Part shown: piece after piece, positions 1-64,000 of the stretch
Layout of the letters: each line of letters opens with the position of its first letter
How positions within the stretch are numbered: the stretch's first letter is position 1
Assembly: GCF_963921235.1 (NCBI RefSeq)
Contig: NC_086097.1
Location: 8,060,001-8,124,000 of the forward strand
Length of the DNA stretch: 64,000 nucleotides
Direction of reading: 5' to 3'
Origin: Mobula hypostoma
Lineage: Eukaryota
Made by a program: the position numbers and the translations under genes
The notes under the pieces: model-generated
Told to the model about the DNA's origin: nothing
Database searches by the model: none
The model's input: only the letters and a program-made list of their open reading frames with translations

Positions 1-68
1 TCGACTGCACCTCTTCCTATAGATGCTGCTTGGCCTGCTGCGTTCACCAGCAACTTTGATGTATGTTC
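1..68 (+). mobile_element. Penelope-like 3' terminal repeat, cut by the window edge
   Basis: TCGACTG..AGATGCTGC..TTCACCAGCAACTTTGATGT matches 44693-44760. Confidence 0.8.
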
Positions 69-69
69 C

Positions 70-385
70 TGTACACAATAGTTTGATTTATGAAGGTTAA
101 TGTGCCAAAAGCTTTCATTAGAACCCTAGTAACCTTTGATGCCACTTTCAATGAATTATGGACCTGTATTTCCAGATACCTTTGTTCTACCATACTCATC
201 AGTGCCCTACCACTCACAGTATAAGACCTATACTTGTTAGGGCTACTGAAGTGCAATACCTCGCACTTGTCGGCATTAAATTCAATTACGTCTGCCATTT
301 TTTCAGCCAATTTTTCCAGATGGTCCATATCCCACTGCAAGCCATGATAATCTTCCTTGCTGTTCACTACACCCTCAATTTTTTT
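70..385 (-). mobile_element. CR1 LINE ORF2 fragment (C-terminal part of RT)
   Basis: ORF 44..673 contains EFNADKCEVLHF..MVEQRYLEIQVHNSLKV. Confidence 0.85.
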
Positions 386-399
386 AGGTATAGATAAAG

Positions 400-922
400 A
401 GAAGTCAATTTTTTTAGACCAGCAATTAGGAATATTATCACAGCCAGTACTTTTCGACTGGTGGGTATATTTTATAACCTCTTTCAGCAAATCCATTTTA
501 AGCTCAGGTGTTTGCATTTCTTCAATCATGTGTGTGTGTTCTTTTCCCTCCCCAATCCAGCTTGCTCCTTGACTGTGTGTCACCCTATTTGACTGGATAT
601 TAGAACAAACTTTCATTAACTCCGTGTTTGTTCGTAATTCTGTGCTAGGGTTGGTGATATTTTTGTTCATCAAATTTAGTTTTAATGTCCTATATAAACC
701 TTTTTCATTGTTTTTGAACTGATAGTTCTGTTTTCTTCATCCGGTGCATTCCATGTATCTATTTAGTCTGGTTTTGTATGCACCAAGCTTTTGTTTTAAT
801 GTATCTATAAACTCCACAGTGCTTTTGCTAGGTTGGTCATATCTTGTGTGGACTTTATATTTCCTTACTATTTCCTGAACTTTTCTCTTACCTTTCTTAT
901 TCTTGTTCTTCTTTGAGCACAT
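400..922 (-). mobile_element. R4/Dong-like non-LTR retrotransposon fragment (region before RT)
   Basis: LKQKLGAYKTRLNRY and KSTGCDNIPNCWSKK resemble R4-clade motifs (KSPGxDxIxNxWxKK). Confidence 0.6.
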
Positions 923-929
923 CTACATA

Positions 930-1260
930 AAACACTATTGTAGGAAAACAGCATCCATCATCAGAGATCCCCACCACCCAAGTCCTGTTCTCTTCTAATT
1001 GCTGCCATCAGAAAGAAGGTAAAAGAGCTTCAGGACTTGCACCAGGTTCAAAAACAGTTATTACCTCTCAACCATCAGGCTCTTGAATAGAAGGGGATAA
1101 AAACCCTCCCTTGCCCTGTCATTGAAATGTTTCTACAATTAATAATCTCATTTTAAGGACTCTTTATCTCATTATCTCATGGTCTCGTTATTTATATTCG
1201 CATTTGCACAGTTTGTTGTTCCTGCACTCTGGTTGATCTTTCATTGATCCTGTTATAGTT
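930..1260 (+). mobile_element. Rex1/Babar-type LINE 3' fragment
   Basis: CATCCATCATCAGAGATCCCCACCACCC..CTGCCATCAG..AGGTTCAAAAACAG resembles the end of ORF 14046..14648. Confidence 0.7.
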
Positions 1261-1372
1261 CTTCATCTTCTGCTTCATCTTCATCTTCTTCTGCTTCTTC
1301 TTCTTCTTCTTCTTCTTCTTCTTCTGCTTCTTCTTCTTATTATTATTCTTATTCTTCTTATTATTATTATTA
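1261..1372. repeat. Compound (CTT)n/(TTA)n microsatellite
   Basis: Directly visible. Confidence 0.95.
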
Positions 1373-2149
1373 ATGAGGAAAAAGACTTCATGTTGAATCC
1401 TGTCTTGGATGTCATTACAGAAATAACTTAGGGAATTAATTCCACTAATCGACTTCATCTCTTTGTCCACCTCAAGTCATTTTATAATACTTTGCTATTT
1501 TTTCCCGTAACATTAGTTACCTAGTAATTTCTAAAGTAGGGACATGTTCGGCACAACTTTGTGGGCCAAAGGGCCTGTATTGTGCTGTAGGTTTTCTATG
1601 TTTCTATGTTTCTATTAATATAACAGCAATGTAAATATCAGTGATTTTTCAGCTGTAGGATTCAGTTAGTATTGTCAGCAAGTATTTCAATCGGAAACTG
1701 GAATTTTCAGTGTCCATAAACCCGGTTTTGAATGTGGATATAAATCACATCTAGGTTTGTCACTTTTGCAGGATATCCAAGTATTTTGCAGGATATTACA
1801 GGACACTGCTAAGGGAAAATAAATCAACAGGTCCTCATGTGTAAGTGATTTTATGCTCCAAGGCTACTGCTGCATTGTCTTGAAGAGGAAATACGGCTGT
1901 CGTTAGCTAATTGTTAAATGGGTGTATTTAATTTTGAGAATTTCAGAAAAATGCACTCCAAACAGCACAGACAGCTGTCTAATTGTGTTCATGCCCACTT
2001 GTTTGACAATGCAAAAACATTAATGCATCTGGAGGTGTTCATCAAAATAAAACTCTCTTCAACTCACAATTACTTGGAGAGGAGGAAATCATATTTTGAC
2101 ATGGTTTCTGCTCGTTTCCTTGTCTACTTAGGTAGGTCATAGGAATCAA

Positions 2150-2270
2150 AATCAAAATAAAAACTTCAGAAGTTGGAAATCCGATATCGAGGTTTAGAAG
2201 ATCAAGCAGTACCTATGGAAAGAGAAACAGTTAACATTTTAGATCCAGGATCCTTCATCAGAACTAAGAG
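2150..2270 (-). mobile_element. Old Penelope 3' repeat with a degenerate hammerhead (2229-2265)
   Basis: Minus strand AGTT-CTGATGA-aggatcctggatct-AAAA-TGTT-AACT. Confidence 0.6.
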
Positions 2271-2499
2271 AGTAAGAAACAATTAAGCTACGTAACAGCA
2301 AAGCTGGGGAATTTCTAATATCCCAGCTTTAGTTATAGATCCAGTATGGCAAGATGCCTTTCAGCAACCATGTCCATATTCGCCAACAATTATCCATCTA
2401 TACTGTACTCATTCGATTTACAACACCACTTGTTCCATAGCCTTATACACTTTGACAATTAAAGTACTCATATAGATACTTTTTTTAAAATGATGACAG

Positions 2500-2546
2500 C
2501 CTCTCTCATCCTCTATCTCCCTCTATCCCTCTCTCTCATGCCCCCC

Positions 2547-2582
<36 letters not shown>
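2500..2582. repeat. (CT)n microsatellite
   Basis: Directly visible. Confidence 0.9.
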
Positions 2583-3344
2583 GTCCCCCTAGCAATAAAT
2601 TCCATACTCTGGGTGAAAAAAATGCCTCTAAGTGTAATCTATGGATCTATTTCTTTAAGAAATATGATTGGACATAACTTACCGATGTGCATTGATCTCT
2701 TGTCTACGCATGATTTGCTCTCTCTCTCTCCCTCTCTTTCTCGCTGCAATGTAGATACACCAGTTAAAGCTACCTCCCACGTGTGTGCATTTGTTTAATT
2801 GATATGTAGTTGCACAGACACAAGAAATTGACAATGACCACGGGTTGGAAACCCCCGCTAGATTTCCTCCAGAATAGCACCTCTGCCCGTGGGAAATGAT
2901 TCCTCCTGTCTGCCCAAGCTATATCCTTCATAATTTTGTGTGCCGTTATCAACTCTTTCCTTGTTTTGTGCATTACATCTTCCAGCCTCAATGAAAAAGC
3001 TGAATACTATTGCAAGGGTGATTTTGGAGAAACTTGGTAGCATCAAAAGACATGCAGACCTTTCCTGAGGCAGTAGTAGTTTTCATCCACACCTATAATG
3101 CCATTGTTGGCTGGAAATGCAAACTCTTACAGTGGCTTAACATCTGTGAAAGCATGCTAAAGTGGCATTGACAATGTGTGAATGAAGGAACTTTTGAAAT
3201 CCATGCTTACCTGGCTCTCTGTCTTTTTCCTATTAACCTTTCCTCTCAGTCTTCTGCCAACCAGCATCCTCCATTCCCAATAATCCAAACTGTCCTTACC
3301 CAATGTCCATGAGCTAATCATTCATTACCCCTGACCACTGACTG

Positions 3345-3416
3345 AAGAATGGAGTTAATATAGGAAGCTGGGATTGGTGATTACCAATCCCAGCTTCCGA
3401 TATTAACTCCATTCTT
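3345..3416. repeat. Near-perfect inverted repeat: 34-bp arms, 4-nt loop, 1 mismatch
   Basis: AAGAATGGAGTTAATATAGGAAGCTGGGATTGGT-gatt-ACCAATCCCAGCTTCCGATATTAACTCCATTCTT. Confidence 0.95.
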
Positions 3417-4289
3417 GGCCCCACCTATCTTACCTGTAGATAACTCTCATCATCTAGTGACCTCATGTCAAAACATTCATATATGGCCCAAGTGCAGAGA
3501 GAGGGACTGTCATTGACTCGGGTCAACAGTTCACTGACTTTAATGAGAACTGTTGCAGAATTTAAAGGAAAAGTAAAACAATAAATGCTAGGCCAACAGA
3601 GCTGTTAACTAACGCTCTCAAACCAAAAGTTAATGCCAACATGGAAGCAGTAACTAAATAGTAAATGAATACAGCATCATTTAAAATGGTAGTTCTCTTT
3701 CCTGGAAAAGGATGAGAATAAGCAAGGAGCATAAATGTTGCTGCGCTTTTGGTCAAGTGTTAACAAGACTAGAATGAAAAGGAAGGAGATAACTACTGCT
3801 TTAATGAAACAGTAATTAGCTGGAATGTGTTTGCACACGAGCACGAATGTTGAATCTGTTGTGCAACCCGCCTGCGTGGGTGCATAGACCCTGCAACAGA
3901 GACCATGGTTGTGACACCACAACTCTTAGATTGTTTATATAGTATATTGAAGATTGTGTAATGTCATTTCCAGTACACGAGTGTAAATGAAAATGAAATA
4001 ATTGTTACTCCGGATCCAATGCAGCACAAAAAAAAGCACAATAAGATAAAGAACATAATAATAAAATTACATAATTACTTGGAACTAAAGAAATCACATT
4101 TCACGCACTTAGAGTTGATAACCATTGTGAAAGAAATGCTTTGGATCTACAAAGTGGTTAAAAAAATCTTTGGCTGTTTGTGCTTCTGAATTTCACAACA
4201 GTAGACAGTTAAACAAATGGCTGCTGGTTCCTTGTCAATAGATACTGACTAAATAATTCAGATAATGTGTAGCTTGCGTGGTTGATGGT

Positions 4290-5640
4290 TGGGTTGAGTT
4301 ATTCTTTGATCTTGACAATTCATTTGCAAAAGTTTCTGCACCATACAAGAGACATCATCAGTGCACTGTTTATTTATGGAGTGTTCGCCAAATGCCTGGC
4401 TTTTATAATCTTATCAATCGGGTGAATGGTTGGCATTTCAGAACTCAATTGTGCTGTAGGGAGGGGGGGTCTCAATATTGATTGGCTGTGTGGTAAACTG
4501 TATGTGTGAAGGTCTGGAAGTTTACCTGCATTGGCTTATAAATAGGATTAAGGTCTACATGTCTGTTGACAGAACAGTTTGCAGAAAACCTGACTTACAC
4601 TGATGCCTACTTGAATTTCTGCTTCTTTTAACCTTCACGGGTAGAGACTAAGGAGAGTTGGTTATGCTGTTTCATGAACATCTAGACTATATAAAGCCAA
4701 GCACTCAGAAGACAACATATGAAAGACAATGTTGGAAAGTGCATGGTCATGCACTTTGGTGAAGAAATAAACGGGCAGACTATTATTTAGATGGGGAGAG
4801 AATTCAAAATGCAGAGGTGCAAAGAGACTTGGGAGTTCTTGTGCAGGATACCCTAAAGGTTAAACTCCAGGTTGAGTCGGTGGTGAAGAAGGTGAATGCA
4901 ATTTCAGCATTCATTTCTAGAGGTATCGAATATATGAGCAGGGATGTGATGTTGAGGCTTAATAAGGTACTCATGAGACCACACTTGGAGTATTGTGTGC
5001 AGTTTTAGGTTCCTTATTTTAGAAATGATTTTGGAGAGGGTTCAGAGAATATTCACGAAAATGATTCCAGGAATGAAAGGATTACCGTATGAGGAATGTT
5101 TGGCAGCTCTTGGACTGTATTCCCTGGAGTACTGAAGAATGAGCAGGAATCTCATAGAAACATTCCGAATGTTAAAAGGCCTGAACAGATCAGATATGGC
5201 AAAGTTATTTCCCATGGTAGAGGAGTCTAGGACAAGAGGGCACAACTTCAGGATTGAAGAATGTCCATTTAGAACAGAGATGCGGAGAAATTACTTTAGT
5301 CAGAGGGTCGTAAATCTGTGGAATTTGTTGCCACGAGTGGCTGTGGAGGCCAAGTCACTGGGTGCATTTAAGGCAGGGATAGATAGGTTCCTGATTAGCC
5401 AGGGCATCAAAGGGTATGAGGTGAAGGCATGGAGTGAGGATGACTGGAAGAATTGGATCAGTCTCATGATTGAATGGTGGAGCAGGCTCGACACACTGAA
5501 TGGCCTACTTCTGCTCCTATATCTTGTGGGTTTATGGTCTAAGATGCTCCACAAGTGGACAGTGGATTGATGATGTCTCTGTGTATGGTGATGAAATGTT
5601 TGCAAAAGGATTGACAAGATTGGAGAACAACTCAACCCAA
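4290..5640. mobile_element. Second Penelope family: minus-strand 3' end (4290-4680) plus an inverted partial repeat (4685-4727, 5541-5640) split by a CR1
   Basis: Minus strand encodes SVNRHVDLNPIYKPM, resembling a GIY-YIG C-terminus; hammerhead remnants at 4325-4365 (-) and 5563-5604 (+). Confidence 0.7.
4728..5540 (+). mobile_element. CR1 LINE 3' fragment
   Basis: QRDLGVLVQ..RPHLEYCVQF; RTRGH..FSQRVVNLWNLLP; 3' UTR. Confidence 0.95.
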
Positions 5641-6024
5641 TCAGATATTGACTAATTTCTAGGCTAACAAGGCTTTGACTTGCTGGAAAGAAATTTACCC
5701 TTGGTTGAGTAACCCACACATGTGACTACTGCCTGAGTCCTTCACTTGCCAAAATTTGATTTAAGGGACTTCAATTCACATGCATTTCAGGAGAAGAATA
5801 CAGGATGCTGTGACAATCATTCTGTATTACACCCTTGGGTTCAAGGTGCGTCAGAGTTTTGCAACTCTGCCAGCTGGCTTCAACCGATCAGCTCATTATA
5901 TTCATTAAAATATCTATTCTTTTAGACCGCAATTCTAAGGCAGTGAGAATTCTGCATTCTGCATTTATGTTTTTTTTCAGAATCAGAATCAGGTTTAATA
6001 TCACTGGCATATGTCATGAAATTC

Positions 6025-6251
6025 TTTCTCTGGAGAGATTCTTTCTTCTCCAGCCTTTGACCTTTCCCACCCACCTGGCTTCACCTATCACCTTTCAGAT
6101 AGCCTCTTTCTCCTCCCTCCACATTTTTATTCAGGCATCTCCCCCTTCCTTCCCAGTACTGGAGAAGAGACTCGGCCTGAAATGTCTGTTGTTTACTCTT
6201 TTCCATAGATGCTGCCTGACCTCCTGAGTTCTTCTAGCATTTTGTGTGCGT
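6025..6251 (+). mobile_element. Penelope 3' UTR fragment with 13-bp TSD
   Basis: TGTCATGAAATTC at 6012-6024 and 6252-6264; degenerate hammerhead at about 6154-6190. Confidence 0.8.
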
Positions 6252-6371
6252 TGTCATGAAATTCGTTGTTTTATGGCAGCAGTATATTGATTGCAATACA
6301 TAATAAAGAATGATAAATTACAATAATGAATATATGTTTACAAATATTAAATGCTTTTCTTTACTACCTTG

Positions 6372-6720
6372 AGGTCTCTACCAAAGGAGATGTAAGGCAG
6401 TCCTTTCCTCCACTCGCCTGCGGGTCACCCTCGGGCAAGATGTAGCACCGACTTAGCCCCCGGTCAGGATCACATGAAGCTATGGGAGCAGGTGGTGGAT
6501 GGTTGTCTGAGCAGGTGGTGCATATCACAAGTCCTGGTTATGCGACCATTGAAGCCAGGCAGACAATCTCTAGACTATTGATAGTGGTTGGGGTCACCCG
6601 TCTTGTAAAGACACTGCCCAGAAGAAAGCAATGGCAAACCACCTCTGTAGAAAAATTTGCCAAGAACAATCATGGCCATGTGACCATGATCACCACGTCA
6701 TATGACACAGCCCATAATAA
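6372..6720 (+). mobile_element. Non-coding RTE-tail SINE-like element (family 3)
   Basis: AATGGCAAACCAC RTE-type motif; second copy at 41225-41546 (-). Confidence 0.65.
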
Positions 6721-7689
6721 TCTTCACCCTGAAGCAATAATATATGACATGATCTGTCTGGGTAGCACACAAGACAAAATCCTTTCACTATATCTCAGTA
6801 CATGTGAGGATAATAAACAAGTACCAATTAGCACCTGCTAGGGACAAACTTTTGAATAAAGGTTATTTAAAAGCAAAGTTTACGTATTTGTTTGTGTGAT
6901 TCCATGGGAAAAAGGGTAAAAAGCTTCTGTCGACTCTCTTATCTATTCTTGAAAATTTAATGTCACTGAAACTTTTTGAATAATTCAATAACTTTAACGA
7001 AGAGACTTAAATTGTTCCCAAAGGACACCACTGCTAGAATGGAGTTTGAGACAAGGAATAAGTCTTGTATTGTTGTAAATCGATCATCAGCTTTCTAATT
7101 TAGTGCATTCCCCAGACTGAGGGCAAGGTTGAGAATTTATCTTATTTAAAAAATGACTCCGTGATTCCAACTACAATAGAACAACCCATGAAGCGGATGA
7201 CGGTCCCAGCAGGCAAAGTCATCCTGACCACAAAGTTTGGATGCCCATACTTTTTCCCATTTACAGATGGCATTATGACTTGCAAGAATTATGAGTTCAG
7301 TCGCTATTAAATAAATATTCCGAGTTTTTGTTTTTGTGTTCCCTGTAATTTACTAATACTGTGGCATCCCAGTGGAGGAGGGTGTGGTGGTCTGGGTGGG
7401 GGGGTTTGGTTGACAGCCCACCAGCAATATTTATTGTTCTTGTTTTAAAATGCTTTTGTAGGATTATAGTGGGACGTTCAAGTTCATTTATTGTTATATT
7501 TTAGCTTAGTTTATACACATGAGTCATCCTGACTGTAACATTTGCCAGAAATCACCATCATGACTGGCCAAGGCTCTGGCAGAGGCAGAGAGGGAAGAAA
7601 CTATCTTATCTCTCCCCAGGGTGTTGCAGGATCACCTTGCAGGCCGCGAGCCCAGGCTTGTGTCATCGAGATGGAAAAGGAAATTATGA

Positions 7690-10600
7690 GAAGGGGCCCG
7701 TGGGACAGGACTGACCAGCGCCACGCTGGCCCTGCCGTGTGCCAAGAAGCGACCTCTGCTTCCGGTGTGGTGAGGCAGGCCATGTGGCCCAGAACAGTTC
7801 AGCACCAGCATCATGCCACAGCCCAGTGCAGCTATCGGGAAATGCCGGACAGGTAGCACTTCACAAGACCTCCAGCAGAAACCCTTCATTATTGCCTCTC
7901 CATGTGGGTCACTTGGGTGAAGGGCAAGGTTTATACGTGCACTGTAAGGTGGAGGGCATCAAATGCCGGGTATTGGTGGACACGGGGTCAATGGTCACCA
8001 TCATCCATCCACATGTTCTCCCCAACATGGACCAGCCAACCCTGCCTGGGAGGACAACGACAGCAGTCCAGCTGGCTACGGTCACTGGCGACTGTGCGGT
8101 GACGAGAGGGACGAGGAGGCTTGGCATGGCAATGGAGCACGAGGTGTGGCCAGCCGACATCCGGGAGTCCTGCATCACTGGCTTGGACCTGCTACCCTGC
8201 TGGGGGCCCGTGCGGATAGGCTGTGGGCAACACCCTATCTCAGTGCTGAAGCCCGGGCTCTCTGGCAGGGCAGCTCCAGAAAGTGGACCCGGTGGGTGCA
8301 GCAACAACCACCATCAGTCTCCCAGTGACCTGTGGCAGTGCAGTACACCACACAGCAGCTCAGCGCAACACAGTGGAACCAGGGGCAAGCAGTGGGGGCA
8401 GCAGTTCAGATGGCAGCTGGCGGTGAGGTAGACTTCCCCACCATTGACCATCAGCTGTGCATTGAGCAGGAGACTGATCCCATCCCAGCCTGGGTGAGGG
8501 GATGGCTGAGTGTGGGACGGTGGCCGGGGTGGGCAGAGGTCTTCACCCTGGATTGCGCAAGCAAAGCCCAATACACCCAGTGGGAAACACTGGAGGTGTG
8601 CGACGGGTTGCCGTTCCGACTGTGGCAGTTGCCCGACAACGACTAATACCTCCTGCAGCTGGTGGTGTCGCTAGGGCTTCACACTATGATGCTGCTGTCA
8701 GTGCATGGGCTGGTGGGGGCCAGCCAATTTGGGGTCACAAGGATGTTTGGCAGGCTGCGTGAACTCTTCTGTTGGCCTGAGTACAGACATAGAAACATAG
8801 AAACATAGAAAATAGGTGCAGGAGTAGGCCATTCGGCTCTTCAAGGCTGCACTGCCATTCAGTATGATCATGGCTGATCATCCAACTCAGAACCCTGTAC
8901 CTGCCTTCTCTCCATACCCCCTGATCCCTCTAGCCACAAGGGCCATATCTAACTCCCTCTTAAATATAGCCAATTAACTGACCTCAACTGTTTCCTGTGG
9001 CAGAGAATTCCACAGATTCACCACTCTCTGTATGAAGAAGTTTTTCCTCATCTTGGTCCTAAAAGGCTTCCCCTTTATCCTCAAACTGTGACCCCTCGTT
9101 CTGGACTTCCCCAACATCAGGAACAATCTTCCTACATCTAGCGTGTCCAATCCCTTTAGAATTTTATACGTTTCAATAAGATCCCCCCTCAATCTTCTAA
9201 ATTCCAGAGAGTATAAGCCTAGTCAATCCAGTCTTTCATCATATGAAAATCCTGCCATCCCAGAAGTCAATCTGGTGAACCTTCTTTGTACTCCTTCGAT
9301 GGCAAGAACATCTTTCCTTAGATTAGGGGACCAAAACTGCACACAATACTCCAGGTGTGGTCTCACCAAGGCCTTGTACAACTGCAGTAGTACGTCCCTG
9401 CTCCTGTACTTGAATCCTCTTGCTATGAATGCCAGCATACCATTCGCGTTTTTCACCGCCTGCTGTACCTGCATGTCCACTTTCAATGACTGGTGTATAA
9501 TGACACCCAGGTCTCGTTGCACCTCCCCTTTTCCTAATCGGCCACCATTCAGATAATAATCTGTTTTCCTGTTCTTGCCACCAAAGTGGATAACCTCACA
9601 TTTATCCACACTAAATTGCATCTGCCATGAAGTTGCCCACTCACCCAACCTATCCAAGTCACCCAGCATCCTCTTAGCATCGTCCTCACAGCTAACACTG
9701 CCGCCCAGCTTCATGTCATCCGCAAGCTTGGAGATGCTACATTTAATTCCCTCATCTAAGTCATTAATATATTATTGTCAACAACTGGGGTCCCAGCACT
9801 GAGCCTTGCGGTACCCCAGTAGTCACTGCCTGCCATTCAGAAAATGTCCTGTTTATTCCCACTCTTTGCTTCCTGTCTGCCAACTAATTTTCTATCTACA
9901 TCAATACCATACCCCCAATACTGTGTGCTTTAAGTTTGCACACTAATCTCTTGCGTGGGACCTTGTCAAAAACCTTTTGAAAATCCAAATATAACACATC
10001 CACTGGTTCTCCCCTATCCACTCTACTAGTTACATCCTCAAAATATTCTATGAGATTCATCAGACATGATTTTCCTTTCAAAAATCCATGCTGACTTTGT
10101 CCGATGATTTCACAGCTTTCCAAATGTGCTGTTATCACATCTTTGATAACTGACTCTAGCATTTTCCCCACCACCGATGTTAGGCTTACCGGTCTATAAT
10201 TCCCCGGTTTCTCTCTCCCTCCTTTTTTACATTACATTACAGGGTTACATTAGCTACCCTCCAATCCTCAGGAACTAATCCAGAATCTAAAGAGTTTTGA
10301 AAAATTATCACTAATGCAACCACTATTTCTTGGGCTACTTCCTTAAGCACTCTGGGATGCAGACCATCTGGCCCTGGGGATTTATCTGCCTTTAATCCCT
10401 CAATTTACCTAACACCACTTCCCTACTAACATGTATTTCCCTCAGTTCCTCCATCTCACTAGACCCTCTGTCCCCTACTATTTCTGGAAGATTATTTATG
10501 TCTTCCTTAGTGAAGACAGAACCAAAGTAGTTATTCAATTGGTCTGCCATGTCCTTGTTCCCCATGATCAATTCACTTGTTTCTGACTGTAAGGGACCTA

Positions 10601-11135
10601 CATTTGTCTTTACCAATTTTTTTCTTTTTACATACCTATAAAAGCTTTTACAGTCAGTTTTTACGTTCCCCGCCAGCTTTCTCTCATAATCATTTTTCCC
10701 TTTCCTAATTAAGCCCTTTATCCTCCTCTGCTGGACTCTGAATTTCTCCCAGTCGTCAGGTGTGTCGCTTTTTCTGGCTAATTTGTACGTTTCTTCTTTG
10801 GAATTGATACTATCCCTAATTTCCCTTGTCAGCCACGGGTGCACTACCTTCCCTGGTTTATTCTTTTGCCAAACTGGGATGAACAATTATTGTAGTTCAT
10901 CCGTGCGATCCTTAAACACTTACCATTGCATATCCACCGTCAACACTTTAAGTATCATTTGCCAGTCTGTCTTAGCTAATTCACATCTCATACCTTCAAA
11001 GTTACCCTTCTTTAAGTTCAGAACCTTTGTTACTATATCACTCTCCATCTTAATGAAGAATTCCACCATATTATGGTCACTCTTACCCAAGGGGCCTCAG
11101 AATGTGGAGCTGTTCATGCACTGCTGTGAAGATAT
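7690..11135 (+). mobile_element. Decayed Gypsy internal fragment (gag zinc knuckle, protease, integrase zinc-binding region; no RT/RNase H), interrupted by a CR1 at 8790-11097
   Basis: CFRCGEAGH; LVDTGS; QWETLEVCDGL; FCWPEYR reads on as QNVELFMHCCE across the CR1 insertion. Confidence 0.85.
8790..11097 (-). mobile_element. CR1 LINE, 5'-truncated, frameshifted ORF2 (RT)
   Basis: ORFs 10392..10886, 9896..10174 (QHGF..YLDFQKVFDKV), 9223..9714, 8974..9192; (CTATGTTT)n tail. Confidence 0.97.
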
Positions 11136-11419
11136 AAAGTAGTGTAGTTATTCTTGAAGCCCTAAGCTGAAACCTGGGTGGGCTTCATGTAGATTCAAAC
11201 AAGTGTCCATTTCTGCTGGTATAAACATTTCTATTCACTCTTGTTCACAATGTTCTTAAATCATTCAGTTTTCAGGGTGTATGTATTCCTGTTTAGACCA
11301 TCCCCTCAATGCCTCTAGACAGACTAATGTGCTTAACCGTTTCCGTGTCCATTGCATTGCTGTTGACCTGAAGTCGCATACAGACCAAAACAGGAAGGTG
11401 GCAGGTTTTTTCCCTTGAA

Positions 11420-11940
11420 CAGAATTTTTACAGATGTACTGTGGAGAGCATCCTAACTGGCTGCATCACCATCTGGAATGGTGGCTACTGCACTGGATCA
11501 AAATAAGCTGCACAGAGATGTAAACTTAGTCAGCTCCATCATGGGCATTAGATCCAGGACATCTTCAAGGAGTGAAGCCTCAAAAAGATGGCATCCATTA
11601 TTAAGGATCCTCATCACCCAGCTCATGCCTTGTTCTCATTGCTACCATCAGGAAGAAGGTACAGAACTGTGAAGACACATTCAGTGAACCAGGAACCCCT
11701 TCTTCCCCTCTGCCATCTAATTTCTGAATGGACTTTGAATTCATGAACTCTGCCTCACTACTTTTTATTTCTATTTTTGCACTACTTATTTATTTTAACT
11801 ATTTAATATATGCGGTAGATATACACTTAATTTAATTCCGTTTTTTTTCTGTTACTATGTATTGCATTGTACTGCTGCCACAAAGACAATAAATTTCATG
11901 GCATGAGCTGGTGATATTAAATCTGATTCTGACTCTGATA
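11420..11940 (+). mobile_element. Rex1/Babar-type LINE 3' fragment
   Basis: ACAGATGTACTGTGGAGAGCATCCTAACTGGCTGCATCACC; tail ATTAAATCTGATTCTGA. Confidence 0.8.
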
Positions 11941-12359
11941 TTTTTCTTTACTGGCATTTCAGTACTATTATGGACAACATTGCTGAGACAAGATGATAAA
12001 CTTGTAGTTTCAGATTATTATTCTGAATATGTATGAGGGTTTGTTGAGGATCCCTACCACCCATCCCATAACCTCCTTGACCCACTACCATCAGGAAGGA
12101 GGTACAGAAGCTTCAGGGTTACAGCTACCAGACTGGATGTCTGATTCTCCTCTCAGGCTTTGAGACTAATGAATGCCCTGTCACCACTGGGGTCTCATCA
12201 TTCGGACAGCAAATTATTTATTGTTTACCTGTGCTGTGCACTGCATGCACTTTGAATTATATTTTATTCAATTATTAGTGGTAATATTTTGTTTTATGTG
12301 CTCTGTGTGGTGTATGTATTGTGGGTGCACCATGGTCCTGAGGAATGTTACTTCGTTTA

Positions 12360-12766
12360 GCTGGCAGCCGGGGCTGGGGTCGAAGCATTCAGCAGAGATG
12401 GTGCTCGGTGTCGGAGGGCTGGTCGGAGCTTGAAGTTTTCGGATGACTCAGAGTCGGACTGTGGTCGGGTATGGCAGGGAGAGTTTTCTTCCTTCTCCCG
12501 TCTGTGTGAGATGTGGGACGTTCGAGAGACTTTGAACACTTTACCATGCTAAATGGCCTGTTCTTCGTCAAGTTACGGTATTGCTTGCACTTTTGTAACT
12601 ATATATGATAATTATGTGGTTTTTCTCAGTTTTTCAGTCTTGGTTTGTCCTGTGTTTCTGTGATATCACACCGGAGGAATATCGTATCATTTCTTAATGC
12701 ATGCATTACTAAATGACAATAAAAGAGGACTGCGTGTCTTCATAATCTAATCTAATCTAATCTAAT
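12360..12766 (+). mobile_element. 3' part of a non-coding LINE-dependent element with (TAATC)n tail
   Basis: Last ~250 bp resemble 40130-40370. Confidence 0.75.
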
Positions 12767-13194
12767 ATGTACAGTCAGATAACCCCAAAAAATTGAACTT
12801 GAACTTGAGCTTGAATTTGAAATCTCACAGCTGCTGCAGCAGGATTTGAACCCAGGTCTCTGGATTGTTAATCCTGGCATCTCAATTACTTGTCAAGTAA
12901 CTTACTTCCTGTGCTCCACATCATTCTCACCAGCATCTCCTGTTCTGTTTAGAACCTACATTGCCAAATTGTCCGTGTTTGATGCAGTGTTACATATATT
13001 GTATATTCTGTTCTCAACTTTTGACATCTCAATGCAGTATTAAAGAGATGATGTCTGTTTGAGGTGGAGTCACAACAACTAACATCCAGTACAGTATGGG
13101 ATGGCCATAGCCATTGAATGAGCAATAAATCTCTGTAATATGAAACTGTAATAGATGCTATTTCAGGTCATGGCATTCTGGAGACTGGAGCTCC

Positions 13195-13410
13195 TTTGTA
13201 AGGCATGTCTGTACATCCATCTTGGGGAATATCTGGGTTTTTCCCTGGTGCTCTGGTTTCTCCCAACAATCCATAGACATACCAGTTCGGTCAATTGGTC
13301 ATTGTAGATTGTCCTGTGATTATGTGAGGGTTATCAGGGTGTGCAGAGAGGTGCGGCTCAAAAAGCCATAGGGCCCCTGTGCCTGTATCATAAAGTAAAA
13401 ACAAATAAAT
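13195..13410 (+). mobile_element. HE1/V-SINE-like SINE fragment
   Basis: GGGTTTTTCCCTGGTGCTCTGGTTTCTCCC..AATTGGTCATTGTA. Confidence 0.75.
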
Positions 13411-13731
13411 ATTAGCAAGCGATAACTTCTCAACTTGGAAATAGTACCAATGAATCTTACATGACAATGCAGATTAGATATGTGAATGTCATATCAAAGA
13501 GATTATGTCGTTCTCCTTTTTCCAGTTCATGGATAAAGCTGTCCATTTTACTACTGATATTAATTTTTAAGCGGAGAATTGTTTCACATATCTTGGCTAT
13601 TAAGCAGAAATACCAGCCTACATAATTCAACAAACTTTGAAAATGAATTTGCAAGCAAGGTAGGAGCTGATAACTCAACAGTGTTGAGTATAGTTCTCAA
13701 GTTCAAATTTGTTATCATCTGACTGTACATA

Positions 13732-16228
13732 CAGTGCCTATAAGAAGTATTCACCCCTCCCCCCGGAAGTTTTCATGTTTTATTGTTTTATAACATTGAA
13801 TCACAGTGAATTTAATTTGACTTTTTTCAAGATTCAAGATTCAAAAAACTTTATTGTCATTCTAACCGTACATTAGCTCTGCAGGGCAGAATGAGACAGC
13901 ATTTCCCAGGAGCAGTGCAATCATAACATAACAAACAATATATTGATTTTGACAATCAATATATAATTTTGTTAATGACATAACAATTGTCGGCCGTATC
14001 TCAGGTAATGATGAGTTTTAGTACGGAGAGGATATTAAGAACCTGGTGGCATGGTGCGAAGATAATAACCTATCCCTCAACGTCAGCAAGATGAAGGAAT
14101 TGGTTGTTGACTTCAGAAGGAGTAGCGGACCACATGACCCAATTTACATTGATGGTGCGCAAGTGGAACAGGTTAAAAGCTTTAAGTTCCCCGGGGTCAA
14201 TATAACAAATGACCTGACTTGGTCCAACAAAGCAGAGTTCACTGCCAAGAAGGCCCACCAGCACCTTTACTTCCTGAGAAAACTGAAGAAATTTGGCCTG
14301 TCCTCTAAAACCCTCACTAATTTTTATAGATGCACCGTAGAAAGCATTCTTCTAGGGTGCATCAGAACCTGGTATGGAAGTTGTCCTGTCCAAGACCGAA
14401 AGAAGCTGCACAAGATCATGAACACGGTGCAGCACATCACACAAACCAATCTTCCGTCCTTGGACTCACTTTACACCGCACGCTGTCGGAGCAGTGCTGC
14501 CAGGATAATCAAGGACACGACCCACCCAGCCAACACACTTTTCGTCCCTCTTCCCTCTGGAAGAAGGCTCAGGAGCTTGAAGACTCATACGGCCAGATTT
14601 GGGAACAGCTTCCTTCCAACTGTGATAAGACTGCTGAACGGATCCTGACCCAGATCTGGGCCGTACCCTCCAAATATCCAGACCTGCCTCTTGGTTTTTT
14701 TGCACTACCTTACTTTCCATTTTTCTATTTTCTATTTATGACTTATAATTTAAGTTTTTAATATTTACTAACTTTTACTATTTTTAATATTTAATATTTG
14801 TAATCCAGGGAGTGGGAAGCACAGAATCAGATATCGCTGTGATGATTGTACATTCTAGAATCAATTGTTTGGCGACAATAAAGTATAAACTATCAATAAA
14901 AAAGGCTCTTTCATGTCAAAGTGAAAACAGATCTCCACAAAGCGATCTAAATTAATTACAAATATAAAACACAAAATAATTGATTGTATAAGTATTCACC
15001 CCCTTTAATATGACACACCAAATCATCACTTGTGCAGCCCAATTGGTTTTAGAAGTCACATAATTAGTTAAATAGGCTGTTTTTGGTGACCTGTGTGCAG
15101 TCAAGGTGTTTCAATTAATTGTAGTAAAAATGCACCTGTATCTGGAAGATCCAACTCCTGGTGAATCAATATCCTAGCAAAAATTACACCAGGAAGACAA
15201 AGCAACACTCCAAACAACTCTGTGAAAATGTTATTGAAAAGCACAAGTCAGGAAATGGATGCAAGAAAATTTACAGGTCACTGAAGTCACTTGAGTACAG
15301 TTAAGACAATCATCAGAAATGAAAAGAATACGGCACAGCTGTAAATCTGCCCAGAGCAGCTTATCCTCAAAAAACTGAGAGACTGTGCAGGAAGAGGTTT
15401 GGAGTAGGAGACTACCAGGAGACCCACGACATCTGTGGAGGACTTACAAGCTTCAGTCGCTGAGAAGGGAGGGACTGTGCATACAGCAACTGTTGCTCGG
15501 GTGCTTTACCATCACAGCTTTATGGGAGAGTGGCAAAGAAAAAGCCACTGTTGAAAAAAACTCACAAGAAATCTTGGCCAGAGTTTGCCAGAAGGCATGT
15601 GGGAGACTCTGAAGTCAGCTAGAAGAAGATTCTATGGTCTTATGAAACCAAAACTAAGCTTTTTGTCCATCAGACCAAACGTCGTACATCAAAAACAGAC
15701 CATCCCTACTGTGAAGCATGGTGGTGGCTACGTCATGCTGCGGGGATGCTTCATTACAGAAGGCCCTAGAAGGCTTGTAAAGGTAGAGAGTAAAATAAAT
15801 GCAGAAAAATACAAGGAAATCTTGGAGGAAGATTTGATGCAGTATACAAGAGAACTGCAGCTTGGGAGAAAATTTGCTTTCCAGCAACACAATGACCCCA
15901 AACATAAAGCCAAAGCTACACGGGAATGGCTTAAAAACAACAGCGTTAATATCCTGGAGTGGCCAAGTCAGAGTCCAGACCCCAATCCAATTGAGAATTT
16001 AGAGACCTATCCACACAGACTCAAGGCTGTAATTACTGCCAAAGTTGCATCTATTAAATACTGACTTGAAGGGGTGAATACTTATGCAATCAATTATTTT
16101 GTGTTTTATATTCGTAACTAATTTAAATCACATTGTTTAAGCCAAATTAAATCCACTGTGATTCAATATCGTAAAACAGTAAAACATGAAAACTTCCAAG
16201 GGGGAGTAAATACTTTTTATAGGCACTG
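13732..16228 (+). mobile_element. Tc1-like DNA transposon with long IR/DR TIRs and TA TSD; decayed transposase at about 15191-16064
   Basis: TA|CAGTGCCTATAA..TTATAGGCACTG|TA; PTVKHGGG, FQQHNDPKH, WPSQSPDPNPIENL; AAGTATTCACCCC direct repeats. Confidence 0.95.
13970..14890 (+). mobile_element. Rex1/Babar-type LINE 3' part inserted in the left Tc1 TIR
   Basis: ORF 14046..14648 WCEDNNLSLNVSK..KKAHQHLYFLRKL..FYRCTVESIL. Confidence 0.9.
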
Positions 16229-16944
16229 TACATCTAATTAAATGATACAACATTCCTCCGGACTACGGGGCACCCACCAAACATACATCATGCACAGCAA
16301 AGAAAACAAAGTATTATCACAAATAAGTTAATAAAATATAATTCAAAGTGAATGAAGTGGCAGCATAGGTAAACCGTAAACAGCTCACTGTCCTCGTGAT
16401 GAGACCTCAAGTGGTGGTAGAGGATTCATTAGTTTCATAGCCCGAGGGAAGAAGCTGTTGCCCACTCTGGCAGTCCTAGTCCTGATGCTTCTGTAACTCA
16501 TTCCTGAAAGTAGTGGGTCAAAGAGATTTTGAGATGGGTGGTAGGGATCCTCAATAGTGTTTGGGGTCCTTCATCTCCCTGTGGTAAATGTCACAACTGG
16601 GAGGAGGAAGGCCCTGCTGATACCAGAGTAGATCTTTGATGATTGATCAGAAATTGTGGTGCCATAGATAGTGCTGATGGTTTTTGCTACTGAACTTTGA
16701 TGCTGTTACATAGAAGCATCTCAGCCAAGAGGGTAAAACTGAAGAGCTGAATAATGCTACACCTTGGCTTGCCAAAGGCACTTGAGTGTTTTGGACTATC
16801 GGTCACTTGCTGTGTGTAAATATGGGATTTTTTTTTAAAATAAAGCCGTACTGCATACATTGTAAATATCAGTTTTGCACAGACTGGAGTAGCACCACAA
16901 TCTCATTGTCTTGAGCAAGGGCAATAAAGCTCTCTTCTATTTCG

Positions 16945-18208
16945 TTGCCACCTGGCCCTAACCCACCTGGACAAAAATGACACATACGTTCGAATGCTGT
17001 TCATAGACTTCAGTTCAGCATTCAACACAATCATTCCTCAGAAACTGATTGGAAAGCTGAGCCTACTGGGCCTGAACACCTCCCTCTGCAAATGGATCCT
17101 GGACTTCCTGACTGGGAGACCTCAGTCAGTCCGGATTGGAAGCAGCATCTCCACCACCATCACACTGAGCACGGGGGCCCCCCAGGGCTGTGTGCTCAGT
17201 CCACTGCTGTTCACTCTGCTGACCCACGACTGTGCTGCAACACACAGCTCGAACCACATCATCAAGTTCGCCGATGACACGACCGTGGTGGGTCTCATCT
17301 GCAAGAACGATGAGTCAGCATACAGGGAGGGGGTGCAGCGACTAACGGACTGGTGCAGAACCAACAGCCTGTCTCTGAATGTGAACAAAACAAAAGAGAT
17401 GGTTGTTGACTTCAGGAGGACACAGAGCGACCACTCTCCGTTGAGCATCGACAACTCCTCCATAGAGATTTCTTGCTGTTCACCTGGTGGAAAATCTCAC
17501 CTGGTCCCTCAACACCAGCTCCATAGCAAAGAAAGCCCAGCCACGTCTCTACTTTCTGCGAAGGCTGAGAAAGGTCTATCTCCCACCCCCCCCCCCCATC
17601 CTCACCACATTCTGCAGAGGTTGTATTGAGAGCATCCTGAGCAGCTGCATCACTGCCTGGTTCAGAAATTGCACCATCTCGGATCGCAAGCCCCTGCAGC
17701 GGATAATGAGGTCAGCTGAGAAGATCATCGAGCTCTCTCTTCCCGCCGTTACAGACATTTACACCACACGCTGCATCCATAAAGCAAACAGCATTATGAA
17801 GGACCCATGCACCCCTCATACAATCTCTTCTCCCTGCTGCCATCTGGCAAAAGGCACCAAAGTATTCAGGCTCTCACGACCAGACTATGTAACAGTTTCT
17901 TCCCCCAAGCCATCAGTCTCCTCAATACCCAGAGCCTGGACTGACACCAACCTACTGCCCTCTACTGTGCCTATTGTCTTCTTTATTATTTATTGTAATG
18001 CCTGCACTGTTTTGTGCACTTTATGCAGTCCTGGGTAGGTCTGTAGTCTAGTGTAGTTTTTGTGTTGTTTTTACATAGTTCAGTGTAGTTTTTGTATTGT
18101 TTCATGTAGCACCATGGTCCTGAAAAATGTTGTCTCGTTTTTACTGTGTACTGTACCAGCAGTTATGGTCGAAATGTCAATAAAAAGTGACTTGAGCTGA
18201 CTTGACTT
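16945..18208 (+). mobile_element. Rex1/Babar-type LINE, RT plus C-terminus, frameshifted
   Basis: [35 protein letters not shown]-type tail. Confidence 0.93.
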
Positions 18209-18354
18209 GTGGAGTTTGCATGTTCTCCCTATGAGCACTTCGAGTTGTCTCCAACATTCTACAACTGTGGTAGTTGGTAGTTTAATTGGTTACAATAAGT
18301 ACCTCATGTGTAGGTGGCTATTGGAAGGATGAGTGTTGGCTTGCACATGGGAGG

Positions 18355-18655
18355 GGGTACAGTTGCCTAGTGTCTAGTGTGACTCTATTATAACTCAGGG
18401 TGTTGGAGTCCAAAGTTCAATGCTGGCATCGTCTCTAAGGAACTTTTATATCCTCCCTTTGTGTACATGGGTTTCCTCAGGATGCACTCATTTCCTCCCA
18501 CAGTCCTGGGACATAACGGTCAGTAGATTAATTGGTCTTTGTAAGTTGTCTTGTTATTAGGCTAGTGTTACATTGATGTATTGTCGGGCTGGAAGGGTCT
18601 GTTCCATGCTGTATCTGTAAATAAAATTAAAAATAAATAAATAAATAAATAAATA
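18355..18655 (+). mobile_element. HE1/V-SINE-like SINE
   Basis: GGGTTTCCTCAGGATGCAC..TTTCCTCCCACAGTCC; (AAAT)n tail. Confidence 0.75.
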
Positions 18656-19627
18656 AAGTGTGAAAGAGGATAGGCTACATGGAAATAAATCAGGTAATGG
18701 AATTAAGGAGATTGCTTTGAGAACTGCCATATACTCAGTGGTACAAATGGTATCCATCTAGGTCATAAGGAAATATGAAAGAGGAAATATACGCAACATC
18801 CATCTGCTTTAACACCCACTCGTTTTTAAATTATCTTCAAGGCTTCACATTGCCTGGTAGTGTGAACAGTGAATTAATGTTATCTTCAAACCCCACTTTA
18901 GATGTTGTTGCAATATTTGGCAGACTATTTGCTTCCTTACGAAGAGTTAAAAGAATGTTTCATTTGCAATTCACATTTGCTTTGTTCTTTCAACTTCAAG
19001 ATTCACTTCCTGTCAAAGAATGTATAAATTATACAACCTTGAGATTTGCTTGGTTACCAGGAGTCCCCAAGCAAGAGACCCGAAAGAACCCAATTCAAAA
19101 ACAAAAAAAAATGAAAATAAAAATAAGACCAACACTCAATAATGCTCAAGATAAGAAAAAAATAAAAATCATACACACAGTTGAAGTGAACAACAATTAA
19201 GCTTGATTGTTTAATTAATGAAGGATTACATTTAATTGATTGTCTAGTTCTTGAGACTTTGGGACAGAATCCAGACTAACATAGACTCATAGAGTTGTAG
19301 AGTCACAGAAAAGTACAGCACAGAAAGAGACCCTTTGGCCCATCTACCCTGTGCCAGACCATTGAAACTACCTCCTCCCATTGACCTGCACCGGGACCAT
19401 AGTCATAGAGTCATAAAGATGTACAGCAAGGAAAGTGACCTTTCAGTCCAACTTGTGCAATTAGTCGGGTGTCTCTGCAGGTTAGTTCTATGTGCCTGTG
19501 TTTAGCCGAATCCCTTTAGATCAGGTGTCCACGGACTGCTCAGTTAATGCTAGGTGTCCATGTATTTAAATTTTTTATCCATGGACCTGTCTTTTAAATA
19601 CTGTAATTGTATCCAGATCTGCAGCTT

Positions 19628-19970
19628 TAGAAACATAGAAACATAGAAAACCTACATCACAATACAGGCCTTTCGGCCTACAAGGCTGTGCCAAACATGT
19701 CCTTACCTTAGAAATTACCTAGGATTACCCATTATTTTTCTAAGCTCCATGTACCTATCCAGGAATCTCCTAAAAGACCCTAATGTATCTGCCTCCACCA
19801 CTGTTGCCGGCAGCCCATTCCATGCACTCACCACTCTGCGTAAAAAACTTACCCCTGACATCTCCTCTGTACCTACTTCCAAGCACCTTAAAACAGTGCC
19901 CTCTTGTGCTCGCCATCTCAGCCCTGGGAAAAAGCCTCTGACTATCCACACAATCAATGCTTCTCATCAT
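19628..19970 (-). mobile_element. CR1 3' end
   Basis: DSQRLFPRAE..TRGHCFKV; (CTATGTTT)n tail. Confidence 0.9.
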
Positions 19971-19996
19971 TTCTCTGGCAACTCATTCCATGTGGT

Positions 19997-20214
19997 ATCA
20001 CAAACAGCAGAAAATCTGCAGATGCTGGAAATCCAAAACAACACACACAAAATGCTGCAAGAACTCAGCAAGCCATGCAGCATCTATGGAAAAGAATACA
20101 GTTGACGTTTCAGGCTGAGATGGAGGGTCTCGTCCCGAAACACCGACTGTATACTCTTTTCCATAGATGCTGCATGGCCTGCTGATTTCCTCCAGCATTC
20201 TGTGTGTTTTGCTT
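19997..20214. mobile_element. Head-to-head inverted pair of Penelope terminal repeats
   Basis: Arms about 20041-20120 and 20121-20211; TSD ATTCCAT(G/A)TGGT at 19985 and 20215. Confidence 0.85.
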
Positions 20215-20994
20215 ATTCCATATGGTCATTGTGGGAAAATATTCCCCTCAGATTCTTTATAAATCTTTCCCCTCTCATATTAAATCTCTGTCCTCTGGTT
20301 TTAGGCTCCATTGTAGGCCTCCATAGTTCAGGGTCAAGCATGGATGTTGTGTCCTAGCTGTCTGGACATGAAGAGCATGTTATAAAGACTCCACTACCCT
20401 GGGAAAAAGACTGTGACTACCTACCTTCACTGTCCCTTCTTATAACTCAAGCCCTCTTGTCCAGTTATCCTCTCTGCACCCTTCCCAGCTTAATGACAGT
20501 CTTCCTGTCGCTGGGCAACAAGAACTACATACAGTACCTCAGTTGTGGTCTCTACATTGACTTACATCCTTTCATAGATAAGGGGGCCAAATTAAATTAA
20601 ATAATTAGTGCAAAAAGAAGAGTGGTTTAATGTCTAAATATTTCCCCTTTGTAGATGGAATATAGCTATCCACGTTTCATAGAGAACTATTGTCCTATGG
20701 GTGCACCACAGAACACAGGCCTCTAATACAAATGTTTGTATATTGGCAGCATGATACATGATTTTATCTGTAATGCAACAATGGTGTTGCAAACTTTTGG
20801 CAAAAGTGCTGTTGCTGTTACTTGCTGGGGCAACTTCAACACTCTTTGTGGCTGTTAAGTGAAAAGACTTTTAGTTGTCTCCAAGAACCGCAATGGACAA
20901 ACTGGCTAGAACACAGACAAAATCGAGAGAACGTCGACACAAGAGATTGTGCAAATGCTGGAAGTCCAGAGAAGCGCAAAAATACTGGAGGAAG

Positions 20995-21276
20995 AGTAGC
21001 GTAGTGTTTAGTGTAACGCTTTGTAGTGCCAGGCTTAATTCCTGCTGCTGTCTGTAAGGAATCTGTACATTCTCCCCATGACCACGTGGGTTTCCTCTGG
21101 GTGCTTTGGTTTCCTCCAGCAGTTCAAAGGGATGAACCGATTGGTAGGTTAATTGGTCATTGTAAGTTGTCCTGTGATTAGGCTAGGGTTTAAGCAGGTC
21201 TTGCTGGGAGTCACAGCTTGAAGGGGCAGTAGGGCCTGCTCAGCACTATTTCTCAATCAATAAATAAATAAATAAA
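20995..21276 (+). mobile_element. HE1/V-SINE-like tRNA-derived SINE
   Basis: GTAGCGTAGTGTTTAG head, conserved central domain, (AAAT)n tail. Confidence 0.85.
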
Positions 21277-21610
21277 CTCAGCAGGGGATTGACGTTACAG
21301 TTTTCAAGACCTTGGTTACACTTACTGAAATAACACATGGAGTAGACACCCTTATCATGAAAGGAATATAGCGCACAGCAAGCATCCATGAGACCAATGT
21401 AATGGTGACCAGATGATTGTTTTTGTAAATGAGGCTGACTAAGGGATAAATATTGATAATAATTTTAAAGAATTTCCCCTCTCCTACTGCTTTCCCATGC
21501 AACTCTAGGAAGCGCATTCCTTGTCCCTACACCTTCTCCCACCCTCCCCACCACCCACAAACTAAACAACCCTTCAGGGTGAGGCTGAGATTTAGGTACC
21601 TCCTCCACCC

Positions 21611-21883
21611 AAAATGCTAGAGGAACTCAGCAGGTCAGGCAGCATCTATAGCAGCCTTTTTTCTGCCATGGACCAATACTATTCAGCAAGGGGTCGGTGG
21701 GCCCCAGGTTGGAAACCCCTGATCTATAGAGAGGAACAAAGTCGATGTTTCGGGATGAGACTCTTCACTAGTAGCGACAAAGGGTCAGCCCAAAATATCA
21801 ACTCTTTATTGTTCACTCTTTATGCATTTCCATAGATGCTGTCTGACCTACTGAGTTCTTTCAGTATTTTGTGTGTGTTACTC
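21611..21883. mobile_element. Older inverted pair of Penelope terminal repeats
   Basis: AAAATGCTAGAGGAACTCAGCAGGTCAGGCAGCATCTAT and its inverse ATAGATGCTGTCTGACCTACTGAGTTCTTTCAGTATTTT. Confidence 0.75.
21652..21721. mobile_element. 70-bp hAT-type MITE with 8-bp TSD
   Basis: ATCTATAG at 21644-21651 and 21722-21729; right end GGTTGGAAACCCCTG; left TIR partly deleted. Confidence 0.75.
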
Positions 21884-22492
21884 TACAATAGAGACAATTC
21901 AACATTGAAGGTAATAATTCACCAAAAAAAGCCTAATCACAGTACAATTTACAATGAGCAAGAGTGAATGGGTGATTTATGAATTTTCCCTGTAAGACAA
22001 TTGAATCTTCAGGGTTTTTCTTTGATTTACAAAGCTATATTTCACAAAACAAATATGATTCCAGCCTTTGTGTGGAGGAATGCACTGAAATACTTGTAAT
22101 ACATTTTACCCAGACCTTTTTATGTATTTCCGCCAGGAACACGCCAGTATCATGGTCTGAGGATTGACTGTAACCATGCTTGCCCCAGTGGGTACATTGC
22201 TGTTGACTTCTAGGGAAAGAGAACTACAGGAGCTTTTATTCAAATGATTCATGAGTTCTTCAAACGTTTATTTCAAGATGGTAATGATAAAATGTTTCAC
22301 ACAAGAGACTGTGGATGAGGAAATCTGCAGCTAAAAACAAGCAGACGCTTCATCTGGACTACTTTCATGATAGTCTTTAACATGAATATTTCATTCATTT
22401 AATCACATGCTCTGTAAGGGTGAATATTCGCTGAAGTTAAAGAGTTATAGTAAGTGTAAGGACCAGAAAGTACAGTCTCAGAATAGACGGAC

Positions 22493-22781
22493 TGTAGCGG
22501 TATGCTACACACAGCGCTAAAATAACCACACGTAGTCGGTGAGCTAGAATTGCGATGAAAAAGGTTTATTCAAACTTCGCGGCCTGCTTTAAAGCCTTCC
22601 CGTTCCCGCCCTCCCTGGGCGGGACTGCTGTGGGGAAAGCCTATTCCCAGACCCTTTCCGCGCGCGGGATTTTCCCCCCTGCTGGTGAAGATGGCCCGGC
22701 GCCATTTTTGGGGCCGGCCTCTCTGCCTGCGCGCGCTGTTTCGTGAGCCGGTTCGTGTGTGCTAGAAAGTGGGTCGCCACA
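22493..22781 (-). mobile_element. Solo LTR (Gypsy-type), 289 bp
   Basis: TGTAGCG..CGCCACA ends, 4-bp TSD GGAC, AATAAA on the minus strand, CpG-rich; inserted in a CR1 fragment. Confidence 0.88.
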
Positions 22782-22820
22782 GGACGTCACTTTAAAACAG
22801 AATTGAAGAGGAATTTCGCA

Positions 22821-22960
22821 AACAACAAGAATTCTGCAGATGCTGGAAATTCAAGCAACACACATCAAAGTTGCTGGTGAACACAGCAGGCCAGGCAGCA
22901 TCTCTAGGAAGAGGTACAGTCGACGTTTCAGGCCAAGACCCTTCATCCTGACGAAGGTCT
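22821..22960 (-). mobile_element. Penelope 3' repeat with a short inversion at the hammerhead core
   Basis: ..AGACCCTTCATC|CTGACGAAGGTCT. Confidence 0.8.
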
Positions 22961-25803
22961 ATGGTCTTTGGTATGTTGAGTGATATGATTTGATTAGTTA
23001 TGGAAAATGAACAGTTCGGACGGAAGAAGTAATTGGCTTATGGACACTCCTCAGGAATGGAACTCCTCTGTAGCCCTTGGCTGATTATAATTAACTCCAG
23101 GAACTCTGCAACTGTGAGCTTTAGGCGACAGGCCAGTCAGACGTTTGGCTCGGTGAATCTGTGTGACAACAAGACCTCATAGTGGAATCACAGTAAAGGC
23201 AGAGAGAGGAGAGACTAGTGGGGGTTAGGGGTTGCAAAATCTCTGCTGTCAGCAACAGAAGTGGATAGAAAGAAATCCATTTGGAACTAATGCAGTAACA
23301 GAACAACCTATGAAAAAACTGTTATCTTTTGCAGTATGGCCCGACCTATCCTGGTGGGGTAAATCTAATGAAACCTCACAGGACAACTCAACGCACAGCC
23401 CTGTTGGAAGTCTATGAAATACAGTGATGAACGTGATCAGCAATATTATATGAGCACCACCTGGATCTCATCACCCATGAACCAGCAGTCGTTATACCAT
23501 TTCCATTTTAACCTGTGTCATAAATGCACTTGTTGCTAAATGTCAATCTTCTGGAATATATTTTATTATTTGTTAATTTATTAGTGGTAATATTATAGGA
23601 TTTTATGAATAAAACATCCGACAGTGATTTTATTTGCTTAGCATAACCCACGGCCCTTTGCTTCCATTGCCAACAAACCAAAAACAGCCACCTTATCCTA
23701 ACGTCGTTATGTCAGACGCCATCTCTTAAAGTGAACCCAACAATTCAAAGTCAAAGTACATTTATTGTCGAAGTATGGATACTACGTACAAAATTGAGAT
23801 TTGTTTTCTTACGGCCAGGCACAAAGCAAGGAAACCCAATGGAACCTATTAAAAGAAGACGATCAAACACCCAATGTACTAAAAAAAAAATCAAATTGTG
23901 CGAATACCAAAAGCAAGCAAACAACCGATGTTCATGAAAGTGAGTCTATAGCCACAAAGTCAGGCGTCACTGCCGTCTCAGTACAGCAGAGTGGTGAGTA
24001 AATCTCGCAGAGCAGTGAGCTGAACTGGCCCATCCTTCGCCTTCAGCCTCAACACCCTGACCTTTTCAATCCGGCTCAGTGCTTCAATCATCCAAGCTTC
24101 AGGCTGGCCCTTGCTCTTGGACCCGACTCTCACTTCAATATGTTTTCAGGACTAGGCCCCATTGCCCTGATTGAGCCCAAACCCGCCATTGTACACATTG
24201 CTGCCTAGTCCGCTGAGTTCTTCCAGCACTTTGTGTTTGATAATATATGCCTATTTGTTTTGGAGCCTGGTTTTTATTAATTAGTGACCTAATTGTTGAT
24301 CCTGAACTGGACTTTTTGTCAGTTGGGATAGGTTTTAGATGTTTAGTGTGTTCTAAATTCATGACCTTTGAATCAGAGTTTTCTAATTATTTATTTGGCT
24401 TCCCTATGCAACCTTCCCTTCACCACTAAATAGACTATTTTGGAGAAATTAGGTTGACCTGATTAAAATCCCAACATGGTACTAAATTGCTCCCTTTTTC
24501 TTTATGTTTTTCCCATACCTACTTAATAGACCATCTTTCAATGGTCTATCGAGTTAGTAAGCATCTTAAGTAGGTTAACATATAGTCAATGTTTTAAGAA
24601 CAGCCTCTTTTCCTCTGTCAGCAGATTTCTGAATGGACAATACACTATCTCACTAATTTTTCTTTTTTTTTTGCTCTCATTTTGCGCTATTGGTTTCATT
24701 TTTTTTACATTTTTTTTCTTTTTGCAATTTATAGTTTTTCTTATTATTTATGACTGCTGTTACAAAACAACAAATTTCATGGCATATGCCAATGATTTTA
24801 AACCTGATTCTGAATTCTAGGACTCTTGCTATTTTATCTTCATGAAAAGAGAATAATACTTACAGTAAAGAAATCATCGTACTTTTTCCTGTTCTAATTA
24901 AGATTGATGATTTTATTTGGAAAGAAATGTAAACTGCCTTTTGCTTCCCTTTTCTGGACTTTCATAGAGTGAGTGAAGTACTTCCAGTACATTGTGACAA
25001 CCTAACTTAGGCAGCACCTCTGCCAATATCCACACAGCAAGATCCCATAAACATTGATGCAATGGGGCAATAATAATTGGCTTTACTAATCTTCAAGTTT
25101 AAGTTCAAGTTTATCATCATTCAACCCATATACATATATACCGCCAAATGAAACAAAGTTCTTCTGGACCAAGGTGCACAACTCACAGCACACAACACGT
25201 AAAGTAATATTACCTCAATTAAATTGACAAATAATAAAGTGTATTTCTGACAAAATTTAAAAATAATGATGCTACTGGCACTTCATACATGATAATACCT
25301 GAGTGATTTTCATGCAGTAAAAACAAATATGTTACAAATGATAAAAGATATTCTGGAAGATTGATATTTACCAGAAGGTACATTTACAACTCATCTTCAA
25401 AAAGTGATCAGTCTCACGAAACTGGAGCTTCATACAAGGTGAGACCCATGTTGTGACAGGGAGCTCAGTAGTCTTACGGCCTTGAGGGAAATAGCTGTTT
25501 CCCATCCTACCTTGGCCTAATGCTACAGTACCTCCTGCCTGATCTTTAGTAAGAAATAAACATTGGCTCAGTTACAGGGCAGAATTTCACTGCTTCTTTT
25601 TTCAAGTCAATGCTGTGAGATCCTTGATGTTGATTGTAAAGAATGGATTAGGTTGTGATTTAACAGTTCACCTGAAAGATGATATGCCTGATAACGCAGC
25701 ATTCCCTGACTATCCACAAAGTACAACACAACAAATATTGGAATTGGTTTATTATTGTCTCATATAGAGTACTAAAATACAGTATATATACCGAGCTTTA
25801 TGT

Positions 25804-26092
25804 TGGCATGTGGCCAAGTGGTTAAGGCATTTGTCTAGTGATCTGAAGATCGCTAGTTCGAGCCTTGGCTGAGGCAACGTGTTGTGCACTTGAGCAAGGC
25901 ACTTAACCACACATTGCTCTGCGACGACACTGGTACCCTTCCATTGGACAACATCGGTGGCGTGGAGAGAGGATACTTGTAGCATGGGCAACTGCTGGTC
26001 TTCTATACAACCTTGCCCAGGCCTGCACCCTGGAAACCTTCCAAGGCACAAATCCATGGTCTCATGAGACTAACGGATGCCTATCATAAATA
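25804..26092 (+). mobile_element. tRNA-derived SINE with CORE-like middle and RTE-type tail shared with HDV-headed family 1
   Basis: A box TGGCCAAGTGG at 25811, B box GTTCGAGCC at 25856; TSD AC(C/T)GAGCTTTATGT at 25790 and 26093. Confidence 0.88.
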
Positions 26093-26179
26093 ACTGAGCT
26101 TTATGTCAGCTTATATGTTTAAAAATCTATCTTCACAATAATTAGCATGGAAGTTGAAGATGAAGAGAAATTACAGAGC

Positions 26180-27135
26180 TCTAGATCGGCCACTTATGGA
26201 GTATTGCATACAGTTCTGGTCATCCCACTAGGAAGGATGTAGAGGCTTTGTAGAGGGTGCAGAAGAGGTTTACCAGGATGCCACTTGGATTAGGGGGCAT
26301 GTGCTATAACAAGAGGTTGGACAAATTTGCATTCTTTTCTCTGGAGTGGCAAAGGCTAAGGGGAGATCCGATATAGGTTTATAAGATATTCATTAGCAAG
26401 AGATGCAACACAGGGCTGTGTGCTTAGCCCCATGCTCTACTCATTTTACACATGATTGTGTGGCTAAGCATGGTTTCACTGTCATATTTAAGTTTGCTGA
26501 TGACACCACTGTCACTGGCCAAATCAAAGGTGGTGATGAATCAACACATTGATGGCATATTTGTCCACCATTTTAGGTGTGGTCTTTCATTGATTCAATT
26601 ATAGTTCTTGGATTTGCTGAGTATGCCTGTAAGAAAACAAATCTTGGGGTGGTATATAGCAACATATAGTACGCACTTGGATAATAAATTTACTTTGAAT
26701 TTTGATAAGTTTATGACAGGCACAGATAGAATATGTAGGGAGCATCCTTTTCCCAAGGTTGAAATCTCTAAGACCAAAGAGCATGCATTTAAGGTGAGAG
26801 AGGCTAACTTCAAAGGAGATGTGAGGGGCAACTTTTTTGCACAGGGAGTGGAGGGAGCCTGGCATATGCTGTCTGGATTGATGGTGGAGGCAGATATATT
26901 AGGGAATTTTAAAACATGCTTCGATGGACATATGAATGTGAGGAAAATGTTAGGATTTGGACATTGTGTAGGAAAAGGGGATCAGTTTAGTTAGCCAAAC
27001 TAAATGGGCCAAATGTCAACAGTACTCTTTTCCATAGATGCAACCTGGCCTGTCGAGTTCCTCCAGCATTTTATGTGTGATTACTAACCTAAATGGTTCA
27101 GCGCAACACCCCTGTGCTGTACTGTTCTATGTTCT
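26180..27135 (+). mobile_element. CR1 3' fragment interrupted by Rex1 pieces (about 26395-26705) and a Penelope tail (about 27005-27080)
   Basis: CGGCCACTTATGGAGTATTGCATACAGTTCTGG; KFADD-coding segment near 26490; FKGDVRGNFFAQ. Confidence 0.75.
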
Positions 27136-27822
27136 AAGTTATAATTATCATAAAGAAGCTTCCCATTCTCATTGAGGCTTCATCTTTATTACAGTAATAG
27201 ATATTCACTCTCTCCTGTGCTTACACAAGTTGGACTTCACATAGGAGCTGACTTTGTCAGAGAACTACTGGTCAAATCCAAGTGATTTCCTGCACTTTGC
27301 TGGTCCATTTCATCGCTAATTGTAGCTTGCCTGATACAGTTTGAAATAGGAATCGCTTGGCCCTCTGTTACTTAGCTTTCCCACTACAAGTGCTTCCCAT
27401 TGGATTCCCTCTGGAACTACTCACTGGTGTTCCAGGAGCTGGCGTCAATTGAACAATTTCCTGATTTGAAGGGATACTGGGAATAGCCAGTCTTCATACC
27501 AGACATAGTAAAACTCCAATAAAACTAAGCTTATGTCCTAAGGGGTTGTGATTTTATTGAACTATAGGTTGCATTTTACGCCTTGTGAAAAACAAAAAGG
27601 GCTGTTAATCATGTTTAAGTGGTCAGGTAAATTTAAACCTTGTTTTCCTCTTAACTGTTGTTTTTACCTTGTTTCCCGTGTTCAGAGAATCAGAGTCAGA
27701 ATCAGGTTTAATATCACTGGGAAACTTGTTGTTTTTTGGCTGCAGTACTTGGCAATACATAATAATAAATAAACCATAATTTACAACAAGAAATACAAAA
27801 AGATATATCTATATTTAGTATA

Positions 27823-29490
27823 CAGGTTGAACACCCCTTATCCAAAACGCTTGGATGCTTGGAGTTGGAAGTATTTCAGGTTTGGGGTACTTTCAGTTAT
27901 ATTATCAGATAGCTCCAGGATGGAACCCAAGTTTGAACATGAAATCCATTTACATTACGTATACACTGAAGGTAATTTTATATAATATTTTAAATAATCT
28001 TTTTTTTGAAACAGTAATGTGCTTGAACCATCAGAAAGGTAATCTACCACTACCTTGGCTGCCACAGCGGTCAGTCAGTGGCTGTTTGGCATCACCATCA
28101 TTCCCAACTCTGAATTTGCGTGCTGTTGGTAAGCAGTCTTTGTCCTACACTTGTTCATCACATATATGTACTGATGCAGTCATTCAGCGTGTTAGATTTT
28201 CAACAGTGACGAACTTGGCCAAACTCATCAATGAATTTCTCTGCTCCTTCATGATTAGCAGACACATTATCACAACAAATTTAAAAAATTTAATGCAGTG
28301 CCTTTTCTTAAATATCTGCAACCAGCCTGCTGAATATTCACAATAAACTTCAATTTTCAGTTTGTTGTGATAAATGTTTGCTTGTTTCATGATCAGCACA
28401 TACATTCACTCGAACAGTGATGAATCTACTCTTTCAATAAATGATTGAGAATCTCATTTTTCACTTTAAGCAGTGCTTTTCTATTTCTTGTTAACTTCTG
28501 TTCATTACTTTCAGCACAGAACATTTACAGTTTGTCCTTCTGTTTCTTCAGGCTGTAGATGGTAGTCGTTAAAACACCATGCTCCTCTGTCAGATCTTTC
28601 ACACACCGCTGTCAAGTTTTTCCGACAACTTTACTTTCTGTGTTATAGATAAGTATAAATGCTTCCTCTTCTTCTTTTCACTATTACGCATACAGGTCAC
28701 AGGTTGATAGGGTCGTAAAGAGAGCTTTTGGTACATTGGCCTTTATAACTCAAAGTACTGAGTATAAGAGTTGGAATGTTATGGTGAGGTTGTATAAGGC
28801 ATTGGTGAGGCCGAATTTGGAGTATTGTGTGCAGTTTTGATCACCAAATTACAGGAAGGATATAAATAAGGTTGAAAGAGTGCAGAGAAAGTTTACAAGG
28901 ATGTTGCCGGGACTTGAGAAACTCAGTTACAGAGAAAGGTTGAATAGGTTAGGACTTTATTCCCTGGAGCGTAGAAGAATGAGGGGAGATTTGATAGAGG
29001 TATATAAAATTATGATGGGTATAGATAGAGTGAATACAAGCAGGCTTTTTCCACTGAGGCTGGGGGAGGAAAAAAAAACAGAGGACATCGGTTAAGGGTG
29101 AAGGGGAAAAATTTATAGGGAACATTGGGGGGGGCTTCTTCACACAGAAAGTGGTGGGAGTGTGGAATGAGCTGCCAGATGAAGTGGTAAATGCGGGCTC
29201 ACTTTTAACATTGAAGAAAAACTTGGACAGGTACATGGATGAGAGGTGTATGGAGGGATATGGTCCAGGTGCAGGTCAGTGGGACTAGGCAGAAAAATGG
29301 TTCGGCACAGCCGAGAAGGGCCAAAAGGCCTGTTTCTGTGCTGTAATGTTCTATGGTTCTATAGGGGTAACTGCGGGCCTTTTTGACATTTTCAACAATA
29401 TCTTCACAGCAAAGAGCAGAGAATAAGCACAAAGCACATGGAGTACTCACTGAGAGTAATGCATGATAGTCTGGCTTGGTCACTGCTGAA
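27823..29490 (-). mobile_element. Tigger4/Zombi-like (pogo/Jerky-related) DNA transposon, decayed, split by a CR1
   Basis: TA|CAGGTTGAACACCCCTTATCC end; minus strand MSKRPAVTP, EKKKRKHLYLSITQKVKL..TTTIYSLKKQKDKL, LIMKQANIYH..CEYSAGWLQIFKKRH. Confidence 0.85.
28693..29360 (+). mobile_element. CR1 3' fragment
   Basis: QRKFTRMLPGLEKLSYRERLNRLGLYSLERRRMRGDLIEVYKI; GTTCTATG tail. Confidence 0.95.
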
Positions 29491-30899
29491 AACAAAGTGG
29501 TTGTAATGAGAGGAAGGCATGTCCTGGGTGATGAGGGTCCGTAATGATGGATGCCACCTTTTGGAGGCATCACCTCTTGAAGGTGAGCTCGATACTTGAG
29601 AGGCTATTTCCAGTGATGGAGCTGGCCAGGTTTGCAAATTCCTGCAGTTTTTTTATGATACTGTGCAGTGGCCCCTTTGTATCAGACGGTGATGAATGAG
29701 TTGAAAAACTTTGTCAGACTATGGGAAGCGAACAGAACTAACTGTTAGCTCTTAGAAAAAGCTGGAAAAGAAAGGGCAAATGTCTTCCTTCCATACTGAA
29801 GCCTAGGATTTTACATAGCAGTGGCTTAGATGGAACCAGGCTTTGGATTATAATGTATAGGCACAGCAAAACAGAGAGAGAGAGAGAAAGACATACACAT
29901 GCAGACACCTTCCTCTGGCAGCAGAAAGCGAGGAAGTTTGCTGGGTGTTGCAGCTCGTTAGGACAGAAGGGCCTGTTCCATTCTGTACCTCTAAATAAAT
30001 AAATAAATAAACAAATAAATAAAGACTGATTGATGTTTAAGAGTCAACCAAGTGCTTTGGAACAGTGTTATCCATTAGCCAGATCTTGTGGAATGACCCA
30101 CTTTTATGACACTGACAATTTTCATTACTGCACTACAGTTTAATGATTTTACTAAATTCATTCTCGTAACTTGCCTTGGAGAGATTTAGTGCTCAGAGGC
30201 TCTTGGGTTTCTGGTTCAGGAGCCAGATCCACTGGACCATTACTCCATGCAATTATGCTGCATGCTTTTATATGATCAAATAGCCAAAAGATTTGCCGCA
30301 AATACTTCTTAAAACAGTTGACTGCACCATGTTGGAATGTTTAAAATTGCACTCGCCCCAGCAATGCAGACACAAACTGATGTGAGATAACTGGATTCCG
30401 TGTGATTTAATATGTAAGTCCTAAATAGAATTTAGACTAATTTGCTGCTGGTTCGTACTGTGTACTTAATCAGCATAAAGCCCCTTTTGGTTTGACGTGA
30501 CTTATCTGGAATACAATGTGTGCTTTTATATAAAGAGGCAAAATTTAAAAAAAAACATTAAAATAAAAGATACGGATTAAAGATTAGCATTTTTTGCCAC
30601 ACCCCCAAGATGACCACAAACTTGTCATAGACTTTGGAGGCTGTGTGCCTCAATGAGCTGGAGAGCCATGTTGACTGGAGTCAGTGCCTTGTGCTTTGGC
30701 TCTTGGTAGGGTCACCCACGCACAACAGGTCAAAGGATAGAGCACAGACAAAGAGTGGTCCACCAATCCTCCAGTTTTGGGGGTTCTGCTCAGGGACCCT
30801 GACTGATCCAAAAAAAATTGTTACGGAAACAGCAATGAAGAACCCTCCTATATCTGTGTGCGAAGGTATGGACAGACAGAGATGGTGGACTTTCGTAAT

Positions 30900-31092
30900 G
30901 GGCAGTAAGTTAACAAGTTAACATGCCAACAACTCACAAACACTAACTGTACAATATTGGAAGGTGGGAGGAAATCCATGCAGTCATTGGGACAATTACA
31001 AACTCCTTACAGGCAGTAGCGGGAATTGAATCCCGATCAGTGATTACTGGCGCTGTAATGGTGTTACACTAACCGCTACTCTACCGTGCTGC
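30900..31092 (-). mobile_element. HE1/V-SINE-like SINE fragment
   Basis: AAACTCCTTACAG..GGGAATTGAATCC..AACCGCTACTCTACCGTGCTGCC. Confidence 0.75.
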
Positions 31093-31199
31093 CAAACTGT
31101 AAAAGGGATTACTGTTATGACAATTATATCTTGACTCTGAGTAGTTGGCACAACTTCAGGATGTTAGAAAGTACTTGACGTACAAATGGATACTTTTCA

Positions 31200-31500
31200 A
31201 AATTCAAGATTGTTTAATGTTATATATATATCTAATTAAATAAGTAGTGCAAGACATAAAATACACAGAGGAAGTGTACATGGGTTCAAAGTCCAGTTAG
31301 AAATCTGATGACAGAGGGCAGGAAGCTGTTCCCAAAACATTGAGTGTGTGCCTTCAGGCTCCTGTACCTCCTCCTTGATGGGAGCAATGAGAAAAGAATA
31401 TGTCCTGGGTGATGGGAATGCGTTGTGTTGAGGAATTGTCTTTTGAAGATGTCCTTGATGCTGGGGAGAATATCCCAACTGATCCATTCTGCTGGGGAAC
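31200..31500 (-). mobile_element. Rex1/Babar-type 3' fragment
   Basis: HHPGHILFSLLPSRRRYRSLKAHT..FGNSFLPSVIRFL. Confidence 0.8.
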
Positions 31501-32569
31501 AGCGCATAATGACATTAAGGGAAAAAAATAGGTAACTGATTATGTGACTGCAGTCTATTTACCAACTGCTTAATATTAACTCTAACCCTTATCTGCCATA
31601 GTTAGCCTTGTGAACTCATCCATCTACACAGCATACCACTGCTGCCAATATTGATTACAACCTAATGCTGACCTTCAGGGTCTCTGCTTGAGAGTTATCC
31701 TTTTAATCCACTTAAAAGGAAATCAATGGATAAGTTAGCATTTTACTCATTTTATGCTCCTTTTACGGTTTTTAGTATATCTGATGATCTTTGAAGGATG
31801 ACAAGATAAGAATTCATATTCTCTTTGTTTTTAACCAAGTTAAAGTAGCAGACTTTCATAGTTTATGCTTAGCATGAGCTAGATGTGATACTTTAAATAG
31901 CTGTTTTGATAGCAGCTTACAGAGATTTACGACGCGTCAAATAGTTTCAAGGAAATTGATTTGTGGCTATTTCCAATGTTAGTTTAGCTCCTTGTTTTCT
32001 ATTTGCCCCATTTCTCAGATGTAAAGGTGATCAGAAGGCCTCTTTGTTGCTTCTGTCAATAGTACTATGTGGAAGGATTGGAAAATGTCAAAGCTGACAT
32101 GGTGTCAGATTTTTTTGGCTTCCCCTATTGGGACTTTTTCTTTCTGCTTGTCATTTGCCTTGACAAAATTGCTGAAAATTGACTAAGTGGATAAGCGAAC
32201 TCCCCAGGAGGATATAGAATGATTGCCCTGTTGCTGATAGCTGCACAGTACGTTTCAAAGTGAACATAGCGAATGAGAAACTGCACAAGGTTTGACTTGC
32301 CAGCTCCCACGTTGAACACTCCTTGGGCGTGCACACAGACTGGCCATTTGGATTTCAAGATTCCAAATTCAAGAGTCAAGATTCCAGATGGTTTAACCTT
32401 GTTTCCAGCGCACAAATGGGAAGGAGAATGAAATCATCACAGTGATATTAAACCTGATGCTGATTCTGAAACAATTATACACAGTAAAGAATTATATAAA
32501 AATAAAGTTAAAAGTACAGATAAGGAATAATGTGCATAAATACATAAATACCAGCCTGTATTTACAATC

Positions 32570-33030
32570 ATTTCAAGATTCAAGATTGTTTAGTGTCATT
32601 TCCAGTACATAAGTATAAAGGAGAACAAAATAATAGTTACTTCTGATCCAATGCAGCACAAAAAACACAATGTTTAAACAACAAACATAAACACGTAAAA
32701 TAGCTTCTAGACATCGGTTAACTGCACATCCATAAAGTAACTCGAGGCACAGGAGTGCCTGTACATAAGGAGACTCTGACAAGAAATGATAAAGTAGTGA
32801 TGGTTGGGGATGTGGACGGGTGGGTTCGTGGGAGGAGATGTTGATCAACCTTACTGCTTGGGGAAAGCAACTATTTTTGTATCTGGTGGTCCTGGCATGG
32901 ATACTACATGGCCTCCTCTCTGTTGAGAGTGGGATAAACAGTCCATGAGCAGGGTGGGTGAAATCTTTCATGATGCTACTGGCTCTTCTCTGGCTCCTTT
33001 CTGTATATACGTCCTTGATGGTGGGTTAGA
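32570..33030 (-). mobile_element. Rex1/Babar-type 3' fragment
   Basis: KDFTHPAHGLFIPL..RTTRYKNSCFPQAVRL; TCTTGAA tail. Confidence 0.8.
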
Positions 33031-33429
33031 ACAAGAAGGGCTACCACACCCTCAGCTCCAGCTTCGAGTCAATCAAAGCTCCTAAGATCTTGGTGTGCAG
33101 AAGTACTGTTACTGCATATCCATTGTTGAGATAACTTTATCTTTATTTGTGCACTGGAGAATAGAAATATTAATAAGTGGAGAAACTGGGTACTCCGTCA
33201 ATCTCCACCAAGTGATTTTATTGAAATTCTATTTGCACAGGTTCTCTACCAGGAGAACTGTGCCAGCTCAATGCCGGCCTAATTTGTGACTCCATGTGAG
33301 AAATGAGAGAGGTCAGAGATTTAATCCAAATATCTCCCTGAATCAAATATAATCGTGAACATTGAATCCTTCTTTTAAAGGGAAAGCTCTCAGGTGTTAA
33401 AGCAGTGCAGGTCATATCGGACTGACTTG

Positions 33430-33627
33430 TTGTTCCTCTCCATGCTTTGTGGTGCGTTGGGCGGCAACTTTACCATTTCCTTAGCATTTGTCTGTTTTTT
33501 TATAAGACCAAGTTGTCAGCTTGAAGCTCAACCCAGCATGGATGGAAACCATGCAAGAAGCAGGCCAGATTCGAACCCGGGATCACTTGCCTTGAAGTCT
33601 AGTGCAGATGCCATTACCTCACCGGCT
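33430..33627 (-). mobile_element. tRNA-derived SINE (distinct family)
   Basis: Minus strand GCCGGTGAGGTAATGG..GGGTTCGAATCTGGC (A and B boxes). Confidence 0.7.
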
Positions 33628-34809
33628 GGCATTAGGTTGATATGTTCCCTTTAATTGAATATCTGGCTCAGTGTTTAATGACTGGTTGATCCACTCCCAG
33701 AGTCAGATTTCAGGACCCCACTACCAATGTTGAATTGTCTGGAGAGAAGGACAGGTAAATGTTTAATCATTGGCAATGAGTATGGCTGTTTGATAGTGCA
33801 GTGTTCATCCTGCTGTTAAATGGTTGACTGCTTTTAGAAGTGATATTTTCAATCCTGCTTTACGCAACAGGATTTACCTCATCCATTGCAAATTCCAACA
33901 TGCAGACATTTTCAATTAATGCTTCCACTGTGTCTCTGAAGCACAATTATACAAACAGACTGTTTCTAGACAGGAATTATGCAGGCTCGAAGGTAGGATC
34001 CAATTGCACTGATGTGTCTTAATCTGCTTTTGCCAACAAGGGTTTTTATGAGCAGCAACTCACACAGCAGCCCATGTGAACTATTGAAGAAAAAAACATT
34101 CCTGTGAAACCATTTCGTTTGAAAGAAAATCCTTAGAAGTTTTCTTCAGCAGGGATAAAAAAAATGACTCAGTGTACCTCAACATATTTTACAGTAATAG
34201 CCAATTTAACTATTTTGTTACTCAGAGTTCATTAGAATGTTTAAATGATTGCCAACACAGATAATTAAATCATTGAACTTGGCAGTATAATAGCATAGTA
34301 CAGCAATGCACTACTAGGATATAATTTTCATCCCATAATTCCAAGCATAAGTTTAGGCTTAACTGGTGAATTAGAAAGATACCAAGCAAAGCCAAATAGA
34401 GGGAGATAGAGATTATTAAAAAACTTGCATTAACACGCCTAATTATAACTGCTACATGTGTGAACTGCACTTTCTGCTGACAGAGCACTCTTCACTCTGT
34501 CTCAGGAAGTTTCCAGAAACCTTAGGCTGACATCTAGTGCTATAAAGAAGGTAACCATGACTTATGAAGGACTGAGAAAGCAGGGAATTATAGGTTGGTT
34601 AGCCTGATGTTGGTAAAAGGGAAAATGCTGTAGTCTAAGGTGAAATATGCAGTAGCAGAATATTTGGAAAGCACTGATTTGAAATCTTTCTCAGTAAGTT
34701 TGCTGGGAAGTTTTGCAAGTGAAACTAGTTGCGGGGGGACAAAGGAAAATCTGTAGGTGTGAAGTATTTGGACTTGCAGAAGGTTTGATTAGGTCGCGCA
34801 TAGGAGGAA

Positions 34810-34975
34810 CAGACACAAAATGCTGGAGGAACTCAACAAGCCAGGCTGTATCTGTGGAAAGAAATAAACAGTCGACACTCCAGGCCGAGGCCCTTCATCA
34901 GGACTGGAAAGGAAGGGGGAAGAAGCCAGCCTAAGAAGGTGGGGGAGGGGAAGGAGTACAAGCTAGAAAATGATG
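34810..34975 (-). mobile_element. Penelope 3' repeat with a degenerate hammerhead (34869-34906)
   Basis: CAGTC-CTGATGA-agggcctcggcct-GGAG-TGTC-GACTG. Confidence 0.8.
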
Positions 34976-35399
34976 AGACATTAGTGTGCAATATTAACTC
35001 TGTGAGGATAAGACATTGACATAGATAGAGAACTCAAAAGCTAACAGGAAGCAAGGGAGTGGAATAAGCACATCTTTCTCTGAGCGGCAGGCAGCGGTGA
35101 GAGGAGTACCACTAGTTTCACTGTTGTTGGCCCCAGCTGCTCCAGAATATACAGTATATTAGTGACTATAGATGAGGGTATGAAGTGTAATAATTCCAAG
35201 CTTGTGGATGCCACAAAGCTGGGAGGGATTGAGAGCTGAAAAAGACTGCCCAGAGGATCTAGAATGAATTGAACAGGTTGAGTGAGTGAACAGGTGCAAT
35301 ATATTGTGAACTTATCCACTTCAGTGGCAAAACTTGATGGCTAATTATTACTGAGGAGGTATCATAGTGTAAGCCCATGGATACAGCAGGAAACGATAT

Positions 35400-35640
35400 G
35401 CCACAGTAGTGTAGCAGTCAGTGCACTGTTAAAGCCCAGGATGTCAGAATTCAGAACTTAATTCTGACGCCGTCTGTAAGGAATTTGTACGTTTCACCCC
35501 TTCAATGCGTGCATTTCCACCAGATGCTCTGGTTTCCTCCCACATTCCAAAGACATACTGGTTAGTAAGTTAATTGGTCATTGTAACTTGTCCTGTGAAT
35601 AGGCTAGGGTTAAATAGGTGGGTTGGTGGGTGGCACGACT
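35400..35640 (+). mobile_element. HE1/V-SINE-like SINE
   Basis: CTGTAAGGAATTTGTACG..GGTTTCCTCCCACATTCCAAAGAC. Confidence 0.8.
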
Positions 35641-36579
35641 TGTGGAACCATAAGACCATAAGATATAGGAGCAGAAGTAGGCCATTCGGCCCATCAAGCC
35701 CAATCAATCAAGGGCTGATCCAATTCTTTCAGTCATCCCCACGCCCTTGCCATCTCCCCATACCCTTTGATGCCCTGGCTTATCAAGAACCTATCTAACT
35801 CTGCCTTAAATACACCCAATGACTTGGCCTCCACAGCCGCTCGTGGCAATAAATTCCACAGATTTACCACCCTCTGACTAAAGTAATTTATCTGCACCTC
35901 TTGTTCTAAATGGATGTCCTTCAATCCTGAATTCATGCCCTCTTGTCCTAGACTCCCCTATCATAGGAAATAACTTTGCCATATCTAATCTGTTCAGGCC
36001 TTTTAACATTTGGAATGTTTCTATGAGATCCCCCCTCATTCTCCTGAACAGGGAATACAGCCCAAGAGCTGCTAGACGTTTCTCATACAGTAACCCTTTC
36101 ATTCCTGGAATCATTCTCATAAATCTTCTCTGAACCCTCTCCAACATCAGTATATCCTTTCTAAAACAGAGAGCCCAAAACTGCACATAATACTCCAAGT
36201 GTGGTCTCACGACTACCTTATAGAGCCTCAACATCACATCCCTGCCCTTATATTCTATACCCCTAGAAATGAATGCCAACATTGCATTTACCTTCTTCAC
36301 CACCGACTTCACCTGGAGGTTAACCTTTACGGTATCCTGCACAAGGACTCCCAAGTCCCTTTGCATCTCTGCATTTTGAAATCTCTCCCTATCTAAATAA
36401 TGGTCTGCCCGTTTATTTCTTCCAACAAAGTACATGACCATACACTTTCCAACATTGTATTTCATTTGCCACTTCTTTGCCCACTCCCCTAAACTATCTG
36501 AGTCTCCCTGCAGCCTCTCTGTTTCCTCAACACTACCTACTCCTCCACTTCTGGCTCCTCCACAATACCAGAATCTGTT

Positions 36580-37353
36580 AACACAAAATAATCTGTAGAT
36601 GCTGTTGTCTAAGGAACACTCACAATGCGCTGGAGGAACTCAGCAGGTCAGTCAGCATCAATTGAAAAGATTAGTCGACGTTTCGGGCCGAAACCCTTCG
36701 TCAGGACTGAAGGAAGAACTTTGGGGAGGGTTTGAAGAATGCTGGTAGTTGATAAAAACAGTAATTTGAAAGACAAAGGGGTGGGGGAGGGGAAGCAGGG
36801 AGGTGATTGGCGGGAGAACAATGCGCAGTAGTAGAAGGAGGTGGAACTATGAGGGAGGTGATGTGAAATAGGGATAGAGGAAAGGAGGGGGAGGGAATTA
36901 CCGGAAGTTGGAGAATTCTATGTTCATACCAAGGGGCTGGAGACTACCTAGACTGTATATGAGGTGTTGCTCCTCCAACCTGAGTTTAGCCTCATCATGG
37001 CAGTAGAGGAGGCCATGTATGGACATATCTGAATGGGAATGGGAAGCAGAGTTGAAGTGGGTGGCTACCGGGAGATCCTGTCTGTTGTGGCGGATGGAGT
37101 GGAGGTGCTTGACGAAGCGGTCCCCCAATCTGCGTCGGATTTCACCGATGTAGAGGAGGCCGCACCGGGAGTACCGGATGCAATAGATGACCCCAACAGA
37201 TTCGCAAGTGAGGTGTTGCCTCACCTGGAAGGACTGTTTGGGGCCCTGAATGGTGGCAAGAGAGGAGGTGTAGGGACAGGTGTAGCACTTACACTTACAG
37301 GGATAAGTGCCGGGTGGGAGATCCGTGGGGATGGACGTGCGGATAAGTGAGTC
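36580..37353 (-). mobile_element. Penelope-like element, 5'-truncated: GIY-YIG endonuclease, 3' UTR with intact hammerhead, 13-bp TSD
   Basis: GVIYCIRYSRCGLLYIGE..RLGDRFVKH..PVATHFN..P.GMNIEF; TSD ACCAGAATCTGTT at 36567 and 37354. Confidence 0.95.
36673..36708 (-). ncRNA. Minimal type I hammerhead ribozyme motif (palindromic stem III)
   Basis: AGUC-CUGACGA-a-GGG uuucgg CCC-GAAA-CGUC^GACU. Confidence 0.8.
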
Positions 37354-38142
37354 ACCAGAATCTGTTGATTCTCGAAAGATCATTGTTTACGCCTCCTCAA
37401 TCTCTCCAGCTGCTTCCTTCAGAACCCGAGGGTGTATTCCATCAGGTCCAGGAGATTTATCCACCCTCAGACCATTAAGCTTCCTGAACGCCTTCTCAGT
37501 CATAATTTTCACTGCACATACGTCACTTCCCTGACACTCTTGAATGTCCGGTATACTTCAGATGTCTTCCACTGTGAAGACTGATGCAAAATACGCATTC
37601 AGTTCCGCTGCCATCTCTTTGTCTCTCATTACAATATCTCCAGCATCATTTTCTATTGGTCTTATATCTACCCTCAACACTCTTTTAGATGGAAAAAAAA
37701 GTCTGTCTTTAAACAACTGCCTGTCAACTCTTAATAGATGGAAGGGTTTATTCCACACTCTATCTCTAAACAAACAAATAAATAAATAAATAAATATTGT
37801 TGTTCTCCATGGGTAGAGGAATTCAATTCTAGAAGAAGAATGCTTTCCTGAAATCATACAAGTCCTTGCTGAGACCACAGCGCGAGTATTGTGCACAGTC
37901 TCCTTCTCAGAGGAAGGATGACCTTGTTCTGCAGACAATGGCTAGATGTAGTAAATGGCTATCTATTTAATTAGGTAGTATTTGTTGAAACAGTCACATA
38001 AAGAGTCCTTATTCTTCCAGCAACTTTCATGGAATCATCAATACCCAGCAGAATGGGCAATCGAGATTTTGCTTTGACTTTTCATCTCGTTGTAAATGTG
38101 ACCAAAAGGGTCTCAGTAATCATGGATGTTGATAGCTTTTTT

Positions 38143-38742
38143 CAATGGTCCTCTGTTGGTCAGGATTGACCATGGATGTTGTGTCCTAAGTAAAGTTCAC
38201 AAGCCAGGGCAGTACAATACGGAGAGCAAGCTTTTGCCCATGCAGTAGGCTACTCCTCTTGATACAGATGATAAATCCAAATGAACAGCAGAGACCAATA
38301 CAATTGGCACCAGTGGCATCACAGGGGCATCACAGGAGTTGCCAGTCAGCATTGAACTCAATGTAGAACTGCATCAGGGACTCCAGCTCCAGATTTTTCC
38401 TCGGGGTTTACTTTGGAAGCTTTCCCCATGAGGAGGTATAGCCATAAGGCAGCGGAGTTTTGAGATCAGAGTTTTCCTTCTCCCAGATTAGCTGCCAACC
38501 ACGGCTGATGAGCCCTATCTGCCCGAAGCGACTGGTTTTAAGGCGACAGTAACCCGCCTTCTATTGTCTGTAAAAATGTTTCCGCCAGGTTTAGTAGCTA
38601 AGCCACACATGAAGGCCAGGAACTAGACTTGGTTGTCCCACGGTACTCCAGATGCACGCAATTAGGAGTATTTAATAGGTGGTGGGAGTTTATGACACCA
38701 TCACCCCGCCCCCACTCACAGCTATGGCAACCTTAAGGAACC
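38143..38742 (-). mobile_element. HDV-like-headed non-coding RTE-type element, family 1 (degenerate copy)
   Basis: Starts GGTTCCTTAAGGTTG; homologous to 43644-44236; imperfect TSD GTTGATA(G)CTTTTT. Confidence 0.8.
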
Positions 38743-39314
38743 GTTGATACTTTTCTCTTACCAAAACAGCCAACGGAGATCTAAAATCTAAGAACGATAT
38801 AAACACTGAGGCCAAAAGGGTCCCAGTAGCTGTGTATGCCGTTACTTATCCCTGCATTCTGTATTTCAGGAAAATCAGGTGATGGTTTCAAAGGAAAAAA
38901 AAATCGATCCCCTGAGCAGCGTGTGTAAATGTGTTGAAAATTGCAGGGAGTTCTGGCCTGCCAACATTTACATCACATCTCTTTCAACCTTTTTTTTGGG
39001 ATACCTATATAATGTACCATTAACTATTTCTCTTCTATTACCAACTGGTTCATTGTGGAGACTGGTATTTTAGAGGACAGAATTATTGGTTTACTTCGTC
39101 TGAACCACAAGCTGATAAAAAAGGCAATACCTGGAATATTTTAATTGACAATTGAGATATCAGTGGGAATTTTAGAATTTTATGCTGCTGATTATGCACA
39201 TAGATTCATTGACGTGGCTGTGTGAGGTGAATTTGAAGATAGACATTTTGATACATATTATTAGTCTTCAAAAGTTATCCTACAAAATAACTTTGGAATC
39301 AATCTGCATATGCA

Positions 39315-39630
39315 AGTAGGCTTTTTTCACTGAGGATGGATACAGCCAGAGGTCATGGGTTAAGGGTGAAAGGTGAAAGGTTTAAGAGGAACACGAGTGA
39401 AATTTCTTCACTCAGAGGGTCATGACAATGTGAAATGAGCTGCCAGTGCGAGTTCTGCATCTGAGCTCGTTTTCAATGTTTAAGAGAAGTTTGGATAGGT
39501 ACATTGATGATAGGGGTGTAGAGGGCTATGGTCCCGGTGCAGGTCGATGGAAGTAGGCGCTTTAAATGGTTTGGCACAGGCTAGATGGGCTGAAGGGCTG
39601 TTTCTGTTCTGTACTTTTCTATGACTCTAT
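39315..39630 (+). mobile_element. CR1 3' end
   Basis: CCAGAGGTCATGGGTTAAGGGTGAAAGG..TTCTATGACTCTATG. Confidence 0.85.
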
Positions 39631-39685
39631 GGATCCTAATGTTGGTTCCAAGAGCCAAAGAACTGCAAAAAACTCCCGGGAGTGG

Positions 39686-40370
39686 GGAGAAGATGGCGGA
39701 GCGACGGCAGCGCGCGCGGCCACTTCGGTGGTGATATCTGTTATCTGTCAAGTAGGGGACCGTGCACAATTCTGATTTGATGGAGACAGACATGAGAGCA
39801 CAGCAGAACATCTGGAACTTCTGAAATGACTGCTTGGCTACCGCTGCTACTGTGTGGTAACCGGAATCTGTGGAGCTGAAGGCCTCGAAATCCTCGGCCT
39901 TGCGTGTTTCAGCGGCCAGGGAGAGGTCAAAGGCGCTCGGCAGAGGATAGCACTCGGGAGGCTGTGTTGGAGAGGCTGCTCGGAAGCTCAGAGTTTTTGG
40001 ACTGATGGACTCAAGGTCGGCTGGGGTCGGCTGCTTCCAAGGTGTTGGCAAGTTGACGGTGCCTGGAGGTTTATGGCAGGGAGATTCTCCCTTTTGCCGC
40101 CTGCTATCGGGAACTCGGGAGTTGATCGACTTGGGACTTTGAGACTTTTTTTTACTGTGCCTATGGTCTGTTCTTTATCAAATTATGGTATTGCTTTGCA
40201 CTGCTGTAACTATATGTTATAATTATGTGGTTCTGTCAGTGTTAGTCTTTGGTCTGTCTTGTTTTCTGTGATATCACTCTGGAGAAACATTGTGTCATTT
40301 CTTAATGCATGTACGCATTTCTGAATGACAATAAAAGAGGACTGAGTGTTCTCATAATCTAAATCTAAAT
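39686..40370 (+). mobile_element. Apparently full-length non-coding LINE-dependent element
   Basis: CpG-rich 5' end with AAGATGGCGG (YY1-type motif); AATAAA and AATCTA-type tail; 3' end related to 12360-12766. Confidence 0.7.
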
Positions 40371-40509
40371 GCCAGAGATCAGAAATAAAGACAGAAATTA
40401 ATGTAAGTAATCAGGGGTTCAGATCTTGCAGTCTGAAAGAAGGAAATCAACCTTGTGCTGATGGCATAAGAAACTGTGTTGATTATACCATAGATTCTAT
40501 CTGACATAA

Positions 40510-40668
40510 ACCTAAGAGATTCTGCAGATGCTGGAAATCCAGAGCAACACACACAAACTGCTGGAGGAACTCAGCAGGTCAGGCAGCATCTATGGAAATA
40601 ACTAAACTGTTGACGTTTGGGCTAAGGCCCTTCCTCAGGACTGGAAAGGAATGGTGAAGAAACCAGAG
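40510..40668 (-). mobile_element. Penelope 3' repeat with a degenerate hammerhead (about 40607-40644)
   Basis: CAGTC-CTGAGGA-agggccttagccc-AAA-CGTC-AAC. Confidence 0.8.
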
Positions 40669-41224
40669 CCGATTGCTCACTTAGGCAACTTAGTCAGGAA
40701 AGAGACAGATTGAAGAGCAGTTTTCACGCTATATAGCTATGACTTCATGTCTTGGCCAACATGTTTGCCACAATCAATATCACTGAAACAGATTCTATTC
40801 ACTGAAATAGACAATCTGGGCTTTATCATATTGCTCTTAACGAGGGCCGGCAGTGCACAAATTGGCTGGTGTATTCCTTTCCAACACCACATTAATTCCG
40901 CATTATCACTACATTTTCAGCTGGAAGCATTTCTTACTTCCTGATTGCTACAAGGCTGGAGATAATGGCTGTAATACTAACTGGGAGGAAGGGCCATTTT
41001 ATTGAAAGAGGAGTGAGCAGGAAACCGAATTTGTGGAAACCGAATTAAGAACCAAGAAAGGGAGCTACTCCATCATTTACAGCCTGTGACATTTTTTTTC
41101 CCCGTTGCTTCAAGCTAACCTAGTGAAGTAGGCGGGAAAATTATTGCGAATGCTACCAATCTTGCAAACTGCCTTTTCCAAAAGGTCCATTCTGGAACTT
41201 GCTCATCATCAACCTTATGTGCTA

Positions 41225-41546
41225 TATATTCTTATGACTATGATTGTTCGTGGCAATTGTTTCTACAGAAGTGTATTGCCATTGCCTTCTTCTGGGCAGT
41301 GTCTTTACAAGGAAGGAGACCCCAGCCATTATCAATACTCTTCAGAGATTGTCTGCCTGGCGTTAGTGTTCGCATGTGATATGCACCAGCTGCTCATACG
41401 ACCAACCTGCTCCCATGGCTACACGTGACCCTGACTGGGGGGCTAAGCAGATGCAACACATTGCCCAAGAGTGACCTGCAAGCTAGCGGAGGGAAAGGGC
41501 AGCTTGTGCCTCTTTTGGTAGAGATATATCACCACCCAGCCACCCA
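41225..41546 (-). mobile_element. Family 3 RTE-tail element
   Basis: Homologous to 6372-6720. Confidence 0.7.
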
Positions 41547-41554
41547 GGAAAGCA

Positions 41555-41970
41555 CAGGACAACTTAAAGTGACCAATTAACCTACTAACCAGTACGTCTT
41601 TGGACTGTGGTGGAGGAACCTGAGCACTCAGTGAGAACCCATGTGGTCATGGGGAGAACGTCCAAACTCCTTACAGACGGTGCCAGAATTGAACCCAGAA
41701 CTCCGATGCCCCAAGTTGCGCTAGCCACTATGGAATTTCTTTAGCCAGAGGGTGGTAAACCCATGGAATTTGTTGTCATAGGCAGCTGCGGAGGCCAAGT
41801 CACTGGGTATATTTAAAGCAGAGTTTGATAGAATTTTGATTAGTCAGGGCACGAAGGGATATGGGGAGAAGATTGGAACTGAGGAGGAAATGGATCTGCA
41901 ATAATGAAATGGTGGAGAAGACTTGATGGGCCAGATGGCCTAATTCTGCTCCTATATTTTATGGTCTTAC
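41555..41970. mobile_element. HE1-like SINE fragment (-) followed by a CR1 3' end (+)
   Basis: GACCAATTAACCTACTAACCAGTACGTCTTTGG; GAATTTCTTTAGCCAGAGGGTGG. Confidence 0.75.
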
Positions 41971-42805
41971 GTTTTCTGACCTCCTGAGATCCCCCCGCAT
42001 TTTATGTGTTGAAGGAGAAATTTGGTGGTTTGCTATGAGGCACGTGAATCAAAAAATATCACATAGGATTCATCTACCTGATTCTGCTCCTCTAGCTTAT
42101 GGTCCTTATGGTCTATGTTACTGGGGCATCCTTTCTTCCTTAAACTGAACGCACAGAAAGCACTTTGACCCCTCAGTCACCCAAATGAGACGTACTTAGA
42201 ACGTGAACTGCCGTTTATGTGTGAGAGACATAATTGATAATTAAGTGCTCATGTGTCAGAGTAAGCTTCCATGAAGTGCTTTTATTTCCTGTGTGTTAAT
42301 GGTTAATTGGATTGTTACCACACATCGCAAGTACAATAATTAGCTGCAAAGCCAAACCATTAAAAGTATTTTGAGTCGTCTGTTATCTGAATTGCAGATG
42401 ACATTACAATGGTTTCCCCAGGGCAAGGTTGCAATTTCAGATCACCTTATATAAAACGGGCAGTGTTAACTTAGATTATTTCATGAAACGAAGAAACTAT
42501 TATAAAATAAATCTGCTCAGAAAAGAATCCGATCAAATACCAGCAGTGCTGTTACCAAACATACCTTCCTTAATTAAATCAGACATTAAAGTTTTCCGAG
42601 GAAAATCTATGAAGGGAGAACATTGAGCATAATATTTTACCCTGAGGGTAACATCATTATTTGGTGAGAATTATAGAGGTGGTGGCTGATTTACAGACAT
42701 TGTTCTGAAGAGTAAATTGCTTGGAGCTTTCAGGGGAAAAATAAATGCAAGAAAATCATAAGGTTGTACACGAAACAGCTGAAAAATTCCCTTCAAGCAA
42801 CATAA

Positions 42806-43512
42806 TTGCTACACCTGCCCTTACACCTCCTCCCTCGCCTCCATTCAGGATCCAAGCAGTCCTTCCACGTGAGGCAACACTTCACCTGCAAATCTGCTGG
42901 AGTTCAGTGCTCCCAATGTGGCCTCCTCTACAATGGTGAGAGCCGGCGTAAATTAGAGGGCTGCTTCAGTGAGCACCTCCACTCCATCCATCACAAGTGG
43001 GTCTTCCCAGTGGTCAAACATTATCATTTCCATTCCCATTCCAACGTGTCAATCCATGGCCTCTTCTTGTGCCAAGATGAGGTCATCCTCTGGGTGGATC
43101 AACAACATCTTACATTCTATCTGCATAGCCTCCAACCTTTTGGTATGAATATCGATTTCTCCTTCTGGTGAACAGAGTTTACACTCCCCCTTCCTCTATT
43201 CCCCACTCTGATCTTTGACTTCTTCTCACCTGCCTATTAGTTTCTCCTGGGTGCCTCCTCCTTCCCTTTCTCATATGGTCCATTCTCCTCTCCTATCCAG
43301 TTCTTTCTTCTCCTGCCCCTGACCTTTCCCACCCAGCTGGCTTCACCTGTCACCTTCCAAGTAGCCTCTTTCCCCTCCCCCCACCTTTTTATTCTGGCGT
43401 TTTGCCCTTCCCTCTCACTGCTGAACTGTTAACTCTCAACTGAACTCTCAACTGTTTATTCATTTCCGTAGATGCTGCCTGATCTGCTGAGTTCCTCCAG
43501 TATTTTGTGTGA
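42806..43512 (+). mobile_element. Penelope fragment: GIY-YIG plus 3' UTR; hammerhead region lost
   Basis: KQSFHVRQHFTC..CGLLYNGE..LQPFGMNIDFS. Confidence 0.9.
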
Positions 43513-43643
43513 AAATTAAAGCTGGGTGAACAGAGTAAACCTAAAGCACAAAATATAATGGAAGGAAAGTTTACTTTTGGACAATGACAGAATGCCCCAA
43601 AGTTATTATAACCAAAGGTTGAAATTGTTGTGTAAGTTTACTG

Positions 43644-44236
43644 GTGGTACTGGTGGCATTCATTAGTCTCGCGAGACCTTGGATCTGCGCCTGGATTCTC
43701 CAGGGTGCAGGCCTGGGCAAGGTTTTATGGAAGACCGGCGGTTGTCCATGCAGCAAGTCTCCCCTCTCCACGTCACCGACGTTGTCCAAGGGAAGGGCAA
43801 GGGCCGATACAGCTTGGCACCAGTGTCGTCGCAGGAGTTGCCAGAATGAGGTTGAAGGCAACGTTGGACTGCCTTAGGGACTCCAGCTCCGGATTTGTCC
43901 TCAGGGTTTACTCCCGAAGCCTTTCCCATCAGTGGGTATGGCCGCAAGGCAGTGGAGGTTTGAAATCAGAGTTTTCCCTCTCTTAGATGGACTACCTTCC
44001 CAGGTTGACGAGCTCCATCTACCCGAAGCACTGGTTTTAAGGCGCCAGGACCCGCCTTCGCCCCTTCTCCTGTCAGTAGAGACAGTTCCACCAGGCTTAG
44101 AGGCTAACCACACGAGAAGGCCAGGAGTTGGGCTTGGTTGTCAGAGGCTATTTGAGGCGCATGCCATAAGGAGCACTTCCTAGGTAGTGGGAGCTTGTCC
44201 CCACTACCAGTCCTCAGCTTGACAACCTTGGAAGCC
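43644..44236 (-). mobile_element. Full-length HDV-like-headed non-coding RTE-type element, family 1, with 12-bp TSD
   Basis: TSD GTAAGTTTA(C/G)TG at 43632 and 44237; no homologous ORF; tail GGTCTCGCGAGAC hairpin. Confidence 0.88.
44067..44236 (-). ncRNA. Candidate HDV-like ribozyme, family 1
   Basis: P1 GG(c)UUCC/GGAACU, P2 CUCCUG/CAGGAG, P3 GCC/GGU, L3 UUCUCG plus hairpin, J4/2 CUGA. Confidence 0.65.
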
Positions 44237-44564
44237 GTAAGTTTAGTGCTAGCAATCAAAGATGAATTTCTCTCCCTTCATTACAGCTTCTTTTAGAATT
44301 AGCTGGCAACGCTAGTTTCTGAACTGGACCCCTTCTAATTCTTTCCACATCAGACTTGAATTCACCAAGAGAAAGATACTGCAGAAAAGCCTTAGCCAAT
44401 GGTCTTAGACTAATTTCTCATCATTTAAGCGGAGATCCAAATTTGAAGAGCAAAAATTAGCAGCACACTTTTTCATATAATCATTTTATTTTGAGATAGA
44501 GCATGGTACAGTCCCTTCTGGCCCAAGTAGCCACACTGCACAGCAACCTGCCCATTTAAACCCT

Positions 44565-44797
44565 AGCAACACACATCAAATTTGCTGGTGAATGCAGCAG
44601 GCCAGGCAGCATCTCTAGGAAGAGGCACAATCGACGTTTCAGGCCGAGACCCTTCGTCAGTTAGTCCTGATGAAGGGTCTCGGCCTGAAACGTCGACTGT
44701 ACCTCTTCCTAGAGATGCTGCCTGGCCTGCTGCGTTCACCAGCAACTTTGATGTGTGTTGCTTGAATTTCCAGCATCTGAAGAATTCCTCGTATTTA
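44565..44797. mobile_element. Young Penelope head-to-head palindrome: 96-bp arms, 5 mismatches, 6-bp spacer, about 15-bp TSD
   Basis: Arms 44565-44660 and 44667-44762; CATTTAAACCCTAGC at 44553 and 44798. Confidence 0.92.
44662..44699 (+). ncRNA. Minimal type I hammerhead ribozyme motif
   Basis: UAGUC-CUGAUGA-AGG gucucgg CCU-GAAA-CGUC^GACUG; predicted cleavage after 44694. Confidence 0.82.
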
Positions 44798-45195
44798 CAT
44801 TTAAACCCTAGCCTAATCTCAGGACAATTTACAATGATCAATTAACCGAATGAACAGTATGTCTTTGGACTGTGAGAGGGAATCAGAGCACCTGGAGGAA
44901 ATCTATGCGGTGACTGGGAGAACATGCAAGCTCCTTACAGACCGTGGGGGGAATTGAACCTGGGTCACTGGTACTGTAAAGCATTGTGCTAATCACTATG
45001 CTACGGTTCCTCCAGAATTTTACATATGTTGTTCTGGATTTCTCGCATCTGCAGATGGTATTGGAATTGAACTCTGAACTCCAGAGTGCCCCAAGCTCTA
45101 ATAGCCTCACGTTAACCGCTACACTAGCATGGTGACCCTTGCGTTAAAGTGATGACATAAGACACTCTTAAAATGCTAACTTTGATCCACAGCTG

Positions 45196-45738
45196 GGATG
45201 GTGGAGGTGGTTGCCCATCGTGTCCGACGATGACAGGAAACCTGCGCAGGAGAGTTTTTAAAATGGAAAATCCATTTCACTGGGGCTGTTCCACTCTCTC
45301 AACCTTGGAAGTCTGGGTCCAGTGATACAAACAAGTGTCACAAACTGAGGTTTTCTTTGTTAGCAGTTGACCATGACCTATTCTGTCCCTTCGCTCTCCG
45401 TGGAGCATCACATTACTACCTTCCTGGCTGTTAGATCTCACTGTAGATCTCATCCTCCCAGTCAGCTGGTGCTGACTTTGCATGCTAGAACAGGCATGTC
45501 CCTATCGCACTGGGGAATGAGGCTTTCCAGCTACTCTCACCTGGTTTAGCCTGCCTGTCGAAGTCGTGTACCAGGGTGTGGATGCGGTCGCATGTAAAGA
45601 GCTACTTGGAGCCACAGGTGAGAGCAGAGTGTCCAGTGGGAACCACAGGTGAATCAGCTACCTCAGAATGGACAGAAGAAGCCCCTTCACCAGAGTTGCT
45701 ACCCCTCCCTGGACATTCCATGTACACCAACACACCAC
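45196..45738 (-). mobile_element. Non-coding RTE-like element, family 2, with a candidate 5' HDV-like ribozyme (45533-45738)
   Basis: 10-bp P2 CUCUCACCUG/CAGGUGAGAG, L3 UCCAAG, P1' ACACCCU then GG, J4/2 GGCUAA. Confidence 0.6.
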
Positions 45739-46734
45739 CTAGGCAAATTCATTTATAGACTGCTTGATGCCAAATATTGTCTAATAATTATCCATTGGAG
45801 TATCTGGGGAAAATGTATTGTATTATATTAAATGTGGTAGATAATGCAAATTAGATGGTTTCATTTGCAAACCTAATCTCTGTTGTAATATGAAAGCAAG
45901 TAAAAGGAAAAATTCCTTGATCCAGCAGACAATGTGCACTGCACAAGCTGAGATGGTTGTTAGTATACAATAATTAACTCATTTATGGTTATACATAGTA
46001 ATATTATCTAGAATAATGAATGATGTGATCAAAATGGAAGAACACAATTCGGAAGTCAAGTGAAGTTAGGTTTATCGTCATTTAACTATATACATGTATA
46101 CCACCATAAGAGACAGCATTTCTCTGGACCAAGCTATAAAGCACAGTAGTACACATAACTCACATATAACACACAATAGCTTGGGAAAGTAAGAATTAAT
46201 TCTACAAATGAATTACGCATAGAAAAACAAAGTGAAGTGCATAATTTAAATATTGTAAGGCACAGAACAGGTTAACTGGTGACACTCTGAATGCGATGTG
46301 GCAGGGAATTCAGAAGCCTAATGGCCTAAGGGAAGAAACTGTTTCCCAACCTGACCATTCTTGAATTTATGGCGTCTCCTACCTGATCATAGAAAGTCAA
46401 AGGAAGGGGTTGCTGGATGAATGGGTGGGATCCTCGATAATACTAAGGGCCCTGCATATGCAGTGCTCCTGATAAATGTCCCCGATGGATGGTAGGGAGA
46501 CCCCTTTGAACCTCTCAGCTGTTCTCACAGTCCTTTGTATGGACTTCTGGTCTGATGTTTGGCTGCTCCCATACAAAATGGAGATGCAATTTGTCAGGAT
46601 GCTCTTAATGGTCGCAAACGAACTCTCTCAACATTCTCACCGCTCCCAAAAGAAATTGTAATAAAATTTCCAGTGCCCTGACACAAATTGCCACCTAACT
46701 GTCAGATACACATGGATTAATATAGAGACCAGAA

Positions 46735-48290
46735 GGCCATAAAAGATAGGAGCAGAATTAGGTCATTTGGTCCATTGAGAGTGTTCCGACATTCAGTCAT
46801 GGCTGATCCTTTTATCTCCTCCGCAGCCCCAGTCACCAGTCTTCTCCCAGATAACTTTTGATGCCATGTTCAATCAGAACCTATCAATCTCTGCCTTAAA
46901 TATACCCAATGACCTGGCCTGCACAGCTGCCTGTGGTAACAATTTCCATAAATTCACCATCTTCTGGCTAAAGAAATTTCTCCACATCTGTTTTATATGG
47001 ACAACCTCTATCCTGAGTCTGTGCCCTCTTGTCCTAGACTCCACCACCATGGGAAACATCCTTTCCACATCTACTCTGTCTAGGCCTTTCAACGTTCGAA
47101 AGTTTTCAATGAGATCACTCATCATTCTTCGAAATTCCAGTGAGTACAGACCCAGAGCCATCAAATGTTCCACACATGATAATCCTTTTATTCCCAGAAT
47201 CATCCTTGTGAACCTCCTCTGAACCCTCTCTAATGCTAGCACACCTTTTCTTAGACAAGGAGCCCAAAATTGTTCATAATACTAAAGGTAAGGTCTCACC
47301 AGTGCCTTATAAAGCCTCAACGTCACATCACTGCTCTTGTATTCTAGACCCCTTGAAAAGAATGCTAACATTGCATTTGCCTTCCTCGTCACCGACTCTA
47401 ACTGCAAGTTAACCTTTAGGGTGTTCTGCACAAGGACTCTCAAGTCCCTTTGCATCTTAGATTTTGGATTTTTTTCCTTTTTAGAAAATAATCTGCACAT
47501 TTATTTCTACTACTGAAGTGCATGACCATGCATTTTCCAACATTGTATTTCACTTGGCACTTTCTTGCTCATTCTCCTCATCTGTCTAAATCTTTCTGCA
47601 TCCTACCTGTGTCCTCTAATCTACCTGCCCCTCCACCACTCTTTGCATCATCTGCAAATTGGCAACAAAGCCATCTATTTCATCATCTGAATCATTGAGA
47701 TACAGCGCAAAAAGAAGCGTTCCCAACACTGACCCCTGTAGAACACCACTAGTCACTGGCAACCAACCAAAAAAAGGATCTTTTTATTCCCACTTGCTGC
47801 CTCCTTCCAATCAGCCAATGTTCTGACCATGCCAGTAACTTTCCTGTATCAATTTGGTAAGCAGCCTCATGTATAGCACCTTGACAAAGGCCTTCTGAAA
47901 GTCCAAACATACAACCACTGCATCCCCTTTATCTATCCTACTTGTAATCTCCTCAAAGAATTCCAGCAGGTTTGTCAGGCAAGATTTTCCCCTAAGGAAA
48001 TCATGCTGACTTTCTCCTGTCTTGTCCTGCATCACCAAGTTCTCCATACCCACATCCTTAACAACTGAATCCAACATCTTCCCAACCACTGAGGTCAGGC
48101 TAGCTGGTCTATAATTTCCTTTCTGCTGCCTTCCTCCTTACTTAAGGAGTGGAATGAGATTTGCAATTTTCCTGTCCTCTGGCACCATGCTAGAGTCCAA
48201 TGGTTTTTGAAATATCATTATTAATGCCTCCACAGTCTCTATCACAACCTCTTTCAGACCCTAGGGTGAGTTCATCTGGTTCGGGTGACT
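46735..48290 (-). mobile_element. CR1 LINE, decayed ORF2
   Basis: ORFs 47811..48089, 47282..47500, 46874..47242. Confidence 0.93.
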
Positions 48291-48699
48291 TAGGTCTTAA
48301 AGGGGGAAACAAACCACTTGGGACCATCTACTGGCGTTCACCATCTTTAACAGCTCAATAAATAACATACTGTATTTAAAAGAAGATTGTTTGCAGATCA
48401 ATAGAAGGCAGAAAAAAATATAGACAAGGAAACCTCAGGATAGAAAATGGATTTGTTATGCGGGATGAGATTAAAAAAACAGAGTGAACCCTCATGCAGA
48501 ATAATGAAGTAAAAATCCTGAAGTAACACTTGCAGTATTTAATTATAGCCATAGGACTGCAGTGGAACATTTCCTGGACAATGGGCCAGACAGCCCTATT
48601 CACCCGATAATATCTTATGACCTTGTAATAGGAAATGATCCATGATTCCTGCTTATAATTGCAATCTGTTAATCATTGCAGAGAAAACATGTATACCTT

Positions 48700-48995
48700 T
48701 ATTATTTACTTACTTAGAGATATAATGCAGGACAGGCTCTTTGGGCCCAATGATCAACACTGCCTAGCAACCCACCTATTTAACACTAGCCTAATCACAG
48801 GACAAATTACAATGACCAATTAACTTATTAACTATACCTCTTTGGACTATGGGAGAAAACTAGAGTACCTGGAGCAAGCCCACGTGGTCACGGGCAGGTA
48901 CGTACATTCTCCTTACAGACAGCACTGGAATTGAACTCCAAGCATCAACATCCTGAGTTGTAATGGAGTCATGCTAACTACTAGACTGCCTTAGC
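48700..48995 (-). mobile_element. HE1/V-SINE-like SINE
   Basis: CTAGCCTAATCACAGGACAAATTACAATGACCAATTAA. Confidence 0.8.
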
Positions 48996-49244
48996 ATCCC
49001 CTCAGTTTCAGAATGGGGCTAATAATCTGGAAGGTCTAGCAAACTGCGGAAAGTAACGATGCCGATAGTTCTTGCCTTGGTTTTCTCTTTTACGGATTTG
49101 AAATTCGACAGAAATAGGTAACAACCTTGGTAAGTAGATGCAGCTACTTCATTTCTTATGATGGAATCTCTGCCCTTGTGTCATCAATGAGATGTACTAG
49201 CGCTGTTATGTCTTGTCACATGAATTATCCCATTGTGTTATTTA

Positions 49245-49640
49245 GAATCATAGAAACTACAACACAGAAACAGTCCCTTCATTCTATTTAGATTGTGCCA
49301 AACCACTGATCTGCCTAGTTCCATCAACCTGCATGAGACCATAGCTCTCCATTCCGCTACCATGTACTTACCTATCCAAATTTCCCTTAACTATTGAAAT
49401 CAAACCAGAATCCTCCATTTCTGCTGGCAGCTTGTTCAACTCTTTCACCACCCTCTGAGCGAAGAAGTTCCCCCTTGTGTTCCTCTTAAACATTTTACCT
49501 TTCACCCTTAACCCAAGACCTCTAATTGCAGCCTCACCCAACCTCAGTGGAAAAAGCCTGCATGCAATTAACTTATCTGTATCCCTCATAATTTAGCATA
49601 CCTATATCAAATCTCCCCTCAATCTTCTATGCTCTAGGTA
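49245..49640 (-). mobile_element. CR1 3' end
   Basis: RLFPLRLGE..RGNFFAQRVV. Confidence 0.85.
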
Positions 49641-50655
49641 AGTGTTACATTAGATCACATAATAGTTTATTTTGGGTTTCCATCGGCTGTTGCATCTTGA
49701 TTATAAAAACATCTGCAGCCCCTTCATAAATAGAAAATGATAAACTGATATATTGCCTCATTATTGTCACGTGTACTAAAGTACAATGAAAAGCGTGCCT
49801 TACATACTGTTCATACAGATTAAATCATTATGAAGTGCATTGACGTCATACAAGGTGGAACTATAAACGAATGCAGAATAAAATATTACAGCTAAAGTGT
49901 GTAATGCAGGGAGACAGTAAGATATGAGTTAAAGACAAGGTACATTGTAAGGTACAGAGTCAATCTTGTTGTACTAGAGATCCATCCAATAGTTGAACAA
50001 CAGTGGGATTGAGGTTATTCTGAAATCTGAAGGTATGAGCTTTCAGGATTTTGTACTGAATGGGATAGGGAGGGGAAAGAATGCCCATGGTGGGTGGGGT
50101 CTTTGATTATGCTGGCTGTTTTACCCAGCCAACAAAGTGTACACGGAGTCTGTGGAGGAGAGGCTGGTTTCCATGATATTTTGAGCTTTGTCTACAACTC
50201 TGTGCACGCCACTTGTGGTCACTGGCAGAGCAGTCGCCAAACCAACTCATGAAACAACTATTGATATCAATTAAATAGTATCAATAAAATTTCAGTTGTT
50301 CAATTTAACATCAGAGAATGTCTGCAGTATACAGGTACAACCTGAAATCCTTACTCTTCACAGACATCCACGAAACAGAGAAGAAAACCCCAAGGAATGA
50401 ATGACAGAAAAATGTTAGAACCACAAAGCCACCTCCCACCCCACATACAAGCAGCAGAAAAGCATCAATCTTCCACTTCCCCCTCCCCCTTACCTCACAA
50501 AAGCTTCAACCCCACTACTACCCATCATGCAATTTCCAGCCTGCAGAGACCATGACCTGGTCCATCAAAAACTACTGTACCTCCTAACGCTTCAACATTT
50601 CAACAGGTCCTCTTTCTCACTAAAAAGGGACAGCAAGATATCGTTCCAGCCACAG

Positions 50656-50857
50656 TCCATTAGCTCGTTGTTTCAATGTTACAGTCTGCAGCGTCACTTA
50701 CTCCAGCTCCCCGATTCAAGAATCAGCACCTTACAATGTACCTTGTCTTTAACTCATATCTTACTGTCTCCCTGCATTACACACTCCATTAGCTCGTTGT
50801 TTCAATGTTACAGTCTGCAGCGTCACTTACTCCAGCTCCCCGATTCAAGAATCAGCA
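50656..50857. repeat. Exact 73-bp direct duplication around a 56-bp spacer
   Basis: 50656-50728 is identical to 50785-50857. Confidence 0.92.
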
Positions 50858-51229
50858 AATTCTCTCACTATTGAGAGAGAAAGAGATCACTTGAGTGCAA
50901 AGGCCTCAGACAGCCATGCCCACAGCCTTGGTGTTTCAATCTCCTGCGACGTTTCAGTTGACAACATCGGCAAGGAATCAGGTCGTCCTCAGGGTTGCAT
51001 CCCGAAGGTGCACGTCTTCCAAGCTGCTCTGGAGATGCCGAAATGCAAGGCGCTCCATGAGTTCCAAAGAGCGGGAACCCACGGTCTGTGAAGAATTTAG
51101 TTTGAGCACAGCTGCAGAACATGGACTGTGACAGAACTCCAGCCACCATGAAAGTGAATGAAGAGTCAAGAGAACAGGAAATCTTAACTGTTTGGCAGAT
51201 GAACTGGAAGAAGTTGCCCAGGTCTGCAG

Positions 51230-51650
51230 AAATTTCTAGTGATAGTAAATGAGGACATACCCTCCTGAAGAAATCGAGATGCTGGTGAGTTTCCTTTGGC
51301 ATGGTGTCAACGTGGCTGGATTGGATAGGCTATTCGTGATGTTCACTCTAAGGAACGTGAAACTCTCAAAGTTCTCATCCTCTACACTAGAGATGTAAAC
51401 AGGAACATGTGCACCGTCCTCATTCCTACTGTCAATTACCAGCTCTTTTGTTGATATTAAGGGCAAAGGTTGTTGTCATGACACCATGTCACTAGGCTCT
51501 CTATCTCCTTTCTGTACGCTGACTCGTTATTTGAGATAGAGTCCACTATAATGTCATCATCTACAAATCTGTCAATAGAATTAGAGCAGAATCTGGCAAT
51601 ACAACTGTGCGTGTACAGGGAGCAACGTAGAGGATGACCTCTGAGCACAC
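51230..51650 (-). mobile_element. Rex1/Babar RT fragment
   Basis: RFVDD..ESAYRKEIESLVTWCHDNNL; KELVID. Confidence 0.85.
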
Positions 51651-52475
51651 TTGAAGAAGTACTCCATCACCTTGGAAACATTTTCTGGAATCCAGGATTC
51701 GAGATAGGTGTTACAGGAATTAAAGCAGCAAACTTTCTATTGCAGGAACTCAATCGGATAAGCAGGATCTGTTGGGGTAAGGAATTACCAACATTTTAAT
51801 TCAAAACCCTGCAGCAGGACATGCAAAGCAAAGCACATAAATTATCAAAAACTGTACAAATTATACACATTGAAATTTGTCTGCTTATAGGCAGCCACAA
51901 AACAAGAAACTCAAATAACCCAATTAAAAAAAGAACAAAACCCACCAGGCAGAGGAAGGGGGAGAAAGAAAATTACATCCTGCAAACAACAGAAGCAAGG
52001 CAACTGCATTCTGTGCCAGACTGAGTTCCAGATCTGCACCCAAGCAGCCAAAGCAGGTCCAAGCCAAGCCTCGGTCCCCAGTTTTCACACCAGGGGTGCA
52101 GAAGCATACAGCGGCTAGTTCAGTTCACAGCTTCGGCACTGCAGAGAAAGGAATGAATATTCACGGGACAGCGAACGAAATCAGTCCAATTCCTGCGTTC
52201 GTACCCATCACTAGGGCTTCCATTCTATTTGTGCCAGCACTTAAATTATCGAGGCACTGAGTAGTGCCACATTCTAGAATCCGGATCCCAGTGCCCCGAT
52301 ATGCCTTGGCGGCCCTGCTCGAAGTTGTTATCCGTGTCACCAAATCGGCTGGGAACTTGGAGCGATCCAACCTCGCACCCGGGTCAGTTGGATGAGCATC
52401 AACACTCTTCCTCATCAACTCCTCTACAAATCACTCTGATACCAACTCTGTCTACAAACCCAGCAGCTTGAACAC

Positions 52476-52959
52476 GTAAACACGAGGAAATCTGCAGATG
52501 CTGGAATTTCAAGCAACACACATAAAAGTTGCTGGTGAACGCAGCAGGACCGTCAGCATCTGTAGGAAGAGGTACAGTCGACGTTTCAGGCCGAGACCCT
52601 TCGTCAGGACTAACTGAAATAAGAGCTAGTAAGAGATTTGAAAGTGGGAGGGGGAGGGAGAGGGGGAGATCCAAAATGATAGGAGAAGACAGGAGGGGGA
52701 GGGATGGAACCAAGAGCTGGACAGGTGATTGGCAAAAGGTATATGAGATGATCATGGGACAGGAGGCCCAGGGAGAAGGAAAAGGGGGAGGGGGGAAAAA
52801 AACCAGAGAATGGGCAAGGGGTATAGTGAGGGGGACAGAGGGAGAAAAAGGAGAGAGAGAAAAAGAATGTGTGCGTATGTAAATAAATAACGGATGGGGT
52901 ACGAGGGGGAAGTGGGGCATTAGCGGAAGTTTACGAGGGGGAGGTGGGGCATTAGCGGA
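52476..52959 (-). mobile_element. Penelope 3' UTR with intact hammerhead and probable 11-bp TSD
   Basis: AGCTTGA(A/T)CAC at 52465 and 52960; AACTTCCGCTAA (NFR*) ORF end duplicated at 52901-52960. Confidence 0.9.
52575..52612 (-). ncRNA. Minimal type I hammerhead ribozyme motif
   Basis: UAGUC-CUGACGA-AGG gucucgg CCU-GAAA-CGUC^GACUG. Confidence 0.82.
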
Positions 52960-53689
52960 AGCTTGATCACTTTGCACTTTGAAATGCCCCAGCAAGGCTC
53001 ATCCTCCAAACCAGCTTCACCTCTGCCTGCTTTCTCACTGTCTGCGGTGATAGTACACCACAATTTGCTTCATGAAAGATGTTATAAGTTACTTTTTAGT
53101 CGATTCTCCTGTCTTATGATTTACCAGTAAGCTGTCGCACATCTTGGCTAGCGCCATCTTAAACCAGCAGAGTGAACAACCCAGCATTTCTATCCCTTTC
53201 TGTCAGGGCATTAATTGCCAAAGGATCAGATTTAGTGAATTCACCTTCTTCGTTAAGGAGTTATTTTGTAACTAGGTATTTTTATTTTCTTATTCAACTC
53301 CTATTGTAGGTGAAAATAATTCAGAGTGACATTGGAGAAATTTTACTCGAGAGAAGCTGTGTGGCCCATTCTTACAGTACTGGCGTCATCTGAGTGCCAT
53401 TTAATCTCACGTCTTTTGACTTCCTGTGTGATCGGTCGTATTTTTCTCTTCTGATTACTAAATATAATGGTTGGATGAGCTTCAGTGACAGTTGTTTTGA
53501 CTGGAAGATTTGCAAAGGTTGGATGAAAAATTATTTTATTCGAAGAATTTTAAGAGAGAGCCTTAGCACTTCTAAAGGTTAAACAGTTGTATATTAACTC
53601 TGACACCTAATTTCTCCACACTCATATCACCATTTTTTTCGAGGACATTTTGTATATTTGCAGTTTAAATTTATGTATTCAACCACTTG

Positions 53690-54170
53690 CAGTCAGAGTG
53701 TATTCTAACTGGCTGCGTCACTGTCTGGTATGCGACAGGGGGAGGGGGACCACTGCACAGGGTCAAAGTAAGCTGCAGAAAGTCGTGAATTCCATCATGG
53801 GCACTCACCTCACCAGCATCCAGGACATCTTCAGGCAGCAATGCCTCAAAAAGGCGGTGAACTTCGTTAGGGACCCCCATCACTCGGGACATGCCCTCTT
53901 CTCCTTGCTAACATCAGGAAGGAGGTGCAGGAGTCTGAAGGCACACATTCAATCATCCAGCAGCAGCTGCGTCTCCTCTGCCATCAGATTTCTGAATGGA
54001 CATTGATCCCACGAATACTACCTGACTACTTTTTTGCATTACTTATTGAACTATTATATATATATACCTGTGTAATTCACAGTTTTGTTATTATACATTG
54101 CATTATACTGTTGCCACAAAAACAACAAATTTCACGACATATGCCAATGATATTAAAGTTGATTCTGGTT
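53690..54170 (+). mobile_element. Rex1/Babar-type 3' fragment
   Basis: KLQKVVNS..DPHHSGHALFSLLTSGRR. Confidence 0.82.
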
Positions 54171-54691
54171 CCGACCACTTTGGTTTAAGGCAGATTAAAG
54201 ACCAATGTATAAGCTTTTAACATTTATCAAACATCATCGTTTAAAAAAGGTCAAGGAATAGAGCAGTATGATTGGTTTACAAAGAAATGTTCATTGCTGT
54301 AGGTATCACAGTATAGTTACGTGAGCCGTGGCAGGATAATTTTAGTAAAGTAGTCAACGATGATATGTTCACTGTAGTTAGAAATGGTCTTCTTCTCAAG
54401 CTGATTGCGGTGTAAGACAAGACCAAATGAAGAATTCATCTCAAAGGCCACTCAATGAATGATGCAGCACTAAATTGAGCTGAATTGAATATGCCTGGAC
54501 TCTTTCGATTTTGTGTTTTATATTCTGTTTTTCGCTCCATTTTTGCTGTTTGTGCATGGGCAGGTGGAGTTTAATGTTTTTCTTTGAATAGGTTCCATGT
54601 TTTTCTTTGTTTTGTGGCTGTCTGTGGGAAGACAAATCTTAGGGTTGTATACGGTATACATACTTTGATGATAAATGTATTTTGAATCTTT

Positions 54692-55245
54692 GGTTCCTTA
54701 AAGTTATCGTAGCAGGGTGAGATAGTGAGTATAAGCTCCCTCTGCCTATTAAATGCTCCCAATGTCATGTGTCTCAAAGACCCTCTGACAACCAAGTCCA
54801 GCTGCTGGCCTTCACGAGTGACTTAGCTACTAAGCCTGGTGGACCCGATCTACTGACAGATTACTGATGCCTTAAAAGTAGTTGATTCAGGCAGATGGGG
54901 TTCATCAGTTCTGGTTAGTAGCTCATGTAGAAGGAGGAAAACTCTGATCTCAAATATCTGCTGCCTTGGGGCTATAAACATTCATGGAGAAGGCATTGGG
55001 AGTACACCCTTATGAAAAATCCAGAGCTGGAATCCCTAAGGTAGTCCTACGTTGAGTTCAACACTGTGCGGCAACTCCTGTGATGCTGATGGTGCCAAAA
55101 TATTTCAGTCTCTGCTGTTCCTTTGGATTTATCGGCTGCGAGGACAGGGGGAGGCTCCTACATGGGCAAAAGCTTGCTCTCCATATCATACTGCTCTGGC
55201 TTACGTATCAACTTTGATCGCTAAGATGCAACCCCACCAATGGAG
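54692..55245 (+). mobile_element. Family 1 HDV-like-headed element
   Basis: Starts GGTTCCTTAAAGTT; CTG-GCC-TTCACG..CTTAGCTACTAAG..GGT-GGACCC-GATCTA-CTGA-CAG. Confidence 0.8.
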
Positions 55246-55734
55246 AGTCTCCTTCCCTTACCTTTATCTGTATCCCAGCTAACATAATATATTGATTCAT
55301 TTTGCAGGCCTGACCTCATTTGGATACCAGAGGCAAAAACAATAGGTTTTGCATTGCTTTGCAAAAAAAGATCTGTTGAATCATTCTTCTGTTTTACCTT
55401 TCCTTTTACAGAGTTACTCTCAGACTACACAGAAACACACACTGCATCGGTGCTGAACATCGAGCACTATGTATTTGCACTTATACCATACTTTTTCACT
55501 CACCCCAATCTATCTAATCACCCTGAACTGCCCAAGTTCCCATATCGCACCGACACACAGGGGTAAATTAGAGTTGCCTGTACAACATAAGCACAAGAGA
55601 TACTGCAGATGCTGGAAATACTGAACAACACACACACGCACAATTCTGGAGGAACTCAGCAGATCAGGTAGCATCTGTGGAAATTAATAAGCATTTTTTT
55701 TTGCATTTTAATCTATCAGTAAATCAATTTAGAC

Positions 55735-56052
55735 ATTTCCAAGGGTTGGAATGTCTAATACCAGAGGGCATGCATTTAAGGTGAGGGGGATAATTTCAAA
55801 GGAGATGTGAGGGGCAAGTTTTCTACACAGAGTGGTGGGTGTCTGGAATACAGAGCCTAGAGCAGATGCATTAGAGACTTTTAAGGGACTTTTAGATAGC
55901 CACATGAATGTGAAGGAAAATGGAAGGGTATGGATATTGTGTAGGCAGAAGGGATTTGTTTAATTGGCCATTTGATTACTAATTTAATTGGTTCAGCATA
56001 ACATTGTGGGCTGAAGAGCCTATATTTGTGTGGTACTGTTCTATGTTCTATA
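55735..56052 (+). mobile_element. CR1 3' end
   Basis: ACCAGAGGGCATGCATTTAAGGTG..GTTCTATGTTCTA. Confidence 0.85.
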
Positions 56053-56434
56053 GACACATCTTTTGAGGATGCTAAGGAAACCGAACTACTCAGAGAAAAC
56101 ATGTTGTCACTGGGAGAGCACGCAGGCTCCACACAGACATGACTGGAAGTCATGATTTAACCTGGGTCACAGGAGTTGTGAGACATCTGGGCCACGAGAA
56201 GTACCATTGTGTCATCCTGATCTCCTCCCTACCCACAATATCTGGACATTCACTGTTGTATTATACAAGTATTAATTTCGTGGAAGGAGATCTTCTGTCT
56301 GTCTAACCGTATGACTGCAGAGGATCCAAAAGAGCTGCAGGAAGTTGAGAACCCAGTCAGTTCCACCACGGACCTAGCCTCCTCAGTACTGAGACCATCT
56401 TCAACAGGCGATGCATCAAAAAGGTGATATCCAT

Positions 56435-56730
56435 CTTTTCTATTTATTTATTTATTGGGATACAATGCAGAATAGGCCCTCCCAGCCCTTCAAGCCACTT
56501 AGCACAACAATCACCCGCTTTAATCCTAGCTTGATCACTGGACAATTGACAAGACCAATCAGCTTACTAACTGGTATGTCTTTGGATTGTGGAAGGAAAC
56601 CAGGGCACTTGGAGGAAACCGTGTGGTCACGGGGAGAACGTACAAACTCCTTCCAGGCAGCAGCGGGAATTGAACCTGAGTCGCTGGTACTGTAAAGGGT
56701 TGTGCTAACCATTACGGTACCATGCCACCC
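56435..56730 (-). mobile_element. HE1/V-SINE-like SINE inserted in a Rex1 fragment (56300-56860)
   Basis: Head, central domain and (AAAT)n tail on the minus strand. Confidence 0.85.
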
Positions 56731-56919
56731 CATCACCTCCAGTAAGGACCGCCATCACTCACAGGAGCCTAAAGACACACACTCAAAATTTTAGGAACAG
56801 CTTCTTCCCCTCTGCCATCAGATTTCTAAATGGTGCTTGAACCCATGAACACTGCCTCATGATATTTTCTCATTATTTTGTTCTGTTTTGGCACTGCTCA
56901 CTGTGTTTGCTCGGGTGAC

Positions 56920-58490
56920 AGGCACAGAGTCTATAGATGTGAAACAATACAGCAGTAAGATCATGGACCCTATACAGATTACAGATGAGGAAATGTTTGC
57001 CGTCTTGAGGCAAATTGGGGTGGATAACAGCCCAGAGCCTGACAAGGTGTTCTCTCAGACCCTGTGAAGGATAGTACAGAAATCGTAGAGATATTTAAAA
57101 CATTCTTAGCCACAGGTGAGGTGCTGGATGATTAGAGGATAGCTAATGATGTTCCATTGCTTAAGGGAGGTTCTAAGGATGTCAGGGATTCTTAGACTGG
57201 AGAGGCTGATATCAGTGGTGGGAACGTTATTGGAAAGTATTCTAAGGGACAGGATACATAAGCATTTGGAAAGACCAGGACAAGTGTTTTTGTGTGTAGT
57301 AACTTATGTCTAACCAAACTTAAAGATATTTTTGAAAACATTACCAAGATAGTTGATGAAGGCAAGGAAGTGGATGTTTTCTACATGGACTTTAGCAAGA
57401 CCATTGACAAGCTCTTGCATGGAAGGTTGGCCAAGAATGTGCAATCGCTTGGTATTCATGATGAGGTAGTAAATTAGCTTTGAGGAAGACGCAGAGCGTG
57501 GTCGTAGATGGTTGCTTTTCTGACTGGAGGTCTATGATTGGTGCTTTGCAGCAGCGATCGATACTAGGCTGTTACGTCTTGTCATCTATATCAACGATCT
57601 GGATCATAATGTGGTAAACTGAGTCAGGAAATTTGCAGATGACACCAAGATTAGGGGTGTAGTGGACCGTGAGGAAGGCAATCATTGCTTGCAGCGGAAT
57701 TTGCATCAGCTGGAATAATGGGCTGAAAAATGAAAAATGGAATTTAATGCAGACAAGGGCAAAGTTTTGCACTTCGATAGGACTAACCAGGGTACGTCTT
57801 ACACAGTGAATGATAGGACACTGACGAGTGTAGTAGAACAAAGGGATCTGGTAACACAGGTCCATAATTTGTTGAGAGTGGTGTCATAAAGAAAGTGAAA
57901 GATAGGGTCATAATGAAAGCTTTTGGCACATTGGCCTTCATAAATCAATGTACTGAGTAAAGGAGTTGGGATGTTAAGTTGAAATTGTATAGGACGATGA
58001 TGAGGCCTAAATTGGAGTATTGTTTGCAGTTTTAGTCACCTACCTACAGGAAACATGTAAATAAGTTTGAAAGAGTGCAGAGAAAATTTACAAGGATGTT
58101 ACCAGTACTTGAGGACCTGAGCTATAGAGAAAGGACTATTCCCCACGATCTGGAAGATTGAGGGGAAATGTAATAGAGGTATACAAAATCATGCGGGGTA
58201 TAGATAGGGTAAATTGAAACAACCTTTTTCCACTGAGGTTGGGTGAAACTAGAACTAGAGATCATGGGTTAAGGGTGAAAGGTGAAAAATTTAATGGGGA
58301 CACGAGGAGAAACTTTGTCACTCAGAGGTTGTGAGAGTGTGAACAGGCCACCAGTGCAAGTGGTTGGTGTGAACTCAATTTCAATGTTTAAGAGCAATTT
58401 GGATAGGTGCATAGATGGGAGGGGCACGGGGGGCTGTGCCAATGGGACTAGGCAGATTAATGGTTCAGTTCAGACTCGATGGGCCGAGGG
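56920..58490 (+). mobile_element. CR1 LINE, heavily decayed RT
   Basis: VDVFYMDFSKTIDK; AAATTTGCAGATGACACC (KFADDT). Confidence 0.9.
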
Positions 58491-60729
58491 AAGGGGGAAG
58501 GCAGTCACCCCTCTATCAGATCTATCAGCTTCTAATGCTCCAGCAGGAAAATGGCCCCTGCCTGTCCAGTAGCTGCATATAACTCATTCCCTCTTGTCCT
58601 CTTAACAACTCTGTGATCTTTTTCTGCACTCTTTCCAACTTAATGACGTCTATTCTATAACTAGGTTCAAAGTTCAAAGTCAAATTTATTATCAGAGTAC
58701 ATACATGTCACCACATAAAACCCTGAGAATCTTTCTCTTGCGGGCATTGTCAACAAGCCTACAGAATAGTAGCTGTAGGCAGGATCAATGAAAGAGCAAG
58801 AGCACAGAAGACAACAACCAGTTAAAATGCAACAACAGAATAAATAAATAGCAATGAATAATGAGAGCATGAAGTAACAAGATAGAGTCCTTAAAGTGTG
58901 ATCATTGGTTGTGGAAACATCTCAATAGATGAGTGCAGTTATCTTCTTTTGCTCAAGAGCCTGATGGTTGAGGGGTAGTAACTGTTCCTGAACCAGAACT
59001 ACATACAATATGCCAAGTGTGCTCTCGCCAACATCTTGTGCAGTTGTAATATGGCATTCAAATTCTTTTACTCAATGCCCTGACTGATTAAATGTTGATT
59101 TGTGAAAACTAAAAGTAATTCGCAGCCAATAAAACACTTTAGAAAAGTGGTCATAGTTGTGGTGTGAAAGAATTCTGCACAGCAAGCTCCCACAAACAAG
59201 GTGAAAATAGAATTATTTCCCTAAACACTTAACAGAAACATTTTGCAATGACTTACTGCTTCTACTTTTAAAGGTTATTGCTGCTAACATGTTTATTCTG
59301 GTATAATACTCAGGGTTGACTGCATCTCATATATTAAAACATTGAAATGCATGTGATTTTAGAAATTTGCCCTTTGATACTTGCATTGAACACAGATTAA
59401 TGTTTCAGCATTGAACTCTGCTTCTGAAGTTGGTGCTCTTTGACTTCAGTGGATTTTTTCCTTGGTATTTAGAATTTATTTCACTTTTGGAATATGCAAT
59501 TTAGAGAGAATTTCTACTCCCATGTTTGGTAGCAAATGTCTTCCAATGGAATAGATTTTGGCTGTGATCAGAGGCACTCATCTTTCCTCTGTCACAGCAT
59601 TTATGCCTTTATCTGGAAAGTTGATCCTGTTCACGGTAATCTGCAATATTTATAAGGAACATGGGTAGGCGGAGCATTACAAATCAAGGAAAGATATTTT
59701 AAAAAAATGACATGTACATGCATGAGAGTAAAAATTTCCAAGGAATTGTTGCAACTTTGATTGAAGTTACTGGAGAGACACTGAAATTAATGATATTCAT
59801 CACAACAAGCAGGCATTCTCCTGGAGGTACTCTCCGAAGAGAATCACAAACTCAGAACTAAATCACATTTTATACCCTTCAGACCAATAGGTGAAGTAAT
59901 ACAGTTTCTATAGTTATAACAACATTATTTGCTTCAACACTTTGTATTGACAATGCTTCCATTAAATTGCATATCTACACAGGGAGACATCTCTGAATGT
60001 TCAAATACCTTGTCTGAAACAAACTAATTGCAAGCTTCCTGACCTTACACATGGTTGCAAGTTAATTAAGCCTTTAGTTGCCTGGATTGATGCATACCAA
60101 TTAACGTAACCCCATTATTTTAACATTTGGGTGATGCAGAGGCAATCTTTAATCTGTGGACCAGCTGCACCACCCAGCAATACTCCAATTTTACCCTAGC
60201 CCCACAGGACAAGATACAATGACCAATTAAACCTTAGATACAGCCCACAACAGTGTTGTCATCTGCAAATGATTGGAGCCATGCTTAGTCATACAGTTGT
60301 AAGTGTAAAGGGAATAGAGCAGTGGGCTGAGCACAAAGCCTTGTGCTACTTAGAACCACCACCTTGTCTTTAGAACAGCAATTAAGAAGAATTTCTTCAG
60401 ATAGAAGGTGGAGAATCTGTAGAATTCTTTGACATGGACAGCTGTGGAGGCCATTGAGTAAATATAAAGTGGAGGTCGATAGGTTCTTGATTTGTCAAGG
60501 TGCCAAAAGTTATGGGGAAAAGTCAGGGAAATGGGGTTATAAATCAGCCATGTTGGAATGAATGACAGAGCAGACTCGATGGGCCGATGGGCCTAATTCT
60601 GCTCCTAAATGTGATGGTGTTATGGTCTAATCAGCAGTGGAAAGGGGCTGAAGCCAGAATAAGTGGGGATGGGGGAGGAGTACCAGCTGGTAGGTCATAG
60701 GTGAGGGGTAATGTGAGTGGTGGAGGGGG

Positions 60730-60972
60730 CGTATGATGTAAGAAGTTTGAATGTCCTCCCAGTGGAATGCAAGGGTGTCCACCGGGTACTCCAGTTTCCT
60801 GCCACAGTGCACAGACGTACTGTTTATTAGTTTAATTGGTCATTGCAAACAATCCTGGGATTAGTCTAGGGTTGAAACTGTTTGCTGGCTGTATAGCTCG
60901 AAGGGCCAGAAGGACTTAATCCCAGCTGTATCTCGAAATAAAAATAAACAAACAAACAAACAAATAAATAAA
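60730..60972 (+). mobile_element. HE1/V-SINE-like SINE
   Basis: Conserved central domain and (AAAC/AAAT)n tail. Confidence 0.75.
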
Positions 60973-60979
60973 TGTTTAA

Positions 60980-63880
60980 GGTTCCTTAAGGTTGTTAGAG
61001 CCGTGAGTGGTAATGCGGATAAGCTCACACTACCCATTCAATGCTCCCGATGGTATGTGCCTCAAATAGCCTCTGACAACCAAGACCAGCTCCTGACCTT
61101 CACGTGTGATTTAGCTACTAAGCCCAGCAGAATCATTTCTACTGACAGGAGAAGGGGCAAAGGCAGGTTGGTGGCACCTTAAAACCAATTGCTTTGGGCA
61201 GATGGGGCTTGTCAGCCGTGGCTGGCAGCTCATCTAGGAGAAGAAAAACTCTGATTTCAAATCTCCGCTGCCTTGCAGCTGTACCCACCAGGACCGGATT
61301 AAGCTAGCGCAGGGCCTGTAGTGTATGTTATAAAGGGGCCCTAAATTAAAAAACGCACATAAGTATTATAACATAAATTATTTACTTGCATAGTAAAGTA
61401 ATTCAATTTTTTCATTTGCTATACAGCCAGATAATACGACAAATGTCTGTCACTTCAGTAATAGTATTGCTTACATGTAGGTATCAATTTCAAATGTCAA
61501 AAGTAACAAAACTACAATTTAAAAGTTAGATTTTCTAGATTTAGCATGAGCAAACTTGTTGATGATACTGGAAATGTCTATTTCACGCAGAAGTTCATGT
61601 TCAATGCTCATTAGATGAGATTGTTCAATCTGTTCTGACCCATGGTGCTCCTTAGTTCAATTTTAAAATGAGCGTTCTCCACTGCAGTTGGTAACCATGA
61701 GTGACAAATAGATGCGCAAGGCATTTTCTACATTTGGAAAACATGACTCCAAAGAATTGTCAGTTATCAAACTGTACAACTGTAACTCTACAAGGTCTTG
61801 TTTGGCGCCAATATGAGAAGTAAGATCAGTTTTCAACAGTTCAGTAAACTGCACAACTTCTTCATTAAGACTTTCTTCCAGATCTTCCGGATATGATTTA
61901 ATAAGATTTGATGACCTCTTTACGATCTCTTCAGGTGTAAACGACTGTAACTGATGAAGGAATCCAAAAACACCATTCACCTTTAGATAAGCTTTCTGTC
62001 TTTTTGACAGGGCAGAAAGCAAGCTGTCAATAATTTCAAGAAATGTTCGGCTTTTAAACTTCTGAGAAGGCGTTCGAGATTCACCAAGTGGATCAAGAAT
62101 GCTGGAACCACTGAAATTATTACATGCGTGATTTTGCTTGTGTTTTCTTCAAGTTTGCTGTTGATAATCTTCACACTTAGTCAGGTCCTTGGCTTTTTGC
62201 TCAATGTCTAAAAAAGTAGACCGCATAGCTTGAATATATCCATGCAAGGATTCATAGAGTGCACAAGCTATGTTCAAGTCTTGGCCCGAAGATTGCAAAG
62301 AAGCACTGGTCATTTGAAAACGCTGTAATACTTGATCCCACAATATGACCATTATTCCTGTTTCCAACTTCATCATGGTTGAAGGTAGTCCATGAGCCTG
62401 TTGTCGACACTCTGCCTTCTGATCATTGTTATTTGAAATGTCATCCAAGACTTGTTTTATTGCAGAAAAGCTGTGTAAAAGTGCTTTTGTTGCATCTGCA
62501 CGAGCTGACCACCTGGTATCTGACCTTCTTTTCACAATGAGCAAATGAGCACCACCATCAGATAATGCAGCAGAAAGGAGATCCCACCGATAAGTAGAAG
62601 CAGAAAAAAAATGTGTACAGGCTTTCTACAAATTGAAAGAAAATTAATGCTTTTTGACAACATTCAGCAGTACATTTTCCAACCAAATTTTGTGAATGTG
62701 CAAAACATGGAATGTAATCCACAAACTCATTCAGCTCTTTAGTTCATGCTTGTAAGCCACAATACTTGCCACTCCTGTTGCTGGCATTGTCATAACTTTG
62801 ACCACGGCAGTCTTTTATATCAACGTCATTTTCCTTTAAAAAGTCAAGCAAACTTTGAGCGAGCTGTTCAGCACTATGACCTTCTATAGAGTCCCCCGAC
62901 ATGAAAACAACAGCGTTGCCAGATTGTCGTTGTTGTGGCCTGGATAAAATCACAAAGCATTGCGTTAGCAATAGGTACAAGGCAGTTACTTTATTCGACA
63001 AAACAAGGTTACAGCAGGCAGAGACCCCTGGCAGAACAGGTCTAATCGCCTTGTGATTGAGGCTCGGTATTTATTTGCTAAACACAAAGGACAGTTCACA
63101 GTTACAAGTATAGACAATTCTTTGAAGTTTTCACATCTTTTGATAAAATTCATTCTACTGGTGCCAGTATGCCTAAGCTGGCATTCATGGCCTTTAGGAA
63201 TGCAAGTTAAAATCAATAATACATTATTTGGTATGTTATGTGCTAACATAGAGGACAAATCATATTCAAAAACCATAGATATGGTGTCTTCGCAACTACC
63301 TGTAAACTTAGCATTCTTGTCTCAGAGGTGCCAGAGATGCATTGTTACAAATGAAACTGGGTTCACAGCTTTTAGGAAATGCACTGTTATGAACTCAATC
63401 CAAGTACTTTGTCAAAGAACAGAAAACAGATGGCTGAAGTCATTTATTTAAGTGTAAATGAATCGTCTACCCAAAACTCACTCTAACAGTTGTGAGAATA
63501 CGGTGAGATGCCGCTTTCACCAGACTGCAGCTTGCAAGCATTTAGTGCGGGTGGGGTGCGCGAAAAAGCTACTTTTGCTACGAGGTTAATCTGGCCCTGA
63601 TACCCACCGACAGAGAAGGCATTGGGAGTAAACCCCAAGCCAAAATCCAGAGCTGGAGTCCCTAAGGCAGTCTAACAATGTTGACTGGGAACTCCTGCGA
63701 CGCTGCTGGTACTATACTGTATCAGTCTCTGCCATTTCTTTGGATTCATCAGATGCACGGAGAGAGGGAGCTTTCTACGTGGGCAAAAGCTTGCTCTCCA
63801 TTTTGTACTGCCGTGGCTTGTGTATCAGGACAGCTAGGACACAACATCCATGGTCAACTCTGAGCGACGGAGACCTGACA
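60980..63880 (+). mobile_element. Family 1 HDV-like-headed element (60980-61288 and 63600-63880), split by a hAT
   Basis: Starts GGTTCCTTAAGGTTG; core 60980-61151 with CpG decay; sequence resumes after the hAT. Confidence 0.85.
61289..63599 (-). mobile_element. hAT (Tip100/ZMYM1-like) DNA transposon with decayed transposase
   Basis: TIRs CAGGACCGGATTAA and TTAATCTGGCCCTG; TSD (G/A)TACCCAC; CRGQSYDNASN, SDTRWSAR, FPNV..ALRIYLSL.VTNCSGERSF. Confidence 0.95.
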
Positions 63881-63889
63881 TATGTATAA

Positions 63890-64000
63890 GATGCTGGGAC
63901 GTGACAGGTGAGATAAGGTGAGGAAGAAGGTGGGTGGCTGAGGGGGAATATAAAAAGCATGGGAGTGATAGGTGAAAGAGGTAAAGGACTACAGCAGAAG
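63890..64000 (-). mobile_element. Penelope-like 3' UTR fragment
   Basis: Resembles the reverse complement of 43180-43300. Confidence 0.55.

What the first reader, a model, noticed from the sequence alone, without database searches (positions are those of the whole stretch)
44067..44236. HDV-like ribozyme variant (hairpin in L3, almost no P4) defining the 5' end of a non-coding retroelement family
Seen: four ~550-600 bp copies (5' ends at 38742-, 44236-, 54692+, 60980+) all begin GG(C)TTCC with different flanks, and a TSD fixes the boundary at 44236. By-eye consensus: P1 GGUUCC; ~100-nt J1/2 with GGUUGUCA/UGACAACC and GGUAGUGGG/CCCACUACC stems in the 44236 copy; P2 CUCCUG; P3 GCC; L3 UUCACG-UGU-[GGCUUAG cua CUAAGCC]-Y; P3' GGC; P1' GGAACY; GU; uucua; CUGA; P2' CAGGAG. 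Knowledge: this is the strand order of the HDV nested double pseudoknot. P3 matches genomic HDV, L3 UUCACG with a one-pair P1.1 matches the CPEB3 ribozyme, and HDV-like ribozymes are known at the 5' ends of R2, RTE and L1Tc/Ingi elements. Inference: the element cuts itself out of read-through transcripts, with the catalytic C at 44076 (-). I do not know of a described variant combining the L3 hairpin with a missing P4, and standard descriptors could miss it.
Basis: partly seen in the sequence, partly recalled or inferred. Interest (0 to 1): 0.85.

Follow-up and report, generated by a model that had tools for sequence, protein, structure and literature searches.

The report
Self-cutting RNA heading a retroelement family
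The first 170 bases of an abundant non-coding retroelement in this animal genome have the layout of a hepatitis-delta-type self-cutting RNA, with an extra hairpin that two distant relatives lack, so the RNA probably trims its own front end, though cutting has not been tested.

Summary
Four copies start at 44236(-), 38742(-), 54692(+) and 60980(+) with unrelated upstream DNA. Copy A (43641-44236) is flanked by a 9-bp target duplication.

Contigs from three coded organisms show a very abundant family whose cover stops at the same 5' edge. Their consensus gives perfect P1 (6 bp from nt 1), P2 (6 bp) and P3 (3 bp). It also gives L3 UUCACGU, a J1/4 G and a J4/2 CUGA next to P2'.

A strict descriptor anchored at nt 1 fits by chance about 1 in 100,000 times, but I wrote it after seeing the data.

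Two metagenome relatives (L001, L002) share the module but lack the hairpin. Their core is a canonical 7-nt-L3, P4-less HDV-like core. The window family therefore carries a lineage-specific 17-nt insertion at the 3' end of L3.

- Missing P4 is already published (minimal drz, theta ribozymes, some R2).
- The consensus cleavage-site pair is G-C, not G.U.
- All four window copies are decayed.

No Rfam hit, no P1 covariation and no cleavage data. Verdict: a new variant of a known kind, probably a real ribozyme in the master copies (about 0.6).

The parts
43641..44236 (-). Copy A of the non-coding retroelement (596 nt), full length
   Evidence: BLAST and sequence. Boundaries set by the TSD and by the drop in family cover.
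44237..44245 (-). 5' target-site duplication TAAACTTAC. Its partner lies at 43632-43640.
44230..44236 (-). P1 5' strand, GGCUUCC in copy A with an extra C. The family form is GGUUCC. The predicted cleavage site is just 5' of 44236.
44128..44229 (-). J1/2 peripheral domain (~100 nt). Closing helix 44220-44227 with 44136-44143; inner stem 44200-44208 with 44183-44191.
   Evidence: MFE folds. The closing helix is kept in 6 of 6 sequences, with an inserted A-U pair in L002.
44122..44127 (-). P2 5' strand, CUCCUG
44119..44121 (-). P3 5' strand, GCC
44110..44118 (-). L3 5' part, UUCUCGUGU in copy A. The family form is UUCACGU plus GU.
44094..44109 (-). Inserted hairpin. The family form is a 7-bp stem with a CUA loop; copy A lacks one C. 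The hairpin is absent from relatives L001 and L002.
44090..44092 (-). P3 3' strand, GGU in copy A and GGC in the family
44084..44089 (-). P1 3' strand, GGAACU in copy A and GGAACC in the family
44073..44083 (-). J1/4 G, a 6-nt linker in place of P4, and J4/2 CUGA. The candidate catalytic C is at 44076.
   Evidence: Same layout as drz-Mtgn-1, whose sequence is printed.
44067..44072 (-). P2 3' strand, CAGGAG
43985..44020 (-). Conserved stem-loop downstream of the ribozyme-like core
   Evidence: RNAalifold on 5 sequences finds pairs with both sides changed between the window family and L002.
43641..43834 (-). 3' tail with a stem-loop, shared with a much more abundant family
   Evidence: Summed word depth up to 1.7 million, and a loose end at 43834. 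Related copy at 25936-26081.
38142..38742 (-). Copy B (601 nt), ~13-bp imperfect TSD, other tail type
54692..55235 (+). Copy C. P2' is deleted and the 3' end is uncertain.
60980..61288 (+). Copy D. Only the 5' 309 nt; the closest of the four to their majority consensus (88.7%).
63600..63830 (+). 5'-truncated fragment of the B/C-type element

Best explanation
The element is a non-autonomous, non-coding non-LTR retroelement. It has target-site duplications and a LINE-type stem-loop tail, and no tRNA-like head was detected.

Its first ~170 nt form a P4-less HDV-like (delta-like) self-cleaving ribozyme:
- P1, 6 bp, beginning at element nt 1.
- A ~100-nt folded J1/2 domain.
- P2, 6 bp.
- P3, GCC/GGC.
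- L3, UUCACGU.
- A J1/4 G that could pair with the L3 C.
- A 6-nt linker in place of P4.
- J4/2 CUGA next to P2'.

In this family a 17-nt insertion at the 3' end of L3 turned the old P3' GGC into the 5' arm of a 7-bp hairpin. The same insertion supplied a new GGC that abuts P1'. P3 is thus extended through a 9 x 1 internal loop that carries the catalytic L3 bases.

Inferred mechanism: master copies lying in introns or behind other promoters are transcribed by read-through, and the ribozyme cuts just 5' of G1. The resulting defined-end RNA is copied by a partner LINE's reverse transcriptase, which explains the uniform 5' ends.

Shown here: the anatomy, the family consensus, the abundance, the boundaries, and relatives without the hairpin.
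Inferred: catalysis, read-through transcription, and the LINE partner.

The four copies in the window are old and mutated, and probably no longer cut.
For: 1. 4 of 4 copies begin at G1 with unrelated flanks. Copies A and B have TSDs.

2. Contigs of three coded organisms laid at 80% likeness or more gave 23,988, 19,647 and 22,324 pieces. In X1 the summed word depth falls from 14,142 (bin 44210-44234) to 58 (bin 44235-44259).

3. Loose-end consensus strings from those runs (233 and 142 contigs in X1), read on the element strand, give CUCCUG-GCC-UUCACGUGU-GGC, and then hairpin arm-C-GGC-GGAACC-G-UUUC.

4. The strict descriptor hits the 4-copy consensus once, at nt 1. It gave 0 hits in the real window, 0 of 40,000 anchored shuffles, and an estimate of 9e-6.

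5. L001 and L002 were found with a 23-nt pattern covering only P2, P3 and the first 4 nt of L3. Outside the pattern they keep:
- A 7-nt L3 (UUCACGU and UUCACGG).
- P3' GGC.
- A G after P1'.
- A 7-nt linker.
- CCAA and CUAA before P2', so the C and A are fixed while the N and R positions vary.
- P2' CAGGAG and CAGGA.

6. In L001 the P1' GAACC pairs with GGUUC at the homologous 5' end, where similarity to the window family stops.

7. The 'G + 6-7 nt + CNRA + P2'' layout equals that of drz-Mtgn-1, an in-vitro-active minimal drz.

8. Published precedent: long J1/2 domains, P4 too short to fold, and 6-7-bp P1 in retrotransposon ribozymes; HDV-like ribozymes in LINEs and non-autonomous SINEs.

10. 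aragorn found no tRNA in 4 of 4 copies, and Rfam matched no RNA gene family.
Against: - No cleavage assay or RNA 5'-end data exist. No RNA holder was usable for mapping ends.
- No Rfam HDV-clan hit in the window, in copy A at E up to 10, or in L001 and L002.
- No compensatory change in P1, P2 or P3. P2 and P3 5' strands were fixed by the search pattern.
- L001 has a U.U at P1 pair 6.
- L002's P1' (AAAACU) has no partner at the homologous 5' position.
- The consensus first pair is G-C, whereas HDV and CPEB3 have a G.U wobble.
- A 27-nt L3 is outside anything I found described.
- The MFE of the core shows a competing helix between L3 and P3'/P1'.
- Every window copy carries at least one defect in P1, P2 or P3 (read).
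- With one mismatch allowed in P1 and P2 the descriptor is unspecific: 57 and 62 hits in the window.
- My descriptor was written after the fact.
Confidence: 0.55

Rival explanations
1. Relic ribozyme. The module descends from a working P4-less HDV-like ribozyme, as in L001 and L002. The 17-nt insertion in this family then crippled catalysis. The family's uniform 5' ends come from something else, such as an internal or upstream promoter or a nuclease. The module is kept for another role, such as RT binding or RNA stability.
For: - L3 is 27 nt instead of 7-8 nt (against 48, 49, 74).
- P3 is reported as very mutation-sensitive in HDV and CPEB3.
- A competing L3 with P3'/P1' helix appears in the MFE.
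- A second conserved stem-loop downstream shows that the module holds more than a ribozyme.
Against: - The insertion recreates a GGC exactly abutting P1' and pairs away the old GGC. That looks selected, not random.
- P1, P2, the L3 bases and CNRA are all intact in the consensus of a family that then reached a very high copy number in three organisms.
Confidence: 0.2
2. Same ribozyme, other wiring. P3 uses the first GGC, as in L001. L3 is then 9 nt, and the 18 inserted bases sit between P3' and P1' as a bulged mini-hairpin.
For: Homology with L001 and L002 puts their P3' GGC opposite the first GGC of the window family. L001 already has 2 nt between P3' and P1'.
Against: - The nested energy is worse, -9.8 against -15.4 kcal/mol.
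- It breaks the direct P3'-P1' junction.
- It leaves the perfect 7-bp hairpin and the second GGC unexplained.
Confidence: 0.1
3. Not a ribozyme. The 5' module is a conserved structured RNA with another function, such as a promoter element, a protein-binding site or an IRES-like fold. Its fit to the HDV layout is coincidence plus post-hoc model fitting.
For: - No Rfam hit.
- No P1, P2 or P3 covariation.
- The relaxed descriptor is unspecific.
- The unanchored strict descriptor still hits 21 loci in 3.84 Mb of shuffles.
- L002 lacks a P1 partner at the expected place.
Against: - The anchored chance is about 1e-5.
- Features not used in the pattern are kept in two relatives, with variation only at the positions HDV-like ribozymes allow.
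- L3 and J1/4 agree with CPEB3 at the 8 residues that paper names.
- The layout matches active minimal drz.
Confidence: 0.12

Closest known systems
HDV-like ribozymes at the 5' ends of non-LTR retrotransposons (R2, R4/Dong, Baggins, RTE, L1Tc) and their non-autonomous derivatives (NARTc, R2 SIDEs)
   Same: - Position at the very 5' end of the element.
- Cleavage predicted at element nt 1.
- P1 of 6-7 bp.
- Long J1/2 (23 to more than 700 nt in R2).
- P4 variable down to none.
- Role in freeing the element from a co-transcript.
Sources: PMC3774820 sections 12, 16, 18 and passages; PMC6765202 passages; search listing.
   Different: - This element is non-coding, dispersed and not rDNA-specific.
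- It is very abundant in an animal genome.
- Its LINE partner is unknown.
- It carries a helix inserted at the 3' end of L3, which I did not find in those papers.
Minimal (P4-less) HDV-like ribozymes: drz-Mtgn and phage theta ribozymes
   Same: - No P4.
- After P1' come G, 6-7 nt, C-N-R-A and then P2'.
- 7-nt L3 of the U-N-C-N-C-G-N type.
- 3-bp P3.
Source: the drz-Mtgn-1 sequence and text in PMC10879173 passages.
   Different: Those are ~50-nt RNAs with almost no J1/2, found in phages and often next to tRNAs. Here there is a ~100-nt folded J1/2, a eukaryotic retroelement context and the L3 hairpin.
Mammalian CPEB3 ribozyme
   Same: L3 U-U-C-A-(C)-G-U and J1/4 G-U agree with the residues named in PMC4836649. 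C24 and the full CPEB3 sequence are recalled, not seen. Both have a 3-bp P3 and a one-pair P1.1 plus U.U.
   Different: CPEB3 has a P4 hairpin, a G1.U wobble, a short J1/2 and a different P3 sequence, and it is a single-copy intronic element. The likeness may be convergence on a small active-site sequence space, as argued for R2 against HDV.
Large HDV-like ribozymes with a structured J1/2 peripheral domain (Webb et al. 2016)
   Same: A folded domain between P1 and P2 that could pinch the two helices together. Source: PMC4908430 abstract and introduction.
   Different: Its activating role is untested here. Those ribozymes have a P4.

Membership tests
HDV-like (delta-like) self-cleaving ribozymes | Nested double-pseudoknot strand order P1-P2-P3-L3-P3'-P1'-(P4)-J4/2-P2' | tested here: met
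   The strict descriptor hits the 4-copy consensus once. L001 fits with a 5-bp P1 and L002 with a 5-bp P2. Each single window copy fails the strict form.
HDV-like (delta-like) self-cleaving ribozymes | P1 of 6-7 bp whose first base is the cleavage site | tested here: met
   GGUUCC from element nt 1 pairs with GGAACC directly after P3'. 0 of 40,000 anchored shuffles fit.
HDV-like (delta-like) self-cleaving ribozymes | 3-bp P3 with L3 carrying the conserved U, C and G (U20, C22, G25) | tested here: met
   GCC/GGC with UUCACGU in the family consensus and in L001; UUCACGG in L002. Residue roles.
HDV-like (delta-like) self-cleaving ribozymes | L3 of about 7-8 nt | tested here: not met
   27 nt between P3 and P3' in the window family. 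Met in L001 and L002, which have 7 nt. HDV L3 is U20-U27.
HDV-like (delta-like) self-cleaving ribozymes | J1/4 G able to pair with the L3 C (P1.1) | tested here: met
   G follows P1' in the consensus, L001 and L002.
HDV-like (delta-like) self-cleaving ribozymes | Catalytic C in J4/2 next to P2'. The C-N-R-A form is recalled from published descriptors, not seen in a paper here. | tested here: met
   CUGA, CCAA and CUAA in the three lineages. In copy A the C is at 44076.
HDV-like (delta-like) self-cleaving ribozymes | G1.U wobble at the cleavage site, as in HDV and CPEB3. Whether this is defining for the whole family is not known to me. | tested here: not met
   The consensus pair is G1-C: 3 of 4 copies have C, and so does the loose-end consensus. 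Copy A has U through CpG decay.
HDV-like (delta-like) self-cleaving ribozymes | Base-pair covariation in P1, P2 and P3 | tested here: inconclusive
   None seen. P2 and P3 5' strands were fixed by the search pattern. P1 in L001 and L002 is unresolved. Covariation appears only in the J1/2 closing helix and a downstream stem-loop.
HDV-like (delta-like) self-cleaving ribozymes | Match to Rfam HDV-clan covariance models | tested here: not met
   No hit at gathering score in the window, nor at E up to 10 in 43600-44300 or in L001 and L002. From what I know of covariance models, they cannot score pseudoknots and fit a 100-nt J1/2 poorly, so this is a weak test.
HDV-like (delta-like) self-cleaving ribozymes | Mg2+-dependent self-cleavage giving a 5'-OH at G1 | not testable with these tools
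   Needs a bench assay.
Minimal P4-less drz (drz-Mtgn / theta) | No P4; about 50-nt RNA with minimal J1/2; phage or tRNA context | tested here: not met
   The P4-less layout is met. J1/2 is ~100 nt and the context is a eukaryotic retroelement.
SINE in the strict sense (Pol III head) | tRNA-, 7SL- or 5S-derived head with an internal promoter | tested here: not met
   aragorn found 0 tRNAs in 4 copies. No Rfam match.
Non-autonomous non-LTR retroelement | Target-site duplications, 5'-truncated copies, no long ORF with a known domain, LINE-like 3' stem-loop tail | tested here: met
   TSDs. Truncated copy at 63600-63830. The only ORF of 110 aa or more in copy A is antisense and has no Pfam family. 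The tail is shared with another abundant family. The LINE partner was not identified.

The most novel reading that the evidence does not exclude
The hairpin-bearing form is catalytically active. If so, the HDV fold tolerates a whole helix inserted at the 3' end of L3. A promoter-less, non-coding retroelement would then have reached a very high copy number in an animal genome by using a P4-less delta-like ribozyme to make its own 5' end. The same ~210-300-nt module also occurs in elements of distant animals: L001 sits right behind a LINE-like ORF end, and its nearest protein clusters are mollusc-labelled, which is a weak lead. Its CPEB3-identical L3 and J1/4 would make such elements a candidate source of the mammalian CPEB3 ribozyme.
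Probability: 0.3. Interest if true: 0.72.

Novelty: new variant of a known kind. Interest (0 to 1): 0.55.

Why it matters
If the master copies cut themselves, three things follow.

- This would be a very abundant ribozyme-headed non-autonomous retroelement in an animal genome, showing how an element without its own promoter gets a precise 5' end.
- It would extend the known tolerance of the HDV fold. The published variable parts are J1/2 and P4. Here a helix sits inside L3/P3, next to the active site, a place standard descriptors and Rfam models do not allow, so such ribozymes are probably under-counted.
- The hairpin-less relatives give a natural before-and-after pair for testing what the insertion does.

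The L3 identity with CPEB3 gives a concrete lead for asking where that mammalian ribozyme came from.

Tried and rejected
- **Whole genome.** None is held for this window, so no genome-wide copy alignment or R-scape-type test was possible.
- **Earlier findings.** Look-ups by sequence and by place returned nothing.
- **Rfam.** No HDV-clan hit. The weak mir-504, snoZ40 and ST7-OT rows are far below gathering score, and I treat them as chance.
- **Sequencing runs.** No RNA holder was listed. X16 is only guessed to be RNA, and all four runs were contigs, so no RNA ends, strand or expression can be read.
- **Relaxed descriptor.** With one mismatch allowed in P1 and in P2 it gave 57 (+) and 62 (-) hits in the window, so it cannot judge single decayed copies.
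- **Genome contigs.** The first pattern gave 0 hits. The gapped pattern gave 3 (L003-L005). These lie inside GC-rich bacterial MAG contigs of 0.76-1.1 Mb and share nothing with the element beyond the pattern. By eye they read as coding sequence (not tested further). Rejected as chance.
- **Viral contigs.** 0 hits with both patterns.
- **L002 P1.** No partner at the homologous 5' position. A 6-nt (7 if it overlaps P3') complement lies 293 nt upstream. I estimate a chance of roughly 0.02-0.07, and leave it unresolved.
- **Protein atlas.** The LINE-like ORF upstream of L001 gave only unnamed eukaryotic clusters, some mollusc-labelled. This is a lead only.
- **Pfam.** A scan of 28 of the 49 ORFs of 110 aa or more found other transposon types but no partner LINE for this family.
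- **Literature.** I found no description of an L3 helix insertion, and none of this family in the search listings. Webb & Luptak 2011 and Ruminski 2011 are not held. I saw no supplements, including the R2 structure figures. An earlier description cannot be excluded.
- **U27.** My recollection that U27 of HDV is extruded and deletable could not be confirmed. Only 'L3 = U20-U27' was seen.

Full report
**What is in the window.** The region is transposon-rich eukaryotic DNA. Pfam finds RVT_1 and ALKBH8_N-type matches, DDE_3, and (below the curated cut-offs) gag-protease and hAT matches in its ORFs. No whole genome is held.

BLAST of copy A and an nhmmer profile find four copies of the 5' module, at 44236(-), 38742(-), 54692(+) and 60980(+). 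There are also 3' fragments at 25936-26081 and 63600-63744. All four copies start GG(C)TTCC, and the DNA just upstream is unrelated.

- Copy A is 43641-44236 with a perfect 9-bp target duplication.
- Copy B is 38142-38742 with a ~13-bp imperfect duplication.
- Copy D stops after 309 nt.

**The family outside the window.** Contigs from three coded organisms were laid on 43560-44300 at 80% likeness or more. They gave 23,988, 19,647 and 22,324 pieces, and a run guessed to be RNA gave 1,341. Part of these belong only to the 3' tail.

In X1 the summed word depth is 48,000-465,000 across the bins from 44060 to 44209, falls to 14,142 in bin 44210-44234, and to 58 in bin 44235-44259. Cover ends on the 3' side inside bin 43635-43659. 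The family edges therefore coincide with the TSD-defined ends, within a 25-nt bin. The listed single contigs have depths of about 6-19, which suggests thousands to tens of thousands of copies. This is a rough reading.

The positions where most contigs differ from copy A, and the loose-end consensus strings, give the family form of the core. On the element strand it reads:
- CUCCUG, GCC, UUCACGUGU.
- A perfect 7-bp hairpin with a CUA loop.
- C, GGC, GGAACC, G, UUUC.

So the U that makes a G.U first pair in copy A is a CpG decay product. 3 of 4 window copies have C there.

**Does it fit an HDV-like ribozyme, and beyond chance?** I wrote a descriptor with these terms:
- P1 of 6 bp.
- J1/2 up to 150 nt.
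- P2 of 6 bp.
- P3 of 3 Watson-Crick pairs.
- L3 of 6-40 nt starting U-N-C, with a G at position 5-7.
- P3' abutting P1'.
- G after P1'.
- 5-70 nt up to a C-N-R-A that abuts P2'.

| Test | Result |
|---|---|
| CpG-aware consensus of the four copies | 1 hit, P1 at nt 1 |
| Real window, both strands | 0 hits |
| Dinucleotide shuffles, unanchored | 21 loci in 3.84 Mb |
| Shuffles anchored at nt 1 | 0 of 40,000 |
| Core-only fits in shuffles | 239 of 40,000 |
| P1 term in shuffles | 0.0014 |
| Factorised anchored estimate | 9e-6 |

The descriptor was fitted after seeing the data, and with one mismatch each in P1 and P2 it becomes unspecific (57 and 62 hits). It therefore speaks for the family consensus, not for any single copy.

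Reading, the copies fare as follows:
- Copy A has a bulged C in P1, a G.U in P3, a changed L3 base and a bulged hairpin.
- B, C and D each have one P1 mismatch.
- B keeps 4 of 6 P2 pairs.
- C has lost P2'.
- D keeps 1 of 3 P3 pairs.

These loci are relics.

**Relatives without the hairpin.** A 23-nt pattern covering the linker, P2, P3 and the first four L3 bases was run against metagenome contigs. It returned two loci. Both are homologous to the module over ~210 nt (L001) or ~300 nt (L002). Both lack the hairpin.

- L001 reads GCC, UUCACGU, GGC, UU, GAACC, G, a 7-nt linker, CCAA, CAGGAG.
- L002 reads GCC, UUCACGG, GGC, AAAACU, G, a 7-nt linker, CUAA, CAGGA.

Everything after the first four L3 bases was free to differ, yet P3', the G, the C and A of C-N-R-A, and P2' are kept. 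The linker and the N and R positions vary. This is the pattern expected of a delta-like ribozyme.

Relative to L001, the window family has 17 extra bases between GGCUU and GAACC. They pair with the old GGC and bring a new GGC next to P1'. The nested part of this wiring is more stable than the alternative that keeps the first GGC as P3', -15.4 against -9.8 kcal/mol.

In L001, GGUUC at the point where similarity to the window family begins pairs with GAACC. Just upstream lies an AT-rich stretch and the end of an ORF that I read as LINE-like. The atlas gave only a weak, mollusc-labelled lead for it.

**What argues against.**
- No Rfam HDV-clan hit. These models cannot score pseudoknots, so this test is weak.
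- No compensatory change in P1, P2 or P3.
- L001 has a U.U at P1 pair 6.
- L002's P1' has no partner at the homologous 5' site, only a 6-7-nt complement 293 nt upstream.
- The first pair is G-C rather than the G.U of HDV and CPEB3.
- A competing L3 with P3'/P1' helix appears in the MFE.
- There are no cleavage or RNA-end data.

Covariation is seen only in the J1/2 closing helix, where L002 has an inserted A-U pair plus wobbles, and in a stem-loop downstream of the core, where four pairs are changed on both sides in L002.

**Comparison with what is known.**
- HDV-like ribozymes at element 5' ends are established for R2, R4/Dong, Baggins, RTE and L1Tc. In R2, P1 is 6-7 bp, J1/2 is 23 to more than 700 nt, and P4 is sometimes too short to fold (PMC3774820).
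- P4-less minimal drz are active in vitro. drz-Mtgn-1, as printed in PMC10879173, has the same G + 7 nt + CUAA + P2' layout.
- Structured J1/2 domains can activate large drz (PMC4908430 abstract).
- L3 and J1/4 agree with the CPEB3 residues named in PMC4836649.

The part I could not find described is a helix inside L3 (searches; listings only; the key reviews are not held). An AI note from this scan mentions a phage HDV-like ribozyme with a large insertion in a core loop. It is unchecked.

**Verdict.** My best reading is an HDV-like, P4-less ribozyme with a lineage-specific L3/P3 helix insertion that set the 5' end of a very abundant non-autonomous retroelement. I give about 0.55 that this wiring was active in master copies, and about 0.85 that the module descends from a delta-like ribozyme. 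It is a new variant of a known kind.

Noticed in passing
window 43641-43834 (-) and 25880-26085 (+): The last ~190 nt of copy A, including a GGTCTC..GAGAC stem-loop, are shared with a different and far more abundant family. Summed word depth there reaches 1.7 million, and many contigs diverge at 43834. Copies B, C and 63600-63830 carry a related but distinct tail, so the family has at least two tail types.
   Followed up: partly
window 43985-44020 (-); L002 ~95-140 (-): A stem-loop downstream of the ribozyme-like core is kept between the window family and L002, with several pairs changed on both sides. It may be a second functional RNA domain, for example for RT binding.
   Followed up: partly
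L001 326-602 (- strand): An ORF end that I read as a decayed LINE ORF2 C-terminus, followed by ~65 nt of AT-rich sequence, sits directly upstream of the module's 5' end. This could be a tandem or read-through arrangement.
   Followed up: partly
L002 ~549-555 (- strand): A 6-7-nt perfect complement of L002's P1' lies 293 nt upstream of P2, while the homologous 5' position does not pair. It could be a 5'-extended element or chance.
   Followed up: partly
window 44558-44769, 52476-52617: A long near-perfect palindrome (103-nt arms, 92% complementary, 6-nt spacer) lies 320 nt from copy A, with a 91-93% copy at 52.5 kb. It looks like a young foldback or MITE-like element.
   Followed up: no
window 50651-50857: Two 78-nt repeats 129 nt apart, 99% identical.
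   Followed up: no
window 7715-8431, 14022-18038, 15555-16064, 61663-62148: ORF fragments with RVT_1, ALKBH8_N-type and DDE_3 matches, and with gag/aspartyl-protease and hAT dimerisation matches below Pfam's curated cut-offs. None could be tied to this family.
   Followed up: partly
element nt 5-12 (window 44225-44232 region in copy A; 54696-54703 in copy C): The family's 5' end holds the palindrome CCTTAAGG, which overlaps the last two bases of P1. It could form an alternative hairpin or a dimer.
   Followed up: no
family core (P3 to P1'): The MFE of the consensus core pairs UUC and CGU of L3 with GCG and GAA of P3'/P1', extending the hairpin. This is a possible inactive competitor fold.
   Followed up: no

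What the first reader, a model, noticed from the sequence alone, without database searches (positions are those of the whole stretch)
44067..44236. HDV-like ribozyme variant (hairpin in L3, almost no P4) defining the 5' end of a non-coding retroelement family
Seen: four ~550-600 bp copies (5' ends at 38742-, 44236-, 54692+, 60980+) all begin GG(C)TTCC with different flanks, and a TSD fixes the boundary at 44236. By-eye consensus: P1 GGUUCC; ~100-nt J1/2 with GGUUGUCA/UGACAACC and GGUAGUGGG/CCCACUACC stems in the 44236 copy; P2 CUCCUG; P3 GCC; L3 UUCACG-UGU-[GGCUUAG cua CUAAGCC]-Y; P3' GGC; P1' GGAACY; GU; uucua; CUGA; P2' CAGGAG. Knowledge: this is the strand order of the HDV nested double pseudoknot. 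P3 matches genomic HDV, L3 UUCACG with a one-pair P1.1 matches the CPEB3 ribozyme, and HDV-like ribozymes are known at the 5' ends of R2, RTE and L1Tc/Ingi elements. Inference: the element cuts itself out of read-through transcripts, with the catalytic C at 44076 (-). I do not know of a described variant combining the L3 hairpin with a missing P4, and standard descriptors could miss it.
Basis: partly seen in the sequence, partly recalled or inferred. Interest (0 to 1): 0.85.

Follow-up and report, generated by a model that had tools for sequence, protein, structure and literature searches.

The report
Ribozyme-headed SINE-like retroelement family
An abundant, roughly 590-base non-coding jumping element starts with a sequence built like the hepatitis-delta self-cutting RNA, which probably trims the element's own RNA out of longer transcripts, though cutting has not been tested.

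Summary
Window 43641-44236 (-) is one decayed copy of a ~590-nt non-coding non-LTR retroelement, with thousands of candidate matches in this 3.48-Gb genome. Three subfamilies (A, B, C) all begin GGTTCC directly after target-site duplications.

The subfamily consensus, though none of the four window copies, fits a published HDV-like ribozyme descriptor (PMC4870747 supplement) in every helix and sequence-constrained position: P1 GGUUCC/GGAACY, P2 CUCCUG/CAGGAG, P3 GCC/GGC, L3 UUCHCG, J1/4 GU, a 5-nt linker instead of P4, and J4/2 CUGA. It departs in two variable-length elements: J1/2 is a structured ~100-nt domain, and a 20-nt insertion holding a 7-bp hairpin sits at the optional nucleotide of L3.

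One of 300,000 anchored shuffles fits the relaxed descriptor, and there are 0 hits in 428 kb of background. The core is the most conserved segment between subfamilies.

Weaknesses: P1-P3 never vary, so there is no covariation. Rfam finds nothing, there is no RNA-end evidence, and I found no precedent for the L3 hairpin. A long J1/2 without P4 is already known (Bombyx R2).

Verdict: a probable (~0.6) 5'-processing HDV-like ribozyme, a new variant of a known kind.

The parts
43641..44236 (-). Subfamily-A copy of the ~590-nt non-coding retroelement (the finding's copy)
   Evidence: 87-94% identical over ~586 nt to 29 other genomic copies; bounded by the TSD
44237..44245 (-). 5' target-site duplication TAAACTTAC
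   Evidence: Repeated exactly at 43632-43640
43632..43640 (-). 3' target-site duplication TAAACTTAC
44230..44236 (-). P1 5' strand. It reads GGCTTCC here and GGTTCC in the consensus (extra C at 44234). The proposed cleavage site lies 5' of G 44236.
44128..44229 (-). Structured J1/2 domain. Closing stem 44227-44220 / 44143-44136, inner stem 44215-44210 / 44173-44168, apical stem 44208-44199 / 44192-44183.
   Evidence: Consensus folds at -42.9 kcal/mol. One compensatory pair and two wobble-keeping pairs distinguish the subfamilies.
44122..44127 (-). P2 5' strand CTCCTG
44119..44121 (-). P3 5' strand GCC
44093..44118 (-). L3: TTCTCGT (44118-44112), GT, hairpin 44109-44094 (one C lost relative to the consensus GGCTTAG-CCT-CTAAGCC), and Y at 44093
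44090..44092 (-). P3 3' strand (GGT here, GGC in the consensus)
44084..44089 (-). P1 3' strand GGAACT
44077..44083 (-). J1/4 GT (its G would pair with the L3 C as a one-pair P1.1), followed by a 5-nt linker in place of P4
44073..44076 (-). J4/2 CTGA (CNRA); candidate catalytic C at 44076
44067..44072 (-). P2 3' strand CAGGAG
43656..43677 (-). 3' tail stem-loop plus terminal ...GCCACCA motif; the likely recognition site for the partner reverse transcriptase (inferred)
   Evidence: Also present in the tRNA-type SINE at 26059-26080. The stem keeps pairing through a U-A to A-U flip between the A and B consensus (read by eye).
38150..38742 (-). Older (C/B-type) full-length copy
54692..55209 (+). 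Older B-type copy; 3' end not defined
60980..61288 (+). 5' half of a B-type copy split by a 2.3-kb insertion
63600..63876 (+). 3' half of the same B-type copy
25804..26095 (+). tRNA-type SINE that shares the last ~146 nt with subfamily A (same presumed LINE partner)

Best explanation
The family is a non-autonomous, non-coding non-LTR retroelement. It is SINE-like, but it has no small-RNA-derived head. Its first ~169 nt encode an HDV-like (CPEB3-like core) self-cleaving ribozyme.

Inferred mechanism: copies have no recognisable promoter of their own, so they are transcribed as parts of longer host transcripts. The nested double pseudoknot forms from P1 GGUUCC/GGAACY, P2 CUCCUG/CAGGAG and P3 GCC/GGC, with a one-pair P1.1 between the L3 C and the G after P1'. 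The C of J4/2 CUGA then cleaves 5' of G1. This frees an RNA that starts exactly at the element's first base. A LINE reverse transcriptase copies that RNA after recognising the 3' stem-loop tail.

The ~100-nt J1/2 domain, closed by an 8-bp helix, would pinch P1 and P2 together, as the P1.2 helix does in large HDV-like ribozymes. P4 is replaced by 5 nt. A 7-bp hairpin is inserted at the optional, solvent-facing position at the 3' end of L3.

Shown here: the family, its ends, the motif fit, the conservation pattern and the J1/2 structure. Inferred: cleavage, the read-through origin of transcripts, tolerance of the L3 hairpin, and the identity of the partner LINE.
For: 1. Sharp ends. Three subfamilies begin GGTTCC after unrelated flanks. 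In 12 of 30 A copies an exact repeat of at least 6 nt, ending at base -1, recurs at the 3' end; 6 of these are at least 9 nt.

2. Descriptor fit. The published loose-P4 descriptor (PMC4870747 supplement, Figs S11 and S36) asks for:
- P1 of 5-8 bp starting with a purine
- P2 of 6-8 bp
- P3 of 3 bp
- L3 TYYHCG-N{0,1}-Y
- RN after P1'
- 4-54 nt in place of P4
- CNRA
- P2'
The consensus meets all of these once J1/2 is allowed 101-105 nt and the N{0,1} slot 20 nt. Natural copies that still fit: 8 of 30 A, 3 of 30 B, 0 of 21 C.

3. Chance. 1 of 300,000 anchored dinucleotide shuffles fits. There are 0 hits in 428,514 nt of background.

4. Conservation. Between the A and B consensus the core (108-169) has 3 non-CpG differences in 62 nt. 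The neighbouring regions differ at 11-13% and the tail at 33%. The 3 differences fall on the free H position of L3 and on the hairpin loop. The last base of P1' changes C to U, which keeps the pairing with G1.

5. J1/2 structure. It folds at -42.9 kcal/mol. One subfamily-level compensatory pair is present (A-U in 30 rows, G-C in 38), plus two wobble-keeping changes. A J1/2 helix that activates the core is documented in PMC4908430.

6. Precedents. The Bombyx R2 ribozyme has a long J1/2 and no P4, and an abalone ribozyme has 5 nt instead of P4 (PMC3774820). Minimal HDV-like ribozymes lack P4. CPEB3 has a P1.1 of one G-C plus U-U, and its L3 includes U20, C22, A23 and G25.

7. Other heads excluded. 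No Rfam family and no tRNA matches the head.

8. Folding. In the B-type natural copy L043, the ordinary MFE fold already contains P2, P3 and the L3 hairpin.
Against: - P1, P2, P3 and the L3 hairpin stem never vary between subfamily masters, so no covariation supports the core. The subfamilies differ by only about 11% in neighbouring regions, so conservation alone is weak evidence (Poisson p about 0.07, my hand estimate from the counts).
- No Rfam HDV-clan model matches, even when 196 nt are searched alone at E up to 10.
- I found no described HDV-like ribozyme with a helix inserted in L3. L3 forms part of the active site.
- The core is thin: a 6-bp P1, one G-C in P1.1 and no P4.
- In subfamily A the MFE fold pairs CCUUCUC (P3/L3) with GAGAAGG (P2' and beyond). 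This competes with the ribozyme fold. The summed helices of the HDV-like fold are only roughly level with that MFE.
- There is no evidence on RNA 5' ends.
- None of the 4 window copies fits the motif, and only 11 of 81 sampled copies do.
- No autonomous LINE carrying the same head was found.
Confidence: 0.6

Rival explanations
1. The 5' end is set by transcription initiation at base 1 from an internal promoter in the first ~100 bp (Pol II as in many LINEs, or an unrecognised Pol III type). The HDV-like pattern would then be an inactive relic or a lucky match. The promoter could also coexist with a ribozyme, as in the L1Tc Pr77/L1TcRz dual system.
For: - A sharp 5' end fits a fixed start site equally well.
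- The consensus has no T4 run in 592 nt, so Pol III read-through is possible.
- There is no covariation in the core and no Rfam hit.
- The dual promoter/ribozyme precedent is PMC3383444 (abstract only).
Against: - The head matches no tRNA, 5S, 7SL, snRNA or any other Rfam family. By eye I saw no A-box/B-box arrangement; that comparison rests on recalled consensus sequences.
- A chance or relic match is unlikely. 1 of 300,000 anchored shuffles fits, and the core is the best-conserved segment.
- No extra untemplated G is seen at the 5' junctions. The base at -1 belongs to the TSD.
Confidence: 0.25
2. The 5' ~170 nt are a structured but non-catalytic RNA domain, for example a binding platform for the partner LINE protein or a stabilising 5' cap-substitute. 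P1/P1' would simply be the closing helix of that domain.
For: - The J1/2 domain is strongly structured, and it is the only part with compensatory change.
- The 175-nt region folds better than shuffles (z = -2.9).
Against: This does not explain why every sequence-constrained position of the HDV descriptor (TYYHCG, Y, RN, CNRA, the G1-Y pair) is present in the right topology. It also does not explain how a precise 5' end is made.
Confidence: 0.1
3. Chance resemblance: ordinary repeat DNA in which a by-eye search found complementary hexamers.
For: Loose versions of the pattern are common. P1+P2+P3 alone starts at 488 places, and with CNRA at 16 places, in 428,514 nt of background. 7 of 20,000 anchored shuffles fit without the L3 motif.
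Against: With the published L3, RN and Y constraints added, there are 0 background hits and 1 of 300,000 anchored shuffles fits. The pattern sits exactly at the TSD-defined first base in three subfamilies.
Confidence: 0.05

Closest known systems
HDV-like ribozymes at the 5' ends of non-LTR retrotransposons (R2, RTE/Baggins, L1Tc), especially the Bombyx-type R2 ribozyme
   Same: - The position is the same: the first base of the element is G1 of P1, so cleavage frees the element RNA from a co-transcript.
- The double-pseudoknot strand order is the same.
- The Bombyx R2 form likewise has a very long J1/2 and no P4 stem (PMC3774820, passages).
   Different: - The host element is non-coding, ~590 nt, dispersed rather than rDNA-specific, and present in thousands of candidate copies.
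- L3 carries a 20-nt insertion with a 7-bp hairpin.
- J1/2 is a compact folded domain.
- No link to RTE or R2 was found here.
Non-autonomous derivatives that keep a 5' ribozyme: R2 SIDEs, NARTc of Trypanosoma cruzi, and the twister-variant elements of Schistosoma
   Same: These are short, protein-less elements that borrow a LINE's machinery and keep a self-cleaving head (PMC3414825, PMC3383444, PMC8501958; abstracts only).
   Different: In those cases the autonomous parent with the same head is known. Here no parent LINE was found. The 3' tail is instead shared with a tRNA-type SINE.
Mammalian CPEB3 ribozyme
   Same: The core sequence matches: L3 UUCACG in subfamilies B/C, a P1.1 of one G-C plus a U-U, and a 4-nt J4/2 with the catalytic C (PMC4836649 passages). 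The full CPEB3 sequence is recalled, not taken from a tool.
   Different: CPEB3 is a single-copy intronic ribozyme with a short J1/2, a normal P4 hairpin and a 7-nt L3.
Minimal HDV-like ribozymes (drz-Mtgn) and theta ribozymes
   Same: They lack the P4 domain (bioRxiv 10.1101/2023.06.13.544163, passages).
   Different: They are about 50-60 nt and of phage or metagenomic origin. They have no J1/2 domain, no L3 insertion and no retroelement context.

Membership tests
HDV-like self-cleaving ribozyme (published loose-P4 descriptor, PMC4870747 suppl. Figs S11/S36) | P1 of 5-8 bp starting with a purine (G) at +1 and closed by a G-Y pair | tested here: met
   GGUUCC/GGAACU in A; GGUUCC/GGAACC (CpG-restored) in B and C. 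6 bp in each.
HDV-like self-cleaving ribozyme (published loose-P4 descriptor, PMC4870747 suppl. Figs S11/S36) | J1/2 of 1-51 nt | tested here: not met
   101-105 nt. Natural exceptions of 216-498 nt are described for moth R2.
HDV-like self-cleaving ribozyme (published loose-P4 descriptor, PMC4870747 suppl. Figs S11/S36) | P2 of 6-8 bp pseudoknotted with P1, and P3 of 3 bp directly after P2 | tested here: met
   CUCCUG/CAGGAG and GCC/GGC, contiguous.
HDV-like self-cleaving ribozyme (published loose-P4 descriptor, PMC4870747 suppl. Figs S11/S36) | L3 = TYYHCG + N{0,1} + Y (7-8 nt) | tested here: not met
   UUCUCG (A) and UUCACG (B) fit TYYHCG, and the last base is Y. However, 20 nt (U, GU and a 17-nt hairpin) occupy the N{0,1} slot.
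HDV-like self-cleaving ribozyme (published loose-P4 descriptor, PMC4870747 suppl. Figs S11/S36) | RN after P1', then 4-54 nt (loose P4), then CNRA directly before P2' | tested here: met
   GU, UUCUA and CUGA.
HDV-like self-cleaving ribozyme | Covariation supporting P1, P2 and P3 | tested here: inconclusive
   These helices are invariant at master level, so they speak neither for nor against.
HDV-like self-cleaving ribozyme | Match to the Rfam HDV-clan covariance models | tested here: not met
   No hit at gathering score or at E up to 10, even on 196 nt searched alone. The two insertions would be expected to hurt these models.
HDV-like self-cleaving ribozyme | Mg2+-dependent self-scission 5' of G1, dependent on the J4/2 cytosine | not testable with these tools
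   Needs a bench assay.
Retrotransposon 5'-processing ribozyme (R2/RTE/L1Tc type) | G1 of P1 is the first base of the element as defined by TSDs | tested here: met
Retrotransposon 5'-processing ribozyme (R2/RTE/L1Tc type) | An autonomous LINE carries the same head | tested here: inconclusive
   None was found in 293 kb of held sequence or in the LINE next to L022. The genome search scores only 40 candidates per query.
Classical SINE (tRNA, 7SL, 5S or snRNA head; Pol III) | Head homologous to a small RNA gene with internal promoter boxes | tested here: not met
   No Rfam or ARAGORN match in the head.

The most novel reading that the evidence does not exclude
The family is a vertebrate-size-genome 'ribozyme-headed SINE'. 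It would be promoter-less and non-coding, and it would have reached thousands of copies in several species by riding host transcripts and trimming itself with a new structural subclass of HDV-like ribozyme. That subclass has no P4, is pinched by a J1/2 domain, and carries an extra helix in the catalytic loop L3. This would show that L3 tolerates, or uses, a helical insertion at its optional-nucleotide site.
Probability: 0.5. Interest if true: 0.7.

Novelty: new variant of a known kind. Interest (0 to 1): 0.58.

Why it matters
If the RNA cleaves, four things follow.

1. The sequence space of HDV-like ribozymes gains a helix inside L3. Standard descriptors and the Rfam models miss this form, so similar ribozymes may be under-counted in large genomes.
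2. It would be a SINE-like family whose head is a ribozyme rather than a Pol III promoter. That bears on how promoter-less elements reach high copy number.
3. It would supply thousands of natural variants, intact and decayed, for structure-function work.
4. The L3 site could serve as an insertion point for engineered control modules.

If the RNA does not cleave, the case is a useful warning that a full descriptor match at an element's first base is not enough.

Tried and rejected
- **Rfam.** The whole window at gathering score, three near-consensus loci at E up to 10 and 196 nt searched alone gave no HDV-clan or other credible family.
- **ARAGORN.** No tRNA in the window.
- **RNA evidence.** No RNA holder was listed. 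The runs found are contigs with small word shares. Laying four of them showed only that thousands of contigs from four coded organisms carry the family. No table of molecule starts or ends could be obtained.
- **Partner LINE.**
  - A search for the tail alone in 293 kb gave only the tRNA-type SINE and pieces of the family itself.
  - The 'longer' copies L031-L034 are ~625-nt variants without ORFs.
  - L022/L085 is an A copy that breaks off at position 455 beside a CR1-like LINE. That LINE's tail is unlike the element's, and the rest of the element is not within 3.1 kb.
  - The 52-nt tail piece at 20315-20366 has no coding sequence upstream.
- **Metagenome scan.** An invariant 18-mer gave 6 unrelated chance matches.
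- **Earlier findings.** Searches by sequence and by place found nothing.
- **Literature.** Four diagnostic strings occur in 0 papers. A search for an L3 insertion or extended L3 in HDV-like ribozymes returned nothing relevant. Ruminski 2011 and Webb & Luptak 2011 are not held, so their element lists and their supplements may bear on novelty.
- **Alignment-based pair counts for P1.** I left P1 out because MAFFT put the A and B/C P1 columns out of register.
- **ORFs.** The consensus has no frame longer than 107 aa, so a coding role was rejected without further test.

Full report
**What is there**

The window lies in a 3.48-Gb, 200-contig genome. Positions 43641-44236 on the minus strand are one copy of a ~590-nt repeat. 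A 170-nt query from its 5' end found 3,115 first-look candidates, of which 40 were scored, at 92-100% identity. Thirty fetched loci align over ~586 nt at 87-94% identity.

The window copy is flanked by a 9-nt target-site duplication, TAAACTTAC, at 44245-44237 and 43640-43632. The window holds three further full-length copies:
- 38150-38742 (-)
- 54692-55209 (+)
- 60980-61288 plus 63600-63876 (+), split by a 2.3-kb insertion

These three belong to older subfamilies. I sampled subfamily A (30 copies), B (30 copies) and C (21 copies).

The A consensus is 592 nt and 57% G+C. It has no T4 run and no frame above 107 aa. B is ~588 nt, with a homologous but diverged 3' part. The last ~146 nt of A are shared with a tRNA-type SINE at about 25804-26095. 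The family is therefore a non-coding, non-autonomous non-LTR element that presumably uses the same LINE as that SINE.

**The 5' end**

In all three subfamilies similarity starts at GGTTCC, after unrelated flanks. Mean pairwise identity of the 12-nt upstream flanks is 0.28-0.34. Exact GGTTCC stands at the expected place in 17 of 30 A, 9 of 30 B and 9 of 21 C copies. Another 6, 7 and 5 copies are one mismatch away. My anchor search failed for 3 B and 3 C copies.

The base before G1 is mostly T, but it belongs to the TSD. In 12 of 30 A copies an exact repeat of at least 6 nt, ending at -1, recurs at the 3' junction; 6 of these are at least 9 nt. G1 is therefore the first base of the element. These samples were chosen by best match to a query that starts at G1, so they do not measure how often copies are 5'-truncated.

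**The motif**

The A consensus reads:
- P1 GGUUCC
- a 101-nt J1/2
- P2 CUCCUG
- P3 GCC
- L3 UUCUCGU-GU-[GGCUUAG CCU CUAAGCC]-C
- P3' GGC
- P1' GGAACU
- GU
- UUCUA
- CUGA
- P2' CAGGAG

B and C differ in the core only at three places. L3 position 4 is A instead of U. The hairpin loop is CUA instead of CCU. The last base of P1' is C in the CpG-restored overall consensus of 79 copies, which gives G1-C instead of G1-U.

I compared this with a published descriptor rather than with memory. The RNArobo paper's supplement (PMC4870747, Figs S11 and S36; passages seen) defines the loose-P4 HDV-like ribozyme as:
- P1 of 5-8 bp starting with a purine
- J1/2 of 1-51 nt
- P2 of 6-8 bp
- P3 of 3 bp
- L3 TYYHCG-N{0,1}-Y
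- RN
- 4-54 nt
- CNRA
- P2'

The consensus satisfies every helix and every sequence-constrained position. It departs only in two variable-length elements. J1/2 is 101-105 nt. Twenty nucleotides, including a 7-bp hairpin, sit exactly where the descriptor allows an optional nucleotide in L3.

With those two limits widened, 8 of 30 A, 3 of 30 B and 0 of 21 C natural copies still fit end to end. None of the four window copies does. Relative to the consensus, the finding's copy has:
- an extra C in P1 (44234)
- one C lost from the hairpin
- a G-U pair in P3
- one change in the linker

**Chance**

Loose versions of the pattern are common:
- P1+P2+P3 alone starts at 488 places in 428,514 nt of element-masked background.
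- With CNRA added, it starts at 16 places.
- 7 of 20,000 shuffles anchored at base 1 fit that loose version.

With the published L3, Y and RN constraints added, 1 of 300,000 anchored dinucleotide shuffles fits, and the same background gives 0 hits. A chance match at the TSD-defined first base of a repeat family is therefore very unlikely. The descriptor was relaxed after seeing the sequence, which inflates the significance somewhat.

**Conservation and covariation**

Copies decay neutrally after insertion, so only differences between subfamily masters are informative. Non-CpG differences between the A and B consensus:

| Region | Differences |
|---|---|
| Core (108-169) | 3 of 62 positions (4.8%) |
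| J1/2 | 12.7% |
| 170-440 | 11.3% |
| Tail | 32.7% |

All three core differences fall on descriptor-free positions. By my own rough Poisson estimate from these counts, the deficit in the core has p of about 0.07.

On an alignment of 79 copies, P2, P3 and the L3 hairpin show no master-level change. They are conserved but give no covariation. I left P1 out of that count because its columns were out of register.

The J1/2 domain does show structure-preserving change:
- One pair is A-U in 30 rows and G-C in 38.
- Two pairs switch between Watson-Crick and wobble, C-G/U-G and A-U/G-U.

A second apparent double change, at columns 24/94, is an alignment and CpG-decay artefact. J1/2 folds at -42.9 kcal/mol in A. 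An 8-bp closing helix starts 2 nt after P1 and ends 8 nt before P2.

**Folding**

The 175-nt region of the natural copy L027 folds at -68.7 kcal/mol, with z = -2.9 against shuffles. That nested MFE pairs CCUUCUC (P3/L3) with GAGAAGG (the end of P2' and beyond), which competes with the ribozyme fold. The U-to-A difference in B and C breaks this alternative helix.

Summing the helices of the HDV-like fold gives an energy roughly level with the MFE, not clearly better. In the B-type natural copy L043 the MFE itself contains P2, P3 and the L3 hairpin.

**Comparison with what is known**

Every unusual feature except one has a precedent:
- HDV-like ribozymes at the first base of non-LTR retrotransposons (R2, other LINEs, L1Tc/NARTc) are established (PMC7761336 and PMC8256844, passages).
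- Non-autonomous derivatives that keep the ribozyme are known: R2 SIDEs and NARTc (abstracts).
- Minimal HDV-like ribozymes lack P4.
- A helix in J1/2 accelerates large HDV-like ribozymes by pinching P1 and P2 together (PMC4908430).
- CPEB3 has a P1.1 of one G-C plus a U-U, and its L3 residues include U20, C22, A23 and G25 (PMC4836649). This matches UUCACG here.

The exception is the helix in L3. One full-text search found nothing comparable. An earlier unchecked note of this scan mentions a phage HDV-like ribozyme with a large insertion in a core loop. The idea that the 3' end of L3 points to solvent and could carry a helix is my inference from recalled HDV structures; it is not a tool result.

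Rfam's HDV-clan models do not match. This is expected given the two insertions, but it remains a failed test.

Nothing links the family to RTE. The LINE fragments I saw are CR1-like, with RVT_1 plus the ALKBH8_N-type C-terminal motif. None was shown to be the partner.

**Verdict**

The family master most likely (about 0.6) encodes a 5'-processing HDV-like ribozyme of a new build: a known ribozyme class and a known biological role, with a new L3 helix, in a new host element type.
- The window copy itself is probably a dead copy.
- The main rival (about 0.25) is a fixed transcription start from an internal promoter, with the motif inactive or acting alongside it.

Activity assays on natural intact copies and 5'-OH end mapping would decide between them.

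Noticed in passing
window 25804-26095 (+): A tRNA-type SINE with box-A- and box-B-like sequence and an 11-nt TSD (GAGCTTTATGT). Its last ~146 nt are the same tail as subfamily A of the ribozyme-headed element. ARAGORN does not call its head as a tRNA.
   Followed up: partly
window 43641-43677 (-); 3' ends of L003, L015, L017: The element ends in a short stem-loop followed by ...GGAUGCCACCA, with the CCA repeated in some copies (CCACCACCACCA). This resembles a tRNA acceptor 3' end. The stem keeps pairing between subfamilies A and B through a U-A to A-U flip (by eye).
   Followed up: partly
window 61289-63599: A 2.3-kb insertion splits the B-type copy at 60980. It holds a weak hAT dimerisation-domain match at 61666-62148 (-), E 0.003.
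   Followed up: no
window 14022-18035 (+), 9899-10231 (-), 47814-48137 (-): CR1-like LINE fragments (RVT_1 plus the ALKBH8_N-type motif). Other mobile-element remains are gag/aspartyl-protease at 7715-8428 and DDE_3 at 15555-16061.
   Followed up: no
L022 1-1216 with L085: An A-type copy stops at element position 455 and is followed on the same strand by a CR1-like LINE with an inverted partial duplication of its own sequence (a twin-priming-like 5' inversion). The rest of the element is not within the next 3.1 kb.
   Followed up: partly
L013 and L014 (G000 contig C96, about 520 kb apart): Two A copies have identical flanks on both sides, so they lie in a segmental duplication rather than being separate insertions. 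L014 was left out of alignment A1.
   Followed up: no
Read laying loose ends at window 44108, run X4: Three contigs of another coded organism carry a variant in which the P3'/P1' stretch reads differently (…GGGAGAUUUG…). If its P1 has changed to match, this would be the missing covariation. The P1 side could not be seen.
   Followed up: no
window 20315-20366 (-): A 52-nt piece matches only the last bases of the B-type tail, with no LINE coding sequence upstream. It is probably a heavily 5'-truncated copy.
   Followed up: partly

What the first reader, a model, noticed from the sequence alone, without database searches (positions are those of the whole stretch)
45533..45738. Second, sequence-distinct family with an HDV-like fold and L3 insertion
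Seen on the minus strand: P1 GUGGUGU (45738-45732) pairs at 6 of 7 positions with ACACCCU, starting with G-U. There is a long J1/2, a perfect 10-bp P2 CUCUCACCUG/CAGGUGAGAG, P3 GGC, L3 UCCAAGUA plus a ~20-nt insert, P1.1 CC/GG, and J4/2 GGCUAA as in antigenomic HDV (candidate catalytic C at 45549). P3' reads UCC (one mismatch) and P4 is weak, so this copy is probably decayed. Inference: the same architecture in two unrelated sequences suggests a real structural subclass.
Basis: partly seen in the sequence, partly recalled or inferred. Interest (0 to 1): 0.72.

Follow-up and report, generated by a model that had tools for sequence, protein, structure and literature searches.

The report
HDV-like fold heading a retroposon family
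The flagged stretch is a worn copy of a 536-base jumping element present in thousands of copies, whose reconstructed start folds like a hepatitis-delta-type self-cutting RNA placed to trim the element's own 5' end, though no cutting has been tested.

Summary
The stretch is the 5' part of one decayed copy (window 45728-45205, minus strand) of a ~536-bp non-coding retroposon. The family has at least several thousand copies in this 3.48-Gb genome.

P3' becomes GCC, the 5' end reads GGGGTGT and pairs 7/7, the L3 insert forms a 5-bp hairpin, and P4 becomes CCGC/GCGG. Target-site duplications put the family's first nucleotide at G1 of P1.

A descriptor loose enough to accept this fold matches composition-matched random sequence about 6e-7 times per start position at this quality.

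Several things count against. There is no covariation, no thermodynamic signal and no Rfam match. The inferred master has G-C rather than G-U at the cleavage site. L3 is 28 nt. Copies are about 12% diverged and nearly all broken. The "first family" was not found.

Verdict: a probable (0.65) extinct HDV-like 5'-processing ribozyme, with unproven activity.

The parts
45205..45728 (-). One copy of the ~536-bp non-coding retroposon family. It runs 5' at 45728 to 3' at 45205.
   Evidence: nhmmer with a profile built from 38 of the first 40 copies aligns profile positions 2-536 to 45727-45206, E = 2.5e-164. This is the only copy in the window. BLAST to other copies gives 74-84% identity.
45732..45738 (-). 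It lies about 10 nt upstream of the profile-defined 5' end, in flank or in an extra G/T-rich 5' unit.
   Evidence: It pairs at 6 of 7 positions with 45579-45573. It lies outside the family alignment. No target-site duplication was found for this copy.
45722..45728 (-). Position homologous to the family's P1 5' strand. The consensus is GGGGTGT; here it has decayed to GGTGTAC.
   Evidence: It pairs at 4 of 7 positions with ACACCCT in this copy.
45625..45721 (-). J1/2, a 97-nt closed hairpin domain (P1.2-like) between P1 and P2.
   Evidence: The window copy folds to -37.4 kcal/mol as one closed domain. The consensus folds to -45.4 kcal/mol, leaving 3 and 2 unpaired nt at its ends. Its helices are 86-92% paired across 56 copies.
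45615..45624 (-). P2 5' strand, CTCTCACCTG.
   Evidence: 91.5% of cells are paired across 56 copies.
45611..45613 (-). P3 5' strand, GGC.
   Evidence: The consensus is GGC/GCC, with 89.6% of cells paired.
45603..45610 (-). L3 core, TCCAAGTA. It has U at position 1, CC for P1.1 and G at position 6.
45583..45602 (-). Insert in L3. In the consensus it is a 5-bp hairpin (GCTGT / ACAGC) with a 9-nt loop plus one nucleotide. In this copy 3 of 5 pairs survive.
   Evidence: Helix 11 is 89.1% paired across 56 copies.
45580..45582 (-). P3 3' strand. It reads TCC here (one mismatch) and GCC in the consensus.
45573..45579 (-). P1 3' strand. It reads ACACCCT here and ACACCCC in the consensus. The last base is the C of a CpG.
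   Evidence: At that pair, 25 copies have G-C, 12 have G-U and 3 have A-U, out of 56. CpG decay is shown.
45571..45572 (-). P1.1 3' strand, GG. It pairs with the CC of L3.
   Evidence: 75.5% paired; one G is the G of a CpG.
45551..45566 (-). P4. The consensus is CCGC / GCGG with an 8-nt loop. In this copy 2 of 4 pairs survive.
45544..45549 (-). J4/2, CTAAAC, with the candidate catalytic C at 45549.
45534..45543 (-). P2 3' strand, CAGGTGAGAG.
45205..45232 (-). 3' end of the element: the hairpin CATCGT-CGGAC-ACGATG followed by a GGCAACCACC-type tail. There is no poly-A.
   Evidence: The consensus 3' motif has 286 exact genomic matches and 0 in the reversed control.

Best explanation
The finding is the 5' part of a dead copy of a ~536-bp non-autonomous non-LTR retroposon. 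The element is SINE-sized. It has no tRNA, 5S or 7SL head and no poly-A. It ends in a 3' hairpin plus a short CCA-type tail.

The first ~195 nt of the family's inferred master sequence have the nested double-pseudoknot layout of an HDV-like self-cleaving ribozyme:
- P1 is 7 bp and begins at the element's first nucleotide.
- J1/2 is a closed 90-odd-nt domain.
- P2 is 10-11 bp and P3 is GGC/GCC.
- L3 is UCCAAGUA followed by a hairpin insert.
- P1.1 is CC/GG and P4 is short.
- A C sits in GGCUAAAC just before the P2 3' strand.

Proposed mechanism (inferred, not shown):
1. The promoter-less element was transcribed as part of longer host transcripts.
2. The ribozyme cut just 5' of G1, freeing an RNA with the exact 5' end seen in genomic copies.
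3. An unidentified LINE's reverse transcriptase recognised the 3' hairpin and tail and copied the RNA into new sites by target-primed reverse transcription.

The family is old (about 12% from its consensus) and almost all copies, including this one, now carry disabling mutations.
For: Shown:
1. It is a repeat family. There were 4201 first-look candidates and the 40 scored places (one of them the window's own copy) were all significant. The 3' motif has 286 exact matches and the L3 motif 576, each with 0 in the reversed control. All 30+60 places sampled by the 3' motif, and all 12 sampled by the L3 motif, are this same element.
2. It spread by LINE-type insertion. Target-site duplications of 8-15 bp were found in 15 of 40 rows and 17 of 51 rows. 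Of 90 unbiased copies, 44 are 5'-truncated beyond position 9, and L065 has a 5' inversion.
3. The 5' end is G1 of P1. Of 90 unbiased copies, 29 start at profile position 1-2 and 46 at position 9 or lower. The duplication ends within 2 nt of G1 in 10 of 15 rows and 13 of 17 rows. The T that often precedes G1 is part of the duplication.
4. The consensus of 56 copies satisfies my descriptor with P1 7/7, P2 11, P3 3/3, P1.1 and C-N-A-A. Across copies, 86.5% of cells are paired, against 39-46% when partners are slid.
5. Chance is low. In 61 Mb of window-like random sequence there were 0 hits with P1 = 7 and P2 >= 10. In 50 Mb matched to the element's own composition there were 29, about 5.8e-7 per start position.
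6. No promoter-type head was found: ARAGORN found none and Rfam found no small-RNA family.

From papers:
- The same logic is described for R2, R4, Dong, Baggins and L1Tc (passages of PMC3774820).
- Active R2 ribozymes have J1/2 of 216-498 nt, no P4 and a variable J4/2.
- A closed J1/2 helix activates large HDV-like ribozymes (PMC4908430, abstract and passages).
Against: - No cleavage data exist.
- There is no covariation. Double changes (23 pairs) are no more frequent than in slid controls (21-27). In P4 the two CpGs decay independently, and the doubly mismatched class CA/CA is the largest in its row (13).
- There is no thermodynamic signal: z = +0.61 for the copy and -0.76 for the consensus.
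- No HDV-type Rfam model matches the window copy or six better copies at E <= 10.
- L3 is 28 nt instead of the usual 7-8. I found no description of such an insert.
- The inferred master has G-C, not the usual G-U, at the cleavage-site pair.
- J4/2 is 6 nt and J1.1/4 is 4 nt.
- A second GGGGTGT at nt 10-16 can pair with the same P1 3' strand.
- Only 2 of 44 near-full-length unbiased copies still pass the descriptor.
- No autonomous partner was found.
- The descriptor was written after seeing the candidate, although the null used the same loose descriptor.
Confidence: 0.65

Rival explanations
1. Chance resemblance. The element's G/C-rich 5' region happens to fit a permissive HDV-like descriptor, and the 5' end is set by something else.
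For: - The descriptor is very loose (J1/2 up to 130 nt, L3 up to 50 nt), and loose hits are common: 3043 in 50 Mb of composition-matched sequence.
- There is no covariation, no energy signal and no Rfam match.
- Several features are atypical: the L3 insert, the G-C at the cleavage site and the long J4/2.
- A tRNA-SINE head in the same window also gives a weak match that starts at a repeat boundary.
Against: - At the quality seen in the consensus, the rate is about 5.8e-7 per start position, and the hit starts at the TSD-defined first nucleotide.
- Features outside the descriptor also fit: G at L3 position 6, a paired insert, P4 and a closed J1/2.
- The mutated positions of the window copy revert to pairing in the consensus, as predicted beforehand.
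Confidence: 0.17
2. A real, selected 5' RNA structure that does not cleave. It could be a pseudoknotted domain that protects the 5' end or is bound by the partner reverse transcriptase, with the 5' end made by transcription initiation or by a host nuclease.
For: - The long closed J1/2 domain and P2 are stable nested helices that appear in the minimum-energy fold.
- The L3 insert and the G-C at position 1 might be incompatible with catalysis.
- Four of the 5'-truncated copies start at nt 160-162, just 3' of the core. This fits a stable block to reverse transcription, whatever its function.
Against: - No promoter-like head was detected.
- The specific catalytic-core letters (U-C-C...G in L3, P1.1, C in GGCUAA) are not needed for a merely structural role.
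Confidence: 0.15
3. The ribozyme cuts at the second GGGGUGU (nt 10) rather than at nt 1, or at both sites.
For: - The consensus passes the descriptor equally well with P1 at nt 10-16.
- One TSD-defined copy starts at nt 10 (L052), and L061 starts there by alignment.
- PMC3774820 describes duplicated P1 segments that shift R2 cleavage sites.
Against: - Of 90 copies, 29 start at nt 1-2, while only about 2 start at nt 10. The other copies with profile starts at 6-9 keep the TAT/TGT of nt 7-9, so they are short truncations.
- Nt 10-17 also form the base of the J1/2 domain.
Confidence: 0.03

Closest known systems
HDV-like ribozymes at the 5' ends of non-LTR retrotransposons: R2, R4, Dong, Baggins, L1Tc. 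R6, SART and RTE are recalled from Ruminski et al. 2011, which I did not read here.
   Same: - The ribozyme sits at the element's 5' end.
- P1 defines the element's first nucleotide.
- The element has no promoter of its own and is thought to be freed from co-transcripts.
- J1/2 is long and variable, and P4 and J4/2 are variable (PMC3774820 passages).
   Different: - Here the carrier is a dispersed, non-coding 536-bp family with thousands of copies in a vertebrate-like genome, not an rDNA-specific or coding LINE.
- L3 carries a 20-nt hairpin insert.
- The inferred cleavage-site pair is G-C.
- No activity data exist.
Non-autonomous carriers of HDV-like ribozymes: NARTc of Trypanosoma cruzi and the R2 'SIDE' internal-deletion elements
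   Same: Both are short non-coding elements that keep the 5' ribozyme and a 3' end used by a partner's reverse transcriptase (abstracts of PMC3383444 and PMC3414825, listing).
   Different: - Those are recognisable deletion derivatives of a known autonomous partner. Here no partner sharing either end was found in 102 sampled places.
- The copy number is far higher than for SIDEs.
Large HDV-like ribozymes with a J1/2 peripheral helix (drz-Agam-2 type)
   Same: A closed helical domain in J1/2 brings the ends of P1 and P2 together (PMC4908430). Here the 90-odd-nt domain leaves 3 and 2 unpaired nt at its ends.
   Different: - The sequences are unrelated.
- The Rfam models of that family do not match.
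- The base of the domain here duplicates the P1 sequence.
Antigenomic HDV and CPEB3 ribozymes
   Same: The core layout is shared, and the J4/2 context GGCUAA is as in antigenomic HDV.
   Different: - They have no J1/2 domain and no L3 insert.
- They have G-U at the cleavage site.
- They are single-copy or viral, not retroposon-borne.

Membership tests
HDV-like self-cleaving ribozyme | P1 of about 7 bp whose first nucleotide is the cleavage-site nucleotide, with its 3' strand directly after P3 | tested here: met
The consensus has GGGGTGT with ACACCCC, 7/7. 71.7% of cells are paired across 56 copies.
HDV-like self-cleaving ribozyme | G-U wobble at the cleavage-site pair (usual, not universal; recalled) | tested here: inconclusive
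   Out of 56 copies, 25 have G-C, 12 have G-U, 3 have A-U and 16 are unpaired. The site is a CpG, so the master most likely had G-C. The window copy has G-U.
HDV-like self-cleaving ribozyme | P2 crossing P1 (first pseudoknot), at least 5 bp | tested here: met
   10-11 bp in the consensus and 10-13 bp in the window copy. 91.5% of cells are paired.
HDV-like self-cleaving ribozyme | 3-bp P3 closing an L3 that starts U-C-C and holds the conserved G (reverse wobble with the U) | tested here: met
   The consensus has GGC ... GCC, and L3 starts UCCAAGUA with G at position 6. The conserved G is described in PMC3774820. P3' is mismatched in the window copy.
HDV-like self-cleaving ribozyme | Short L3 (7-8 nt) | tested here: not met
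   L3 is 28 nt. A 5-bp hairpin with a 9-nt loop is inserted between L3 position 8 and P3'. Two literature searches found no such insert described.
HDV-like self-cleaving ribozyme | P1.1: two C of L3 pair with two G right after P1 (second pseudoknot) | tested here: met
   CC/GG in both the consensus and the window copy. 75.5% of cells are paired, and one G is lost to CpG decay in many copies.
HDV-like self-cleaving ribozyme | Catalytic C at the start of J4/2, followed by A residues, just before the P2 3' strand | tested here: inconclusive
   The C is present in GGCUAAAC (45549 in the window). J4/2 is 6 nt rather than 4-5. Whether this C is catalytic cannot be told from sequence.
HDV-like self-cleaving ribozyme | Match to curated covariance models (Rfam HDV-type families) | tested here: not met
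   There was no HDV-type hit at E <= 10 on the window region or on six better copies. These models cannot hold the pseudoknots or large inserts, so this is weak evidence.
HDV-like self-cleaving ribozyme | Compensatory changes supporting the helices | tested here: inconclusive
   The copies are neutrally decaying products of one master. Double changes are not above slid controls, there is no compensation in P4, and there are no subfamilies beyond CpG sites.
HDV-like self-cleaving ribozyme | Site-specific self-cleavage giving a 5'-OH at G1 | not testable with these tools
   No raw-read RNA run was available. Contigs cannot show RNA ends.
Ribozyme-terminated non-LTR retroposon | Insertion by target-primed reverse transcription (target-site duplications, 5' truncation, 5' inversion) | tested here: met
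Ribozyme-terminated non-LTR retroposon | First nucleotide of the element equals the first nucleotide of P1 | tested here: met
   The target-site duplication ends within 2 nt of G1 in 10 of 15 rows and 13 of 17 rows. Of 90 unbiased copies, 29 start at profile position 1-2.
Ribozyme-terminated non-LTR retroposon | No promoter-bearing head of its own | tested here: met
   There is no tRNA-like gene and no 5S, 7SL, tRNA or snRNA family. A Pol II promoter cannot be excluded.
Ribozyme-terminated non-LTR retroposon | An autonomous partner sharing the 3' end (and often the ribozyme) | tested here: not met
   All 90 places sampled by the 3' motif and all 12 sampled by the L3 motif are the same 536-bp element. 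The CR1-like LINE next to it has a different 3' end.

The most novel reading that the evidence does not exclude
An HDV-like ribozyme variant that tolerates, or uses, a helical insert in L3 next to the active site, together with a closed J1/2 domain. In this reading it served as the 5'-processing module of a very abundant promoter-less SINE-sized retroposon in a vertebrate lineage. The module also occurs in contigs of runs filed under four different organism labels, so it may be old and widespread. If active, it would extend the accepted structural limits of the HDV fold. It would also show HDV-like ribozymes driving a high-copy short interspersed family in vertebrates, a role so far linked mainly to hammerheads (recalled).
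Probability: 0.3. Interest if true: 0.7.

Novelty: new variant of a known kind. Interest (0 to 1): 0.55.

Why it matters
HDV-like ribozymes are known to trim the 5' ends of several LINE families. Vertebrate examples are few, and short non-coding carriers are rare.

If the reconstructed master cleaves, this family would be a high-copy vertebrate retroposon whose 5' end is made by a ribozyme. Its 20-nt hairpin inside L3 would widen the descriptor used to search genomes for this fold. Current searches that fix L3 at 7-8 nt would miss it.

The family also gives a simple, testable construct of about 195 nt, with clear controls. If it does not cleave, it is a useful warning that a loose HDV descriptor can be met at a repeat's exact 5' end.

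Tried and rejected
- **Rfam.** The window at gathering thresholds gave 0 matches. The region 44500-46800 at E <= 10 gave no HDV-type hit, and neither did six better copies.
- **Folding energies.** Not different from shuffles.
- **Covariation.** Not above slid controls. The P4 CpG contingency shows independent decay. Subfamily search: polymorphic columns are almost all CpG-type, so there is nothing to compare.
- **Alternative cleavage at nt 10.** Rejected as a main site. About 2 copies start there, against 29 of 90 at nt 1-2.
- **Autonomous partner.** Not found by sampling the 3' motif (90 places) or the L3 motif (12 places). L012 and L021, which break at the same place, proved to be an interrupted copy and an internally deleted copy.
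  - The strict scan of the window gave 0 hits, and a second relaxed scan printed nothing.
  - The relaxed scan gave four other weak loci. The only one with an L3 insert is a tRNA-SINE head.
  - nhmmer found no second relative of this family in the window.
- **Earlier notes of this scan.** Nothing relevant.
- **RNA evidence.** No RNA holder was listed. Only contigs could be laid, and they cannot show RNA ends. The apparent higher depth over the ribozyme part, and contigs that match only about nt 1-238, cannot be ranked or interpreted from contigs. The 12-place sample in this genome gave no second family sharing the module.
- **Target-site duplication for the window copy.** None found.
- **Papers.** Two full-text searches found no description of an L3 hairpin insert, and nothing pairing HDV-like ribozymes with sharks beyond one passing mention. 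Searches added nothing specific. Figures and supplementary structures of PMC3774820 were not seen, and they may show L3 variants.

Full report
**What is at the coordinates**

- GTGGTGT at 45738-45732
- a long spacer
- CTCTCACCTG at 45624-45615
- T, then GGC at 45613-45611
- TCCAAGTA at 45610-45603
- a 20-nt insert at 45602-45583
- TCC at 45582-45580
- ACACCCT at 45579-45573
- GG at 45572-45571
- a weak P4 at 45566-45551
- G, then CTAAAC at 45549-45544
- CAGGTGAGAG at 45543-45534

My descriptor scan recovers this parse only when one P3 mismatch is allowed. The strict version finds nothing in the window. The copy's folding energy is ordinary (z = +0.61). Rfam gives nothing at gathering thresholds for the whole window, and no HDV-type family at E <= 10 for 44500-46800. 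On its own the copy is not distinguishable from a chance match to a loose descriptor.

**It is a repeat**

- The window lies in a 3.48-Gb, 200-contig genome.
- A 501-nt query around the finding gave 4201 first-look candidates. All 40 scored places were significant: one was the query's own copy, and the other 39 were 80-84% identical.
- Alignment of 39 fetched copies shows a unit of about 536 bp. In the window it runs from 45728 to 45205 on the minus strand.
- A 20-nt motif from the 3' end has 286 exact matches, and a 20-nt motif from L3 has 576. Each has 0 in reversed controls.
- Every place sampled through these motifs is the same element: 90 through the 3' motif and 12 through the L3 motif.
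- Copies differ from the consensus by 11.7% at non-CpG sites (range 6.3-19.6%, 119 copies). Nearly all common polymorphisms are CpG decay. The family therefore came from essentially one master and is old.

**What kind of repeat**

- It has no poly-A. It ends in a hairpin (CATCGT-CGGAC-ACGATG) followed by GACAACCACCA, with a variable number of extra CCA-like units.
- Target-site duplications of 8-15 bp flank many copies: 15 of 40 rows and 17 of 51 rows.
- Of 90 unbiased copies, 46 reach profile position 9 or lower and 44 are 5'-truncated at scattered positions.
- L065 has a 5' inversion.
- These are the marks of LINE-mediated target-primed reverse transcription.
- ARAGORN finds no tRNA-like head. 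Rfam finds no 5S, 7SL, tRNA or snRNA family in the copies. I saw no long ORF by eye in the consensus lines printed.
- I found no longer element sharing either end. The neighbouring CR1-like LINE remnant (RVT_1 match) has an unrelated 3' end.
- That the genome is from a cartilaginous fish is my recollection of what such CR1 and tRNA-SINE sequences look like. It was not tested.

The majority consensus of 56 copies (A1) begins GGGGTGT AT GGGGTGT CC. Further on it reads CTCTCACCTG T GGC TCCAAGTA GCTGT-TTGCATGTG-ACAGC G GCC ACACCCC GG TACA CCGC-TTCGACAG-GCGG G CTAAAC CAGGTGAGGG.

All four predictions are met:
- P3' is GCC.
- The 5' end is GGGGTGT and pairs 7/7.
- The L3 insert is a 5-bp hairpin.
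- P4 is a 4-bp stem.

L3 also has U at position 1 and G at position 6. That is the pair that PMC3774820 describes as a conserved reverse wobble (passage). The 97 nt between P1 and P2 fold into one closed domain (-45.4 kcal/mol for the consensus) that leaves 3 and 2 unpaired nucleotides at its ends. This is the arrangement that PMC4908430 reports as activating large HDV-like ribozymes (abstract and passages).

Across the 56 copies, 86.5% of cells form standard pairs, against 39-46% when partners are slid by 1-3 columns. Because the structure was read from the consensus, this mainly restates that the consensus pairs.

**Where the element starts**

- Upstream of GGGGTGT the copies are unalignable.
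- The target-site duplication ends within 2 nt of G1 in 10 of 15 rows and 13 of 17 rows.
- Clean cases include L002, L019, L022, L023, L120 and L125.
- The T that often precedes G1 is repeated at the 3' flank, so it belongs to the target.
- Of 90 unbiased copies, 29 start at profile position 1-2.

For the window copy itself, the profile places position 2 at 45727. The 11 G/T-rich nucleotides upstream may be flank or an extra 5' unit. L095 has a clear extra GGGGTGTGT unit. No duplication was found for the window copy.

**Chance**

I scanned random sequence with the same loose descriptor:
- P1 at least 6 of 7 and starting with G
- J1/2 up to 130 nt
- P2 at least 7 contiguous pairs
- P3 3/3
- L3 starting TCC, 7-50 nt long
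- GG after P1'
- C-N-A-A within 2 nt of the P2 3' strand

Results:
- In 61 Mb modelled on the window: 383 hits, 38 with a perfect P1, and 0 with a perfect P1 and P2 >= 10.
- In 50 Mb modelled on the element's own G+C-rich first 222 nt: 3043 hits, and 29 at that quality, or 5.8e-7 per start position.
- The consensus has exactly two hits, at nt 1 and nt 10, both at that quality.

Even with thousands of repeat families in a genome, a hit of this quality at the exact first nucleotide of one is unlikely by chance. Features outside the descriptor also fit: G at L3 position 6, the paired insert, P4 and the closed J1/2.

**What speaks against a working ribozyme**

- There is no covariation. Pairs with changes on both sides number 23, against 21-27 in slid controls.
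- In P4 the two facing CpGs decay independently, and the doubly mismatched class is the largest in its row. This is expected for dead copies, but it means the helices rest on one inferred sequence.
- The consensus fold is not unusually stable (z = -0.76).
- L3 is 28 nt. I found no paper describing an insert there (searches; figures and supplements not seen).
- The cleavage-site pair is G-C in the inferred master: 25 G-C and 12 G-U out of 56, at a CpG.
- J4/2 has 6 nt and J1.1/4 has 4 nt.
- PMC3774820 reports wide tolerance in R2 ribozymes: J1/2 of 216-498 nt, P4 absent and J4/2 unconserved. It reports nothing about L3 length.
- Only 2 of 44 near-full-length unbiased copies still pass the descriptor, so present-day activity is unlikely.
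- No raw-read RNA data could be had.

**Other species**

Contigs from four runs filed under four different coded organism labels were laid on L025, a copy with an almost intact fold whose G1 is at 401. Each run gave 73-358 contigs at 80-99% likeness. Cover began at 401-407, with next to none upstream. So the family, or at least its 5' part, is not private to this assembly. Contigs cannot show RNA ends or rank depth, so nothing more is claimed.

**The 'first family'**

I was not given that finding, and the scan's notes held nothing on it. The relaxed scan found four other weak loci in the window. The only one with an L3 insert is 31093-30886 on the minus strand. It also starts at a repeat boundary (5960 first-look candidates). 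However, it is the head of a tRNA-derived SINE, with a P1 made mostly of G-U pairs, a 6-bp P2 and a mismatched P3. I regard it as chance. The inference of a subclass from two families is therefore unsupported here.

**Verdict**

The best reading is an extinct HDV-like 5'-processing ribozyme heading a high-copy non-autonomous retroposon (confidence 0.65). It is a new variant of a known kind because of the L3 hairpin, and it is unproven until a cleavage assay is done.

Noticed in passing
window 44565-44762: A nearly perfect inverted repeat of about 200 bp (91.9% between arms). It gives sub-threshold matches to long-hairpin miRNA models (mir-789: 54 bits against a gathering score of 100). It looks like a MITE-type palindrome rather than a miRNA gene.
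   Followed up: no
window 30914-31097 (minus strand): Head of a tRNA-derived SINE (5960 first-look candidates in the genome). It gives a weak, probably chance, HDV-like parse with a 32-nt 'L3'.
   Followed up: partly
window 46730-48137 (minus strand): Remnants of a CR1-like LINE just upstream of the finding. One fragment matches RVT_1 (E = 3.7e-07). Its 3' end is unrelated to that of the retroposon family.
   Followed up: partly
family positions 1-16 (window about 45728-45711); L095; L009; L017: The element starts with a tandem pair, GGGGTGT-AT-GGGGTGT-CC. The second unit forms the base of the J1/2 domain and could also pair with the P1 3' strand. L095 and the window carry a further G/T-rich unit upstream; the G-rich stretches upstream of G1 in L009 and L017 may be further examples or merely flank. 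This recalls the model of duplicated P1 segments that extend R2 5' ends (PMC3774820).
   Followed up: partly
L063, L065, L067, L129 (family positions 160-162): Four of the 5'-truncated copies in the unbiased sample of 90 begin within 3 nt of each other, just 3' of P1' and P1.1. A compact core that stops reverse transcription would give this pattern. The excess is modest and was noticed after the fact.
   Followed up: no
L028/L029 and L032/L033 (contig C91): Two pairs of copies are identical, including their flanks, at places 0.5-1.9 Mb apart on one contig. These are segmental duplications, not separate insertions. One copy of each pair was dropped from the profile and from alignment A1.
   Followed up: no
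L025:250-1000 with runs X1, X2, X7, X9: Contigs from runs filed under four different organism codes carry sequences 80-99% like the element, starting at its first nucleotide. The family therefore seems to be shared by several species.
   Followed up: partly
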